Shown: one piece after another, positions 1-64,000 of the stretch
How positions within the stretch are numbered: position 1 is the stretch's first letter
Layout of the letters: the number at the start of each line of letters is the position of its first letter
NCBI GenBank assembly: GCA_048938105.1
Contig: JBHLMN010000004.1
Location: 160,001 to 224,000 of the forward strand
Direction: 5' to 3'
DNA from: Promethearchaeota archaeon
Lineage (GTDB): Archaea > Asgardarchaeota > Heimdallarchaeia > Hodarchaeales > Hodarchaeaceae
DNA: 64,000 nt
The notes under the pieces: generated by a model
The model's input: only the letters and a program-made list of their open reading frames with translations
The model's database searches: none
What the model was told of the DNA's origin: nothing
Program-made: the position numbers and the translations under genes

Positions 1-1
1 T

Positions 2-1759
2 ATCCTTGTCAATATAAATGATGCTGGTGAGATTTATCTCAATGCCTATAGTTGGAATGGCACATTGCTCTGGAATAAATCTGATTGTCATTACTCACGA
101 ATAACAGGAGCTGGGGGAAATTTAGTCATTGGACGTTTCGCGGGATGGAATGCTTGGTGGAATCCTGTCTCTTTTGATGACAATGGTGACGGTTTGGAAG
201 ATATTCTGATCCATTTTGAAAATGGTACAGCAGGCGCGCTTTCAGGGAAGGATGGTACTTTCCTCTGGAAAGTTGATTTGTTTACACCGAGTGGAACCTA
301 TCTCCAAGAATTAATCCCAGATATTACTGGTGATGGGAAACCTGAAGTGGTAGTAACTTCGAGTCGTGGAACTGGTTCAATGGATGGATATATCGGGGTC
401 ATGAATTCTGCTACGAAAGAACTACTTTGGTCTATTGGACAGATTGGAATATCTAGTGATTATAACGTGAGAATAGAAGTTATACCCGATGTAAACGGTA
501 ATGGAACCTGGGATATTATGTACTTCGGCTATTATGTTTATGACGTTAGGTGTGTTGATGGGTTGACGGGGAATCAGCTTTGGGTTCATAATATAGGTGG
601 TGGGGACTGTTTAGGAGGAGTACGACGGGTTCCAGACTTAAACGGTGATGGAATTTTTGAAGCTGTTATTGCACCTCAAGCTGCTAATTTTCAGGTTATA
701 TTTGGTAATAATGGGTCTGAGTATTGGGCTTCGGGTTACACACAATGGGCCCGCTACCCTACCCCGTTCATTACAGAAGAAGGTTATCCATTTGTAGCTT
801 TTGATGATGAGAGAACAGCTGGTGCGATATGTGATATTAGAGTATTGGATCTTTCTTTGAAAAAAGAAATTGGAGTAAAAGTCATGCCAAAAGGAAGCTT
901 TTTCACATTTATGGATAATCCTATCCCTTATCAGCCTGATTACCACATTTGTAAAGAAGTCTCTTTACGTAAAGTCGATATTTTCTATATTGCTAATTAC
1001 ACAAAACCGATAACGACCTTACCTTACACTTGGGATTGGGTAACACCTTACTATGGAGATTTCTCAGGTTCAAAACGCTGTTTAGTAACAGTAAATAAGT
1101 CACATATCGGATTTTTCACTCTCTCTCTTCCTGAAGCACCTTCATTACCTACTACCACCACTATTGCTACGACATCATATACTACTACCACTGCCACTAC
1201 TACGGCACCATATACTACTACCACTACGACTACTACGGCACCATATACTACTACCACTACGACGCCATATACCACTACTACTACTACTACTACGGAACCA
1301 TATACTACCACAACGCAGCTACTCCCATCAGCACCAAGTAGACCATTAAATCTACAAGCATCAATAGATGATAATCAAGTGAAGCTGGTGTGGCAAAAAC
1401 CCCTGAATGATGGTGCAGGGATTACGGACTTATTTATTGTTCTAGATTATAATGTTTATCGAGGATCGCAGAGTGGTGGCCCATACGCTTTAATTGGCAG
1501 TACGACTACTTTAAATTATGTAGACAAGAATGTGGTTAGTGATACAACCTATTATTATGTCGTGACTGCAGAAAATGATTTTGGTGAAAGTGAAAATTCC
1601 AATGAAGTCACTATAGCTATTCCAGGTGTAACCACAAGTTCTTCTGGTAAAACTTCAACTCCAGCAATTTCTCCATCTTTTCCAATATATATTGTGTTTT
1701 TGTCTATTTTCCTACTTACAGTTCTACTTAGAAGGAAAAAAAAGAAAGAATTCTATTAA
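2..1759 (+). CDS. Cell-surface protein (5'-partial): FG-GAP/PQQ-like beta-propeller, Thr-rich linker, fibronectin type III domain, C-terminal membrane anchor
   Basis: Frame is open from position 2 (ILVNINDAGEIY...), so the gene starts upstream of the window. Repeated DxxGDG motifs (DDNGDGLED, DITGDGKPE, DVNGNGTWD, DLNGDGIFE); FN3 signature (P..L.A...V.L.W..P...Y.VYR...YYY.VTA.N..GES); C-terminus SPSF + hydrophobic helix + RRKKKK. Confidence 0.85.
   Translation: MLVNINDAGEIYLNAYSWNGTLLWNKSDCHYSRITGAGGNLVIGRFAGWNAWWNPVSFDDNGDGLEDILIHFENGTAGALSGKDGTFLWKVDLFTPSGTYLQELIPDITGDGKPEVVVTSSRGTGSMDGYIGVMNSATKELLWSIGQIGISSDYNVRIEVIPDVNGNGTWDIMYFGYYVYDVRCVDGLTGNQLWVHNIGGGDCLGGVRRVPDLNGDGIFEAVIAPQAANFQVIFGNNGSEYWASGYTQWARYPTPFITEEGYPFVAFDDERTAGAICDIRVLDLSLKKEIGVKVMPKGSFFTFMDNPIPYQPDYHICKEVSLRKVDIFYIANYTKPITTLPYTWDWVTPYYGDFSGSKRCLVTVNKSHIGFFTLSLPEAPSLPTTTTIATTSYTTTTATTTAPYTTTTTTTTAPYTTTTTTPYTTTTTTTTEPYTTTTQLLPSAPSRPLNLQASIDDNQVKLVWQKPLNDGAGITDLFIVLDYNVYRGSQSGGPYALIGSTTTLNYVDKNVVSDTTYYYVVTAENDFGESENSNEVTIAIPGVTTSSSGKTSTPAISPSFPIYIVFLSIFLLTVLLRRKKKKEFY
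1176..1312 (+). repeat. Intragenic imperfect tandem repeat (~33-bp unit with ACT/ACC triplets) encoding PYTTTTTTTTA-like units
   Basis: CATATAC(T/C)AC recurs five times with variable spacing, e.g. catatactactaccactacgactactacggcac. Confidence 0.85.
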
Positions 1760-1827
1760 AATCCATCGAACTTTGCACTGAAGATCGATAAAATGGTAGT
1801 ATTTCACATTCTACAATGTGATACGTT

Positions 1828-2175
1828 ATGCAAATAATCAAGAATTATACGTTTGGGACTATTCAGATTAACAACAAATCTTTCTCCAATGATGTAATAA
1901 TCTTTCCTGAAGAAGTTTTACCTAATTGGTGGCGAATAAAAGGCCATCTCTTGCATCTGGAGGATTTACAAGAGATTATTAAACGGAAGCCAAAAGTCCT
2001 TATTATCGGGACTGGATATAATGGAGTAATGAAAGTTCCAATGAATCTTACATCACATCTAGAAAAACTGGGCATTAAAACAATCGTAAAGAATAGTAGG
2101 GAGGCAGTAAATGAGTATAATACATTGGTGAAAAGGAATGAAAATGTAGCTGCCGCTTTACACCTGACCTGTTAA
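1828..2175 (+). CDS. Mth938-like (DUF498) domain protein
   Basis: Y.FG.I.I....Y/F..DVII, LIIGTG..G and C-terminal AALHLTC, typical of the Mth938 family. Confidence 0.9.
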   Translation: MQIIKNYTFGTIQINNKSFSNDVIIFPEEVLPNWWRIKGHLLHLEDLQEIIKRKPKVLIIGTGYNGVMKVPMNLTSHLEKLGIKTIVKNSREAVNEYNTLVKRNENVAAALHLTC

Positions 2176-2291
2176 TAACAAACTATCCTTGGTATAGCTC
2201 CCAGTCCAATGAAAACCATGTCTGGACAAAATCCCTGCAAGTCTAGTAATTTATTTCTACTACCAAAGATGCTTTTTACTTAGGGAAAGTT

Positions 2292-3563
2292 TTGACCAAT
2301 AACTCAATAAGAGTTCCTTTAGAATACCTATCCAACGAGCAAACCATTTCAAAGAACAAGAGATCCATTATTTACAGTATAGCAATCGGTAAAGATATCG
2401 GAAATTCTATTGGAGCCTTGTATGCTCAAATATATGCAGTATTCATTAATGCTACCCCATTTTTATTATCGATCATAACAAGTATGCGAAATCTAATTCA
2501 ATTAGCTGTTCAATCTCCTTTTGGACGCTTGATTGATAAATTCGGAAGAAAACCTTTTCTTGTTTTAGGATTATTTATTTCTGCCCTTATGAGTTTTATT
2601 TATCCACTCATAACAGATCCCTTGGTGTTTCTTGGTGCAATGATAATTTATTCTCTTGCATTTAGTATATTCACTCCTTCATGGATCGCGATTCTGGGTG
2701 ACTCCTCTAGGGAAGGCATGAGGGGATCATATATCGGAAAAATTACTACTGTTAGTGTAATTTTTACAATGTGTGCATTACTAATAACTGGATGGGTGGT
2801 TCCTTTAATTAATGTCGATTATGCCCAACAATACGGCATTATTTTTCGTATAGGAGCCTTAGGGTTCTTTTTTGCAGGATTTGTTGCTCTTTTCATGACT
2901 GAAACTGCACCTAAATCAAACCAACTTGTTTCTCATTCGAAAAGAGAATCCAGCTTACAAAATTTTTTGAAACCATTAAATGAAAATCCAACATTTCAAC
3001 GCTTTGTTCTTGTAAGTGCAATTATGGATTTTAGCATGTCTCTGGGATGGCCACTCTTTGGGTTCATAAGAGAGAGGTATTCATCTCCTACAGAATATTC
3101 ACTCATGTGGGCAGCATTCATGGGTTGTCAGGTATGTTCTCTGATAATCGGAGGATATTTTATTGACAGGTACGGTAAGCGTAGGGGCTTTTGGGGCAGA
3201 CGAGTGATGTTTTTAATTCCCCTAGTCCTTTTCTTTGCTAGAAATTGGGTTGAATTAACTTTAGCTAATATCATAGGTGGTATTGGATATGGTTTATACT
3301 TTATAACAACAAATGCATATATAATAGATTCTGCTCCTGAAGAATCTAAAGGTAACTATATAGGTGCATATCAATTAATCATGGGATTGGTCACCTTTAT
3401 TGGCTCCATCTCCATGGGGATAACTACTGAATTATTAATGGGGTTTATTGGTAAGTGGGAGGCCATTTATGCAATGGTCTTAGTGGTTATATTAATGCGT
3501 TTTATTGGTGGGGTGGCTTTCTTTTTTATAGATGAACCCAAGAAACCTGAGTTATTCAATTAA
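2292..3563 (+). CDS. MFS transporter
   Basis: About 12 hydrophobic segments; MFS motif A GRLIDKFGRK, repeated as GYFIDRYGKR. Confidence 0.9.
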   Translation: MTNNSIRVPLEYLSNEQTISKNKRSIIYSIAIGKDIGNSIGALYAQIYAVFINATPFLLSIITSMRNLIQLAVQSPFGRLIDKFGRKPFLVLGLFISALMSFIYPLITDPLVFLGAMIIYSLAFSIFTPSWIAILGDSSREGMRGSYIGKITTVSVIFTMCALLITGWVVPLINVDYAQQYGIIFRIGALGFFFAGFVALFMTETAPKSNQLVSHSKRESSLQNFLKPLNENPTFQRFVLVSAIMDFSMSLGWPLFGFIRERYSSPTEYSLMWAAFMGCQVCSLIIGGYFIDRYGKRRGFWGRRVMFLIPLVLFFARNWVELTLANIIGGIGYGLYFITTNAYIIDSAPEESKGNYIGAYQLIMGLVTFIGSISMGITTELLMGFIGKWEAIYAMVLVVILMRFIGGVAFFFIDEPKKPELFN

Positions 3564-3571
3564 GTAAATCC

Positions 3572-4594
3572 TTATCTATTTGCCTGAATGATTACTATAC
3601 CATCATCATGGATTTGTACCAAGACATTTTGAAATCCGATTTGAATGAGGAGGGTTGTAACTTCGTCAATGGTAGAAATCTTAAAGCCAGGGACTTCTAA
3701 TGATGATGAAAAGGCATTTAGAAACCAAAAGATAGAAGGATTACTCTCTGCATGCATTATCCAAGCACCTTGTTCATTAGTATTGGAAACAATAACGAAA
3801 CGTCCTCCTTCATTCAATGAATTCCACAGTTTTTGAAAAAGTTCCTTTCGATATATCCCTATATCGCATTCAAGGATTAAATCAAAACCAGTTGGGAGAT
3901 CATCTTGCATAAAATTTGCCGCATGAAATGTGATACGTTCTGTAATTGCAGTTTCATCTGCGATCTCCTTACCAACACGACAAACGTTTTCAATATCTAC
4001 GACTACAGCATTGAGTTTTGTATAACGTTTCAAAAGCGCTAATGATATTATCCCTGAACCACCGCCAAGATCCATCAATCTATTTACGTTCGTCATATCC
4101 AAGATTTTTACTAGTTTATCTGCTAAGGGCTTGTGAAGCTCGTAAAGCATCCGTGTGAAGCGTTTAGCACGCTTTGGATCCTCTGTCATCTTAGAAATAT
4201 AATCTGGAGGATTCAAACCTTGAGCTTCCCACACTGAATTGGGATGTGAGATAGTTAATGGCAAATCGTTGATAGTTGGATAACCTTCACGTGTTTCCTG
4301 AGCCATAAATGACCAAGCTTCTGAAGAATAAGCCTCCAGGATGGCATTGTGTGCGTTGATGGAGGGAGCGAATTTTCCACCTTTTTGTTCAAGTAATCCT
4401 AATTTAGTTAGTAGCAATAACCAGTAATGGCATCTGTTGTAAGGAATATTGAAAATTTGAGATATATCTTTAACTTCTAACGGATCTTTTGCAAGGTGCC
4501 AGAATAAATCCAGTTCTAGAGCTGTAGCGACTGCAGCTGACGCATAATACATCCTCAGGAGATATTCTACATCCTGAGTGGTTTTAGGTTGCAT
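3572..4594 (-). CDS. SAM-dependent O-methyltransferase (Methyltransf_2 type with N-terminal dimerisation/wHTH domain)
   Basis: ATALELDLF N-terminus; LMDLGGGSG motif I; AANFMQDDLP; LNEGGRFVI. Confidence 0.88.
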   Translation of the reverse strand: MQPKTTQDVEYLLRMYYASAAVATALELDLFWHLAKDPLEVKDISQIFNIPYNRCHYWLLLLTKLGLLEQKGGKFAPSINAHNAILEAYSSEAWSFMAQETREGYPTINDLPLTISHPNSVWEAQGLNPPDYISKMTEDPKRAKRFTRMLYELHKPLADKLVKILDMTNVNRLMDLGGGSGIISLALLKRYTKLNAVVVDIENVCRVGKEIADETAITERITFHAANFMQDDLPTGFDLILECDIGIYRKELFQKLWNSLNEGGRFVIVSNTNEQGAWIMHAESNPSIFWFLNAFSSSLEVPGFKISTIDEVTTLLIQIGFQNVLVQIHDDGIVIIQANR

Positions 4595-4717
4595 TTATGA
4601 GATCAAATCCTTTAGAGTCAAAACTCTTTTCATTATTTAAGATATTCAGACAAAAATCCTATTGGACCAATTTAGGCAAATTTCCACTGCTTTAAAAAGG
4701 ATTACCTTTCAAGAGGA

Positions 4718-5245
4718 CTAGTCATTATTGAATAATCTATCCTGTGGAATAAAGACGGAGTAACCTCCTTGAGTATGGACCTTTCTTAATTTAAAAACAC
4801 TGTAGCCTAAACCATAACACAAGACTTTTGGTTTTGGTTTAATTCTGATGAATGTCATTGATTCTTGATCCCCTTGTTGTAGTTCACTAATTATCAGCTT
4901 AAGAATACGTTTTTTCGTGAAGATTTCATGAATCTCTGGAACATCTACAGCAATGAAATCAGCTTTACCAGTTAAGGTGACTGTTGATGATGGAGCAAAA
5001 CGGATAAAATAGTGTGGAAATGGAATAAGGAATGAAACATTTGGATTTCTTTTTAGATTTCGAGCTTTTTGATATTTTTTAGATGTTAAAAGATATAATA
5101 CAAATTTACGGGAAGGTTGTGAAACTCCATATAGAATACCTGTAGTATGGGGTGTTCCATCCTTATTGATTGTTGTTAAGATTCCAAATGTCTTCTTTCT
5201 AATCATCTCTTCAACGAAAGAAAATGAAAAATGTTGTTTCTTCAT
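4718..5245 (-). CDS. Pyridoxamine 5'-phosphate oxidase-like (split-barrel FMN/F420-binding) protein
   Basis: GILTTINKDGTPH and K.RNLKRNPNVSF motifs. Confidence 0.85.
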   Translation of the reverse strand: MKKQHFSFSFVEEMIRKKTFGILTTINKDGTPHTTGILYGVSQPSRKFVLYLLTSKKYQKARNLKRNPNVSFLIPFPHYFIRFAPSSTVTLTGKADFIAVDVPEIHEIFTKKRILKLIISELQQGDQESMTFIRIKPKPKVLCYGLGYSVFKLRKVHTQGGYSVFIPQDRLFNND

Positions 5246-5308
5246 AACTTGTCTTTATTATAAAACGAAATTTAAACTTCACTTTTTACATTATGTTGGG
5301 AATCAACT

Positions 5309-6469
5309 ATGGCAAAAGAACTTCTAACGATGCTTGAAAATTCCTACGCTCAAAGACTTCTAGAGGAAATGATTCGTATTAATTCAATAGTAGGCCAAGA
5401 GAGTGAAATGGCTGATTATCTAAAGAATGAACTTAACGCTCTTGGTTTGCAGTGTGAAATGGATGAGATTGAACCAAGTAGACCTAATGTCTATGCGAGA
5501 TTAGAAGGTGATAAGCCTGGTAAAAGACTCAACTTTAATGGCCATACTGATACAATTCCAATTGTAGATGGATGGGAGACAGATCCCTTTAATCCTCTAG
5601 TAAAAGAGGGAAAATTATATGGTCTAGGGGCCTGTGATATGAAAGCGGGTATAGCGTGCATTCTGAATATGATAAGAGCGTTTGTAGAATCTGGTCACCC
5701 CTTCAACGGAGAGTTATCATTTTCAGGAGTAATTGATGAAGAAGCGTATGGAAAAGGAGCTAAAGCAATGTTAAAAACAGATTTTTCAAAGGTAGATGCT
5801 ATTGTTCTTGCAGAGCCTTATCCTGGAGATGAAGTAAAACCCATTCCCCTTGGGATTACCGGGAAAATTCTGTACGATATTTCTGTGAAGGGAAAAGCAG
5901 CTCATGGTTTTCGCCCTCACCTAGGTATTAATGCCATTGAAGAGTTGGGGAAGATCCTAGCGAACCTGGACAATCTCAACTTCAAAGAACACCCAAATTT
6001 CGGAAGAGGGAACTATTGTACCTTGAAAATTGAAGGTGGATATGAAATTTATTCTGTAGTAGTGCCTGCTCTCGCTCGAATGGAAATTAATAGACTACTT
6101 GTTCCAGGAGAGACTGTTCAAACCGCAATAGAAGATATGGAGAGATTAATCAAGGGTCTCGACCTTGCAGCTAAAGTAGAGGTCAAAACAAAACCTCCTC
6201 AATATGAAGCATATATTATAGACAAAAATGAACCGATAATTCAGATTTTTGATGCGATCTATAGAGAAATTATGGGGAAAGCACCTCATTATGATTATAC
6301 TTCAGGTATAACTGACGCAAATATTTTCGCAGGAGAAGCAGGTATTCCCTGTCTCCATTTAGGTCCAAATCAAGAATGTGCTCACCAAAAAAATGAATAT
6401 GTAAATTTAAATTGGTTGGAACCTTTATCACAGATGTATACTCTCATTGCAGCCAGATTTCTTAAATGA
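5309..6469 (+). CDS. M20 family metallopeptidase/deacylase (ArgE/DapE-like)
   Basis: FNGHTDT, GLGACDMKAG, DEE, GKAAH, TDA, AHQKNE metal-binding motifs. Confidence 0.92.
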   Translation: MAKELLTMLENSYAQRLLEEMIRINSIVGQESEMADYLKNELNALGLQCEMDEIEPSRPNVYARLEGDKPGKRLNFNGHTDTIPIVDGWETDPFNPLVKEGKLYGLGACDMKAGIACILNMIRAFVESGHPFNGELSFSGVIDEEAYGKGAKAMLKTDFSKVDAIVLAEPYPGDEVKPIPLGITGKILYDISVKGKAAHGFRPHLGINAIEELGKILANLDNLNFKEHPNFGRGNYCTLKIEGGYEIYSVVVPALARMEINRLLVPGETVQTAIEDMERLIKGLDLAAKVEVKTKPPQYEAYIIDKNEPIIQIFDAIYREIMGKAPHYDYTSGITDANIFAGEAGIPCLHLGPNQECAHQKNEYVNLNWLEPLSQMYTLIAARFLK

Positions 6470-6514
6470 GAAGATCACTTTTCATGAGAGCTCTTCATTC
6501 CCCTTTTAGGATGA

Positions 6515-6991
6515 TCATAAATATTCTCTGTTACTGGTACCTGATTGTAAATAGTACCAATGATCCATTTCATCAAGCCAGACATAGACATTACTGGGTT
6601 GTTCTCCCCATCCAAATTGCGAATAATGAGAAAAATCTTTTCTTAGGAGGTTTGCCCGATGAGATGCATGATATTGAGGAAATCCAAGCCAATGTGGGAA
6701 GGTTATTTGTTTCTCTTCGAGGTTGAATAACTGCATATTGTTGTTATATCCTCGTTCTATCCATTCAAGAATGCTCATGTTATGATATAATTTCAAGGCT
6801 GGAACATAATTCCTCCACATATGCACACAGGGATGATTCTTCCATCCCTTATACGGTTTACCATCTTTGCGAGATTGTCCTTCTATCGCTTTTATGATTG
6901 TTAAAGCTTCAATTCGTTGTTTTCCAAGTCGTTTCCAATCTAGTACTTGAAACGATTTCTTGAAATCAGAGAAGGGTAGAAAAGTTTGCAT
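6515..6991 (-). CDS. MSMEG_6728 family / pyrimidine-dimer DNA glycosylase (endonuclease V)-like protein
   Basis: MQTFLP start, LD.KRLGKQR.EA, GW.NHP...MW, SHRANLLRKD...Y. Confidence 0.85.
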   Translation of the reverse strand: MQTFLPFSDFKKSFQVLDWKRLGKQRIEALTIIKAIEGQSRKDGKPYKGWKNHPCVHMWRNYVPALKLYHNMSILEWIERGYNNNMQLFNLEEKQITFPHWLGFPQYHASHRANLLRKDFSHYSQFGWGEQPSNVYVWLDEMDHWYYLQSGTSNREYL

Positions 6992-7163
6992 ATATCATTC
7001 AAAATGAATATTTGTGAACATACAGAAAAAGATTTAGGTTATTTTTTCGTAATTACTTCTATAAATGCCTATATGGAGACTTTCATATAATTTAGAGTAT
7101 CCTGCGATTATTAAAGGCATTATTATTTACATTACTCCCCCTATAACTTCTTTCTGTAAAGAT

Positions 7164-7778
7164 CTATTTAAGATAATACTTTAATGAAAAAGCTGCTAAG
7201 TCTGAAAGATATTCAACAAATTTATCGTCTGTATCAAATAATTCCATTATAGACAGATGATGATATAAAATAGCATTAACAAGATTATACATGAAAATAA
7301 ATACATCGACCAGTTTTTTCTCAGAAAATTGTTCAAAATTCTCATTTGCCTTCCTTAATTTCTGTACTGTATTTTTAAAAAAATTCGCAATCTTCTCTTT
7401 ATGTGCATTATACAATGTTTTATCAGATTGTATGGCAGATCTAAAGGCGAGATTGTATCCTTTATTTTCTTTATGAGTCTTGAATAAATCTAAAATAAAA
7501 TGATGGAGATAGTCTCTAATATTTTCATCATTCATCATCTCTAAATTATGGCTTTCCAAGAAAGTTTCCATTGATTCTTCAAAATATTTTCGTATAATAT
7601 CTTCTTTCCCTCTCGGAAAATATTTATAAATCGTCCCAATGCTAATTTCAGCTGATTTTGCGACGTGATTTGTGCTTGTTTTGTGATATCCCTGTTCTAA
7701 GACTAGTTTAAAGAATGTATCATAAATCAAGTTAATTTTTTCTTGCTTATTTCGGGTAAATTTTCTGTTTGAGATCAT
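7164..7778 (-). CDS. TetR/AcrR family transcriptional regulator
   Basis: GYHKTSTNHVAKSAEISIGTIYKYFP helix-turn-helix. Confidence 0.92.
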   Translation of the reverse strand: MISNRKFTRNKQEKINLIYDTFFKLVLEQGYHKTSTNHVAKSAEISIGTIYKYFPRGKEDIIRKYFEESMETFLESHNLEMMNDENIRDYLHHFILDLFKTHKENKGYNLAFRSAIQSDKTLYNAHKEKIANFFKNTVQKLRKANENFEQFSEKKLVDVFIFMYNLVNAILYHHLSIMELFDTDDKFVEYLSDLAAFSLKYYLK

Positions 7779-7823
7779 AATATCCTCATTTATGGGCCTT
7801 ATTCATAAAGCTTATAAAGTAAT

Positions 7824-7863
7824 TGAGCAAATGCTCACTTAGAAATTATTGAGTAAATGCTCA
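7824..7863. promoter_or_regulatory. Two palindromic operators between divergent TATA boxes
   Basis: TGAGCA-AA-TGCTCA (7824-7837, perfect) and TGAGTA-AA-TGCTCA (7850-7863, one mismatch). TATA-like TTTATAAA at 7864-7871 (+) and TTTATAAG at 7818-7811 (-). Confidence 0.8.
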
Positions 7864-7892
7864 TTTATAAAAATAGGATTAGTGTCAAAAAT

Positions 7893-8774
7893 ATGACTCA
7901 AGTAGAAACAGTAAAATTTCACAAACCTCTTCATCAAAATGATATATCTGTTGTAGAACATCTCATATATCCAATATTTTCTAAGAAAAACAAAAAAGAT
8001 CAGCACTACTGGAATGAAATTCGATCATTATTTTTATCTGCCATGAAAAATGCTAAGTTGACGTTTCTCCAAAGATATTTATTCTGGTTCTATGTAAATA
8101 GAACAATAACGAAAGGTATGAAGAAGGGAATACCTCTTATTGAAGTGGAGGCAACACTACGGGAATTCCTCAGAAAAAGGATTGATTCTCATGACCAGGA
8201 TAAAGATCGAAAGATTATTGCAATCGAACGGGCAAAGAGAAGTTTTAATTTAGTAGAGGATTACATCATAGGAGATAAAATACTTGATCTTGGTGCTGGA
8301 AATGGATTTTTAGCTTTAGAAATTAAAAAACAACTTAAGAAAGAAGTCAAACTGGTTGATATTGTAGATTACAATTATACAGACCTACCATTAGTCTTAT
8401 ACAATCCAGAAAACAAATTACCCTTGGGAGATAAAGAAATAGATACTACCATTTTATATACCGTGTTACATCATGCAAGTGATCCTGAACATCTATTGGA
8501 AGAGGCTGCGAGAATAACCAAAAAACGTTTAGTTATTATAGAGGGATATATTGAGGAAGAAGACATACGAATGACTAATTGCTTCTTTGATTGGTTTTAT
8601 AATCGAGTAATTGGAGACGAAGATATCGTTGTACCTCTTAATTTTCTTAAGGTAAATGGATGGAAAAAACTATTGCAATCACATGGATTTGAGACGACTG
8701 AAACAGTCTATCTTGGAATCAACGAACCTATTGTACCTGAACATCAAATCTTAATTATCGCTGACCACATCTAA
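7893..8774 (+). CDS. Class I SAM-dependent methyltransferase
   Basis: ILDLGAGNG, VDI, TVLHH motifs. Start moved from 7857 to ATG 7893 because the first ATG lies inside the operator and upstream of the TATA box. Confidence 0.85.
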   Translation: MTQVETVKFHKPLHQNDISVVEHLIYPIFSKKNKKDQHYWNEIRSLFLSAMKNAKLTFLQRYLFWFYVNRTITKGMKKGIPLIEVEATLREFLRKRIDSHDQDKDRKIIAIERAKRSFNLVEDYIIGDKILDLGAGNGFLALEIKKQLKKEVKLVDIVDYNYTDLPLVLYNPENKLPLGDKEIDTTILYTVLHHASDPEHLLEEAARITKKRLVIIEGYIEEEDIRMTNCFFDWFYNRVIGDEDIVVPLNFLKVNGWKKLLQSHGFETTETVYLGINEPIVPEHQILIIADHI

Positions 8775-8833
8775 TAACTCAAATTGTGATGTTGAAAATA
8801 TCAAATTTAGGAGATGATCTAGTGAGTTCTTTT

Positions 8834-9370
8834 CTAAGAAATGTCGAAAAGAGCAATAACTGCTTCAGTGTAAGCCCACCAATAATCACTTCCCTCTCGT
8901 GGTGGTTTATCTAAAGAATATCTAATATGATTAATATGGGATATGTGACCTAAAGTATGAAGAGCTAACCTTAGAACAGTCCAAGCAAGAGTACCTTTTT
9001 GTTTGATAGACTTAATTTGATCATTTTCTTCTTCATAGATTGTTCTACGAATTTGAAAGTCTTCGAGAGTAGCCTCATCAATTAAACTTAAATAATGCTT
9101 TTCTACCTTTTTGAATAAAGATATAATATCATTAAGCGAATTATCCTTATCAACATAATTATAGGTAGTTGTATCAAGAGCTTTAAGCCAATATATCTCT
9201 GTGTTCATAAGATGATTTACATAACTGATAATTGTCTTGGCTTTTGTGCCTTCTGGTCTCCAAGTGAGTTCTTTAGGAGATAGGTCTTCAAGTACGCGGA
9301 AAATATATAGCTTTGTATATTTAAAAATCTGTTTAAGCTTTTTTCGATACATTTCAATATCAGAACTCAA
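8834..9370 (-). CDS. DinB/DUF664 family protein
   Basis: L.W.P.....TI....NHL...E.YW and H...H..HI metal-binding pattern. Confidence 0.8.
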   Translation of the reverse strand: MSSDIEMYRKKLKQIFKYTKLYIFRVLEDLSPKELTWRPEGTKAKTIISYVNHLMNTEIYWLKALDTTTYNYVDKDNSLNDIISLFKKVEKHYLSLIDEATLEDFQIRRTIYEEENDQIKSIKQKGTLAWTVLRLALHTLGHISHINHIRYSLDKPPREGSDYWWAYTEAVIALFDIS

Positions 9371-9417
9371 TTAAAAACTTCCTATGTATATAACTCAGAA
9401 TCTAATGTTTGGCTTTT

Positions 9418-9954
9418 TTATTTTTCGCTAAATAGCTCCCTTAAAGTAGTTGAGAATCTTCCCCCAGGACATGTGCCCCGGATAGCACATACAGGACACA
9501 CATTCCATAAGAATAATATTGCATAGATTAAAATTAAGATAATATAGCCTAGTGGATAGATAATTCCTAGTTCTAGCAAAAAAAATAATGGAAATAATAT
9601 CAATCCCAGTAAACATAAACTTCCAAAGGTTGCAAATAAATCAAAACGGGTTTTCGTCTTTTTCATGTTCTTTATTATTGGAAGATTAGCAATTCGACTT
9701 GCTGGTATAATCCCAGCTACTGCTGGGCAAAATCCGTCAGTGTACGGGCAATCTTGATATTCACAACAGTAGGATTGGAAAACATTTGCTCCCAACCAAA
9801 ATAATATGAAAATAATTCCAAAAAAAGGATTAATGAAGAACAAAAATCCAAAAATGATCAGTATCATAATCATTAAAGGTATTGTTATAACCAGATAGAC
9901 CTTCTTTTTACTATAGGGAATACAATTTCTATCAGGGGTTGCTAAGGTACTCAT
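9418..9954 (-). CDS. Cys-rich four-helix membrane protein, unknown function
   Basis: Four hydrophobic helices; CC...DCPY...FCP and CPVC....CP clusters. Confidence 0.75.
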   Translation of the reverse strand: MSTLATPDRNCIPYSKKKVYLVITIPLMIMILIIFGFLFFINPFFGIIFILFWLGANVFQSYCCEYQDCPYTDGFCPAVAGIIPASRIANLPIIKNMKKTKTRFDLFATFGSLCLLGLILFPLFFLLELGIIYPLGYIILILIYAILFLWNVCPVCAIRGTCPGGRFSTTLRELFSEK

Positions 9955-10092
9955 ATGGACAACAACTTCCTATCTAATGTATCTATTATAATTGAGGTTG
10001 AATTATTAAAGGATTCGTGCATTAAGGGTAACTGTTTCAACTTTAAATCACATTTTTATCAAAATATAGGTAGTAACATTTATTCTGAAAAA

Positions 10093-11181
10093 CTAATCAC
10101 GAATCAAGAAATTAATAACGTTTTCTGAAATATCAAGAGAATACTCCACTATCCTTCTTATACTCTCGACAATATTATCTAGAGGAATTGCTATTTTTGA
10201 TTCTTGTTGAAATGCGTAATCCATGATCACTTTACTCATGTCTTCGGGTTTAGTAATAGATTCAATATTTTGATTAGCTTTTTTAGTGTCTCTTTCGAAA
10301 AGTGAATCAATACTTATCTGGAAAACTCGAAGAGCAGAATTAATTGACGATTCAATTTGATCCATGACATCCTTATCTAATGGCTGATCAAGAAGGGGAA
10401 CAGTATTATCAGCAATCCTCACTGCGTGATCAGCAATTCTTTCAATGATCCTACTTATTAAGAACATATTTGCAGCTGCTCCTGCTGTGATTCCCATTTT
10501 TTCTGCAAGAGTAGGATCGCTTAATAACATATTAGTTAATCTTATAACCAACCAATGAAGTCTGTCTACATCATCGTCAATCAATCGAACATTTTGTGCT
10601 GAATTTTTATCAGAGTTTTTCAATGCAGATATGGCTGTTGAGTGCATGTTTTTAGTTGTTCTATACATTCGTTTTATTATGTTTTCAAATGGCATTTCTT
10701 CTGGTTTTAACAAATCTTTGATTAGAACATAGTTGTCTCTTTCATCTACAATTTCACACCCAATAATTTGTTGGACGAAATCTCTAATTATTAACCTATA
10801 AGGGGGTAAAATAGCGTCCTCCGAGTTTATCTCAATTTTAGTATATCCTGCTATATAGGCTGAAATCAAGTACCGATAAAAAAAAGTGGTGTCTGGGATA
10901 GTTTGAATATCTATGGTTTTTTTACGTTCAATTGATTTTCCTGATAAATTGGGTGTAATAAGTAGAGTATTATCAGGTTGGGTAACTAAACCTAATCTCA
11001 TTCCTTTAATTCTATCAATATCATCATCTTCATTGATTTCGTTCTCTTCTTCTTGAAGCTGTTTTGTTTTAACTAAATTCATTAACCAATCTTTGGGTAA
11101 AGTAATCACATAAGATGACCCACCAGTCTTTTGAATTTTGCGAGTTTCCATCTTTTGTGAGAAAGCATTATTCTCTATCAT
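10093..11181 (-). CDS. Archaeal phosphate-uptake regulator (AbrB-like N-terminus + PhoU domains)
   Basis: RKIQKTGGSSYVITLPKDW (AbrB/SpoVT) plus DDDVDRL and IERIADHA PhoU motifs; divergent from pstS. Confidence 0.9.
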   Translation of the reverse strand: MIENNAFSQKMETRKIQKTGGSSYVITLPKDWLMNLVKTKQLQEEENEINEDDDIDRIKGMRLGLVTQPDNTLLITPNLSGKSIERKKTIDIQTIPDTTFFYRYLISAYIAGYTKIEINSEDAILPPYRLIIRDFVQQIIGCEIVDERDNYVLIKDLLKPEEMPFENIIKRMYRTTKNMHSTAISALKNSDKNSAQNVRLIDDDVDRLHWLVIRLTNMLLSDPTLAEKMGITAGAAANMFLISRIIERIADHAVRIADNTVPLLDQPLDKDVMDQIESSINSALRVFQISIDSLFERDTKKANQNIESITKPEDMSKVIMDYAFQQESKIAIPLDNIVESIRRIVEYSLDISENVINFLIRD

Positions 11182-11725
11182 TGTTTAAAATTCCACATTT
11201 CACTAAAGGTTGAAACTTTCATTATCAAATGATATTTCATACTTTTTCTCAGTAATTACACTAATGAGACATTTCTATAATACATTAATAAAGCAATTAA
11301 GGCATAATCTTATTCCTAAGACATTGATTAGGCTATTAGTCTTCCAGTGAATATCCTTACATGCGAATATACTAACTTACATAAATATATAATGAATGAG
11401 AAATCTATAGTGGAATATATATCTACATACTTAAATTGGTATTGACATACAAATATATGGCGTAAATGGTCAAAGTATATATCTAAGCTAGTGTAAATGG
11501 GAAGTGGTGATTGACTAAACAAAATGTCGTAAAAAACGATTCTTTAACGCTCAATAACTAATTGTATCCATTTTTATCCTTTCAATTGATAAAATTTTAG
11601 TATTTAACTAAAGAAATAGCGAAATAATCAGAATGTATTTTTAACTTCAAAGTGGATTATAATTAACTTAAAGAAGCATTTGAGTTATCACCTAGGGAAT
11701 ACAAATCAAATTCGGTGTAATAAAC

Positions 11726-12616
11726 ATGAAACTACTATCAAAGAACTATATGAAGTATACCATCATTCCAGTACTAGCCTTAGTGATCTTCATGTCAGGT
11801 TGTACACAGGCAGGAGATAAGATAGTCGTGATAGGAAGACCAAGCACATCTGGTACACGAGGTACTTTTGATGAATTGGTTCTAGATGAAGAAAACCCCA
11901 CTGCTAAGATGGAGGAACAAGAAAGCAATACATTAGTACATGACAGAGTTTCGGACACAAAGTACGCTATAGGGTACGTTGGGCTCGGATATGTAGATAA
12001 AGATGTTAAAGCACTTGAAATAGATGGAGAACTTCCTAGCGAAGCCACAATCTTGGACGGTTCTTATCCAATATCCCGTGGATTAAACCTATTCACTAAT
12101 GGTGAACCTACTGGTACAATTAAGGATTTCATTGATTTTATAATGAGCAAAGAAGGACAAGATATTGTAGAGGATGAAGGATTCATCCAGATCAATAAGA
12201 GCGCAGCAAAATATAATGCTAGCGGAGATGTATCACTGTTGCCTTCAACTAAACTTTCTCTTAAAGGTTCAACAACAGTTCTTCCTATAGCAAATGCCAG
12301 TGCAATCGAGTATATGAAAATCCAGACGAATATACAAATCTCAGTATCTGGTGGAGGTTCTGGTCAAGGAATAGAAGCCATTGGTAAAGAAGAAGTAAGT
12401 ATCGGTATGGCTAGTCGTGAACTAAAGCAAGAAGAAATAGATAATTATCCAGATTTAGTAAAGACAGTAATCGCCAACGATGGGATTGCAGTTATAGTTC
12501 ACCCTGACAATGATGTTATTGGTATAAGCTTGGAGACCTTAAAAGGTATTTATCTAGGTGATTTTACAACCTGGTCTGAAGTGAAAGACGAAATGGGAAC
12601 TACTGTCAAGGAATGA
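11726..12616 (+). CDS. pstS: Phosphate ABC transporter substrate-binding lipoprotein PstS (circularly permuted)
   Basis: Lipobox FMSGC; motifs R..TSGTR, IGYVGLGY, YPISR, GSTTVLP, GGGSG.GI, DGIAVIVHP. Confidence 0.92.
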   Translation: MKLLSKNYMKYTIIPVLALVIFMSGCTQAGDKIVVIGRPSTSGTRGTFDELVLDEENPTAKMEEQESNTLVHDRVSDTKYAIGYVGLGYVDKDVKALEIDGELPSEATILDGSYPISRGLNLFTNGEPTGTIKDFIDFIMSKEGQDIVEDEGFIQINKSAAKYNASGDVSLLPSTKLSLKGSTTVLPIANASAIEYMKIQTNIQISVSGGGSGQGIEAIGKEEVSIGMASRELKQEEIDNYPDLVKTVIANDGIAVIVHPDNDVIGISLETLKGIYLGDFTTWSEVKDEMGTTVKE

Positions 12617-12644
12617 ATAGGAAAGAGCATTTTACTTCTCTCTT

Positions 12645-12712
12645 TGCCAGATGTCCTCCAAATATCACTTGGCAGGTAAAAAATTCCCCAACCACCTTTT
12701 ATTTTTTTACCT
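12645..12712 (+). other. Putative mRNA stem-loops in the pstS-pstCA intergenic region
   Basis: TGCCAGATG/CACTTGGCA (12645-12674, one mismatch, one G-U) and AGGTAAAAAA/TTTTTTACCT (12674-12712). Confidence 0.45.
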
Positions 12713-12768
12713 TTAACTGACATACTCTCTCGATAACTGATTAGCGTTCAATATAGGGGTAATTAAAA

Positions 12769-15099
12769 ATGCAGCAAGAGACCAAATCAGATTTATTAGT
12801 CATCAATATGGATTCTTTACGGAAATTGGTAAAATTGTTATTCATCCTCCCAATAACCATACCTAGCTTTCTTATAATAAGTTTCCTAATATCAAAAGGT
12901 CTGGATGGTCTCACGAATGGAGACATATTAACATCGATAATTATGTTTGGTTTATTAGGTTTAATTTTTCTTTATTTAATTATTTTTATTCAGGTAATTC
13001 GATTTCTAACAAGAATAATCCTTACAATAGTATTAACAAGTATTCTTTTTATCTTACTATCACTTTTTCATTACTCGATCGGTCAGATTGAATATGAAAC
13101 TCAGCTATTAAATATTGAAACAGTAATTTATCTTCTCGTAATTGGTTTTATACTGCTTTTTATTTACATATTTGTTGTAGAAAGCGTGAAGTATGAACGT
13201 ATAATAAGAACTGTACTATACTTATCTGCTGTTTTTGCAATTGTTGCAATTTCTGTTATTCTTATCTTCTTAGCATATGAAGGACTTCCAATATTTGATG
13301 TAATAGGTATTGGAGAGTTTCTATTAGGTATTGATTGGTTTCCAGCAGCATTACTTGAAGAGAACAAATCATTTGGAGCATTTCCGTTAATATGGGGAAC
13401 AGTGATTGTCGCAATAGGCGCAATAGTAATATCTGTTCCATTAAGTATTTGTGCTGCAATATTCATATCAGAAATAGCACCTCCCGCAGTAAGGGAAGTT
13501 GTTAAACCTGCTATAGAACTCCTTGCTGGAATCCCCTCAATAATTTATGGCTTCTTTGGTGTAGTAATTGTTGTATCTTTTTTGCAAGAACCAATTCCAG
13601 GGTATTTTATGTTATCTTCTGGTGCCTCTGCTTTTACCGGCTCACTTATTCTTGCGATAATGGCATTACCAACTATTACAAGTGTAGCAGAAGATGCAAT
13701 TAATTCAGTACCAGAAGATTACAAAGAAGCTTCCCTCGCAGTTGGTGCGACAAATTGGCAGACTATCAGTAGAGTAACAGTGCCTGCAGCAATATCAGGG
13801 ATAACTGCAGCGATCATTCTAGGAATGGGGAGGGCAATAGGTGAGACTATGGCAGTAATGATGGTCATGGGAAATTCTGCTATTGTTTCATTTAATCTAC
13901 TAGAAAGCATGAGAGCGATTACATCAACCCTTGCCATCGAAATGGGGGAAGTCGCAGTAGGAAGCGAACATTACCATGCTCTCTTCGGTCTTGCTCTTGT
14001 TCTATTGATCATAACATTATTCATAAACTCAATGAGTGTTATAATAATAGACAGATTCAAAATCTCAAATAAAACTACTAAGAAAAGAGAAGAGAAATCA
14101 GTATTATCTCTAGCAATTGAAAATAACAAACGTAAACTTATTATAAGTGGATTTGTAATTATAGGGGTAGTGTCAGGTATATTTCTTGCTGCTACAATAG
14201 GATTGGTTCTTACAATTTTATTGTACATTATTATAATTATCTCGTATTATGGTAAAAAAAAGGTGTATGATAAGCTTCCAGCTTCTAATAAGCAAATTGT
14301 GGCTTATAGTATAGTTTTTGTAATGGTTGGTATAGTTGTATTAATATTATTCATTATAATTGGGTATATTGTAATTAATGGAATACCATATATATCTCTT
14401 GATTTTATTTTGAAATCAGGCACAGAGGGGATTTTTCCAGCTATTTATGGAACATTTTTATTAGTAATTGGCGCAATTACATTTGCCCTACCAATTGGAA
14501 TTTGTGCAGCAATATTTCTGGTCGAATATCAGACTGAAGGGAGAGCTACCAAAATCATCCGAGCTGGATTTGACCTATTGAACGGCACTCCTAGTATTGT
14601 GTATGGATTATTTGGTTTTACTTTCTTCGTTCTTGCATTGGGTTGGGGATTATCATTAATAGCTTGTCAGGTTACACTTGGTTTAATGATTCTTCCCACT
14701 GTATTAAGAACAACAGAAGAGTCTCTAAAAGCTGTGCCCGAATCAGTAAGGGAAGGTTCTTTAGCTCTAGGAGCGACTAAATGGCAAACAATAAGAAAAG
14801 TTGTGCTACCACCAGCTTTACCAGGTATTGTAACAGGATCTATACTTGGCATTGGTAGATCTGCAGGAGAAACAGCCCCAATCCTGTTTACTGGTGCTGT
14901 TTTTTTACAGCCAAATCTCCCTGAATCCCTATTTGATACTGTAATGGCATTACCTTATCTTCTATACGGTCTTTTAGAATTTCCAACATCTGAGAAAATG
15001 CGGTACGGTACAGCTCTAGTTCTATTGATTATAGTCTGTGGTTTATACTTAATTGCTATTATTATCCGTAATGTTTCTCGGAGAAGAATTCGGTGGTGA
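12769..15099 (+). CDS. pstCA: Fused phosphate ABC permease PstC-PstA with extra N-terminal TM segments
   Basis: PstC half: [33 protein letters not shown]. PstA half: [26 protein letters not shown]. Confidence 0.92.
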
Positions 15100-15866
15100 A
15101 TGGAATGGAAAATGGATATATAATCAAAACGCGAGATCTCAACCTATGGTATGATGATTTTCAAGCATTAATTGATATTAATATAAATATAGAAAGACAT
15201 AAGGTAACTGCTCTGATAGGTCCATCTGGATGCGGTAAATCAACATTACTTAGATGTTTTAACCGATTGAATGATCTAATTCCTGGTTGTCGAATAACAG
15301 GGGAAGTACTATTTAATGGCGAAGATATTTATGGTTCAAATTTAGATATTGTTAATATTAGGAAAAATAATGGCATGGTATTTCAGAAACCAAACCCATT
15401 CCCCAAAACGGTCTGGGAAAATATTGCATATGGACCTCAAACCCATATGATTAGAAATAAAGCGAAATTAAATAAGATTGTTGAAAAGACCTTAAAACAA
15501 GCTGCATTATGGAATGAGGTATCTGATCGCTTAGACGATTCAGCTTTAGAATTATCTGGAGGTCAACAACAAAGATTGTGTATTGCTCGAGCACTTTCAG
15601 TAGAACCTGAAGTTATTCTAATGGATGAACCTTGTTCTGCTTTAGATCCAATTGCTACTGGGAAAATTGAAAATCTAATTAACGAACTAAAGAAAACATA
15701 TACTGTTATCATTGTTACTCATAATATGCAACAGGCTGCTCGAGTTTCTGATTATACGGGATTTATGTATTTAGGGAAACTCATTGAATTTGATCGCACA
15801 ACAAAAATATTTGAGAATCCAAAAGAAGAATTAACTGAAAATTATATTACTGGACGTTTTGGTTAG
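15093..15866 (+). CDS. pstB: Phosphate ABC transporter ATPase
   Basis: [40 protein letters not shown]. Confidence 0.97.
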
Positions 15867-15874
15867 GTTTTAAA

Positions 15875-16531
15875 ATGACAGAAAAATTCCATGAAGATTT
15901 AGTTCAATTGAAGAGCGATATAGTTAAAATGGGCCAATTAGCAAATGACATGTTATGCGGAGCCGTTGCAGCATTAAAAAATCAAGATAAGGAGCAAGCA
16001 AACTTTATACTTGCCAATAAAGATAAAATTCTTGACATGGATGATGAAATAGAACGAAAAGCACTAGAATTACTTACATTATATCAACCAATGGGTGGGG
16101 ATATCCGAACAATTGGTGCTTCACTTAAAATAATAACATACTTAACACGAGTGGGGAGATATGGGAAGGATATCGCAAAGATTGCAATTGAGCTTTCTAT
16201 TGAACCTCCTTTAGCTAAATTAGTCAGTATTCCATTTATGCAAAAAAAAGTATGTGAAATGCTCAGCGATGTCTTAGATGCGTATAGTACTGCAAAATTA
16301 ACCAAAATAAATCCCGAAAGCATTACAGAAAGAGATAATGATATTGATGCGCTTAGATATTCAATTTTTAGGGAGTGCATTAGCTATATGATGGAAGATC
16401 CTAGGAATATTTCTAGATGTGCTAATTATGTAATGGTTGCCAGATATCTAGAACGATGTGGGGATCATGCATGCAAAATCGCAGAGAAGGTTCACTATAT
16501 GGTCAATGGGAAGCGAGTAGAAATTAGTTAA
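15875..16531 (+). CDS. phoU: Phosphate signalling protein PhoU (copy 1)
   Basis: MDDEIE...YQP..DIR; RYLERCGDHA. Confidence 0.95.
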   Translation: MTEKFHEDLVQLKSDIVKMGQLANDMLCGAVAALKNQDKEQANFILANKDKILDMDDEIERKALELLTLYQPMGGDIRTIGASLKIITYLTRVGRYGKDIAKIAIELSIEPPLAKLVSIPFMQKKVCEMLSDVLDAYSTAKLTKINPESITERDNDIDALRYSIFRECISYMMEDPRNISRCANYVMVARYLERCGDHACKIAEKVHYMVNGKRVEIS

Positions 16532-16541
16532 TAATTTTAAG

Positions 16542-17213
16542 GTGTTATCTTTGGCAGAAAAATTTCACGAAAAACTTGCAGAATTAAAATATGATGTCAT
16601 GAGAATGGGTCTTTTCGCTGGTGATATGCTTAGTAAGGCAATTGAAGCCTTAAAAAAACGTGACACGAAACTTGCAGAGTTTGTACTTTCTCAAAAAATC
16701 CTACTTAGCGAGATGGATGATGAAATTGAAGCCAAAGCTTTGCAATTACTCACATTGTATCAACCTATGGCAAAGGATGTCCGTGTAGTCGCGTGTTCAT
16801 TAAAGCTAATCACTTACTTAACACGAATCGGAAGATATGGGAAAGACATTGCTAATATCACCGTTATTTTAGCCAAAGAACCACTGAATGAGGTCATAAA
16901 GCCGGTTAAAATACCTCAAATGGGTGAATTAACTGAAGAAATGATTGATGATTCTCTCAATGCATTCTATACTGAAGATCTTTCGTTGATAGGTCCAGAG
17001 GATCTTTCTGAAAGAGATGATGATTTAGATTCTCTTCGTTATTCCATATTTCGTGAATGCGTAAGCTATATGATTGAAGATCCACATAAAATCAATGTAT
17101 GTACACATTACATAATGGTGGGTCGGTATTTAGAACGATGTGGGGATCATGCGTGTAAAATGGCAGAGAAAATTCATTACATGGTAACTGGAAAACGGGT
17201 AGACATTAGTTGA
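16542..17213 (+). CDS. phoU: Phosphate signalling protein PhoU (copy 2)
   Basis: Close paralog of the preceding gene, with shared EKFHE, YLTR.GRYGKDIA and LRYSIFREC.SYM.EDP. Confidence 0.95.
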   Translation: MLSLAEKFHEKLAELKYDVMRMGLFAGDMLSKAIEALKKRDTKLAEFVLSQKILLSEMDDEIEAKALQLLTLYQPMAKDVRVVACSLKLITYLTRIGRYGKDIANITVILAKEPLNEVIKPVKIPQMGELTEEMIDDSLNAFYTEDLSLIGPEDLSERDDDLDSLRYSIFRECVSYMIEDPHKINVCTHYIMVGRYLERCGDHACKMAEKIHYMVTGKRVDIS

Positions 17214-17230
17214 AATGGAAAGGTGTCAAT

Positions 17231-17683
17231 ATGCAGAAAGTTTTATTTATTTGTACACATAATTCTGCTCGGTCTCAAATGGCTGAAGCAATTCTTCGAG
17301 TTAAATATGGAGATTCATTTCAAGCACTTAGTGCAGGAATTAATCCAACGAAATTAAACCCAATTGTGAAGAAGGTCATGGCTGAGATAGGTATTGATAT
17401 GTCTAACCACAAATCCAAGCACATTAACTTGTTTATGGATCAAAAAATTGATGTTGTTGTCACTGTGTGCGATTTTGCAAAAGAAAATTGCCCGTTTTTT
17501 CCTGGAGCTAAACAATACATGCATAAAAATTTTCCAGATCCCTCTCAATTCTCAGGTTCAGAAGAAGAGATATTAAATAATGTAAGAATGGTTAGGGATG
17601 AGATTATAAAATGGATTGATACGGAATTTAGATTATCTCAAAGGATCAGGAAAAAATCAATTAATTTCAAAGTTAAAATGTAA
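17231..17683 (+). CDS. arsC: Thioredoxin-coupled arsenate reductase (LMW-PTP family)
   Basis: P-loop FICTHNSARSQMAE, TVCD.A.E.CP (three redox Cys), FPDP. ATG 17231 follows AGGTG; the ORF track starts at TTG 17210. Confidence 0.9.
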   Translation: MQKVLFICTHNSARSQMAEAILRVKYGDSFQALSAGINPTKLNPIVKKVMAEIGIDMSNHKSKHINLFMDQKIDVVVTVCDFAKENCPFFPGAKQYMHKNFPDPSQFSGSEEEILNNVRMVRDEIIKWIDTEFRLSQRIRKKSINFKVKM

Positions 17684-17908
17684 AAGAGAAATTATTAGTG
17701 TATTTTAAGATTAAAAAATCTGATTAAGAGTTTCTGAAAGTAAGATACTTCTTGAATGGAATAAAGAGGCTGAAAACCGTAATATTTGAGAAGTCTTAAA
17801 GAAGAAAAACATAAATTGCTTTTATATATTTCTGTACGTGCAGAAGGTTATTGCCACATCACAAATCTATAAAAAAAGGAACTATATAAATGAAAAAACG
17901 ACCCTCTA

Positions 17909-19273
17909 ATGTTCATAAACAAAGTCTTAGGGACTCAAGAATTATCCTCTCGAGCTCAATACTATATGAGGACTTTCCTCTATCTAAGTATGATTATCTC
18001 ATTTCTTGGAAGTTTATCCAGTACATTCTATGTTCTATTTTCTATTGATCATATCGGGTTTGGATTAACTGCTGTTTGCACTAGCATCATGTTGGCGACT
18101 CAATTAATATTTGATTATCCTTCTGGGTCGTTAGGGGATTGGATCGGGCAACGATGGGTCTTAGCGATCGCCTTCAGCTTTTATGGAGTGTCTTTTCTCT
18201 TCTTGACGTCTGCATCCACATTTCTTGATTTTGCATTAATTGCTATAATAAATGGGTTTGGCAATGCTCAATCATCAGGAGCATTTAACACTTGGGTAGA
18301 TAATAATTACCGTGTGGCAGTAGGTGAGGCCGATCCTGATAGGAAAATTTATGGTTTTTCTACATCACGAGTTAATTCCCTTAACAATTTTGCATTAGCA
18401 GCTTCATTCATGGTAGGGGGAACCATAGCGACTCTTGTTTCCCGTCGAATTGTATTTGCGATACAATTCGGATTAAGTATTATCATTATCTTCCTCTTCC
18501 TTGCTTACCTAAGAGATATCAAAATTGATGATACACCCTCTATTGAGCCTTCAAAGACAAATTCGAACGCTGTTTCGAATTATTTTACATACCTTAAGGG
18601 TGGAATAAAATTCTTATTTTCAAGCAAAGCTGCTTTCTTCTTTCTCGTCGGAAATGCCATTTTTAATGTTACATGGATGATTTGGGGTGGTTTGGTGTTA
18701 TTTCCCTTGTACTTCGGTTATACAGGAACAGATGCACTTGCCGGATTGCTTCGAACTTCCCTCTTTCTGGCTGGAATTCCACTTTCGTTTTATATGGCAC
18801 ATATAAATAAACGAATCTCGAATGAGAAACTTCCTATTTTTCTCTTTCTAAGTACACTGTTATTTTTCCCTTCTTTCATACTCTTGACCCTATTTATGCC
18901 TCCGTCAAACAAAATTAATTTACTTGGAATCGCTCTAACCTTTATCCTACTCTGGACCATTGTTGGCACAACATTTAATATAGCCCAGACCCTCATACAG
19001 CGAATTATGCTTGATTTGGTTCCTTCAGAAAATCGCAATTCTGTTTATTCTTTGATGCCAACAGTTTTTTCTCTTATTGGTATTCCTGTTATTCCTTTTG
19101 CAGGAATAATTATTGAATCATACGGATTAGCAGGAGGTATTTTTACCGCTGGTATCGTTTGTATAATCGGATCTTTATTATTATCTCTCAGTCTGCATTT
19201 TAAATATAAGACTAAAACAAGACAAATCAGAGCAGCCATTCCTGATATTCATCCAATAGCTTATGAACCCTAA
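17909..19273 (+). CDS. MFS transporter
   Basis: DYPSGSLGDWIGQR motif A; about 12 TM segments; DLVPSENRNSVYS. Confidence 0.88.
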   Translation: MFINKVLGTQELSSRAQYYMRTFLYLSMIISFLGSLSSTFYVLFSIDHIGFGLTAVCTSIMLATQLIFDYPSGSLGDWIGQRWVLAIAFSFYGVSFLFLTSASTFLDFALIAIINGFGNAQSSGAFNTWVDNNYRVAVGEADPDRKIYGFSTSRVNSLNNFALAASFMVGGTIATLVSRRIVFAIQFGLSIIIIFLFLAYLRDIKIDDTPSIEPSKTNSNAVSNYFTYLKGGIKFLFSSKAAFFFLVGNAIFNVTWMIWGGLVLFPLYFGYTGTDALAGLLRTSLFLAGIPLSFYMAHINKRISNEKLPIFLFLSTLLFFPSFILLTLFMPPSNKINLLGIALTFILLWTIVGTTFNIAQTLIQRIMLDLVPSENRNSVYSLMPTVFSLIGIPVIPFAGIIIESYGLAGGIFTAGIVCIIGSLLLSLSLHFKYKTKTRQIRAAIPDIHPIAYEP

Positions 19274-19380
19274 ATCTTACGAGTCAGAAATACTGTTCTT
19301 AAGCCACTTTATTCAGAAATAGGATTTTCAAGACAGATAAGAAAGATGAATAACTGATCCACTAATTGAAGGAACTTCCC

Positions 19381-20463
19381 CTATGGTTTCATTTTTTTCT
19401 TTCGCGCCATCATTAAGACAAATCTTGCCGAAATTAAACCTCCTATAACGAAAGCGAATTCAAAACATGGAATAGCTGCAAAATGTGAAGCTATCGAAAT
19501 TTCTCCTCTATACACTAATGTGAGATCAGCTTCAAAAATGAAAAGCTCACGATCCTGATCAGCAAGATAGACGTATTCTCCGTCATAAAATATATCATGA
19601 GGGGTGGCATCCCTGTAATGGGCAATTTCAAAAGGTTGGTTAATATCTGTTATATTCAGGAGATACACTCCCTTTTGTAGGTCGGCAACATAGAGATGAG
19701 TTGTGTTTCCAGTAACACCAAAAACTTCACATTCAGATTTTTGATATTGCCCTAAGATTGTTGGTGATTGAGGGGTTGAAATATCAATAATACGGACTCC
19801 ATTTCCATGACAACCTAAGAACATTAGATGTTCATAAATGTAGATATCAATGACACCATGAGTTCCAGAAACTGTTCTGATTCTACTTGGAGAGGAAGGA
19901 TCTGAAACATTAATAACTTTTAGACCGTTATTAGGATCAGCAAGGTATGCAAGGCCATCCTTGAGCGCAATATCTCTGAATTCACCTCCATCATCGAATG
20001 TACTAACCTTAGTAATTGCTTTAGGATTAGAAATATCGAATATTTCGAGACCACGGGGATATTCTGTTACATACGCATAAGAACCTTCAACACATACACT
20101 GTTTGCACTTCCCCCATCCGAATACTCTCCAATAATAACTGGTCTATCTGGGTTACTGATATTTACTATAAGGAATCCATTACTGTCGCTAGCAATATAT
20201 AAAAAGTCTTCAATTACTTCTACTCCAAATGCGCCGTCACTAGTAGTGATTTCTCCGATTTGTATTGGATTGCTTGGATTACTAACATCGTGGATTTCTG
20301 TACCATCATTATTTGTGATAAAAACATAATTATCTTGGACAAAGACCTCATATCCAACATTGATCCCGTTTTGTGTAATGATCATTATACCAAAAACAAT
20401 CACACATATACCAATGAAAATTGCACCAATTATTGGAACAATGATCTTTCTGTTTAATCTCAT
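19381..20463 (-). CDS. LVIVD-repeat surface protein with C-terminal anchor
   Basis: Repeats of AY.AD...GL.I.DIS.P..P; N-terminal signal/TM; C-terminal PCFE + TM + RKKK. Confidence 0.88.
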   Translation of the reverse strand: MRLNRKIIVPIIGAIFIGICVIVFGIMIITQNGINVGYEVFVQDNYVFITNNDGTEIHDVSNPSNPIQIGEITTSDGAFGVEVIEDFLYIASDSNGFLIVNISNPDRPVIIGEYSDGGSANSVCVEGSYAYVTEYPRGLEIFDISNPKAITKVSTFDDGGEFRDIALKDGLAYLADPNNGLKVINVSDPSSPSRIRTVSGTHGVIDIYIYEHLMFLGCHGNGVRIIDISTPQSPTILGQYQKSECEVFGVTGNTTHLYVADLQKGVYLLNITDINQPFEIAHYRDATPHDIFYDGEYVYLADQDRELFIFEADLTLVYRGEISIASHFAAIPCFEFAFVIGGLISARFVLMMARKKKMKP

Positions 20464-20532
20464 TTTTTTTCCACTTTGAGCTTTTATTTAATGAATCTAA
20501 GAATTTTGCACTTAGTTTAATCATCCAACATC

Positions 20533-21627
20533 TTACATATTCTTTGTTCGAAAAACCTTTTGCTTAAATACTAGGAATGAGGATAATCCGATAATAGCAA
20601 AAACTAGTTCAAAACTTGTGGCAGTTACAGAATCAGTTTTAGAAGTATTATTACTTTCTTCAATTTGAATAATCTCAAGGCCATCAGACCCATCAGCTAC
20701 GTAAACAAGATTGTTAACCCCAAATACATCTTGTCCTTGCCCACCATCGTTGTACTCTCCTAGTTTTATGGGATGAATGGGGTCATTTATTTCTATTATC
20801 TCCAATCCGTCTTCCCAGTCTATAGTGTAAGCAATATCGCCAATTATATGAACGGCTACAACATCTCCCCCATCATGAAATTGACCTAATTCAATAGGAT
20901 TTTGGGGATCATTAACGTCTAGAATCTCAAGTCCATCTTCTTTATCTGCAATATATGCAATATTATCAATAACAGATAATTCAACAGAGTGTCCACCGTC
21001 AAAATATTGACTTAATTTAGTAAGAATAGTGCGTTGGCTAACGTTAAGAATCTCTATACCATTTGTGTATTCAGCAGCATAGAGAATATCATCTATCATC
21101 TGAAGGGAAAATACTGATCCACCATCGTCAAATTCCCCAATTTTTATCAGATTGGAAGGATTAGTAAGATTTAAAATCTCTATACCATTATACCAATTAG
21201 CTAGATAGCCAATATTACCCTTAGGAATAAGTTGATGAGCATCTGAAGCATAATACTCTCCCAGTTTAGTGGGATGTGAGGGATCACTTATGTTAAGGAT
21301 AAATAGACCATTTGTATTGCAAGATAAATAAAGAATATCATCAACAACTTGAACTCCTCGTGCTTGCCTAATATTATATTCACCTAGTTCTACAGGATCA
21401 GATGGATCACTAATATCTAAGACCTCTAATCCATCTTCAAAATCAGCTACGTATGCAATATCGTTAATGATTTGGAAGTTTACAGTTTCTCCTCCATCAT
21501 TAAACTGTCCGATTTTCGTTATTTTTATTTGTGTAGTTGTTTGAGAAAAAACTGGAACTATTATCAAAATATTTTGTAGACAAATCGCGAATACATAGCA
21601 AACAATTATTAATTTGCCTTTTCTCAG
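20533..21627 (-). CDS. LVIVD-repeat surface protein with C-terminal anchor (probable CTG start)
   Basis: AYVADFEDGLEVLDISDPSDP repeats; C-terminal TSFE + TM + basic tail. Extending from TTG 21567 to CTG 21627 restores a full signal peptide behind a GGAGTGA ribosome-binding site. Confidence 0.85.
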   Translation of the reverse strand: MRKGKLIIVCYVFAICLQNILIIVPVFSQTTTQIKITKIGQFNDGGETVNFQIINDIAYVADFEDGLEVLDISDPSDPVELGEYNIRQARGVQVVDDILYLSCNTNGLFILNISDPSHPTKLGEYYASDAHQLIPKGNIGYLANWYNGIEILNLTNPSNLIKIGEFDDGGSVFSLQMIDDILYAAEYTNGIEILNVSQRTILTKLSQYFDGGHSVELSVIDNIAYIADKEDGLEILDVNDPQNPIELGQFHDGGDVVAVHIIGDIAYTIDWEDGLEIIEINDPIHPIKLGEYNDGGQGQDVFGVNNLVYVADGSDGLEIIQIEESNNTSKTDSVTATSFELVFAIIGLSSFLVFKQKVFRTKNM

Positions 21628-21728
21628 GTTGTGTCACTCCTGGTCAGTATTTATTCATGATTTCTTCTTTTTCAAAATAAATAATGTGAAATCTCTCTAT
21701 TGACTAGCTGTTCATCACTAATTATATT

Positions 21729-22877
21729 TCATTTAAACCTAGGTCTTAATTTTGAACGGATTTTAATATCCAAAATGAAACCAGTTAATACAAAGATAAC
21801 AAAGTACATCTCAAATCCTGGACTTGAATTTGAAGTTTTTATATCATCTTCAAACGATATCTCGATAATTTCAAGGACATCGTCCCTATCAGTCATAAAG
21901 GCAATGTTATCACTTACAAAAACGTCGGTAGCATGTCCACTGCCATCATGGTACTGGCCAATTTTAGCAGGATTAGAAGGATCGCTAATATCAAGAACTT
22001 CCAATCCTTCATGAAAATTTGTAACATATGCTAAATCCCCTTCAACAAATGTTTCCATTGTAAAACCCCCATCATGGAACTCAGAAACTTGTGTTATATT
22101 AGTAGGGTCATGCACATCGAGAATTCTTAACTCCCCAGATTCATCATGATGATCAGCAGCAAAGAGATAATTATTGTAGACAAAAGGATAAATAAAATCT
22201 ATTTCATAACGTATATAGTTCCCTAATTCGAATATATTACATGGATTACTAATATTCAGAACTCTTATTCCAGTATATTGAGTACAGTGATCAGTTATAT
22301 ACATTAAATTGTCCTTGATAAAGAAATCATGAAAATATCTTCCAATAGGTTTATACTGGCACAATTCATTAGGATGTGCGGGATCACTTACATTAAGAAC
22401 CTCTAATCCATCTGCATTATCCGCAAGAAATGCTATATCCCCTAAAACTTGAACGTGAGTTGCATATCCTCCATCATTATGACTTCCGATTTTTTTAGGA
22501 TTGGTAGGATCACTAACATTAATAATCTGTAATCCTTCCTCTTTAGCTGTAAGATAAGCGGTTTCTGTTGTAACAAATAAGGAATTTGGGAGTCCATCTA
22601 TGAAATAAGAACTCAGCTTTTTAGGATTTGAAAGATCAGAGATGTCAATTATTACAAGACCACCAGGATTGTCATCGGTTGTATCTACAACATAAGCGAG
22701 ATCACCTATCACTTGAACATCGTAGGCTTCACCATTCGTGTCAATTTGCCCCACTTCTTTCAGTATAATTTTTTGGTGAAATGCTACTGGAAAAATGATT
22801 TTTCCACAAGTAATTGTAAATAGACAGATAATCCCAATTGTAGGAATAACTTGTTTTCTGTTAAGTCTTATCCTCAC
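21729..22877 (-). CDS. LVIVD-repeat surface protein with PGF-CTERM-like anchor
   Basis: GLVIIDISD.SNP repeats; signal peptide; C-terminal SPGFE + TM + basic tail. Confidence 0.88.
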   Translation of the reverse strand: MRIRLNRKQVIPTIGIICLFTITCGKIIFPVAFHQKIILKEVGQIDTNGEAYDVQVIGDLAYVVDTTDDNPGGLVIIDISDLSNPKKLSSYFIDGLPNSLFVTTETAYLTAKEEGLQIINVSDPTNPKKIGSHNDGGYATHVQVLGDIAFLADNADGLEVLNVSDPAHPNELCQYKPIGRYFHDFFIKDNLMYITDHCTQYTGIRVLNISNPCNIFELGNYIRYEIDFIYPFVYNNYLFAADHHDESGELRILDVHDPTNITQVSEFHDGGFTMETFVEGDLAYVTNFHEGLEVLDISDPSNPAKIGQYHDGSGHATDVFVSDNIAFMTDRDDVLEIIEISFEDDIKTSNSSPGFEMYFVIFVLTGFILDIKIRSKLRPRFK

Positions 22878-22901
22878 TTTCTTAAATCCTTCTTCACGTT
22901 C

Positions 22902-23129
22902 TTAACTACTAATAGCGTAATAACAACGACGTGTATCTGTTATGTCAGGGATTTGAATAATCAACTGAGCATTCATTAGTCGTCGCAACGCATAACGGAT
23001 AGTCCGTATAGAATAAGTTGTTTCAGATACAAGCTCTTTAGTTGAGAGAGGTTCGTGGGTTTGTATGATAGAATATACTATCTGAGCAGACGGAGGCATA
23101 ATATTCAATAAATCCATATTACTTATCAT
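22902..23129 (-). CDS. Small winged-helix DNA-binding protein
   Basis: PPSA..VY..I....PLS.KEL..ET.YS.RTIRYALRRL, an archaeal wHTH pattern; first gene of the LVIVD cluster. Confidence 0.8.
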   Translation of the reverse strand: MISNMDLLNIMPPSAQIVYSIIQTHEPLSTKELVSETTYSIRTIRYALRRLMNAQLIIQIPDITDTRRCYYAISS

Positions 23130-23498
23130 TCTTGAACCACATTACAGTTTTTATCTATACTACTCCTATTTTTTAGGTGATTTTCACCGAAATTTCGTTT
23201 AAAACGATTTTCAATCATTTATAGGAATGATTCACATCATCTGCATTAAGTCTGAACTATAACTTTTAAGGCTTTGCTATAGTGCAATATCTAAAACTTA
23301 TTAGAATGATATTATGGATTAAAAATTACACAATTCAAAAGTTTTAAATATAGGTCAAAAGAATATGTAGTGCAATCGTATAAAACTCTTTGTTGATAAT
23401 AACAATCTATCCAGATTCGTAAGAGAAAATATCTCTAGGGCCATATTGTCAAGGTAAAAAATAAGTAGGTATAAAAAAATTATAAAAAGGAAGTTGTC

Positions 23499-24119
23499 AT
23501 GAGCTCTATCTCCGGTTCCATTCCTCCTAGGACTTTTCAAATTCTTCAAGATGAAACTCGATTAGCAATCATTATCTGTTTGCAAATTTACCATCAATTA
23601 ACAGTCAAACAGCTAAGTGATTTCCTTCATAAAGGAAAGACAACAATCACTCATCACTTACGAAAATTGGATGAAGCTGGAATCGTCGGCTGGAGAGAAA
23701 GAGAAGAAGATAGGAAAAAATACAAAACGAGATATTATTTTATTAGTGATGACAATCTAAAAAGAGGGGTTGGAATCACAAAGAAAATAAGCGAATTTCA
23801 TGATAAAGATTCAATTTTTCGAATAATGAAAACAGAAGCCGCAATAACCTATAATCTTATGGAATGGATGATTGATTTTACTGAAAAGCAGGAAGCTGAC
23901 CTAAAATCGTTGAAAGAACGCGGTAACTCTTTCATTCGAACTTTTATCCTCACACCCGAAACACTTCCTATCTATCAAGAAGGTATGCAAAAAATTGCGG
24001 AAATGATAGAGTTAGAAAATAAAAAATCTCAAGATTCCCCTGTTACCCATATTAGTTCCCATGTTTTTGTACAGATTAAAGATATCTTAGAATGGAAACA
24101 AAAACTCAAAAAAGAATGA
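23499..24119 (+). CDS. ArsR-like winged-helix regulator
   Basis: ETRLAII..L....LTVKQLS..L.KGKTTITHHLRKL.EAGIV. Confidence 0.85.
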   Translation: MSSISGSIPPRTFQILQDETRLAIIICLQIYHQLTVKQLSDFLHKGKTTITHHLRKLDEAGIVGWREREEDRKKYKTRYYFISDDNLKRGVGITKKISEFHDKDSIFRIMKTEAAITYNLMEWMIDFTEKQEADLKSLKERGNSFIRTFILTPETLPIYQEGMQKIAEMIELENKKSQDSPVTHISSHVFVQIKDILEWKQKLKKE

Positions 24120-25240
24120 CCCGGAAAATATTGAATATGAGAAAATTCAACATTGTTGAGATTGAAAACAGCTATTTAAATTTCTTTACACCAGCTATGA
24201 TTATTGCGGCTGGAATATTCTTACTCTACTTATTTAATTGGCCCTTGTCCTTTCTCCAATGGATGATATACGAATCTAATGCAAATATCAATCTAGATAT
24301 AATGAGCGCAATAATTGCCAATATTACAGGGATTGCAATCTGTTTTATTACTTATTTTATCTTCATTCCCCGTTTAAAAGTTCAAGATGCTAAATATAAC
24401 AAAATTAATTCAATAAGCATTATTACAGTTTTTATTGTCTTCCTAATTATCATCTTTTTTAGGTTGATAATGACAAATCTATTCGAATCCTTAGACATCA
24501 CCATTTATTTGGTTCCTCCATGGTTTATGGATTCCTACAATCTCTTATTTAATCCAATGATTTGGATTTTATTTTTATCTTATCAGTTTTTTATTCTCCC
24601 CATATATACAGAGCTACTTTATCGCAGAACAATTATTCCTCTTTTAGAAGATCGCGGTTTGTCCCCTTTTCTTGCAGTAATCCTCTCAAGTTTAGGATTC
24701 TGTTTATTATTTTTACCTCAGTATTTTCAACCAACTAATTATCTTGGGACATTATATTGGTTCATTTCAACTTTCTTATTTGGGTTAGGTACAGGTTTGA
24801 TCTATATACTTACACGGAATATCCTACTCTCAATCCTTTATACGATAATCTATTATGTCTTTCGTTTAAGTGGGGAGATAGGTACTTTTTTCCAAGATAA
24901 TTTCTTATTAATGATTCATTCTCTTCTTAGTATAATAATCTTGATAAGTGGTTTCATCCTAGTTATCTATGTTGTTTGGAATTTATATCAGACGAAATCT
25001 ACTGTAACATGGGTACACATCATTAGGACACCTTCAGCCCCAAAAATTACTCGTGGATTGATCGGTTACTTTGCTATTTCGTTGGTATTGGTGAGTATTC
25101 ATTTTATAATATCGAATTTTATTTTAAAATTCCTCTCCTCTGATATGTTATTGATGTTTGCAGCAAACTCGTTTTTTTACCTGATAGCGTTTTCTATTCC
25201 ATTTTGGTTAACCATAACCTCAGAATATGCTCAGTATTAG
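24092..25240 (+). CDS. CPBP (CAAX/Abi) intramembrane protease-like protein, catalytic motifs apparently degenerate
   Basis: Multi-TM protein; PIYTELLYRR (cf. EExxxR), A.ILSSLGF, GLIY..TRNI..SI; the expected His residues are absent. Confidence 0.7.
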   Translation: METKTQKRMTRKILNMRKFNIVEIENSYLNFFTPAMIIAAGIFLLYLFNWPLSFLQWMIYESNANINLDIMSAIIANITGIAICFITYFIFIPRLKVQDAKYNKINSISIITVFIVFLIIIFFRLIMTNLFESLDITIYLVPPWFMDSYNLLFNPMIWILFLSYQFFILPIYTELLYRRTIIPLLEDRGLSPFLAVILSSLGFCLLFLPQYFQPTNYLGTLYWFISTFLFGLGTGLIYILTRNILLSILYTIIYYVFRLSGEIGTFFQDNFLLMIHSLLSIIILISGFILVIYVVWNLYQTKSTVTWVHIIRTPSAPKITRGLIGYFAISLVLVSIHFIISNFILKFLSSDMLLMFAANSFFYLIAFSIPFWLTITSEYAQY

Positions 25241-25290
25241 AAGAAGTTGAGTTAATGTTCGATTGAAGAAAAAAAGGGAAGAGGGGGAAT

Positions 25291-26223
25291 TTAATCTTTC
25301 ATACCGAAAGCAATTCCTGTCAACACTTTATTAGGCTTGTATTTTCCCAAAATAGCAGCAAATTCTGAGTCTCTAGGACCAATGAAGGTACTGAGTGGTT
25401 TGTCAGTACCATAATTATTAGAGACACATTCTTTGGCTATATTAATGATCAATGGTTTGTAAGCCTGTTCATTTCCAGGTCGAAACGCATGAAAGCGGAG
25501 AATAAGTCGTTCCTCTTCTTCTCCTGGGGCTTTGAAGACTAGTGGAGCTGAAGCCATTACTAAAGTATCATTTTTGAAAACCATTACGGCATTATTACCC
25601 TTTTCTTGTCCATCTTTAAGCACTCGGTCTTTAAAATAAGTGACGATGTCTTCATCAGAGCCAAATTGTCCAAAATATCGGCCATCTGTCTTAATCAGGT
25701 CAACAAGAAGATCAATATCATCCATGGTGGCAAGACGAGTTGTGAAATCCTTTTCTACATAATCAGATTTGTTAACTTCATTCATATCGATTTCATATCT
25801 GTATCCTTTAGATTTTTCAACCAACCCTTTCCCTTTAAAGAAATCCATAACCTTCTTATCATCTATAGAGGCATTCATTCGGATATCGTATTTTTTTGCG
25901 ATCTCCCGTTGTTTGACATACTCCAGCATTTCATCAAATAATTTATCCTGAACACCTTCTGGACAGTTTGGAAGAGCCCATGGATAACCAAGGTGAGTTT
26001 CTTCAATGGGATCATAATCTCGCGCTTGAATATAGGCTAAAGGGTTTCCTTCTTCATCAATAGCATATCTAATTGTCTTAGGATCAATTTTCTCACGCTC
26101 AAATCGTTCGATGATCTGTTGACCCGTCACAGGTTGAGTACTAGGATTATTTTCATTATATATTTTAGCTTGAAGTTCTTCAAGACCCTGGTTTGGTTCC
26201 CAATAACGGTAATTTACTTTCAT
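25291..26223 (-). CDS. Putative GNAT-fold protein
   Basis: Two acetyltransferase-like halves (THLGYPW, FFKGKG; TRLAT.DD). ATG 26223 is preceded by AGGAGTG; the ORF track starts at 26256. Confidence 0.55.
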   Translation of the reverse strand: MKVNYRYWEPNQGLEELQAKIYNENNPSTQPVTGQQIIERFEREKIDPKTIRYAIDEEGNPLAYIQARDYDPIEETHLGYPWALPNCPEGVQDKLFDEMLEYVKQREIAKKYDIRMNASIDDKKVMDFFKGKGLVEKSKGYRYEIDMNEVNKSDYVEKDFTTRLATMDDIDLLVDLIKTDGRYFGQFGSDEDIVTYFKDRVLKDGQEKGNNAVMVFKNDTLVMASAPLVFKAPGEEEERLILRFHAFRPGNEQAYKPLIINIAKECVSNNYGTDKPLSTFIGPRDSEFAAILGKYKPNKVLTGIAFGMKD

Positions 26224-26275
26224 TCTTGATACACTCCTTTTTATTTGTACAGTCAACGAAAAAAGGCTTTTTGAT

Positions 26276-26299
26276 ACATTCTCATTCTAATGAGAATGT
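26276..26299. promoter_or_regulatory. Perfect 11-bp inverted repeat, candidate operator
   Basis: ACATTCTCATT-CT-AATGAGAATGT between the divergent GNAT-like and wHTH genes. Confidence 0.75.
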
Positions 26300-26418
26300 G
26301 ATCTTAGGGATAAGAGAACTTTTAATATTTACCTATCGAGGCAATGATATGACATTAACTAATTTGTAGCGAAAAGATTAACTTTCAGAAAAGAATAATA
26401 ACAATTCAGTGTGAAAGA

Positions 26419-27087
26419 ATGTCAAACAAACAATTCAAAGATGCAATAACTTTTTCCCAGCCTTTAATGAAAGAAATAACTGATAATGATTCGATTAAGC
26501 TCTTTAAGGATAAAAATCTTTCATCTGTCATAGAATTCTTACGAACTCATAAAGGTCCAATGACTGTAACAGAACTAGAAAACGCTTTCAAGAATACTGG
26601 GAAAAAAAAATCAGATAAAACAATTTATCGGTATCTCAAAACACTTGAAGAAGCTAATTTGGTGATACAGGCTGGAAAAAGGGTTTTCAAAACTGATAAG
26701 AAAAAATTAAAGACTCAAACTCTCTATATGAGAACTGCAAAAATCTTTTTCCCAATCATGGACCTTGAAGAGAAAGAAGAACTTTCAGAGGAAGAACAAC
26801 AACAAGAAGAGAAAATGATTGAAGCTATTGGTATTTCAATTGGTAAATATATGAATGTTAAACTTATATCAACAGATTGCTTGAAAGAATTTTTGAAAAA
26901 ATTCTACAGGGAGGGAGCTTCATTACCAAGGACAATTATACAAAATGCAAGTGATGAGATAACAGATTTATTAACGGATCTAGATTGGAAGTTTATTGAA
27001 AGCGCTGTAAAAACTATCAATTTTCTGGTAATTTTGAGCGATAAAACTAATTGGCAGATAGAACTAGCTAATTGTTTCCATGATTAG
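26419..27087 (+). CDS. Winged-helix (ArsR-like) transcriptional regulator
   Basis: GPMTV.EL...KSDKTIYRYLKTLEEANLV..AG...LY.RTAKIF. Confidence 0.82.
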   Translation: MSNKQFKDAITFSQPLMKEITDNDSIKLFKDKNLSSVIEFLRTHKGPMTVTELENAFKNTGKKKSDKTIYRYLKTLEEANLVIQAGKRVFKTDKKKLKTQTLYMRTAKIFFPIMDLEEKEELSEEEQQQEEKMIEAIGISIGKYMNVKLISTDCLKEFLKKFYREGASLPRTIIQNASDEITDLLTDLDWKFIESAVKTINFLVILSDKTNWQIELANCFHD

Positions 27088-27105
27088 TTTACATCATTGG
27101 ATACC

Positions 27106-28491
27106 CTAATAGATGAATGGTACACCTATATCTTCGAGTTCTTTGCGTACATTTTTATAAAGAGTTTTGTATTCTGTTGTAGGTTTGACCTTTTGAACAT
27201 CATAACATTCTCGGAAATTTTTCCCAAGGGGAGCATCTGGGATATTCTCTTCATAGGTCTTTAAGAGAGTGAGTGTAAGCTCATTTGCATCACCTCGAGA
27301 GATTTTTTTCATTGCTGCTCCAGTACCAACTTCAGCAGCCATACGGGCTTCCATTGGGGTTGCATAATTTTTGACTTTGTTCTTAGCAACGGCCATTTCC
27401 CATAAATTTGCACCAGAGATGACAGAGACAAGCCCATGAGTTGCTGCTTCTCGCAAGACCATTTCAGTACACGGACCTGCTGCAGCAAATCCATTAGACA
27501 TTGACACGAAATTACTATTGCGAGCCAAAGCTTGATAGGTTGTTGAAATAACCCAGAGAAGTTGACGCATAGTATTACTAGTATGCTTCAAATGGAATGG
27601 GAAGTAATTCATGAAGTGAGCTTGGTTCACTAATAATCCCATCAAATGATATGCCACTCCCACGACTGCAGTTCCTTCAGGTCCACCAGCATAACCACCC
27701 ATAATAGGCCCAGCCAATGCTCCGACAAAACAACCATAAGTATGAAAGTGTACCATTTTATTTAGGAGAGAATTATCCACTTTGAGTTCTGTTATACTAG
27801 CTACAAAACGTCCATCTGTCAATCTTTCCCCCCACTCGGTATTACTAGCGGCAATTTGAGCAGCGTCCGATTCTGCTGTTCCAACACTTTTAAGAAAGAT
27901 ACCAGGACGACCGACTCGTCTGGCAGCTTCTCGGAACATCATCGCATGAGCGACCGATCCTTTCACTTCTGAAGGAAACCCAGAGCGTATGGGCATGCCC
28001 TCGATTTCAGGCAGGATTGGAGCACAGACTCCATCAGCTAGAGGCTCCTGTAAGTAAGCCATACTCATTGGGAGGAAGAGATCTTCATCACAAGTTATAT
28101 CGGGTGAAAATAGACAGAAAGGCCTTTGTGAATCTTCAATTTGTCGACTGGAGATTTCTTTAGAATCCCGTCCGAAACCTAGCGTGAATCTCCCAGGGAA
28201 GTTTCCAAAGGCTTCCTTTATTTCATCTTCAGTGAACAGAATCCTACGATGAGTATCAGTCACCAAAGTTCCAACTTCGAGATATAAATCCATAGCAGCT
28301 TTCCAAAGGCTATCAGCTAGAGTATTGTCTTGTGGAACGGGTATTGCAGGATCGAAACAGATATCATATTCCTTAACAACCCTTCGAAGTTCAGGAACAA
28401 GAAGTTTGAGATCAAAATCCCCTTCTAAGCAAATAGGACCATTTTGTGCTCTGTCCAACACTTCATTGATACGCCATGGCGGTGTTACCAT
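27106..28491 (-). CDS. mtmB: Monomethylamine methyltransferase MtmB-family protein lacking pyrrolysine
   Basis: RA..GP...E..FD, D...P.D..LAD, GRPG, ELK.D, P.MGGYAGGPEG, AGPCTEM, TPMEAR, G..F.ECYD; 461 aa with no in-frame TAG. The symbol denotes the family only; the substrate is uncertain. Confidence 0.88.
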   Translation of the reverse strand: MVTPPWRINEVLDRAQNGPICLEGDFDLKLLVPELRRVVKEYDICFDPAIPVPQDNTLADSLWKAAMDLYLEVGTLVTDTHRRILFTEDEIKEAFGNFPGRFTLGFGRDSKEISSRQIEDSQRPFCLFSPDITCDEDLFLPMSMAYLQEPLADGVCAPILPEIEGMPIRSGFPSEVKGSVAHAMMFREAARRVGRPGIFLKSVGTAESDAAQIAASNTEWGERLTDGRFVASITELKVDNSLLNKMVHFHTYGCFVGALAGPIMGGYAGGPEGTAVVGVAYHLMGLLVNQAHFMNYFPFHLKHTSNTMRQLLWVISTTYQALARNSNFVSMSNGFAAAGPCTEMVLREAATHGLVSVISGANLWEMAVAKNKVKNYATPMEARMAAEVGTGAAMKKISRGDANELTLTLLKTYEENIPDAPLGKNFRECYDVQKVKPTTEYKTLYKNVRKELEDIGVPFIY

Positions 28492-29157
28492 TTACTTCGA
28501 CCTTTTTTCGAGTAATTTAGTAGCAAGTTTTGCTGCTCCAACTGCGGTTTCTGCCCATCCATCGGCGCCTATTTCTTCTTGCCAAGTTACAGTCGTTGGG
28601 GCTCCCCCAATGATGACCAAATAATTATCCCGTTTACCCAAAGCTTCAAGTAGTTCAAGAACTTCTTTTTGTGACATCATAGTGGTGGTCATTAATGCAG
28701 AGAGGGCGATTATATCTGCCTTCACTTCATCAGCTTTCTCAATGAACTGCATTGAAGGGACATCTTTTCCTAAGTCAAAGACTTCAAATCCCGAGACTTC
28801 TAGCATAATTTTTACAATATTTTTCCCAATTTCGTGAATATCCCCATGAACGGTACCGAGTACAACTTTACCTTTCGTTTCCAACCGTTCTGTAGTGGAT
28901 TTCTTGATGTGTTCTGTCAAGACTGAAGTGGCTGCCTGCATTGCTTCTGCAGCTCCCATTAGTTCGGGGAGAAAGATATCCATTCGATCAAATTTATCCC
29001 CTATTTCTTCCATTGTAGGGCTTAAGACATCATCAATTACTGTAAGTGGATCAACTTGATGCACTGTTATGAGCTCATTAGCGATTTCTTTGGCTTTGTC
29101 AGGCTCGTATTCCTCTAAAGATCTCTTTAACGCTACAAAAAGGCTTTCCATGGTCAT
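28492..29157 (-). CDS. Methyltransferase cognate corrinoid protein (MtmC/MtbC/MttC family)
   Basis: FLPELM.AA, GTV.GDIHEIGKNIV (DxHxxG), SALMTTT, IIGGAP. Its stop codon abuts the mtmB ATG. Confidence 0.93.
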   Translation of the reverse strand: MTMESLFVALKRSLEEYEPDKAKEIANELITVHQVDPLTVIDDVLSPTMEEIGDKFDRMDIFLPELMGAAEAMQAATSVLTEHIKKSTTERLETKGKVVLGTVHGDIHEIGKNIVKIMLEVSGFEVFDLGKDVPSMQFIEKADEVKADIIALSALMTTTMMSQKEVLELLEALGKRDNYLVIIGGAPTTVTWQEEIGADGWAETAVGAAKLATKLLEKRSK

Positions 29158-29336
29158 TTTTTGGTAACATCCTTCTCCTTACGGCTTACTATAAGACCTT
29201 AAAAATTACTGTTTTTAAACCCAAAAAGGGATGTTGGACAAAAAAGAAATAATATTGAAATAAATTTGAAATTTCAAAAGCTTTTTCAAATCTCAGAATT
29301 CATGAGAGATTTAATCAGAAAAATCATTCCACGCCT

Positions 29337-30170
29337 ATGCAATATTGGGATTACCATACGCATAATTCTCTTTGTAATCATGCCATTGGAACAATTAATG
29401 ACTATATTGCGTCAGCTATTAAGAAGGACTTAGCGGAGATTGGAATTAGTGACCATTTTCCAATGGATCTGCTCCCAAAGCATTTTCATATTTATGCTAT
29501 GCCATTAAACGAGTTTCCAAACTATATCAATGAAATCAAAAGACTTCAAGTGAAGTACATCTCACAAATTAAAGTTAAAATTGCTTCAGAAGTTGATTTC
29601 TTCCCAATGGCATTTAATAGTTATAAACGAATTATTAAACCCTATTTAGATGATTTCGATTATATTATAGGATCTGTTCATGCGGTTCCATGGCAGGGTA
29701 TTGACGCGATACCAATTGACGAAGTACAAGCTATTCCTATGATTAAGGAACTAGGTGTTGATAGAGTATATCTAAAATATTATGATACTCTCATGAAAAT
29801 GATTAAAACTAATTTTTACCAAATTGTAGGGCATTTTGATCTCCCAAAAAAGTATGGATTATTTCCTCAAGATTCTGACAAAATATGGCAGAAAGTATTA
29901 CAAGTTGTAGATCAGATTGAAAAAAGTGGGATGGTTGTAGAAATTAATACCTCTGGGTTGTATAAAAAAGCGAAACAAACTTATCCCAGTCCAAACATCA
30001 TTAAGGAGTTAATTCAGCGCAGGATTCCAATCACTCTTGGATCAGATGCTCATTCTCCTCAGTATGTTGGATTTAAATTTAAAGAGATTCTTGTGAAAGT
30101 CAAGAAGTGGGGATTGTCAAGTTTATGTCAGTTCTCAAATTACGAGAATAACCTTATTCCTCTAGATTGA
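29337..30170 (+). CDS. PHP-family histidinol-phosphatase (HisJ/HisK-like)
   Basis: DYHTH..LC.HA, GISDH, DYIIGSVH, GHFDL, EINTSG, GSDAH. Confidence 0.9.
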   Translation: MQYWDYHTHNSLCNHAIGTINDYIASAIKKDLAEIGISDHFPMDLLPKHFHIYAMPLNEFPNYINEIKRLQVKYISQIKVKIASEVDFFPMAFNSYKRIIKPYLDDFDYIIGSVHAVPWQGIDAIPIDEVQAIPMIKELGVDRVYLKYYDTLMKMIKTNFYQIVGHFDLPKKYGLFPQDSDKIWQKVLQVVDQIEKSGMVVEINTSGLYKKAKQTYPSPNIIKELIQRRIPITLGSDAHSPQYVGFKFKEILVKVKKWGLSSLCQFSNYENNLIPLD

Positions 30171-30190
30171 CAAGATAATATCGCTTATGA

Positions 30191-30343
30191 CTAAATAGTA
30201 TCCGTTACTCCTACAAGAGATCCCCCTTTCTGAAGATCTGATTCCAGATCAGAGTTGATTCGAATGAATAATGGCCCTTCATATTTCAAAAATCTAATAG
30301 TCAGGTTTAGTTGATCATTAGTTGATTGTTTTTGGTTCATCAT
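30191..30343 (-). CDS. Possible 50-aa small protein (below the ORF-track cutoff)
   Basis: MMNQKQSTNDQLNLTIRFLKYEGPLFIRINSDLESDLQKGGSLVGVTDTI; TATATAAA lies about 30 nt upstream on the minus strand. No family recognised. Confidence 0.3.
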   Translation of the reverse strand: MMNQKQSTNDQLNLTIRFLKYEGPLFIRINSDLESDLQKGGSLVGVTDTI

Positions 30344-30738
30344 TCATTACCAATAATGATAGGTGTTTTTCCTTTATATATCCACAAAACGATAATCCTA
30401 TAATGGGACTAGTCTGGTCTATTTAAAAAATAATATCATGATTATTTAAAGCCTAGGGTGTTTTATCAAAGTTAGATTTGAATAATTTAACAATTCAGAG
30501 ATGAGAATAGGTGAAAATTACTAATAATACCGACAAAATCAATGATGTAGAATCAGAATTCTTTGTCATTAGTAAGATGACATAAATTAGAGAAATATTG
30601 TCATAAATGTGAAAATAAGTAGAAATCCTTAGTCATCACAATTTCCAGTACTATGATTCAAAAATAGACATCTCTCGAACTTGTTAATATGTTAGCTCGT
30701 AATAAATAATTTAAGAATGAAGGTTGTTGTTCTGAATC

Positions 30739-31743
30739 ATGACTGAATTCAATCTCGAATCCATTCCAAGAATTCCTCTTTGCATATTACCGACGCCTAT
30801 AATGCCTCTCAAACGATTAACTGCGTATCTGGGTGGAGCTAATATTTTTATCAAAAGAGATGATCTTACAGGTGTTGCTTTTGGGGGGAATAAGAATAGA
30901 AAGCTAGAATTCTTATTAGCCGAAGCAAAGGAACGTAAAGCAGATGTTATTGTTACAGAAGGAGCTTTGCAATCAAATCACTGTCTTCAAACAGCAGCGT
31001 GCGCAGCAAAACTCGGTTTTGAATGTGAATTAGTATTATCAGGCGAAGATCTAAATTATATCACAGGAAATCTTCTTTTAGATCAGATTCTTGATGTGAA
31101 AATACATCGAGTTAAAGATAGTGTGAAGAGAAAAGCTCTCATGAAAGAGATAGAAGAGAAGTTAATAAATCAAGATAAGAGACCATATATCATACCAACA
31201 GGTGGTTCTACTATAATTGGTGCATTAGGATATTTAAACTGTATATTGGAAATTATGAAACAAGTTCGAAATTTAAGTATTGTAATGGATTACTTTATCC
31301 ATGCAACTGGTAGTGGAGGTACGCATTCGGGTGTTCTTTTAGGAAAAGAGCTCTATTGTCCTGAATTGGAAATTTTTGGGATTAATGTTGGAGAACCAGA
31401 AGGGGAACTAAATAAAATTGTACAAAGGATTATTCGGAAGTTTATTGAAGAATGGGGTTTGAAATTAACGATTAAAAAGGATTCGATTAAGGTTCTTGAT
31501 GATTATTATGGGGAGGGGTATGGAATCCCAAGTCAAGAAATGATTGATACTGTAAAACTGATTGCAAAGCTGGAGGGAATTTTTCTTGACCCTGTTTATA
31601 CTGGAAAAGCCATGGTAGGATTGGTTGACCTTGTGAAGACTAGAGTAATCCCAAAAGACAGTAATGTAATTTTTCTTCATTCAGGAGGAGGCCCCTCAAT
31701 ATTTAATTATGCTGATGTTTTCAAAAAGAATCAAGAGAGATAA
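30739..31743 (+). CDS. D-cysteine desulfhydrase family PLP enzyme
   Basis: KRDD..G...GGNK.RKLE, QSNH, GSGGT, DPVYTGKA and HSGG (desulfhydrase-type rather than ACC-deaminase YEGK/HLGG). Confidence 0.9.
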   Translation: MTEFNLESIPRIPLCILPTPIMPLKRLTAYLGGANIFIKRDDLTGVAFGGNKNRKLEFLLAEAKERKADVIVTEGALQSNHCLQTAACAAKLGFECELVLSGEDLNYITGNLLLDQILDVKIHRVKDSVKRKALMKEIEEKLINQDKRPYIIPTGGSTIIGALGYLNCILEIMKQVRNLSIVMDYFIHATGSGGTHSGVLLGKELYCPELEIFGINVGEPEGELNKIVQRIIRKFIEEWGLKLTIKKDSIKVLDDYYGEGYGIPSQEMIDTVKLIAKLEGIFLDPVYTGKAMVGLVDLVKTRVIPKDSNVIFLHSGGGPSIFNYADVFKKNQER

Positions 31744-31746
31744 AAG

Positions 31747-32877
31747 ATGTTTAAGAACTTTTCATCAGCCCATAAAATAGGTTCATTAGTTATCAAAAAT
31801 AGATTAGTTAGATCAGCTACTTATGAGTGTATGGCAACCGTTGAAGATGGTAGTGTTACACAAGAATTAATATATCTATATAAAACATTAGCCGAAGGAG
31901 GAGTTGGATTGATTATCACAGGGCTCACTTATGTTCACCCCTCTGGTCGTAGTTATCATAATCAGACAGCAATAGATAATGATAGTTTAATTCCAGGATT
32001 GAGGAAGATTGCAGAAACAGTTCATGAATATGGAGATGGATGTAGGATTGCAATTCAATTAGCTCATTCTGGATTTCAATCTTTGTTAGAAAACACAATA
32101 GCGCCATCTGCTGTTCTTGAACAAATGATGAATAACATGCCACGAGAAATGACGGTTAAAGAAATAGAAGAAATTATAGAAGCTTTTGCAAAGTCTGTAT
32201 GGAGAGCAAAAGAAGCAGGATTCGATGCGGTTCAACTCCATGCTGCTCATGGATATTTATTAAGCGAATTTTTGTCACCATTCACGAATAAAAGAACAGA
32301 TGGATATGGTGGTAACACAACAAAACGGATCAAAATCATTGAAGATATTTACAAAAGATCTATTGAATTTGTAGGTAAGGACTTCCCGATTTTGATCAAA
32401 ATGAATGTAGACGATTTTTTAGAAGGAGGAATTGACCTAAAAGAGTCTCAAAAAATAGCAGAAAAACTTTCACGAATAGGATTTGCAGCTATTGAAACTA
32501 GTAGCTGTATGTGGGCCGTTGTATTACGAAATGAAGAGGAAATTGGATTTTCCCCCTCTTTTATTCCGGAAAGTCGAATAAAAATAAACTCTAAGGATAA
32601 AGAGGCTTATCATCGTCCGTATGCAAAAGAAATCAAGAAAGTTATTGGAGCTACTCCATTAATTCTTGTTGGTGGAATTAGATCTCTTGATGTAATTGAG
32701 GAGATCTTGGCTGAGGGAAGTGCCGATTTTATCGCTCTAAGTCGTCCTTTGATTAGGGAGCCCAATCTCCCAAATAAATGGTTAAATGGAACTGGGGGAT
32801 TAACTGCTGAATGTATTTCCTGTAATGGATGTATTGGAGTTGTAGCTCAAGAAGGTGTCCATTGTACTCAAATATAA
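31747..32877 (+). CDS. NADH:flavin oxidoreductase (Old Yellow Enzyme family)
   Basis: NRLVRSAT, AGFDAVQLHAAHGYLLSEFLSP..N.R.D.YGG; C-terminal CISCNGC. Confidence 0.93.
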   Translation: MFKNFSSAHKIGSLVIKNRLVRSATYECMATVEDGSVTQELIYLYKTLAEGGVGLIITGLTYVHPSGRSYHNQTAIDNDSLIPGLRKIAETVHEYGDGCRIAIQLAHSGFQSLLENTIAPSAVLEQMMNNMPREMTVKEIEEIIEAFAKSVWRAKEAGFDAVQLHAAHGYLLSEFLSPFTNKRTDGYGGNTTKRIKIIEDIYKRSIEFVGKDFPILIKMNVDDFLEGGIDLKESQKIAEKLSRIGFAAIETSSCMWAVVLRNEEEIGFSPSFIPESRIKINSKDKEAYHRPYAKEIKKVIGATPLILVGGIRSLDVIEEILAEGSADFIALSRPLIREPNLPNKWLNGTGGLTAECISCNGCIGVVAQEGVHCTQI

Positions 32878-32885
32878 CACCTCAA

Positions 32886-33893
32886 TCATTGATTAAAAGT
32901 ACCGATAGTATCTATTGCTAACTCTGGAGTACAATTGGGGGGTAGAGAAACGACAGGAATATTAGTACCTTGTTGTCGTAGTTCATTATAGCGTGTGATA
33001 ACATACTCAGGGGATCCTACTACTGCAATCCGATCAAGCATATCCCTTGTTACATTTTTAGCGGCAACATCACGATCCCCTGCTTGAAATGCCGCTCTAA
33101 TTTTATTTGCTTCCGTCTCAAAACCAAACCTTTTCACAATTTCAAAATAAAATGTCCCCATTCCACCTATGTAATAAGCTAAATTCCTCTGAATAAGGTA
33201 TTTTGCTTTTTCAGATTCTGAAGCACAAGTAGGAATGTAGGGAGCAATTATAATCTCTTTCCCAAGTTCTGGTTTTCGTTTGGAAAATCCTTTTCTTAAA
33301 TCTTCCTTCGTGCTAGGAATTTCAGTGAAGGAAGTCCAGATCGGGAGCCATCCATCTGCTAATTCGCCTGTAATCTGAACATTTTTTCTACCCATTGCTG
33401 CGAGGAATAATGGTATATCAAGAGGTGTGTTAAAACCGCGTATTTTGAATCGTTTCAAAGAATAAATCTTTCCAGAGTAATTTACACGTTCCCCTAGTAG
33501 AATTAAACGCAATATCTCTAAGTACTCACGAGTCCGTTGCAGGGGAGAAAATTGATAATAATTTATACCATGCCAATCTTGAACGACTATAGGGCCACTT
33601 AATCCTAATCCTAAAATAAATCGTCCTTCTGTAAGTTCATATAAGCTCGCTGCTGTTTGAGCCAATGTAGCAGGAGTACGGGAATACAGATTTACAATAC
33701 CTGTTCCTAGAAGAAGCTCAGAAGTGTAATGTGACATGGCTGCTACTTGAGTAAAAGCATCATGCCCCCAGGCTTCTGGAATAAACAAATGGGTGAAATT
33801 TGAATTATCGAGGAGGGATATCAAATTATGACACAAAGAAGGTGGGAGAAAATCATAGGACAAAGTGAATCCTAGTTTTTTTTGAGTCTTCAT
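32886..33893 (-). CDS. Luciferase-like (LLM) oxidoreductase, probably F420-dependent
   Basis: PEAWG.DAF, LGTGIVN.YSRTP, GRFILGLG.S, ELADGW. Confidence 0.9.
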   Translation of the reverse strand: MKTQKKLGFTLSYDFLPPSLCHNLISLLDNSNFTHLFIPEAWGHDAFTQVAAMSHYTSELLLGTGIVNLYSRTPATLAQTAASLYELTEGRFILGLGLSGPIVVQDWHGINYYQFSPLQRTREYLEILRLILLGERVNYSGKIYSLKRFKIRGFNTPLDIPLFLAAMGRKNVQITGELADGWLPIWTSFTEIPSTKEDLRKGFSKRKPELGKEIIIAPYIPTCASESEKAKYLIQRNLAYYIGGMGTFYFEIVKRFGFETEANKIRAAFQAGDRDVAAKNVTRDMLDRIAVVGSPEYVITRYNELRQQGTNIPVVSLPPNCTPELAIDTIGTFNQ

Positions 33894-34064
33894 TACAATC
33901 CATTTATACCAATCAAACTTCAGACAAATAATTTTCCTATTTTGAAATTATTTCGAAATATTAAACTACTATGTTTGTAAGAATGTAACAACGCGACTTC
34001 TAAAGAAATCAGTCATGTCAGTTAATTTTTAATATTATTTTTCCAATAAAAAGAACTAAAACAG

Positions 34065-37000
34065 TTGATATATAAAATGCAACATAATTCTTTCATTGAA
34101 AAACAACGGGAATTAAAAATGCAGTATCATGCAGTTATTGATGCGATGGCTGAACCAATCCACATTGTTAATAAAAATCTGGAGATCCTTTTTATAAACA
34201 AAGCCTTTAAACGTTGGGTTAGGAACTTAGGATTAGAATTAGATATAATTGGTCAAAAATTGTTTGACCTTTATCCTTTTTTACCTGATAAAATTCAGGA
34301 TGAATATCATCAAATCTTTACCTCTGGGAAATCTCTTATTACCGAAGAAACTCAAAAAGTTAGAAATGTAGAGGTATCAACACAAATCGAAAAAGATCCT
34401 ATCTTCAGTGAGGGTGAAGTTAAATGGGTTGTAACTATTTATCGCAACATTACTGAGCATAAACAGATGGAGAAGTCTATAGAAGAGACTGAAGAGAAAT
34501 TACAGCTGTTTATGGACTCCACAATCGATGCTTTCTCTTTATGGGATTCAGATTTGAATTTAATTTCAACAAATAAGGCTGCAATGCGGATGATTCCACA
34601 AGAAATTAGGGAGAAAGGTGTAATAGGTGCAAATCTGGTAGAATTTGATTTTACTAGAGCAAAGGGAACATATAGCAAGTATATGAACGTGATAAAGACG
34701 GGAATACCTTATGTTGTTGAAAATTCTGTTCCTCATCCAATATTTGGAGATAAATATTTCAATATTAAGGCATTCAAAGTAGGTAGTGGGATGGGAATGA
34801 TTATCAGGGATATTACGGAACAAAAAAGAGCGGAAGAAGAAATAAGGAGGAGCGAAGAAAAATTCCGTAGGCTTACTGAGAATATCTTCGATGTAGTATT
34901 AGAAGCAAACTCCGATGGAAAACTTATATATATCAGCCCAGAAGTATTTAATCTTCTTGGTTACCGGCCTAATGAAATAATAGGAATACAAGGCCTTAAT
35001 TTTATCCACCCTGATGATTTAGAAAAAGCTACTAAGGCTATGGCTAAAACTGCAAATCTTAAAGATAGGATTGAAGTTGAGTACAGAGCGCAACATAAAG
35101 ATGGCCATTATGTGCCTATTTCTGGGGCTTTAAGGAGGATTCAAGAGGGTGATGATTTCAAACTGATTGGGGTATTTAGAGACATTACTGAACACAAAAA
35201 AACTGAATTCGAATTGAAACAAAGTAAAACAATTACTGATAACTTAAACGAGGCACTCCTTCTGTTCGATATGGATGGATTAGCCTCATTTGCAAATCCA
35301 ACTTATGAAAAGATCACGGGATATAAAAGCAGTGAATTAATAGGAAAAAGTGGGATTGAGATTGCGAAAAAGACTGTAGTACCACATGAAGTAGACAAGA
35401 TCGTAGAGACTTTTGGAAAAGCAGTTAAAGGAGAAGAGTTACCACCCCTATCAACCTATTTAAAGAATAAAAATGGCAAAATAACGCCAATAGACTTTAC
35501 TGTGTCTTTTGTTAGGGATGACCAAGGTAATGCTATTCAAATAGTTGCGGTTATTAGAGATATCACAGAACAAAAACAAGCAGAGGAGAAATTACGAAGT
35601 TTCGTGGATGCTGCAATCGATCCCTTCCTTCTTTTTGATTCAGATTTAAATATTATTGACATAAACGAAACTGCATTAAAGGGCCTAGGAGTAAACAGGG
35701 AGGATGTACTAGGAATGGCTATACTTGACATATCGCCTGATCTTAAAGAGACAGGCCGATATAATAGATATATGGAGGTTATGATGACAGGAAAACCCCT
35801 TGTCATACAGGATCTTGTACCATCTCCCAAATTTGGCGAAATACATGTTGAATTGAAGGCGTTCAAAGTGGGTGATGGACTAGGACTGATTACCAGAGAC
35901 ATAACTGAGAATAGAAGAGCTGAAGAAGCATTAAGGGAGAGTGAAGAGAAGTTCAGATTGTTGTCTGAACAAAGTATGCTTGGGATTGTAATCCTCCAAG
36001 ATGGGTTGATAAAATATGTCAATAATGCTTTAGCGGAAATGATAGAGATTACTCCTGAAGAGATGTTAAAATGGAAAGCAGATGAATGGGTGTCAGCTAT
36101 GCATCCAGATGACCGTTCAATTGCAATTCAACAAGCACGAAAAAAACAAATGGGGGAAATAGATGTCGTTATACACTCTTCCTATCGTCTTATAACAAAG
36201 ACTGGAAAAACAAAATGGGTAGAGAATTACTCAAAAACAATAACCTATAAGGGAAAAACAGCTGATTTTATCACCCTAATTGACATTACTGAGCGAATAA
36301 AAGCAGAGGAAGCGTTACGGGAGAGTGAAGAACGATTAAGAGCATTCATGGACTCTGCAACTGATGCTTTCTCTCTTTGGGATTCAAAACTCAACTTAAT
36401 TGATATCAATAAAGCTGGCATGGAGATAATTCCCGTAGAGATCAAGAAAACGGGTGTAATAGGAAGGAATTTTACAGAATTCGGTTCTATGACTAAGGAA
36501 ATAGTAAATTATAATAGATATATAGAAGTTATAAGGACTGGTAAACCCTTAATTATGGAGAATATTGTTACTGGTACTCTATTTGGTAATATTCATGTAA
36601 TTATAAAAGCATTTAAGGTTGGTAAGGGGATGGGAATGATTGTAACAGACATTACTAAACACAAAGAGGCAGAAAAAGCCCTGAGAGAGAGCGAAAAGAA
36701 ATATCGAACGATTTTAGAGAGTATCGAAGACGGTTATTATGAGGTTGATTTAGCTGGAAATTTGACCTTTTTCAATGATTCATTATGCAAATTACTTGGA
36801 TATTCAAAAAATGAATTAATTGGTATGAATTATAGAGCTTACATGGATGATGAGACTGGCAATAAAGTATATCATACATTTAATACAGTTTATGAATCGG
36901 GGCGACCAACTAAGGCTACTGATTGGGAGATTATTAGAAAAGATAGAACTAAGAGGTTTAATGAAGCTTCTATCTCTCTAATATTAAAATCTTCAGGAGA

Positions 37001-38498
37001 ACCTGTAGGATTTCGGGGTGTAGTTCGTGATATAACAAAACGCATGGAAATGGAAGAAGCATTACGAGAGAGTGAGGTGAAATTTCGAAATATTATTGAA
37101 TCCATTCCCATGGGTATGCATATGTATCAAATAGAGGAAGATGGAAATCTAATATTTATTGGCGCTAACCATGCTGCTGATGAAATCCTAGGGATAAATC
37201 ACGAACAGTTAAAAGGGAAAACAATTGAAGATGCGTTCCCTTCCTCTATGGAAACTGAAATCCCTGATCACTACCGTGCTGCTGCCACGAAAGGGATAAT
37301 ATGGACAAGTGACGAAATAACTTATGAAGACGAACGGATTAAAGGTGCCTATGAGGTTTGTGCTTTCCAGACGTCACCAGGAATGATGGTGGCCTCATTC
37401 CTTGATATTACTGAACGTAAAAAAACTGAAGAATCGCTGAAAGAGAGCGAGCGGAAATATAGGACACTTATAACAACAATGACTGATGGTATTGTGGTTA
37501 CTGACATATTTAACAGAATAACATTAGTAAATCCTGCTTTAGAAAAGATGCTTGGATTTAATGAAGATGAGATGTTGGATCATTTAGTGATTGAATTTTT
37601 AGACCCTGATTCAATCGAAATCTTCAAAGAAAAAAGCAAGCAACGACATTCGGGCCTGGTTCCCTCTGAAGAATATGAACTTGTATTTATTAATAAAAAT
37701 GGAGATAAAGTAACCACACGAGTTGCAGCTAAAGTTTTAATGGTGGGATCTCAAATCAGTGGTTCTTTTGCAGTGATTTCAGATATAACTAAGGAACGTG
37801 AATTAGAACAAAGACGCGCTAGTTTCATGTCGATGACTGCTCATGAATTACGTACGCCTACAACAATCATTCGGGGTTATGCAGAGCTTCTTGAAGCCTT
37901 TTTTAGTGATCTTGGATTAGAACAGAATGAAAAATTCTTTATTCCTCTCCAAAAAATCATTAAGAATGTCCAGCGTCTCGAAAGGTTGATTTCAGATGTA
38001 AGAGACATTATGAGGATTGATAGAGGTGTTTTTCAGTTACAAAAAGAACCAGTCATTATTAATGAATTGCTAGATGAATTCCTCAGTTCATATAAAGTAA
38101 TATTAAAAGATCAATTAGAATATTCCATATCATATCTCGATTCTCCTGTTCAAATTGAAAGTGATCCAGTACGTCTACTTCAAGTATTCGGTAACTTAAT
38201 GCAGAATGCTATAGATCACACTTCAAAAGATAATCGTCAGATAACTGTCAGCTCTACGATCACTTCTGAAGATATAATAATTAAATTTTCCGATAATGGC
38301 GCTGGTATTGAACCTACATATTTAGAAAAGATATTTGAGCCATTTTTATCTATTCCAACCGAATTTACTGTTCAAGGTACAGGTGTTGGCTTATATTTAT
38401 CAAGATTTATTATACAGGCCCATAATGGGATTCTATTAGCCTCCAGTAAAGGAAAAGGATTTGGTGCAACCTTCACTGTAAGATTACCAAGAACTTAA
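34065..38498 (+). CDS. Soluble multi-PAS sensor histidine kinase (10 PAS/PAC repeats)
   Basis: Ten (D/N)IT PAC termini; H-box AHELRTP, N-box NLMQNA, G1 DNGAGI, G2 GTGVGL; no TM segment. Confidence 0.93.
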   Translation: MIYKMQHNSFIEKQRELKMQYHAVIDAMAEPIHIVNKNLEILFINKAFKRWVRNLGLELDIIGQKLFDLYPFLPDKIQDEYHQIFTSGKSLITEETQKVRNVEVSTQIEKDPIFSEGEVKWVVTIYRNITEHKQMEKSIEETEEKLQLFMDSTIDAFSLWDSDLNLISTNKAAMRMIPQEIREKGVIGANLVEFDFTRAKGTYSKYMNVIKTGIPYVVENSVPHPIFGDKYFNIKAFKVGSGMGMIIRDITEQKRAEEEIRRSEEKFRRLTENIFDVVLEANSDGKLIYISPEVFNLLGYRPNEIIGIQGLNFIHPDDLEKATKAMAKTANLKDRIEVEYRAQHKDGHYVPISGALRRIQEGDDFKLIGVFRDITEHKKTEFELKQSKTITDNLNEALLLFDMDGLASFANPTYEKITGYKSSELIGKSGIEIAKKTVVPHEVDKIVETFGKAVKGEELPPLSTYLKNKNGKITPIDFTVSFVRDDQGNAIQIVAVIRDITEQKQAEEKLRSFVDAAIDPFLLFDSDLNIIDINETALKGLGVNREDVLGMAILDISPDLKETGRYNRYMEVMMTGKPLVIQDLVPSPKFGEIHVELKAFKVGDGLGLITRDITENRRAEEALRESEEKFRLLSEQSMLGIVILQDGLIKYVNNALAEMIEITPEEMLKWKADEWVSAMHPDDRSIAIQQARKKQMGEIDVVIHSSYRLITKTGKTKWVENYSKTITYKGKTADFITLIDITERIKAEEALRESEERLRAFMDSATDAFSLWDSKLNLIDINKAGMEIIPVEIKKTGVIGRNFTEFGSMTKEIVNYNRYIEVIRTGKPLIMENIVTGTLFGNIHVIIKAFKVGKGMGMIVTDITKHKEAEKALRESEKKYRTILESIEDGYYEVDLAGNLTFFNDSLCKLLGYSKNELIGMNYRAYMDDETGNKVYHTFNTVYESGRPTKATDWEIIRKDRTKRFNEASISLILKSSGEPVGFRGVVRDITKRMEMEEALRESEVKFRNIIESIPMGMHMYQIEEDGNLIFIGANHAADEILGINHEQLKGKTIEDAFPSSMETEIPDHYRAAATKGIIWTSDEITYEDERIKGAYEVCAFQTSPGMMVASFLDITERKKTEESLKESERKYRTLITTMTDGIVVTDIFNRITLVNPALEKMLGFNEDEMLDHLVIEFLDPDSIEIFKEKSKQRHSGLVPSEEYELVFINKNGDKVTTRVAAKVLMVGSQISGSFAVISDITKERELEQRRASFMSMTAHELRTPTTIIRGYAELLEAFFSDLGLEQNEKFFIPLQKIIKNVQRLERLISDVRDIMRIDRGVFQLQKEPVIINELLDEFLSSYKVILKDQLEYSISYLDSPVQIESDPVRLLQVFGNLMQNAIDHTSKDNRQITVSSTITSEDIIIKFSDNGAGIEPTYLEKIFEPFLSIPTEFTVQGTGVGLYLSRFIIQAHNGILLASSKGKGFGATFTVRLPRT

Positions 38499-38540
38499 GA
38501 TTTGCCTCAAGTTGAGAAAGGGATTGTCAATTATGAATTT

Positions 38541-39710
38541 TTATTTTCGTCCGAAAGCAATCTTTAGTAAAGATTCAGCGTCCTTAAAAACGTTCTTTGT
38601 AATAACCGCGTATTCTATGTCATCTAAACCATATTTTAAGTTGAACATATTACCAAATGAATCCAATGCACTCCATAAAAAGCTGGAAATCCGATCCACC
38701 ATGAGAAAGAGGATAAAATTTTCATTCTGAGATAACATGATTTTTTTGTCTAGAAAATGGATCATTCTAATATTTTTAGCTTGGACCATCTCCGTAAACA
38801 GACTTAAAATGGCATAAACACCTCCAGATAGTAATAAGTCCTGTTCACTAGTATAATCTTGGTCTTTTGGTCGTGCAAAATCATATGAGAATAATAACAT
38901 CCCTGATCGATTAATAACCAATAATTTCTCAATTTTCTGAAATTGTAGAAACCCTACTGGTGCTTTTACGTAAGCTTGATAAATTAGGAGACTTCCTATT
39001 ATAACATTTATATGCGGTGCAATGTGCTTTAAGAATACCTCTGTAGTAGGATCCATTAAATAAGCAAGTTGATAGGCACTTGCGACAACAACTAACGTAA
39101 CAAAATAATATAGTACGATCACCCATTGCATCAACATAACTTGATTTCTTTGTGTTTCATCATCAATATTTCTTTTAATTCTTCTCAGAGATCTCAAGGT
39201 CACAATAATTACATAAATTACAAAATATGAAACTGGGAAATTCGTCGATAAGAGAAAATTCATGATTAATAATATAAGAGTGTCTGCCTCTAGTATACTT
39301 AATGGGAAGACTTCTGGAACCACGATTTGATGCATTACATTTAAAAGGAAAGCACCAAAAAATAATCCATAAATGAAACCATGTAATGCGTTTATTCTTT
39401 CATTCTCGAAATAATCTATGAATAGCATGAAAAATCCAGCAGTTAACCCACCAAAGAAAGGTAATAACCAGACTATAACATTACCTTCTTGTAAATAAAA
39501 GCTAATTACATCATTAAAATTTAACAGAAAAAACCAGAATTCTATTATAATGAAAATAATGTACAAGAGATAAAAAAATGCAAGTAAAGATACTACTGTG
39601 ATTCTTGTTTCTCTCCATCTTTTACTTAATCTATAAAATACCACGCCACTAACGATTAAATCGAGTAAGAAGACACCAAAACCAAAGTAACTAATTATTG
39701 TTGGTGCCAT
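38541..39710 (-). CDS. Seven-TM membrane protein with C-terminal longin-like domain
   Basis: Seven hydrophobic helices followed by LLVINRSGMLLFSY...LLSGGVYAI...F..KY, a longin/roadblock-type pattern. Confidence 0.75.
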   Translation of the reverse strand: MAPTIISYFGFGVFLLDLIVSGVVFYRLSKRWRETRITVVSLLAFFYLLYIIFIIIEFWFFLLNFNDVISFYLQEGNVIVWLLPFFGGLTAGFFMLFIDYFENERINALHGFIYGLFFGAFLLNVMHQIVVPEVFPLSILEADTLILLIMNFLLSTNFPVSYFVIYVIIVTLRSLRRIKRNIDDETQRNQVMLMQWVIVLYYFVTLVVVASAYQLAYLMDPTTEVFLKHIAPHINVIIGSLLIYQAYVKAPVGFLQFQKIEKLLVINRSGMLLFSYDFARPKDQDYTSEQDLLLSGGVYAILSLFTEMVQAKNIRMIHFLDKKIMLSQNENFILFLMVDRISSFLWSALDSFGNMFNLKYGLDDIEYAVITKNVFKDAESLLKIAFGRK

Positions 39711-39816
39711 GATTAATTCCTAACAAAAATATTTCAGGCTTGAATATATCTAGAATGCTTTTCTCTTTCTTTTAAGAAGTTAATTAATTAAAGCATTAGG
39801 ATTTATCATATCTTTC

Positions 39817-40701
39817 TTATTTTTCAGGAAATAATGGCTTAAAACTATCTGCTTTTGCTCTTTGAATTATCTCTTTCTGTTCAATCATTTCTAATTTCTT
39901 GAATTTCTCGCCAGCTTTAAGCACTAATGGCCATAATCGGAGATCACAGGGTAATGAATAAGTTGTAACACCTTCTTGAGAGAGTGTAAATCCAACAGCA
40001 TCATCGATCCACGGCTGTTCATCTAGTGGTTGGTACCAAGTTCCATATTTTTTTGCGAATGTCCATCTCCTTCTAGAGATAGCTTTAATAGCAATGACTC
40101 CAATGCTTTTTTCATTAGCTAGCTTTAGAACTGGTCGAAAATCGTTACTTGGATGAGGATGAGCCATCGCAGCGACATAAACAGGTAATAGAATTGTGTA
40201 AAAGTCTTCATAGGAATTCAGTGCTTTTAATAGGATTCTCATGTCACTGTGACATGTAATACCGATATTCTTTATGAGACCTGTTTCTTTAGCCTCTTGA
40301 AAAGCTTCAATGGCACCATTCTTGCCTAAAATTTGCTCTAATTCTTCCATTGTCGATACTGCATGGAATTGATACAAATCAAAATAAGATGTACCTAATC
40401 GTTTTAGGGAGCGTTGTAGTTCATTCCAAGCACCATCTTTAGTTCTCTCCATCGTTTTCTCTGCTAAAAAGATTTTATTACGGATTTTTGGAATCCAAGG
40501 CTGAAGTCTAACCTCTGCTTCCCCATAGGAGGGAGAAACATCAATGATATTTATTCCTCGCTTCCTCGCTTCTTTAATGGCTTCATCAGCTTTCTCTTGA
40601 GCATTCTTTGGTTCCTGTTCATGTAACCATCCTAATGCGCAGCCTCCTAAGGTTATTATTGATGCATTGTGCCCAGTTCTCCCAAAGGGCCTAAGATCCA
40701 T
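39817..40701 (-). CDS. Aldo/keto reductase
   Basis: R.FGRTG...S...LG, GIN.ID....YG.AE, SLKRLGT.YFDLYQFH, IGIT.H. Confidence 0.92.
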   Translation of the reverse strand: MDLRPFGRTGHNASIITLGGCALGWLHEQEPKNAQEKADEAIKEARKRGINIIDVSPSYGEAEVRLQPWIPKIRNKIFLAEKTMERTKDGAWNELQRSLKRLGTSYFDLYQFHAVSTMEELEQILGKNGAIEAFQEAKETGLIKNIGITCHSDMRILLKALNSYEDFYTILLPVYVAAMAHPHPSNDFRPVLKLANEKSIGVIAIKAISRRRWTFAKKYGTWYQPLDEQPWIDDAVGFTLSQEGVTTYSLPCDLRLWPLVLKAGEKFKKLEMIEQKEIIQRAKADSFKPLFPEK

Positions 40702-40748
40702 ATGATCACCAAATTAAAATTTATAAGGTCAGTTATTTCTTATCAGTT

Positions 40749-41486
40749 ATGGATTTTTTCGATAATGATTCACGAGTTTATATTAATCCTTCTGAAACGA
40801 TTAAATTTTATCGTGCTGCTTATCCACTCCCGTTGAAACTGATTTATTCACCGTTTTCTCGTCCTGAGCTTCCACAGAAGAGTAAGAAAAGGAAAATTAA
40901 AGAATTACCGGCGTTATATCAAGGTACACATTTATATTGTATAGATAATAAAGTTTTATACTTCCAAGGATTAATGGGGGCATCTACAACTGCTATTTTT
41001 CTTGAACAATTAATTGCACTTGGAATAAAGGAATTCATATTTCTAGGATTAGCTGGAGCAATTCAAAAGGCTAAGATTGGTGATCGAATTATTGTAACAG
41101 AGGCTATACGGTTGGAAGGTACAAGTTATCACTACCTACCAGTCAATATCCCAAGTGTCCCATCAGAAAATTTGTTCAACGATTTAGTAGAGTTTCTTAA
41201 TTCAAAAGGAGTTCCATTTGCTAAAGGTACAATTTGCAGCACAGATGCTCCTTTTAGAGAAACTTTTAATTTGGTTGAACAATTACGACTGAAAGAAGTA
41301 ATTGCTATTGAGATGGAAACAGCAGCTGCCTTTGCTATAGCGAATTTTCGAAATGTGAAAGCTGCAGCATTGGTAATCATTAGCGATGAACTTAAGGAAA
41401 ACCAATGGTCAGGATTTCAACCAGATCATTTTTCTGAATCATTTATCTCTAGTTTTAATCACTTAGTAGATTTTTTTTCTCGATGA
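40749..41486 (+). CDS. Nucleoside phosphorylase (PNP/UDP family)
   Basis: LG.AGA, AIRLEGTSYHY, STDAPFRET, AIEME, ISD. Confidence 0.9.
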   Translation: MDFFDNDSRVYINPSETIKFYRAAYPLPLKLIYSPFSRPELPQKSKKRKIKELPALYQGTHLYCIDNKVLYFQGLMGASTTAIFLEQLIALGIKEFIFLGLAGAIQKAKIGDRIIVTEAIRLEGTSYHYLPVNIPSVPSENLFNDLVEFLNSKGVPFAKGTICSTDAPFRETFNLVEQLRLKEVIAIEMETAAAFAIANFRNVKAAALVIISDELKENQWSGFQPDHFSESFISSFNHLVDFFSR

Positions 41487-41504
41487 CTAATTCTATTTGC
41501 TTTA

Positions 41505-43988
41505 CTATTCAACAACCCGAAGGGCTGAGGGGAGATCCATCTTGATAAGCTTGCGAACTGACAACAAGGGGGTAAATGTGACGAATACAATTCCAATTAA
41601 AATGAGAGTAATAATACTATCAGGATAAAGGAATGCTGACAACCATATTTCATTCATTGCTTGATCCACACGTGCTTCAAGAATATCGACTACAAAAGGA
41701 GCAAAAAGGAAAAAACCAACTAGTGTCCCTAAAATCCCTAAAATCATAGATTCTACCATTAAAATTAACGAGGAGGTTCGAATAGGGGTACCGAAGGCAG
41801 CCATTGTCGCTAATTCTCGAGTTCGCTCATCAATATTTACTGTTGTTGTATTATATACCAAGAGAAGAGCTAAGATCAAAACTACATATTTGATTACGTC
41901 AAAGATAGATTTAAACATCTCAATAAGCTCTTCATAGACTTTAACCAATTTTATGACTGATTGAACTCCACTATATCCCTGCAGATTGAAAAAGTTCTTT
42001 TGGATTGCTTCTTCGGTAATTCCTTGTTTTGGTACAATCATCACTGCGTTAACTAAACCGGTAACATTGAAGATTTGATCGTTTGAGATATCACTAAATG
42101 CCCAGAATCGAATTTTACTATTTTGTATACCCATTACATGAAATGTTGTGTTTTCCTTGGAATATTGGAATGCTGATTTCCTAAAAGGGTGTTCAAGTGT
42201 GATCTTGTCTCCTATATCAACTTTTAAATCCCGTGCAGCTTCTTGAGAAATTATTAACCCAGCTGTGAGATTAAAAGGTTTAACTTCTCTTATTGTTTCC
42301 GGTGTCCATATCTGATTAGTAAGATTGAAGCACCGTAAAACTATGGTGTAAGATTCGTGTTCTCCATGCAATGTCACTGGTATTTGGATCATTGGGACTG
42401 CTAATTTCACATCAGTATCCTCAGTGATGTTTATTACAGGTGATTGTGACGAGTTATACAAATTATTGAGTATAACATCGACCCGTCCCTCTGAATTTCC
42501 TTTTATGACCTCCTGTTCACTATCTAACAAAAAATCTGCTCCATCAACAAATCCTAAAACAGCAACTAGAACACAGATAGCTAATGCAATACCAGACAAA
42601 GTCGAGATAGCTCGTCGAAGATTTCGAGAGATATTACGAAATGGGAATTGAATGAATATTGAACCAGGGAGTCTAATCCATGTCAAGATTGGAGAAATTC
42701 CTTTACCTGTTCCCACTTTAACTCCTGTTTGAATGGCATGGATCGGTTGCATCCGAGTAGCTCGCCAAATAGGAACAATAGATGCAATAAAGGGAATAAG
42801 GATTCCCAAAATTGTGCCTTGGAGAAAAAGGTCTGTTACTAACCAAACCTCCCATACATGAAAAGGCGTAATATCTACTATTATATCTGCTAATCGATTT
42901 CCCAAGATTATTGCAAAAATATACCCAAATATAATCCCTCCAAGGGCGATTTCGAGAGAGAATAGCAAATATCTATATGCAATCTGACGAGGTGGTACAC
43001 CTAATGCCATGTTTACTCCTATTTCCCTGCGTTGAGAATTCACAACACGTGAAATGAGATTATATGCTCCAAAAGCAGCAATGACGAGGATAAGAAAAGA
43101 GAAAATGTAATATAATCCTTGATCACCCGAGATATCTTCTTTTAGGAATTTGTAAGTAGGATGATCTTCTTTTTCTATAAATTCAAAAGAAATATAGGGA
43201 AAATTATCGTTAAAATAGTCTTCAAGTTCTGGAATAAACTCTTCAAGATCCGCTTCAGGTTTTAATAACAAAACAACCTCATTTACATATCCAAGAGGTA
43301 AACCTGTCATTTGTTGAAGAATTCCCTGAGCTGTTTTTAGAGGGACGAATAGAGCGGCAAAAGATGATTGCGCAAAAACCATATTTTCTTCAAGTACCAT
43401 GAAATATTCGGGGGTAAGTGCTGTTCCAATGAAAGCTAGTTTAATGCCTCCTGCAACGGTGAGTAGCTGATTCTTAGGTTTTAAATCATAATAACTAGCA
43501 AAGTTATATTCTACGAGACAAACTTTCTCTGATGTTTCTGTCGATTTAATGTGGCGTCCGTCTGTGATATGTATACCATTTACATCCAAATTTTGAGACC
43601 CATCAGAAACATTGATACCAATAATGCGTCCATTCACCAAAATGGTCTGATTAGAAGTAGAGGCATTAACTGTTGTAGGAAAACTTACTCGATATTCTTG
43701 TGCTTGTATCCAATCCTTATGCGATAGATTCTGAAGAGCAGAAGAAAGCTCTGATTGTGTAATCCAGCTTCCAAGAAGCAAGCTCATTTTAAGGTCAAAC
43801 ATATTCAGATCTTTATTACTTTCTTCAAATGCTCGTTCTCTCCAGGGGGTAGAGCTGCTTAAACCTGTATATATCCCAGTCCCTAGACCTATAATAACCG
43901 CAATAGCTATAACTTGAATTTTTCGTTGTTTCAGATCCCGAAAGGACCATTTAAGGAGCAGCCAAATATTGCCCATGTTTTTCACCAA
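41505..43988 (-). CDS. FtsX/MacB-like ABC permease
   Basis: Two large extracellular domains; QRREIG...ALG and [11 protein letters not shown] motifs. Confidence 0.9.
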
Positions 43989-44689
43989 CGAAGATCTTCT
44001 ATTGAGACTTTCCCATTCTTGGGTAGGCCATCTTCAGCTACTTTTCCAGAGTGCAATTCAACAACCCGATCGGTGATACGGGCGATCTCACGATTATGTG
44101 TGACCAAAAGAACCGTAGTACCATTATTTTGTTGCTTTAATAAGAGCTGTAATATTTGTTTTCCTGTTCTGAAATCTAATTCACCTGTTGGTTCATCTGC
44201 TAGAATGATAGGAGTCTCTTTCACTAAAGCACGCGCGATTGCCACCCGCTGTTGTTCACCCCCAGAAAGCTGGTGAGGAAAATGACGAATTCGTTCCTCG
44301 AGACCAACTGATTTTAGTGCTTCAATGGATTTTTGTCTACTATTCTTCATTCGTCCTAAATCAGCCACATATTGAACATTTTCTAGTGCTGATAGTGTTG
44401 GAAATAAGTTAAATGTCTGAAATATGAATCCGATTGTTTTACGGCGGAATGTGAATTGTTGACGTCGATTATATCGTGTGATATCAATTCCATTAATCTT
44501 GATCATACCACCTGTTGGTCGATCTAGAGCTCCGACAAGGTTTAGTAATGTTGTTTTGCCAGACCCTGATGGGCCTAATAACACAACTGTCTCACCTTGA
44601 TCAATATCAAAGGAAATTCCATCTAAAGCCTTTACAGTAATCTCTCCCATCTGATAATACTTTTCAATTCCTAATAATCGTATCATCAA
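43982..44689 (-). CDS. ABC transporter ATPase (LolD/MacB type)
   Basis: [35 protein letters not shown]. Confidence 0.95.
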
Positions 44690-44920
44690 TCTTATTTCCT
44701 AAATTTGTTCGATTATTGAAAATTCTTTATAGAATAAAAGAATTAATTATAACTATTTCATTAAAGATTAAAAAGTTTTCATTTATGAACTTTCTTTTAT
44801 TCATTATCTAATTAACTAATTTCCACTTTATTCAGATAATTTTAAAGTCTTAGTGTATATCTATTACAAATGAATCATTGTAAGTAACGTTTACAAAGCT
44901 TACACATATTTAAAAACTTT

Positions 44921-44937
44921 TTAGCTTGATAAGCTAA
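44921..44937. promoter_or_regulatory. Palindrome between a TATA-like element and the start of the 7TM gene
   Basis: TTAGCTT-GAT-AAGCTAA, just downstream of TTTAAAAA (~44909-44916). A second inverted repeat, TTGTAA-N7-TTACAA, lies at 44878-44896. Confidence 0.5.
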
Positions 44938-44962
44938 TGAAAATTGATAGAGAAAAGAATGG

Positions 44963-45727
44963 GTGATAATGAACGTCATTATAATTGCTGGAATGCTTGC
45001 TCTAATAAGTTCAATACTACTATTTTTATCAACAATTCTCACAGTTCCACTTTTTAATAAAACAAGAGATGAAATCTTTCTTCATGTGACATTAGTGTTA
45101 TTTTTATTTGCAACAACACTTTTTATAACAGGTTTGTTTGCAATATTCTTACCTGAAGCAATGTCCGAAGCATTCCAAGATCTTGGATCGATGAAACTAC
45201 CCTATTTGTTAAAAATAGTGATCCTATTCATGCTACTAACATCCTTAGAATTCACGTTATTTTATACTAATATTTCATCAAATCGTCTTTATTTTGTGGA
45301 GAAATACCTTCCTCTAGTCCCAGCTTTATATATAGGGTGGATATTAGCTTCTATATTTGTGGAGAATGAATTTTTAGATTCTTTATTGTTTTCAATCCTT
45401 TATTTTCTCACTTTTCTGATTGACATAATGGTTATTGTTCTTTTACTTCGTTTACATAACGTACGAACAAAATTTTTTGATAGAAAGCCTGAATATGCTC
45501 TCTCAACTCACTTAATGATAATGCTAGCTGCATTCTTAGTGTATCAGTTAGGTGATTTAATTGGATTTATTGGTCTGCTAATTTCTCAAGATATCTACCT
45601 CTTGGCTATGAGTATTCAGCTTATTGTGCTACCTATTTTCAGTTTCTTCTTATTTTTTCAGAGTCACTCAATCTGGAAGATCTTAGATAAGATCAATTAT
45701 TCTTTACTACTCAATGAACTCAATTAA
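44963..45727 (+). CDS. Seven-TM membrane protein, unknown function
   Basis: Seven hydrophobic helices and a short C-terminal tail. Confidence 0.75.
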   Translation: MIMNVIIIAGMLALISSILLFLSTILTVPLFNKTRDEIFLHVTLVLFLFATTLFITGLFAIFLPEAMSEAFQDLGSMKLPYLLKIVILFMLLTSLEFTLFYTNISSNRLYFVEKYLPLVPALYIGWILASIFVENEFLDSLLFSILYFLTFLIDIMVIVLLLRLHNVRTKFFDRKPEYALSTHLMIMLAAFLVYQLGDLIGFIGLLISQDIYLLAMSIQLIVLPIFSFFLFFQSHSIWKILDKINYSLLLNELN

Positions 45728-45802
45728 GCCCTATAAGGGGTACTTTTCCTAAAGAAAAAGACTCTTATACAATCACTCTTTTTTTGGACTCAGGCGTTTT
45801 AT

Positions 45803-45988
45803 ATGTCTAAGACTGCAGTCATATCAGTGCGAATTCCCAATGAGGTACGGGAGAAGCTAGAAAAATATGCTGAAATTCTAAGAATCAGACCCTCTGCGAT
45901 TGCTGCATTAGTTTTAGAAGATTGTATTGAGTATTGGGTTAAACAATATAGTGAAAATGCTTTGAAGAAGATTTGGGAGAATCTTTAA
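45803..45988 (+). CDS. Ribbon-helix-helix (CopG-like) protein
   Basis: TAVISVRIP.EV.EKL.KYA...R.S.I: beta-strand followed by two helices. Confidence 0.7.
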   Translation: MSKTAVISVRIPNEVREKLEKYAEILRIRPSAIAALVLEDCIEYWVKQYSENALKKIWENL

Positions 45989-45991
45989 GGA

Positions 45992-47437
45992 TCATTTTTG
46001 ATCTTTCTGCATACCTTCTGCTTTTAATAGTGCTTGAATATCCATAGTTCTTTCTGGAGTAAGATCATACACTTTAACAAAGATAATTAGGCCTAATAAA
46101 CACAAAATCATCGGGATTAATGCTGTATGGATTCTGATTCCAAGCAAAGCTAAGAACGTTTGATCTGAAACATCTGGATTGAAACCTGTCAATTCATGTA
46201 CTATAGCAAAGATGAATCCTTGGGCTATTAATGCCAAGCGATTAAAAAAAGTATAAATCCCCATTAGAGAGCCTTCAATTTTTGTACCAGTTTTCACTAC
46301 TGCTTCATCAATAACATCAGCGATGACTGGATTTCTTCCAATTCGTAAGGCTCCACCACCAATCCCCAACAGGATTACACCCAGCAACAATGAGAAAAGG
46401 TTCCAAGCAAATATTAACGGAAAAAGGAAAATTGTATTGAGGAAAACTCCAATGATCAGCATTTTTCGATTATTGTTTAATTGCTGTGCATATCTCAACC
46501 AAAATATCATAGATCCTAGAGCACCTAACAGAAATCCTGCTAACACAACTGAAGCGATAATTGGATCCATCTTAAGGTCATATTTCACAATGTAGCTTAT
46601 TGATGCCGTCAAACTTGCTCCAATAATGCTATCAAGAAAGAATATCATCATAACAACCATGAAATTCTTGTGTTTGAAAATTATTTTTAGTAAAGAGATG
46701 AAAGATTCTTTTTCTTCTTCTCTTTCATAATAACTCAATTTCAATCCTTCTGACTCACGGTGACCATAGATGTATGTTAAAAAAGTAATAAAACCAACAA
46801 TAGCAACAACCCAGGCCATTTGAGCGTAAGACTCTTTTACGTAAAATACCACAATAAATCCTGGAATCAATGCTCCCAAAGCAGTTCCTATAAGTCCTAA
46901 AGCCATAGCTATGCCACCAGCTTTTCTCCGATCATCATCCAATCTGAAAATATCAGGGTACTGCGCTAAATGACTTGTTTGGACAATAGAGTAGAATGTA
47001 TCAAAAAAACAGGTCGATAATACAAACCATACAAAGTAAAACCATGGTTGAGTATCCGGATTCCAGTTTGGGGGTGAAAAAATGAAAACTATTAAAAAAA
47101 CGAATGGGATTGAACCAATGATTATCAGGGGAAATCTTTTTCCCCAACGTTTCCAGTAATTCCTAGGATTATCTGTTAAAAAACCCACAAGCGGATCATT
47201 AATTGCATTCCACAAAGCATAGATGATATATCCTAATGTAAGATACCAAATTCCTAAACTTACTTCCGTTTCATAGAATAGAAGCAAATATTGACCAAGA
47301 GCAAATGAAAAAAAGGCAAACTGCAATTCAGCCATACCAAAAGATATCATCGTCTTTAAAGATTGAGGTTTCATTACCTCATCTTCATATGTCAAATTGC
47401 TGTGTAATTCCTTATTTAAGGTCATTGAATCACGCAA
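45992..47437 (-). CDS. GPH-family (MelB-like) sugar/glycoside MFS transporter
   Basis: LWNAINDPL.G.L.D, WGKRFP, IADVIDE, EG...G; true start probably a few codons downstream. Confidence 0.9.
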   Translation of the reverse strand: MRDSMTLNKELHSNLTYEDEVMKPQSLKTMISFGMAELQFAFFSFALGQYLLLFYETEVSLGIWYLTLGYIIYALWNAINDPLVGFLTDNPRNYWKRWGKRFPLIIIGSIPFVFLIVFIFSPPNWNPDTQPWFYFVWFVLSTCFFDTFYSIVQTSHLAQYPDIFRLDDDRRKAGGIAMALGLIGTALGALIPGFIVVFYVKESYAQMAWVVAIVGFITFLTYIYGHRESEGLKLSYYEREEEKESFISLLKIIFKHKNFMVVMMIFFLDSIIGASLTASISYIVKYDLKMDPIIASVVLAGFLLGALGSMIFWLRYAQQLNNNRKMLIIGVFLNTIFLFPLIFAWNLFSLLLGVILLGIGGGALRIGRNPVIADVIDEAVVKTGTKIEGSLMGIYTFFNRLALIAQGFIFAIVHELTGFNPDVSDQTFLALLGIRIHTALIPMILCLLGLIIFVKVYDLTPERTMDIQALLKAEGMQKDQK

Positions 47438-47566
47438 GAGGGCGAAGTTAGGTATTATTTTTTTATGGATTATTCATTAAGCCTACTATGGTAATACTCA
47501 TTAAATTTTTAGTTATCTCTTAGAATTCCTGGTAAACCAATCAGATAATAGATAAGGTGGAATCAA

Positions 47567-48685
47567 TTGTCAGATAACCTTCAAGCTTCAAAATTTGATG
47601 AAATGATTTTCGCTAAAGGCTTTCAATGGAAAGTTAAACAGGTCTCTACTCACTCTAACGAGAAACCTCTTGTTGTCCATTTCACACAAAAACAATGGAA
47701 GTTTATGGCTGATCGGGGATTAAAACATCAAGATTATGCAATAATCCATTCCCAAAATAAGTTCATTTTTCCTATTTTGGATGGGGGTGGTTGTATTGTG
47801 AATATTTGGTTTACATTCTCCTCTGGGCTATTTAGCTTGCGAAAATACTATAAAAGTTGGGATATACGGAAGAAGGTTTATCTTCGAATTTTCTTTGATA
47901 ATGAAGATACACCAAGCGTCAATTCTCCGATTGGAGATTTTTTTGGAGTCGGTTTCGGGAAATATCGTGAATTTAAATCAAAGTATTTAGAAGAAACGTC
48001 AGGGGGCTATATTTGTAGATTCCCGATGCCTTTCAAAAAGAATGCTCGAATTGAGATAGTCAATACTAGTGAGAAGACTGATATTATTTTTTATGGTGCA
48101 ATAACATTTCGCCATTATGAAAATGGTTTTCCATATGATCCTTTCTATTTTCATGCTAGATATCGTGAAGAACAACCAACTACTCTCGAAATTCCCTATA
48201 AACTTATTGATGTACAAGGAGAAGGATTCTATGCTGGATGTGTCCTGAATCAAGCTAATATCAAACGAAAGGATGGTCTTCGGTTTCTTGAAGGGAATAC
48301 GAAGTTTTATGTTGATGGTGAAACATTCCCCTCGCTTGAATACACAGGTACAGAGGACATTTTTCAAGGAGCTTGGTACTATATTGATGGGGTTTTTTCT
48401 GCACCTTATCATGGCTGTACAGTTCATTCTGCTTGGAAAAAAGCTGGAATTTTTGGTTTTCTTCGATCTAGTTTTAGAAAAAATCAAATAAGTCAATATC
48501 GCTTCCACGAAAATGATGCTATTCCATTTAAAAAAAGTCTTCTTGTCTTTAATCATCATGGAGAGTTTGATGAGATTCTCACAAACCAATCATCTGTTAC
48601 ATATTTCTATGCCCGAAAACCTATTCAAATTAATTGGGATCCTCTTCAAAAGGGCGATTTTCCTGATGAATATTATGCTAATTGA
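47567..48685 (+). CDS. DUF2961 / GH172-like glycoside hydrolase
   Basis: G.GCI.NIW.T, PSV..PIGDFFG.G, FPMPF, FHA.YR, FLEG, YTGTED.F..AW. Confidence 0.88.
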   Translation: MSDNLQASKFDEMIFAKGFQWKVKQVSTHSNEKPLVVHFTQKQWKFMADRGLKHQDYAIIHSQNKFIFPILDGGGCIVNIWFTFSSGLFSLRKYYKSWDIRKKVYLRIFFDNEDTPSVNSPIGDFFGVGFGKYREFKSKYLEETSGGYICRFPMPFKKNARIEIVNTSEKTDIIFYGAITFRHYENGFPYDPFYFHARYREEQPTTLEIPYKLIDVQGEGFYAGCVLNQANIKRKDGLRFLEGNTKFYVDGETFPSLEYTGTEDIFQGAWYYIDGVFSAPYHGCTVHSAWKKAGIFGFLRSSFRKNQISQYRFHENDAIPFKKSLLVFNHHGEFDEILTNQSSVTYFYARKPIQINWDPLQKGDFPDEYYAN

Positions 48686-49008
48686 AGAATTATATTGAAT
48701 TATATTCTAATGAATTATACTCTAGTTATCAAACAAAAGAGCTTTTATTAGAAAAATTAAGCAAATTTGGGTTTTCATTGACAAATGAAGATGATTTTCA
48801 TGATGAATATCTGCTTTTATCAAGGACAAATAAACGTCCAGAGTTACCATTGAAAGGTTCAAAACAACAATTAATACTAAAGATACCTCTCCCATTAAAA
48901 AAGGATTTAGATTTTTTACTTTTATATACCAAGACTCCATATTTTGACACAGGGGATCTATGGAAGACAGCTAAAGATTTAAAAAATTATTTAGAATCTA
49001 ATAATTGA
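48682..49008 (+). CDS. Hypothetical protein, translationally coupled to the GH172-like gene
   Basis: 108 aa; start overlaps the upstream stop; composition is protein-like. Confidence 0.55.
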   Translation: MKNYIELYSNELYSSYQTKELLLEKLSKFGFSLTNEDDFHDEYLLLSRTNKRPELPLKGSKQQLILKIPLPLKKDLDFLLLYTKTPYFDTGDLWKTAKDLKNYLESNN

Positions 49009-49138
49009 AAAACCTATGCTAAATGAAAGTTTCTTGACATATATTATACAATGAAGAAGATAATTTTTTATGATTAATATGCAAGTCACCGTCACAGGAC
49101 TTTCTTAACATAACGGATTAATCATTTTAATAATGACG

Positions 49139-49669
49139 TTAAATTCTTGGTAAGCGTTCCATTGAACAATCATAGCCTATCCCTTGTATTATTGAATTTT
49201 CTTTGAACCCGAATCGCCGATAATAGTCCTTTAGTTTTAAAATTTCTTCATCAGTCGGTTTTCTTTCAGGATTAATAAAAGGCATAGCATGGAGGCTTAA
49301 AGGAATTTCAAACTCGTCAGCAAAATTAATTATTTCATTAAAGATATATGTTGCAAGCCCATGTCCACGATAATCGGGTTCAATCCAAACTGTTCCAATA
49401 TAACATTCCTTTTCTTCAGGTTTCCATGTAAGTGAAACGCTCCCAAGAGTAAGAAAATCACCTCCAACTTCTTCACCAATATCTACAAAGCAACGTAATG
49501 TCTTTTTTTGATCTATTGCTCTTCTAAATGAGATATGTTCTCCATTAAACACTTGGTCTAAAGTATGAATGTTGATACAGTAACACTGATTATCTATTTG
49601 GAATTCAACTTTAAAATCCCAGTAATCAAAATACGGAAAGTTTCTAATAGTTTCCTTAACAGAGAACAT
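49139..49669 (-). CDS. GNAT family N-acetyltransferase
   Basis: VWIEPDYRGHGLAT (motif A) and YYRRFGF. Confidence 0.88.
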   Translation of the reverse strand: MFSVKETIRNFPYFDYWDFKVEFQIDNQCYCINIHTLDQVFNGEHISFRRAIDQKKTLRCFVDIGEEVGGDFLTLGSVSLTWKPEEKECYIGTVWIEPDYRGHGLATYIFNEIINFADEFEIPLSLHAMPFINPERKPTDEEILKLKDYYRRFGFKENSIIQGIGYDCSMERLPRI

Positions 49670-51172
49670 GGGAAGTCTCTCTTTGATATATAATAAACAC
49701 GATGCGCGTTAAGTTTAGTTCAGGACATTAGAAGCAAATCAATGGACATTCATAAGCTCCATCATTGCCAACAATATTCCCAATACATACAGAAACGAGT
49801 ATTTTGCGTTCTTATACTTTCTAAACGATTTCTCATGATTTCATATTAAATGGGAATAGAAATGTTGATTTTTCCTGATTTTATACAGCAAGAATTATAT
49901 TAATCAACTTGTGTTGAACCATCTTTATGCCATTAATAATGCTTGTTTTCAAGATATATTGTTAAAATTTAAGTATTTAAAGTTTTTGGTATTCTACCAC
50001 CTTTATTCTTAAGATATTAGTAAATTATTCCTTCAAGATTTCTTATAAAAGTAGAACGTCTATATTATGGTGAGAAGCGGGAAAATAAACCCATAATGAG
50101 AGGAAAAAAGGTAATTCTCCTTTTTTCTTTATCTGATATCATGAAATAATCTAGGATTCAAACAGATTTTTAGATCAGAAACCTTTGAGTAATCTAGTCA
50201 ATGAGTGTTTAAGAGGAAATTTGTTTTGTAGTGTATGTTAATGACCTCTTAGATCAGCTATTAACACAAATATCAGTCAAACGTGCTAATTTTGTTGAAG
50301 TTGAGAAGAAGTTTAGAATTCATGATATAATTCTCTTCAACTAAAAATACAAGAATTGCCTTGTTTTAATGGAATCAAAGACAAGATTAAATTGTACCTT
50401 TGAATTATGAAATTTAAGGTATTTATTGAAGTGTAACGCAAAATAATTACCAATATCATCATTTCAACTCATTATAAACGAATTTAACACATTTATTTAA
50501 CATTCAAGCCAATAAACTTGAGACAAAGTGTTTTCATCCAAAAAAAACAGTCCTAATAATGGGGGTTCGTGGAGGATTGATAATCATCACTAGTTTAAAT
50601 AAGCGGATTGATGATGTTAATCGGTTTAAGAATAGAATTGTGTCTGTAAGAGGCACCACATCGAAATTTACACTAAAGACTGAAGCCTGTTCGATAACGG
50701 TATTGTCTAAATCAGATACATTACTACTCACTTTGAAATCTACATAAAGTCCAATCCATCATTTCTTGCGAGAAAAAGACCAACGAGCGATAACCAGTTT
50801 TCATAATGTATCTACACTGCCAAGAGTCACTCAATATGAGAATTTCTCTCACGAGTGAATTCTTGGGGTTTCCCCCTTAACTACTATATGAACTCTGGAA
50901 TAGATCATTAAGAATTTCCTTCCCATTCCTTCCGTAGAATAATAAATGAGAGATCAATTCTTTGTACTTTCACTATTTTGATTGCTTTTCCAATAATCGT
51001 ACGAGGGAAGTTTTTGATATTGACATATTTCTGAGAATGAGTAGGGAACTAAGTCAATCTCGGATTATATATAATTTCTTCGATTTTTTATGATATTGCT
51101 TTTTTAGAGTGTTTCTGAACTATAGAAATAAAAAATGATCACCTTATCATTGAAGAATGAGTATTAATGTGG

Positions 51173-51325
51173 CTATTTATGTTTCTTTATATTTTTCAGT
51201 TCAGTTTTTAATTCTCGATGTCTTTTTAACAGTTTGTGACGTGCTTTAATTCCAGTTACTACTTTTAATTGTTGTTCAATTTTATGCAATTCTCTTTCAA
51301 AGAGAATTTGTTTTTTTCCCTTCAT
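51173..51325 (-). CDS. Small basic coiled-coil protein, 50 aa (below the ORF-track cutoff)
   Basis: MKGKKQILFERELHKIEQQLKVVTGIKARHKLLKRHRELKTELKNIKKHK; ATG to TAG, amphipathic-helix pattern. Confidence 0.55.
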   Translation of the reverse strand: MKGKKQILFERELHKIEQQLKVVTGIKARHKLLKRHRELKTELKNIKKHK

Positions 51326-51847
51326 TTTCTTGACTCGTGGGAGCTATGATAATTAAGAGATGTTTAGTTAGAGAACTATTAGATACGTTATATGAATCAT
51401 TTACATTATCCTCTTATTTTAAACTTTCCTGTTTTTCAACTTGGAACTAGAGATAATGACAGTATGTAAACTATTCATTCGCATTCCAACAACGGTGATA
51501 TAAGTAAGTTGGTCTGATTCTCTTTGATTATGAATATGTCACTTAATAACAAAAAGAACTTTGCTTAAAGATTCTTTCAATCCTAAAGCTGTATCATGCT
51601 TTGTAAAGTAGACTAAATCGATTTTATCTTTTTGATTGAATACCACAGACATTAAAGCTTGATATCAATTCTACAAAACAGCTCTAATTATCTTATATTT
51701 ACCTAGATAAAGCCATTGATTATTTATTTCTTATAGCAAACATGGAAATAGTCATTAGGTCTTCTCTCGGAGATCCTTCTTAATATTCTTAATTAATTAA
51801 GCCACCAAATTTCTTTATAACTCATGTCTTTATTTAAAGAGAGAAGA

Positions 51848-51932
51848 GCAAAGTTTATAAATAATGAACGTACTTCGGCTCATTGTGAGATTATTAATAG
51901 CCTCACATGAAGTTAAATAAGAGAAAAGGTGA
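51848..51932 (+). promoter_or_regulatory. Histone promoter: BRE/TATA, 5' inverted repeat and ribosome-binding site
   Basis: GCAAAG-TTTATAAA (51848-51861); TGTGAG...CTCACA (51884-51907); AGGTGA (51927-51932). Confidence 0.7.
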
Positions 51933-51938
51933 AAAAAA

Positions 51939-52163
51939 ATGACCAAAAAACCAAAAAGGAAAGCGGGCTTTGCAAGTGCTCGCGTAGAAAAAGTTATACG
52001 AGACGCAGGAGCTTTTCGTGTTTCTGCTGATGCAGTCTATCGGTTAAACGAGATTTTAACAGAATATGGGATGAATATTGCTCGTTATGCCACTGAAATA
52101 GCACAACATTCTGGACGAAAAACTGTTCAAGAACCAGATATAAGACTGGCAGCAACTAAATAA
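51939..52163 (+). CDS. Archaeal histone (HMf-like) with a short Lys-rich N-terminal tail
   Basis: AGA.RVS.DA, H.GRKTV...DI.LA histone-fold motifs; N-terminal MTKKPKRK. Confidence 0.95.
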   Translation: MTKKPKRKAGFASARVEKVIRDAGAFRVSADAVYRLNEILTEYGMNIARYATEIAQHSGRKTVQEPDIRLAATK

Positions 52164-52185
52164 TGGAAAAAATGAGTATTCTTAC

Positions 52186-52207
52186 TTCTTTTTTTCATTT
52201 TCTTTTT
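52186..52207 (+). terminator. Oligo-T archaeal terminator after the histone gene
   Basis: TTCTTTTTTTCATTTTCTTTTT about 20 nt after the stop codon. Confidence 0.55.
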
Positions 52208-52280
52208 GTTCCAAGTATAAGTTTCAACCAAATCGGATTTTCGGAGGGAAAACGAATTTATTTCAATAGGGGTGATATAA

Positions 52281-52628
52281 GTGGTTAATTTTTGTGAAAA
52301 TTGTGGCAATCTATTAATTCCTAGGCAAAAAAAACGAATGAAAAAGGGATATGTTCATTTGTACTGTAATTATTGTAAAAAGGGAATTGATAAAGAATTC
52401 AAAGAAACTTCATATCTAGTTATAACTAGAATCCCACATAATGAAAAAGAACGAACTCATGTGATAGATAAAGTCTTTAGTATATTTCCAAAAGTACGAA
52501 ATATTTGCCCAAGATGTGGTTATGCTGAATCTGAATATTGGGAAGCAGGGGATCGTCGAAAAGATGAATGGGAGTCTATAACTTACTATCAATGCCTGCA
52601 ATGTAAGTGGATCTGGTTTGAATCATAA
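52281..52628 (+). CDS. TFS / RpoM-like two-zinc-ribbon transcription factor (divergent)
   Basis: FCENCGNLL...CNYC and CPRCG...RRKDE...YYQCLQC.W.W; GGGGTGA ribosome-binding site. Confidence 0.85.
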   Translation: MVNFCENCGNLLIPRQKKRMKKGYVHLYCNYCKKGIDKEFKETSYLVITRIPHNEKERTHVIDKVFSIFPKVRNICPRCGYAESEYWEAGDRRKDEWESITYYQCLQCKWIWFES

Positions 52629-52675
52629 AAATTCCTGGTTATGAACTAAACTGAATATTATTACTCTGTGATTAT

Positions 52676-53047
52676 ATGGTTAATCTATTTATTTATGGTT
52701 CTTTCATGAGAGGACATATAAATCATAAATATCTAAAAGGATATTCTTGCTGTAAAGCCATTTTACGTGGTTACAGAAGAAGTTGGCCAAGAGCTAAAGA
52801 TACAGCGATACTTGTTAAGAATAATGTGAGTTCTATAACAGGAGAATTGTATTGGAATATAACTAATAAAGATTTAGAAAAAATTGATCATTTACATGGA
52901 ACACCTCACAATTATACCCATAAAAATGTAGAAGTAATACTTCTAGAGAATAAGAAACCTGTTTCTGCGATTATATACGCTCCTACTGATGATATAATAA
53001 AACAATGGTTATTAATAGAAAAAAAAGAACAAATAGTTAAAGATTAA
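52676..53047 (+). CDS. Gamma-glutamylcyclotransferase (AIG2-like) family protein
   Basis: LFIYGS.M.G, I.GELY, DL..ID...G....Y, A..Y. Confidence 0.85.
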   Translation: MVNLFIYGSFMRGHINHKYLKGYSCCKAILRGYRRSWPRAKDTAILVKNNVSSITGELYWNITNKDLEKIDHLHGTPHNYTHKNVEVILLENKKPVSAIIYAPTDDIIKQWLLIEKKEQIVKD

Positions 53048-53165
53048 TGAATTCCTTTTAATTCGATTAGAAAATATGTAAGAAAGTCAATGTTAATACA
53101 TTTTATGAATATATCCTTAAATAATAAGGCAAGAAGATATTTTTCATATAATAAAATTTGAAAAT

Positions 53166-53203
53166 TAAGTTATTAAATAAAGAATAAGTTATTAAATGAA
53201 GAA
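53166..53203 (+). repeat. 19-bp tandem direct repeat (2 copies, 1 mismatch)
   Basis: TAAGTTATTAAATAAAGAA / TAAGTTATTAAATGAAGAA. Confidence 0.8.
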
Positions 53204-53327
53204 TTAGAATTAAACGAAACTAATCCTAAGACATGTTGATAAAAAATCAACTAAGTTAATTTCAACTAAAATAATCTTATCTTGGATATGCATCTTCAAA
53301 TATTAAATCGCTTCAGGAGGAATCTTT

Positions 53328-53516
53328 ATGAGTGAGAAAATCCGTAAAGAAATAGAAAAATTAGAAAATCAGGCTAAAAAATTAGATTCAGAGGTAATTC
53401 AAAAGCAGAAAGAAGTAGAAAAAATCAGAAAAAGAATCGCGGCAATGAAAATAGAAATGAAAAAGAAAATTGCAGAAGAAAAAGAAAAAGCTCTGAAAAA
53501 GATAGAAAAGAAATAA
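53328..53516 (+). CDS. Small Lys/Glu-rich coiled-coil protein
   Basis: 62 aa, continuous heptad-like helix; strong CAGGAGG ribosome-binding site upstream. Confidence 0.75.
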   Translation: MSEKIRKEIEKLENQAKKLDSEVIQKQKEVEKIRKRIAAMKIEMKKKIAEEKEKALKKIEKK

Positions 53517-53579
53517 TAATAGATTGATAAGGGGAGCTTTTTTGTACAAGGGAATATAAATGTGGAGAACCTCATTAGC

Positions 53580-54398
53580 CTAATGGAATCGTGATACGAT
53601 CTCGTTACGAAAATCTCTGATATTCTGAATAAGAATTTTTGCGTTGTGTGTAGTAACAATGATCTTGAATTGCATACGATAATCCAGTGAGTATAAGAAG
53701 AATTCTGGTTTATAACCAAAGATTCCTGTATAGATATCACATATCTCTTGAAGAGCATATTTTGTTTTTTCTAAATCCCCCAATGGTGCTCCCCAATTAA
53801 AAGAATATCTTATAACTTTCTCCTCTTTAAATAAACGAGCGATTTCCTTTAAGCCAAGGGCGCGAATTTCCTTCGATCCAAGTCTTCGTTTAATCTCATG
53901 TTCATAATTCATAATATTACTTCTGAGAAATATTCTGTTAGGAATATGGTGGAAAGAGTCATTTATAGTTCTAATTTTGGTATAATTAAGTGATATCTCA
54001 ACAACTTCCCCCTTGATGTCTGGTCGAATCGAAATGAAATCTCCAACTCCAAAGGGGTGAGTCATAAGTAGATATATACCCGCTAAAAAATTACTAATCC
54101 ATTGGACTGATCCAAAAGATATAATAGCTCCTAAGATCGCTGATAACCCAAAAGCAGACTCTAATGAAACATCAAAAAGAACCAAGAATATATAAAAACA
54201 TACAGTTATGGCACTTAGTCTTATTAGGATTTTTAAACCGTTAATCACATCTTGTGGAATGTACTCAATTTTTTTAACTTTATATGCCATTATTAACTGT
54301 AGTATCCACTGAATGAGAAAAACAACGATTATAGCAACCACAAATAATATAATCTTAAATTCTAGTGTCAAAAATAGTTCCATTTGAAATGCTGCCAT
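53580..54398 (-). CDS. MscS-family mechanosensitive channel
   Basis: Three TM segments; SNFLAG.....PF.VGD.I....GEV.EI.L.YT.I......IPN. Confidence 0.88.
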   Translation of the reverse strand: MAAFQMELFLTLEFKIILFVVAIIVVFLIQWILQLIMAYKVKKIEYIPQDVINGLKILIRLSAITVCFYIFLVLFDVSLESAFGLSAILGAIISFGSVQWISNFLAGIYLLMTHPFGVGDFISIRPDIKGEVVEISLNYTKIRTINDSFHHIPNRIFLRSNIMNYEHEIKRRLGSKEIRALGLKEIARLFKEEKVIRYSFNWGAPLGDLEKTKYALQEICDIYTGIFGYKPEFFLYSLDYRMQFKIIVTTHNAKILIQNIRDFRNEIVSRFH

Positions 54399-54400
54399 TT

Positions 54401-55297
54401 CTATTCTCCCTGTTGAAGCTCACTAAAAACTGATTTCGTAATAGATTCAGTGAAATACTTCCAAGTATTGAAAATTGTATATCCATTTAGAGCTGTAATT
54501 ATGAAAAACAGTTCTTGACGAAAATCATATTTACCAAAATAATAGCTGGGTTTAAAGCCAAAAATTGGGGTGAATTCTTCACAAACTTTTTCTAAACGTT
54601 CTTTCACGGTTTTAATAGGAATTGGTGGATTTAATAAGTCCAATCTTAATTCCATTTTAAATTGGTACCTTACTACTTCCTTTGTGGGTATATTGGTGGG
54701 ATAGGAATCAGGAATTATGTCTTTGAAAGTATAAGGTAATTCTCTTTTCTGATCTCCCTTCCGTAATCGAACATTGAAATTTAAAATAGAAGAGGTCATT
54801 AAATTACTGTTAGGTATTATCACTTTTGTTTTATCAATTCGAATAATTTTAGTGTAATTCAACCCAATCTCTTCTACTATTCCCTCTACTTTTTGAATTT
54901 TTATAAAATCACCAACATGAAATGGTCGCGTAATAATGATATAAAGTCCACCAATAATGTTTGAAGCAACTGAAGTGGAAGCAACCCCTAACGCAGCAGC
55001 GATGATTGCTGTTGTTCCTATTATGAATTCATCAGGAACTCCCAGTATTGGTAGAGTACTTAGGATGTATAATACAATCAAAATAATTTGACCAATACCG
55101 ACAAGTAAAATAGCCCCATTTTTAGTTTCAGGATGATCTGCAGCCCAATATCTGATTAATAATTTTAAAAAATATCCAACAATCCAAATCAATATTATAA
55201 AGGCTAATGCTGATAGTATTAAAACTAAGAACTCTGAAGAGTCATTGTTCACAGTGAGGGGACTTAATAGATCATCTATCAATTCTTTTATCATCAT
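54401..55297 (-). CDS. MscS-family mechanosensitive channel
   Basis: SNIIGG....RPFHVGDFI....EG.VEEIGLNYT......IPN. Confidence 0.88.
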   Translation of the reverse strand: MMIKELIDDLLSPLTVNNDSSEFLVLILSALAFIILIWIVGYFLKLLIRYWAADHPETKNGAILLVGIGQIILIVLYILSTLPILGVPDEFIIGTTAIIAAALGVASTSVASNIIGGLYIIITRPFHVGDFIKIQKVEGIVEEIGLNYTKIIRIDKTKVIIPNSNLMTSSILNFNVRLRKGDQKRELPYTFKDIIPDSYPTNIPTKEVVRYQFKMELRLDLLNPPIPIKTVKERLEKVCEEFTPIFGFKPSYYFGKYDFRQELFFIITALNGYTIFNTWKYFTESITKSVFSELQQGE

Positions 55298-55787
55298 TGA
55301 ACCCTATATCTACCTAGATCTTATAGAAATGATTTTTGGTTAAACTCTTAAAATCTTATTTATTTCATGCATGTATTTTTTAGAAGCTCTAAACCATCTA
55401 GTCAAATCATTGTTTAGATAGACTGTAATTGATTCATATAGTAAAGGTAGTTGTAAAATTATTTCTCATATGAAAATTAATAATGAGAGTTTAATACCAC
55501 TGATTCCTAGATAATATTTTTTTTTTAAATTCGTCTTATGGGTACTCTCATTTATCTCCTCTATTTTCTGAATTCTTAACTTGATCTGGTTAACTCATTT
55601 ATTGATCCAATATACCAGATGTGAAACTTAGGCAAAGAATTACTTACTTAGATAAAAGATATAGTTAAAGTGGGGTGATCCTTATAAAACCTTAATGGGC
55701 ATTAGTTTTTGAAGGTTCAAAGGTTAATTCTCTTTTTGCTATCCAGTAGAATAATGAATTTTTTATCATTTAGGAGATTGAAAAATA

Positions 55788-57164
55788 ATGGACCTAACCC
55801 AAGAAACAGAACAACAAATAACTCCCCCCTCAGTGAAGATTCGTCGTCCGTTTAAGGAATTTTTAAAAACAGAGGAATTTAGTGGGATTTTATTAATTCT
55901 ATGTACAATTTTGGCGCTATTAGCCGCAAATTCTCTATTGTCTCATGATTATTTTGAATTATGGGAAACTGACTTTTCAATCTCAATAAGTAGTTTTACT
56001 TTATCTAAACCCCTTCATCTATGGATAAACGATGGATTAATGGCTTTATTCTTCTTTGTTGTGGGTTTAGAGATCAAAAGAGAAGTTCTTGTAGGAGAAT
56101 TAAGATCACTTAAAAAAGCACTTCTACCAGTATCAGCAGCAATAGGGGGAATGATCGTACCAGCCATGATTTACATTATCATTAATATTAACAATCCAAG
56201 TGGAGCAAGGGGGTGGGGAATTTCAATGGCAACGGATATTGCGTTCGTCATTGGTGTCATGGCTTTATTAGGGACTAAAATTCCTTTTTCTTTGAAAGTT
56301 TTTCTAACGAGTCTAGCTATTGTTGATGATATCGGTGCCGTATTGATTATAGCATTATTCTATTCTCAGAGCATTGAATTGATCTTTTTGGTAGTTGCAG
56401 GTTCTCTTTTAGTAGGATTATTCTTCATTAATAAGTTAGGAATCCAGAATCACATAGTTTATGCAATAATCGGACTTATACTATGGTATTTTATCTTTCT
56501 AAGTGGTCTCCATGCAACAATTGCAGGGATATTGGTCGCTCTAGCGATTCCTGCAAGAACAAAAATAAACCCTGATGAGTTTATCGCAGAAGGCCAAAGG
56601 ATATTAGAAAGATTTAAGGCAGCTGGGCCTCGTGAGAGAGAAATTCTTCTTAATCGACAGCATCTTGCAGCATTAAAGACACTTGAGATATCTTGCTTAA
56701 ATGTACAAACCCCTCTTCAACGATTTGAACGAGGTCTTCACTATTGGGTTGCTTTTGCAATCATACCTCTCTTTATCTTTGCTAATGCTGGAATAGCTAT
56801 AGAATTAATCAATCTTGATATGTTTTTTCAACCAATAACCTTAGGAATAATTATGGGATTGGTATTTGGAAAACAAATAGGTATTTTTCTTTTTTCTTGG
56901 ATTTCTGTAAAGATTGGTTTGACTGAATTACCTTCTGGATTGACATGGGGACATGTTTACGGGGGCGCATGGTTAGGAGGGATTGGATTTACAATGTCCT
57001 TATTCATCTCGAGTCTTGCATTGATTGACCCAGGAAATCTTGTTATGGCAAAGATAGGAATCATTGTCGGTTCACTAATTTCTGGTATTATTGGGTATTT
57101 AATTTTAAGATATATTCACCTGAGAACTCAAGACTTATACAAGGAAATTTCTGAGAATATCTAG
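55788..57164 (+). CDS. nhaA: Na+/H+ antiporter NhaA
   Basis: WINDGLMA.FF..VGLEIKRE, MATDIAF, LAIVDD, GIGFTMS.FI. Confidence 0.96.
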   Translation: MDLTQETEQQITPPSVKIRRPFKEFLKTEEFSGILLILCTILALLAANSLLSHDYFELWETDFSISISSFTLSKPLHLWINDGLMALFFFVVGLEIKREVLVGELRSLKKALLPVSAAIGGMIVPAMIYIIININNPSGARGWGISMATDIAFVIGVMALLGTKIPFSLKVFLTSLAIVDDIGAVLIIALFYSQSIELIFLVVAGSLLVGLFFINKLGIQNHIVYAIIGLILWYFIFLSGLHATIAGILVALAIPARTKINPDEFIAEGQRILERFKAAGPREREILLNRQHLAALKTLEISCLNVQTPLQRFERGLHYWVAFAIIPLFIFANAGIAIELINLDMFFQPITLGIIMGLVFGKQIGIFLFSWISVKIGLTELPSGLTWGHVYGGAWLGGIGFTMSLFISSLALIDPGNLVMAKIGIIVGSLISGIIGYLILRYIHLRTQDLYKEISENI

Positions 57165-57206
57165 CTTATAATGCACTTCTCTTCTCCTCTTCTAACTGTG
57201 ATAGCA

Positions 57207-58994
57207 TTAGAATCTATTTATCAAGTAAAGTGTTGTTGTGATTGCATCTTCAAGATAATTAAATTCACGCATAAGTTGAGTGATCAAACAATTATACTCA
57301 AAACTGTTTAAATCAAGATTTGTGAGGTCTTCTAAGACACGATATACTCTAGGTAGAGGTTTAGCTAAAATACTGTATCCATAGGGGTCATGACTGTATT
57401 TTCCTGTTGCACTCCTAAATGCTGGGTTCAAGTGTCTTCCTAAAGATAACAACATTTTATTCAATTTATTAATTACAACTTTTTCTTTTTCACTCAGTTC
57501 TTCTCGAGTTTTCTCTGAATATTCTTTTGCTAAGCTATTGATTATTTCAGCTTTATTTTGAAAGAATTCTATTTTTCTCAGGATTGTATTTAATCTATCC
57601 TCTCTTGGGATTTCTCTATAATTTGTCTTAATTTCTTTTATTTCATTGATTATTTGTGTAGCAAAAGCTTCGTAATCCCAGGGAATTATGGAGTTATTCA
57701 AGAGTCTGATGATATATTCAAGATGGAGTTCAGCTTGAAGTCTTAATATTTCCTCATCCACTTTATCAAGAGTGTCTTCTTCACTGTGATACCACCAACC
57801 AAATAATGCATGGCCCAGTTTTTCCATTTCCTTTGGATCATATGTTGCGAATGTAAAGATGTAAGGAATACCAATCCCGATGAAGGAGTTGTCGCCAATC
57901 TTTAGCGGAAGTCTTTTTTCAGATTCTTTACCTAATATATCCTTTTCAACTTCTCCTAAGAATCTCCAAGTCTCTGGGGAAGAATATGAGATAAAGTGAC
58001 TTGTTCCTATCATGCCAAATCCATCAAAATTCACATAAGCTAAACCTCGTTCATTGAGCTCACTCCAATAATTATCAACAAACCAACCTGAACCTGCTGC
58101 TTCTCCTATTTCATGTCCATCCCAAAAAGCCATTAAGACTTCTCTATTTATGGTTTTTCTCTCCTTTGACAAGATTTTAGCTATTTCAAGCATAACAGCA
58201 TTTCCAGTTGAATTATCAGTCACAGTTCCTCCCCAAGATTCTAAGTGCCCTCCTATGACCAAAATCTCATTGAATTCTCTTTTTGGAGGAATTATCCTAC
58301 ATATTGGTTGATTAGACATCACCCACTTATCTTCTACCCTGCACTTTACGTTTACAATCACTTTATTTTTATTAAGTAGCAGCTTCAAAATCCCTGCATC
58401 TTTCTTCGAAATATTGACAGAGGGGATTCTAGGAATGCGATTTATATCATCCAACGTTAAGGGTCCCCACACATGCTTTATAGCCCCTCTACCAACAATT
58501 TTATTCTCAGGATGGCCCCAATTTGCTAGTATAATAGCAATAGCACCTTTGTCACGTGCAAGCCAGGCTTTTTCTGGTCTAGGGGGAGCATAGGATAAAT
58601 CAGCAAGAACTATGTTGTCCTTGACTTGTACCCCTTCATATTCTTCTTTTCCCCCTCTTTCAACGTATATTAATTCTCCATCTAATCCTTCTGGAGATGT
58701 ATTCTGGCTATAAAGATTAGGAAAGCTGGGTAGACTTTTTTCAATAGGTGAGAGGATGTTGACTTCAGATTCCACTGGATAACTGGTATAAATTGGAAAT
58801 TTGTCAATCCAAGTCTCAATATCTTGAATATCCTCTAAAAAACCCGTTATGAATAAACAGGCTTCTTTAATTTGATCCGTACCTGCGATCCGATTCTTAT
58901 AGCTAGATAACTCTTTGACAGATGTCATTATACTTTTAAGATCAATTATATGTTTATTTAACTTATTTGTGGAGGGATCCATTAAAATCACCAT
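57207..58994 (-). CDS. M28 family peptidase with PA domain
   Basis: PA domain (GELIYV..G, V...IVL, IPSV.IS); GGHLESW, DNSTG, GHE.G, YHSEEDTLDK. Confidence 0.85.
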   Translation of the reverse strand: MVILMDPSTNKLNKHIIDLKSIMTSVKELSSYKNRIAGTDQIKEACLFITGFLEDIQDIETWIDKFPIYTSYPVESEVNILSPIEKSLPSFPNLYSQNTSPEGLDGELIYVERGGKEEYEGVQVKDNIVLADLSYAPPRPEKAWLARDKGAIAIILANWGHPENKIVGRGAIKHVWGPLTLDDINRIPRIPSVNISKKDAGILKLLLNKNKVIVNVKCRVEDKWVMSNQPICRIIPPKREFNEILVIGGHLESWGGTVTDNSTGNAVMLEIAKILSKERKTINREVLMAFWDGHEIGEAAGSGWFVDNYWSELNERGLAYVNFDGFGMIGTSHFISYSSPETWRFLGEVEKDILGKESEKRLPLKIGDNSFIGIGIPYIFTFATYDPKEMEKLGHALFGWWYHSEEDTLDKVDEEILRLQAELHLEYIIRLLNNSIIPWDYEAFATQIINEIKEIKTNYREIPREDRLNTILRKIEFFQNKAEIINSLAKEYSEKTREELSEKEKVVINKLNKMLLSLGRHLNPAFRSATGKYSHDPYGYSILAKPLPRVYRVLEDLTNLDLNSFEYNCLITQLMREFNYLEDAITTTLYLINRF

Positions 58995-59016
58995 GAGTAA
59001 AAGGATGAGAGCGCTT

Positions 59017-60297
59017 TCATACTGGAGGTTCTGCTAGTGGATAGATATCTGAGGTGTTAGCTATCCCAGCAATCGTGTAAAAACCCGTTCCATTCCAATC
59101 CGACCAATAATTACCCTGTTGTAGTTCCAAATTGTACCAGTAATTAGAAGTTCCATTATCAGAAGCCTGTGAGAATCCATTTGGATTATTCTCTATAAAC
59201 GAGTTATGGAAAATTGTATTAGATATTGCTATTTCATAAGCAGAAAGAATATTGATTCCATATGCAAGATTATTTGTAATGGAATTATTAAATATCTGAC
59301 AATATGCTGAACCAAGAGTATAGATACCTTGGTAACATTTGGAGATGGTACAATTGGTGATAGTACAATTATTACATGTATCTAGGATGATACCTGAACT
59401 GTACCAACCTGGCCAAGTGGCCGTGTTATTAACGCAGATATTGTTTGATATTCTTGAAAAATTTGAACCACCTATATTTATACATACATCTTCGTTGTCA
59501 ACACAAGTATTGTCAATAATATTCGAGAAGTGGGAGTTGGTACAACAAATTGCTTCAGAATTATGAAAAAGGAAATTATTTTTAATTATTGACAAATCAG
59601 AAAAGTCTAGAATAATACCTCGATGGTGTCCTGAAATGATATTATTTGATAAAAAGCATTTTTTCGAATTTACAATTACTATTCCCTCGTAACCAGCTTC
59701 AGAAATGAGATTATTCGAGATATTGACCTCTGGAGAGGAAAAAATTGTGATACCAGCATGGGGACCTGTTTCCCATACCCGACAATCGTTATAAGTAATA
59801 TTGTTACCAAAGATTTTTGCTGTTCCAGGTGCAACATTTTCGATATTAATTCCTTCATAACAAATTTCTATGGTACATTTAGTGATTACAAAGTGTTTAG
59901 TAGTGTTATGAATCGAAAAACTATAAAATTGACCTGTGAGAGTATAATTAGAGAGGATATACGGATCATCTATTGTTCCTGTCCCAGAAGTACTATACTT
60001 GATAAAATCAGCATCAGAATGAATTTCAATGCCTGATCCTAGTGGTGGCCCAAAAAGAGATACTAAAAAAAATGAACCTATTAAAATTATGGATATGAAA
60101 ATGACGCAAATTATTACTATTCCCCCTATAATGATCAACCATGGACGATAAGATGGTGAGAGCTTTTTTACGGACATTCTTTGTGTAGGAGGAATTTGTT
60201 TCTGAACGGAGCTTGCTAAATTCGATCCACAATAGGTGCAGAATTTAGGTGTTTTCTGTGTTTCTAATTCTTTTCCACAAAAAGGACATTGAACCAT
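59017..60297 (-). CDS. Zinc-ribbon + single TM + right-handed beta-helix (NosD/CASH) protein
   Basis: CPFCG...FCTYCG; TM helix; G.GT..DPY, repeated GI......I.NN; GNYWSD...D.YPL. Confidence 0.85.
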   Translation of the reverse strand: MVQCPFCGKELETQKTPKFCTYCGSNLASSVQKQIPPTQRMSVKKLSPSYRPWLIIIGGIVIICVIFISIILIGSFFLVSLFGPPLGSGIEIHSDADFIKYSTSGTGTIDDPYILSNYTLTGQFYSFSIHNTTKHFVITKCTIEICYEGINIENVAPGTAKIFGNNITYNDCRVWETGPHAGITIFSSPEVNISNNLISEAGYEGIVIVNSKKCFLSNNIISGHHRGIILDFSDLSIIKNNFLFHNSEAICCTNSHFSNIIDNTCVDNEDVCINIGGSNFSRISNNICVNNTATWPGWYSSGIILDTCNNCTITNCTISKCYQGIYTLGSAYCQIFNNSITNNLAYGINILSAYEIAISNTIFHNSFIENNPNGFSQASDNGTSNYWYNLELQQGNYWSDWNGTGFYTIAGIANTSDIYPLAEPPV

Positions 60298-60405
60298 TCA
60301 TTATCTCTCTATAAATTTCTTGATTTCCAATGGAATTTCATTCATTTATGTAGTTTATCATCATCAAAACCACTCTCTCATTTCTCTTTATTTCTACTAC
60401 CAATA

Positions 60406-61152
60406 CTATTTCTTGTTCAGAGGACAGGCTCTTAGGCATTCAAAACAACGATAGCTGGAATGATCATCAATACCAACAGTATTCATGATTGTCTCAAAAT
60501 CAACCGTTCTTCGTAATTCTTTGTCTTTAAGTACATGAGTCATTAATGGATTCGTATTTCCATTCCGAATGCATAAATTATGATCGACTTTACCAGTTTT
60601 ATTAATAGCTCGAACAGGACACGCGTCTATACATTCAAAGCAATCTATAGGACAAAGTTCCCCTTGAATTTTCTTAGAGGGTTTTAAGGACGCTGAGGTA
60701 ATTAATCCTCCTAGAAGAATTCGTGTACCGTATTTAGGATGGCCCAATAATCCACTCTTCGTCAGTTTACCTAAACCAGCCTTTTCAGCCCAAGACACAA
60801 GGGGTAACAATCCCCTGAATTCACGATCGATGATTTTCCAAGGATAACAGGAATAGACAGGAGTGGATATGTAACCACTATTTTCTAAAAATAAGCACAA
60901 AGAGTTTGTAATAGCATCAATTGATCTGTACATCATATTACAATAACGCCAATATAGGAGAGATTCATTAAATTCAGAGTAAATAACACCCCTAGGTATT
61001 GGGACTGCGTAACATATAACTGATTTTGCATTTCTTAATAGCTTCTGAGGAGAAAAGTCTTTAACAATGTTATCCGTTGATGCAAAGCCAATCAGATGGA
61101 TTCCATGTTGTTGGAGAAATTTTGAGATTTTTCTGGGATCATAGTCATTCAT
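60406..61152 (-). CDS. Epoxyqueuosine-reductase/reductive-dehalogenase-like 4Fe-4S protein
   Basis: IGFA, P..LL..AKSVI, AEKAGLG...K..L..P.YG.R, C..CF.CI.ACP and C..CLRACP. Confidence 0.85.
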   Translation of the reverse strand: MNDYDPRKISKFLQQHGIHLIGFASTDNIVKDFSPQKLLRNAKSVICYAVPIPRGVIYSEFNESLLYWRYCNMMYRSIDAITNSLCLFLENSGYISTPVYSCYPWKIIDREFRGLLPLVSWAEKAGLGKLTKSGLLGHPKYGTRILLGGLITSASLKPSKKIQGELCPIDCFECIDACPVRAINKTGKVDHNLCIRNGNTNPLMTHVLKDKELRRTVDFETIMNTVGIDDHSSYRCFECLRACPLNKK

Positions 61153-61250
61153 AATGAATCACATTGATAATTTTTTTAGTTAGATTGATTCTTTCAGCAG
61201 CAAAAAAAGAGATCGGAAATAAATAATAAAATTCTTTTGTTGGATTTTAT

Positions 61251-62078
61251 ATGACACTTAAGAATTCGGATTCGTTAATTGAGTTTCTTGAAAAGAATGC
61301 TTCACCAAGAGACGTATTACGACTTCATTCTGCAATGGGAGATGATTCAGCTAAAGTAGAGTTATTCAATCAATATCGTGAGCTCCAATTACCCTCGGGA
61401 GCTTTTTCTTTCAGATTTTGGAAAGGAAATCCTCCATCATTAATGCACTCCTATCGGGCATATCACCTCTTAAAAGAATTAGAAGATGTGAAATTGACTC
61501 ATGAGTCAATTATTAAATTAGAACTTTTTTTAGAGAACTCCCAAAGGACGAATGGATCATGGATTGAAGATAATCGATTATTGGAGATTCCTGATCTTCC
61601 ACCATGGATGAATCCTAAAAATAAGAATACAGAGATTTTAACTACAGCTTATTGTTGTACAATCATGATTATTGAAGATCCTTCCTCCATGGTTACTCAA
61701 AAAGCTCTGAAATATCTGAATGAATATCGTAATTATGATGGATCATTTATGGGTTTTCCTCACACCACTTGGATTGCAGGTGCTGCTTTTCTGGGTTATT
61801 ATGGGACATTTAATGTCACTGGCCGTGAAATGATTTCTGTAATTGATGATTTACTGGATCAATCCCATCCTGGTTCTATTATTCAATGGATCACATCTTC
61901 ATTATTGCTATTCGGATTTAAACCTCAAACTCTACCTGTATTATCTCGAGCATTAGATCTTCTCGAGAAAAGTCAACAATCAGATGGATTCTGGAGTTCC
62001 GAGGATGAGGGCCGTCAAATAGAGACTACTGTGGATTGTTTAATTACCCTACATAAAGCACAAAGAATCAATTGGTGA
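61251..62078 (+). CDS. Prenyltransferase/terpene-cyclase (QW) repeat alpha/alpha-toroid protein
   Basis: QLPSGAF, QRTNGSW, RNYDGSF and QQSDGFW repeats. Confidence 0.78.
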   Translation: MTLKNSDSLIEFLEKNASPRDVLRLHSAMGDDSAKVELFNQYRELQLPSGAFSFRFWKGNPPSLMHSYRAYHLLKELEDVKLTHESIIKLELFLENSQRTNGSWIEDNRLLEIPDLPPWMNPKNKNTEILTTAYCCTIMIIEDPSSMVTQKALKYLNEYRNYDGSFMGFPHTTWIAGAAFLGYYGTFNVTGREMISVIDDLLDQSHPGSIIQWITSSLLLFGFKPQTLPVLSRALDLLEKSQQSDGFWSSEDEGRQIETTVDCLITLHKAQRINW

Positions 62079-62161
62079 ACCATGGCTTTGTTCTAAACTA
62101 TAGACATAATTAAATTTGTCCGAAAATTAGCGAGATAAATCTACATTGAACTGTAGAGTGA

Positions 62162-63145
62162 TTATTCTATGGATTCAGGAGTGAAGGCGTATTTCGTACC
62201 ATCTTCAATCTCAACGCCTTGAAGTAAAAGCCAGTGCCAATAAACATCTTCCATACTAAGACCTGAAACATTAAACTCAAGAAGTTGTTCTTGTCTATCC
62301 AATAATTCATTAGTTATATCGTCAACTTCCTTCTTCGTCTCCGCATAGAACTGGACTAATTGACCCATGCGCCGATATGGAAATCCTAGTTCACGTACAA
62401 AAGGTATCACATCAATCGAAGGATGTGGGACTACTTTCACATCAAAAGAATAAGGGATTTGTTTAATGATTTCTGATGTGTTTCCGAATTTCATCACCTT
62501 CCCATCTCGTGTCAACAACAACAACTTATCACATAAACGATCCACAACTGTTGGATTGTGATCTATAAGTAGAATGGTTAGCTCTCTCTCTTTGTCAAGT
62601 TTATAGATATAGTTAATAACCGATTCCTTCTTTTTCACATCGAGAGTAGCGGTTATTTCATCGAGAACAAGGATCTTAGGATTCTTCAGGAGTGCAATTA
62701 CCAATCTTGTCATTGCTTTTTGACCTTCAGAAAAGCCTTCTATTGGAACATCCAGCATTTTTGTTAGATCTACACTGTCCATCAATTCTTGTTGCCCCTT
62801 CCATGAAGCGTCTTGTAAATCTGCAAAATATTCTAGTGTTTCCTTCAAGGTCAATTTCTTATGGAAAGATAAACCAGGGGAAACATATGATAATAGCTTT
62901 CGTGCTTGTTTGGTCTGTTTCATTAGATCGTAAGGTCCAATGCGAATAGATCCTTTATCAGGGAGGTAAACACTCGCTAATGTCTTTAGTAGAGTTGTTT
63001 TTCCAGAACCATTGGGGCCAATGATAGCTAAATTTTCTTCATCTGGTAAATGGAAGTCCACCCCCTTCAAAACATGTTTCTGACCAAAGTATTTGTGGAC
63101 ATCCTTAACAACAATTTCCCGATCGCCTGTTTGAGTCATTTGCAT
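62162..63145 (-). CDS. ABC-2 type exporter ATPase
   Basis: GPNGSGKT, FSEGQ signature variant, LVLDE, IDH. Confidence 0.92.
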   Translation of the reverse strand: MQMTQTGDREIVVKDVHKYFGQKHVLKGVDFHLPDEENLAIIGPNGSGKTTLLKTLASVYLPDKGSIRIGPYDLMKQTKQARKLLSYVSPGLSFHKKLTLKETLEYFADLQDASWKGQQELMDSVDLTKMLDVPIEGFSEGQKAMTRLVIALLKNPKILVLDEITATLDVKKKESVINYIYKLDKERELTILLIDHNPTVVDRLCDKLLLLTRDGKVMKFGNTSEIIKQIPYSFDVKVVPHPSIDVIPFVRELGFPYRRMGQLVQFYAETKKEVDDITNELLDRQEQLLEFNVSGLSMEDVYWHWLLLQGVEIEDGTKYAFTPESIE

Positions 63146-63153
63146 TACTCCAT

Positions 63154-63999
63154 TTAATAAAATTCCAATGTTCCACTGTAGGCTGCTTTCCTAGTGATTT
63201 GTTTCATAATCATTATAGCTCCCCCCAGAACAAATAATGATATGATTCCATTAAAGATAATTACGAAGAATATGTTTGTAGGGATAATACCTCGTATAAA
63301 CATGGAACGTAGACTGTAGAGCATTCCAGTTGTTGGTATAAAGTATAATAATTCCTCTAGAGAACCAAAACCATAAGGGATAGAGTATAATAGCTGATTA
63401 AGGGAACTAAGACCAAGAGTTCGAAGTACCTCAAGTGGAAAAAAATAACCACTTGTCATTGTGATAATATATGAAAATAGGAATGCCAGGGGACCGCTTT
63501 TCTTAAAAATAACGTTTAAAGTTGAAGCGATAATTGTAACTCCAAGCATAAAGATCCAAGATATGATGAGAATTAGTACAGAATAAAGGAGGATCTCTGG
63601 AGTTATGATTAAAGGTTGTAAGATAGTTTCACCACCAATTGGGATAGATGATAATAAGAATACTATTGGTAAAACAAACACCACTAAGGTAACAACAGTT
63701 TTTATCGTACTTGAGGAGAATTGACCTGTGATTAGATCACTTATCGACACCTCATTAGTAATTATAAAACCTAATGCACCCCGTTGAGCCTCATTAGGAA
63801 TAACAGTTACGCCATCTTTGTACGCCCTAGTGAATATAACCCAATAGATCACTCCCACGACTAAAAATTCTTTTAGGAAGCCTTCATAAAGAAAACCGTC
63901 AATATCACTCGATGCTACCATCTGACCAAGAAAAAGAAAAGTGATGACATCCACAGCGAGCCATGCTAAATCTGTGATGAAATTCAGTTTATATTTCCA
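63154..63999 (-). CDS. ABC-2 type permease (5'-partial)
   Basis: Frame is open to the window end (WKYKLNFITDL...); E.QRG.L, SGYFFPL and P.T motifs. Confidence 0.85.
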   Translation of the reverse strand, partial: WKYKLNFITDLAWLAVDVITFLFLGQMVASSDIDGFLYEGFLKEFLVVGVIYWVIFTRAYKDGVTVIPNEAQRGALGFIITNEVSISDLITGQFSSSTIKTVVTLVVFVLPIVFLLSSIPIGGETILQPLIITPEILLYSVLILIISWIFMLGVTIIASTLNVIFKKSGPLAFLFSYIITMTSGYFFPLEVLRTLGLSSLNQLLYSIPYGFGSLEELLYFIPTTGMLYSLRSMFIRGIIPTNIFFVIIFNGIISLFVLGGAIMIMKQITRKAAYSGTLEFY

Positions 64000-64000
64000 A

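Follow-up and report, generated by a model that had tools for sequence, protein, structure and literature searches.

A pyrrolysine-free MtmB-superfamily methyltransferase and its corrinoid partner in an Asgard archaeon, probably acting on a donor other than monomethylamine

The window analysed here, a 64,000-nucleotide stretch of a Promethearchaeota contig, encodes a pyrrolysine-free methyltransferase (MT1) of the MtmB superfamily (P0001, 461 aa; 27106..28491, minus strand) together with its cognate MtmC-like corrinoid protein (P0002, 221 aa; 28492..29157, minus strand). We think it likely that this pair is the methyl-loading half of a methyl-transfer system that depends on a corrinoid and whose donor is something other than monomethylamine. 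Because pyrrolysine and both of its flanking glutamates are replaced (by Lys or Gln at 201, Phe at 229 and Leu at 259), the donor of P0001 is, judged from these residues, probably not monomethylamine. By analogy with MtqB and the pyrrolysine-free MttB enzymes, the donor would most likely come from the N-methylated compounds, for instance the quaternary or secondary amines. P0001 belongs to a recognised and mostly unstudied group of pyrrolysine-free MtmB proteins. A sequence-only reading of this DNA had suggested a B12 methyl-transfer system for a non-methylamine, possibly anionic, donor; the corrinoid pairing and the likely departure from monomethylamine stand, and the anionic component is not supported, for reasons given below.

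P0001 matches Pfam MtmB (PF05369) over its full length at 325.7 bits (cut-off 25; E 6e-97), its residues 8-456 aligning with positions 3-449 of the 450 in the profile, and its best PDB matches in a HMMER search are MtmB (E 2e-73). An ORF check finds the terminal stop codon to be the only in-frame TAG, and the earlier description of a full-length 461-aa homologue with no internal TAG is thus correct. The AlphaFold2 model of P0001 (pLDDT 96.6) was compared by Foldseek with the Methanosarcina barkeri MtmB structures 1L2Q, 1NTH and 1TV2, a comparison that had been proposed as a check, and it superposes with a TM score of 0.95 and an rmsd of 1.8-1.9 Å over 461 columns. By its profile match, its TIM-barrel fold and its paired corrinoid gene P0001 is a member of the MtmB superfamily, and it shares with M. 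barkeri MtmB1 the Pfam family, the fold, the protein length, 32% aa identity, the GRPG motif ahead of the key site, and a DxHxxG corrinoid protein (MtmC) encoded alongside.

The two proteins differ at the active site. The segment GRPGIFL-K201 of P0001 aligns without gaps to GRPGMGV-X202 of 1L2Q (HMMER), placing Lys201 (codon AAA; 27889..27891, minus strand) at the position of the UAG-encoded Pyl202 of true MtmB, with Phe229 (27805..27807, minus strand) replacing Glu229 and Leu259 (27715..27717, minus strand) replacing Glu259; the numbers 229 and 259 come from counting along the HMMER alignment. All 13 TAG-bearing mtmB genes used for comparison, from Methanolobus, Methanomassiliicoccales, Desulfosporosinus and other bacteria, have the TAG in the Lys201 column and glutamates in the 229 and 259 columns, and the three replacements first proposed from a by-eye alignment are borne out by both comparisons. 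Lys201 is therefore equivalent to Pyl202 as judged by gapless sequence alignments and the global match of the predicted fold, and P0001 lacks three features of a true MtmB (EC 2.1.1.248), namely an in-frame UAG at 202, Glu229 and Glu259.

MtmB and MtmC are a textbook pair, and the corrinoid partner of the window-type enzyme is strongly conserved. The P0002 gene lies directly upstream of the P0001 gene with its stop codon abutting the MT1 start, and P0002 has B12-binding and B12-binding_2 domains and a DIHEIG match (residues 106-111; 28825..28842, minus strand) to the DxHxxG cobalt-ligand motif, in agreement with the abutting DxHxxG corrinoid gene of the sequence-only reading. P0002 scores 202.7 bits with TIGR02370 and 203 bits with the MtgC model, each under its cut-off, and is 53-57% identical to the corrinoid proteins beside Gln-type relatives and 41-43% identical to MtqC. 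At 33 of the 36 Gln-type metagenome loci, and at 8 of 16 Asgard loci, a corrinoid gene lies no more than 5 kb from that of the enzyme, and gene maps place it mostly directly upstream on the same strand.

Searches with P0001 gave 967 cluster-representative matches, and of the best 150 about 120 are full length without a stop; four short matches (P0155, P0192, P0197 and P0268) considered as split, TAG-interrupted relatives have ends away from the Pyl site and are fragments. Orthologues with 80-88% identity are present in Asgard genomes, the window clade being found in 14 of 19 sampled genomes of one Asgard genus and three of five of another Asgard family; the remaining 275 Asgard genomes of the sample yielded no member. 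Among its Gln-type sisters are proteins labelled Bathyarchaeia and [Eubacterium] cellulosolvens in public records. P0001 itself falls in the Lys-type subclade, and in both family trees (FastTree and IQ-TREE) the window clade is far from the Pyl clade.

The residue at site 201 is itself variable within the window clade, where Lys, Gln, Thr, Cys, Val, Ala or His occur, and close orthologues (62-72% identity) that share the partner gene carry Gln. On the tree Lys and Gln have interchanged at least three times and Lys has arisen at least three times, indicating that Lys201 is neither a relic of pyrrolysine nor an essential catalytic lysine. Among 64 clade genes the codons at this site are AAA (17), AAG (7), CAG (27) and CAA (13), with no TAG, and the use of both synonymous codons for each of Lys and Gln points to selection on the residue. 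Position 229 is Phe in Lys- and Gln-type members and Leu, Met or Ala in others, and Leu259 is retained throughout. The earlier suggestion that a plain lysine might resemble a pre- or post-pyrrolysine state is thus unsupported, given the variability of the site, the repeated origin of Lys and the distance from the Pyl clade; moreover, the non-Pyl proteins that do group with the Pyl clade have Ile, Leu or Gly at the site. Only two fixed differences, K201Q and Y376R, separate the Lys- and Gln-type subclades, and we considered a relocation of charge between pocket sites 201 and 376. Such a coupling is not supported, as independent Lys201 proteins retain Arg376 and some clade members have neither basic residue (Thr/Gly, Val/Tyr). 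This Lys201/Arg376 pattern was the sole pointer to an anionic donor, and it failed the independence check on the clade tree.

In the system that we propose, the 461-aa TIM-barrel MT1 would bind a small methylated donor and methylate the Co(I) of P0002 (221 aa), an activase of the RACo/RamA type would re-reduce the corrinoid once oxidised, and P0002 would be unloaded by a second methyltransferase whose gene lies elsewhere. A full-length 633-aa RACo-type activase with Fer2, linker, middle and ASKHA domains is encoded on contig C31 of the host genome, which is 99% complete. The window's own contig has no match to URO-D (MT2) or RACo/RamA, extending the earlier report that neither is in the window; the genome search recommended at that time finds on other contigs, besides the activase, four distant MtaA-like URO-D proteins, as well as a cluster (C49) of a corrinoid protein, a homocysteine S-methyltransferase and MttB. 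The MtaA-like proteins and the homocysteine S-methyltransferase are candidates for the unloading step, which in a related locus may fall to an MtrH-type protein; in the host genome no MtrH or pterin-binding methyltransferase was found, the sole Pterin_bind match being DHPS. With MT2 not encoded next to the pair, any acceptor can only be guessed at.

The same genome was searched for the pyrrolysine machinery. A profile search covering PylS, PylD and MtbB gave no match above cut-off, and there is no credible tRNA-Pyl. ARAGORN does call a tRNA-Pyl(CUA) at C11:135861-135970 and Rfam confirms a tRNA there, but an intron at the canonical 37/38 position gives the anticodon CUG and the acceptor stem resembles that of tRNA-Gln, so that it reads as an intron-bearing tRNA-Gln(CUG). 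The host thus differs from M. barkeri in having no pyrrolysine machinery found, as P0001 differs from MtmB1 in belonging to a distant clade of the family tree.

In the pyrrolysine-free MttB enzymes the loss or absence of pyrrolysine goes with other N-methyl donors, a corrinoid partner and RamA-type activation. The P0001/P0002 pair follows the same logic of a non-Pyl enzyme with a corrinoid partner, although the MttB superfamily (MtgB for glycine betaine, MtpB for proline betaine and MtcB for carnitine, as named in PMC13044021) is another family, P0001 having no PF06253 match and a TM score of about 0.5 to MttB and MtgB structures. Pyrrolysine-free MtmB homologues have been known for years as a large group, and their occurrence in Asgard archaea has been noted (PMC13044021). 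The sequence-only reading knew of no assigned substrate for any of them, which is now outdated: in March 2026 MtqB of Methanococcoides methylutens Q3c became the first to be characterised, demethylating tetramethylammonium and choline with weak activity on monomethylamine (11 nmol/min/mg), its ligand surrounded by conserved Met and Cys with aromatic residues (PMC13044021). Like P0001, MtqB is a pyrrolysine-free MT1 of the MtmB superfamily whose gene directly follows that of its own corrinoid protein, and it is likely to be a suitable working model for a member acting on a donor other than monomethylamine. We identified four MtqB orthologues in Methanosarcinaceae (L137-L140), mutually 84% and 77% identical, as genes for 459-aa proteins preceded by genes for 216-aa corrinoid proteins, sizes that match the supplement of PMC13044021. 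Another candidate, P0178, chosen for its Met/Cys pattern, falls outside the MtqB clade.

Four other explanations of P0001 were weighed, and that it is itself a tetramethylammonium/choline:corrinoid methyltransferase of the MtqB type seems unlikely. MtqB is the sole characterised pyrrolysine-free MtmB homologue and shares the gene order with the corrinoid protein (PMC13044021). Apart from the likely source sample, the sequencing runs that contain at least half of the words sampled from the stretch are a mangrove metagenome and a sediment metagenome (no RNA run is listed), and choline is common in such habitats. However, P0001 is only 30-32% identical to the MtqB orthologues, no closer than to Pyl-MtmB (31-34%), and FastTree and IQ-TREE place the MtqB clade (support 99 and 100) apart from the window clade (support 100), which lies inside a set with support of 99-100 that contains no MtqB sequence. 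The pocket stretches also differ, with the four orthologues having Val, Ile or Gln at 201, Leu or Thr at 229 and Cys at 259 where P0001 has Lys, Phe and Leu; equating the Cys of column 259 with that of the published pocket is a guess, as no residue numbers were published. With its low identity and its separate, well-supported clade P0001 is, on sequence grounds, not an MtqB orthologue. A persisting monomethylamine methyltransferase that works without pyrrolysine is very unlikely: public records annotate it as such, and since MtqB retains its low monomethylamine activity (PMC13044021) loss of pyrrolysine is not a strict exclusion of this donor, but none of Pyl, Glu229 and Glu259 varies among the 13 true mtmB genes, P0001 has other residues at all three positions, and the Pyl-site residue varies even inside the window clade. 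We regard as extremely improbable a post-translationally modified or cofactor-bearing Lys201 that rebuilds a pyrrolysine-like electrophile; the lysine is exactly at the Pyl position, but the Gln of orthologues with the same partner gene, the repeated Lys/Gln interchange, and the failure of the host genome search to find PylS or PylD all stand against it.

The remaining explanation, to which we give little credence, is that the donors of the Lys/Gln-type clade are electrophilic one-carbon compounds, for example methyl halides, and that the enzyme is tied into the way the cell responds to methylating agents. Methyl halides are generally regarded as an emission of mangrove and coastal sediments. 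The host encodes on contig C20 a paralogue 82% identical to P0001, preceded by a gene for a nitroreductase-family flavoprotein and with AdaA (Ada_Zn_binding and AraC HTH domains) and Ogt downstream on the same strand, and the trio of MtmB, AdaA and Ogt is present in three other genomes of the genus; the replacement of acidic pocket residues by Phe and Leu would also suit such donors. In addition, Ga0180325_111810 of 'Ca. Formimonas warabiya' DCMF, a bacterial and uncharacterised pyrrolysine-free MtmB homologue that shares about 30% identity with true MtmB, was the most induced protein in dichloromethane-grown cells, and its authors suggest a role outside monomethylamine demethylation (PMC9768040); this protein is, however, outside the set of sequences in our tree. 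The trio loci are all within one genus and hence not independent, neither AdaA nor Ogt is nearby at any of the 36 Gln-type loci, the window copy is unlinked to either, and some relatives adjoin ABC or MFS transporters, which are needless for a gas. Were it true, the hydrophobic Phe/Leu pocket would stand in for the acid-assisted activation required by amines, the AdaA/Ogt-linked paralogue would belong to an archaeal response clearing methylating agents before DNA is damaged, and the MtmB superfamily would gain a new substrate class and the Ada response a new arm.

Our preferred reading remains a non-monomethylamine donor, most likely an N-methylated one. Pyrrolysine-free MtmB homologues are numerous and only one has an assigned substrate, so that each well-defined clade bears on which methylated compounds anaerobes use. 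Were the donor identified, carbon and nitrogen cycling in sediments would gain a further source of methyl groups, and it would become clearer how Asgard archaea use corrinoid methyl transfer without methanogenesis or pyrrolysine; what is known of the evolution of pyrrolysine is left unchanged.

Gene context of the relatives beyond the corrinoid protein varies and thus indicates no single substrate. One related locus (L215) encodes a full set of RACo, a HisC-like aminotransferase, MtmC, MtmB and MtrH, and neighbours elsewhere include an AIR-synthase-like protein together with a radical SAM/SPASM protein, an SsuA-like ABC binding protein, a saccharopine-dehydrogenase-like protein, an M20 deacylase, MFS transporters, and an enolase-superfamily protein with a ThDP enzyme. 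A HisJ gene adjoins the window operon. A link to histidine genes was rejected, as the HisJ adjacency is not recurrent in 16 Asgard loci and HisC-like genes occur at just three of 36 Gln-type loci. An N-methyltaurine or sulfonate donor, considered because of an SsuA/TauA-like protein and of an aminotransferase with a ThDP enzyme in one family of relatives (f20), was likewise rejected as unsupported: the SsuA match is weak (58 bits versus 163), the ThDP enzyme is nearest to acetolactate synthase (NCBIfam) and scores 206 bits with the sulfoacetaldehyde acetyltransferase model against a cut-off of 620, and the class V enzyme of the same family is SufS-like.

The corrinoid protein P0002 (221 aa, MtmC-like; 28492-29157) and the MtmB-family protein P0001 (461 aa; 27106-28491) are encoded on the minus strand, with the P0001 gene starting without a gap after that of P0002. 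P0002 contains B12-binding and B12-binding_2 domains and the cobalt-ligand motif DIHEIG (residues 106-111), and scores slightly below the cut-offs of both the methylamine and the glycine-betaine corrinoid-protein models; the Pfam MtmB model covers P0001 end to end (325.7 bits). The adjoining genes encode a winged-helix protein (26419-27087, convergent to the operon) and a HisJ-type histidinol phosphatase (29337-30170, divergent from it), and neither adjacency is repeated in the relatives' loci. Homologues at 80-88% identity to P0001 carry the public labels Promethearchaeota, Hodarchaeales or Heimdallarchaeota, and the source genome (5.85 Mb in 65 contigs) is 99% complete with 7% contamination. 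Elsewhere in the window, genes for a PALP (PLP-dependent) enzyme and an Old-Yellow-Enzyme-type flavin reductase lie on the same strand with 3 nt between them, facing a luciferase-like monooxygenase followed by a 1477-aa many-PAS histidine kinase (30739-33893 and 34065-38498 for the group as a whole). At 21729-22877 and 23499-25240, the gene for an LVIVD-repeat beta-propeller protein precedes two overlapping genes, one for an ArsR-type HTH protein and one for an Rce1-like CAAX protease.

The sequence-only reading placed a lysine at the pyrrolysine position of MtmB, and this is borne out. Codon 201 is AAA (27889-27891), the sole in-frame TAG of the P0001 gene is its stop, and HMMER aligns GRPGIFL-K to GRPGMGV-X (X being Pyl202) of M. 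barkeri MtmB without gaps; a hand count in the HMMER alignment puts Phe229 and Leu259 in place of E229 and E259. In all 13 genuine TAG-bearing mtmB genes compared (Methanolobus, Methanomassiliicoccales, Desulfosporosinus, Desulfobacteraceae and others), the TAG aligns with K201, and columns 229 and 259 are both Glu. An AlphaFold2 model of P0001 (pLDDT 96.6) matches 1L2Q, 1NTH and 1TV2 with a TM score of 0.95 and an rmsd of 1.8-1.9 A. Within the clade of P0001 in the MtmB tree, site 201 is Lys in the Asgard subclade, Gln in sister groups at 62-72% identity (public labels include [Eubacterium] cellulosolvens and Bathyarchaeia), and Thr, Cys, Val, Ala or His in the remaining members. Leu259 is common to the whole clade; Phe229 is held by Lys- and Gln-type members, with Leu, Met or Ala in the others. 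The site-201 codons of 64 clade genes are AAA (17), AAG (7), CAG (27) and CAA (13), with no TAG. Only two sites, K201Q and Y376R, are fixed differently in the Lys and Gln subclades; a charge swap was considered and dropped, as Arg376 is retained in independent Lys201 rows, and we claim no coupling. Judged from these sequences, Lys201 appears to have no special chemical role.

Searched against 1.84 billion cluster representatives, P0001 matched 967 relatives; of the 150 best, some 120 have the complete length (roughly 450-470 aa) and are stop-free. The residue in the Pyl column is highly variable across the family (Lys, Gln, Leu, Val, Ile, Ala, Gly, Thr, His, Met and more). MtqB, an MtmB homologue without Pyl from Methanococcoides methylutens Q3c, demethylates tetramethylammonium and choline, and monomethylamine weakly (Kashyap et al., Front Microbiol, March 2026, PMC13044021); the same authors describe non-Pyl MtmBs as long known and as spread across Asgard archaea. 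Holland et al. (PMC9768040) reported that the protein most induced on dichloromethane in 'Ca. Formimonas warabiya' was a non-Pyl member of the MtmB superfamily, and Sun et al. (bioRxiv 10.1101/2021.02.19.431964) described MtmB without in-frame UAG in another Asgard class, reporting in-frame UAG only in MtbB. The earlier statement that Pyl-free MtmB has no assigned substrate is therefore outdated.

MtqC (216 aa) and MtqB (459 aa) are encoded by adjacent genes (PMC13044021 supplement), and a gene pair of exactly these sizes is present in four genomes (loci L137-L140) among 151 sampled Methanosarcinaceae genomes. From the gene sizes and adjacency we infer that the L137-L140 proteins are MtqB orthologues; those of L137-L139 are mutually 84% and 77% identical, echoing published between-strain identities of 87% and 78% (PMC13044021). 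P0001 is 30-32% identical to these MtqB-like proteins, as compared with 31-34% to Pyl-MtmBs. In a FastTree phylogeny of 182 rows the Pyl clade (support 100) and the MtqB clade (99) share one half, and P0001 lies in the opposite half, in a 25-row clade (100) within a 46-row clade (100). IQ-TREE (LG+C20+F+G4, 74 rows) agrees (window clade 100), and the set enclosing that clade (99) contains no Pyl or MtqB rows. By sequence, then, P0001 appears to be neither MtqB nor a neighbour of the Pyl enzymes. The suggestion that its lysine resembles a pre- or post-Pyl state is not supported: the window clade is far from the Pyl clade in both trees, and Lys201 requires at least three changes on the clade tree. 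Where non-Pyl proteins do cluster with the Pyl enzymes (P0244, P0269 and P0210), the site holds Ile, Leu or Gly, never Lys. P0244, from a metagenome protein cluster, is an MtmB of full length with no internal stop; it combines Ile in the Pyl column with Asp229 and Glu259, nests within the Pyl clade beside Methanomassiliicoccales Pyl-MtmBs (96, FastTree) and apparently reflects a genuine loss of Pyl inside the true MtmB lineage. A further Pyl-free class in Methanosarcinaceae (L102, L103, L107, L115, L116, L119, L124 and L129), distinct from MtqB, has Met at the Pyl site (Leu in L124), retains Glu229 and reaches 480-546 bits against the Pfam model; the copies in L102, L103, L116 and L129 adjoin Pyl-mtmB genes. 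We know of no function for this class.

In a sample of 300 Asgard genomes, the Lys-type gene turned up in 14 of the 19 others belonging to the window's genus and in three of five from one other family, and was not found in the remaining 275. The enzyme gene has a corrinoid gene no more than 5 kb away at 8/16 Asgard loci and 33/36 Gln-type metagenome loci; the context is otherwise variable throughout. Gln-type loci include an AIR-synthase-like gene (11/36), a radical SAM/SPASM gene with an uncharacterised 560-aa protein (9/36), a His-type paralogue (7/36), MtrH (3/36), a HisC-like gene (3/36) and RACo (2/36 within that 5-kb distance, 3/36 anywhere in the locus). Asgard loci include a His-type paralogue (9/16), AdaA/Ogt (3/16) and, together, genes for a class V PLP enzyme, a cupin, an enolase-superfamily protein and a ThDP enzyme (3/16). 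Locus L215 holds a complete module of RACo, HisC-like, MtmC, MtmB and MtrH. The paired Lys/Gln-type and His-type enzymes could strip successive methyl groups off one compound.

The window lacks MT2 and RamA genes. In the whole genome, the search for the Pyl genes PylS and PylD gave nothing above cut-off and no tRNA-Pyl stands; the genome has a full-length RACo/RamA-type activase on contig C31 and four distant MtaA-like URO-D proteins. The tRNA-Pyl(CUA) called by ARAGORN (C11:135861-135970; L266 2863-2969) is best read as an intron-bearing tRNA-Gln(CUG): the site is also a tRNA by Rfam (48.8 bits), an intron at the canonical 37/38 position leaves the anticodon CUG, and the acceptor stem resembles tRNA-Gln. 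The ARAGORN total for the 5.85-Mb genome is just 15-20 tRNAs. MtbB and MtrH were not found in the genome, its sole pterin-binding match is DHPS, and it encodes four Pyl-free MttB homologues. The only other corrinoid protein of the P0002 type (45% identical) is encoded on one strand with a homocysteine S-methyltransferase (295 aa) and a Pyl-free MttB (480 aa) at C49:200713-205116 (L014), in the order corrinoid protein, methyltransferase, MttB. The arrangement resembles a split methionine synthase that would carry methyl groups from an MttB-type donor to methionine.

We consider it likely that P0001 and P0002 form the methyl-loading half of a corrinoid methyl-transfer system that uses a donor other than monomethylamine. 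The corrinoid pair, its freedom from Pyl and a probable non-monomethylamine donor are retained from the sequence-only reading, but not its view of assigned substrates; by precedent, the donor would most likely be an N-methyl compound. Two more MtmB paralogues are encoded on contig C20 (L143, C20:82000-101999), one of the Lys type, with 82% identity to P0001, and one of the His type, adjoining an MFS transporter gene; the two face each other. Upstream of the Lys-type paralogue lies a nitroreductase-family gene, and downstream come AdaA, Ogt and a PIN-domain gene. Because of this AdaA/Ogt linkage and the hydrophobic pocket of P0001, a methyl halide or another electrophilic donor was considered; we regard it as very improbable. 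The MtmB-AdaA-Ogt trio recurs in three other genomes, all of the same genus, and AdaA/Ogt is absent from the Gln-type loci (0/36). The same C20 locus (L143 6064-7102) contains a Roadblock/LC7 gene and, immediately after it, a gene for a small GTPase of the Ras family; eukaryote-like pairs of this kind are typical of Asgard genomes.
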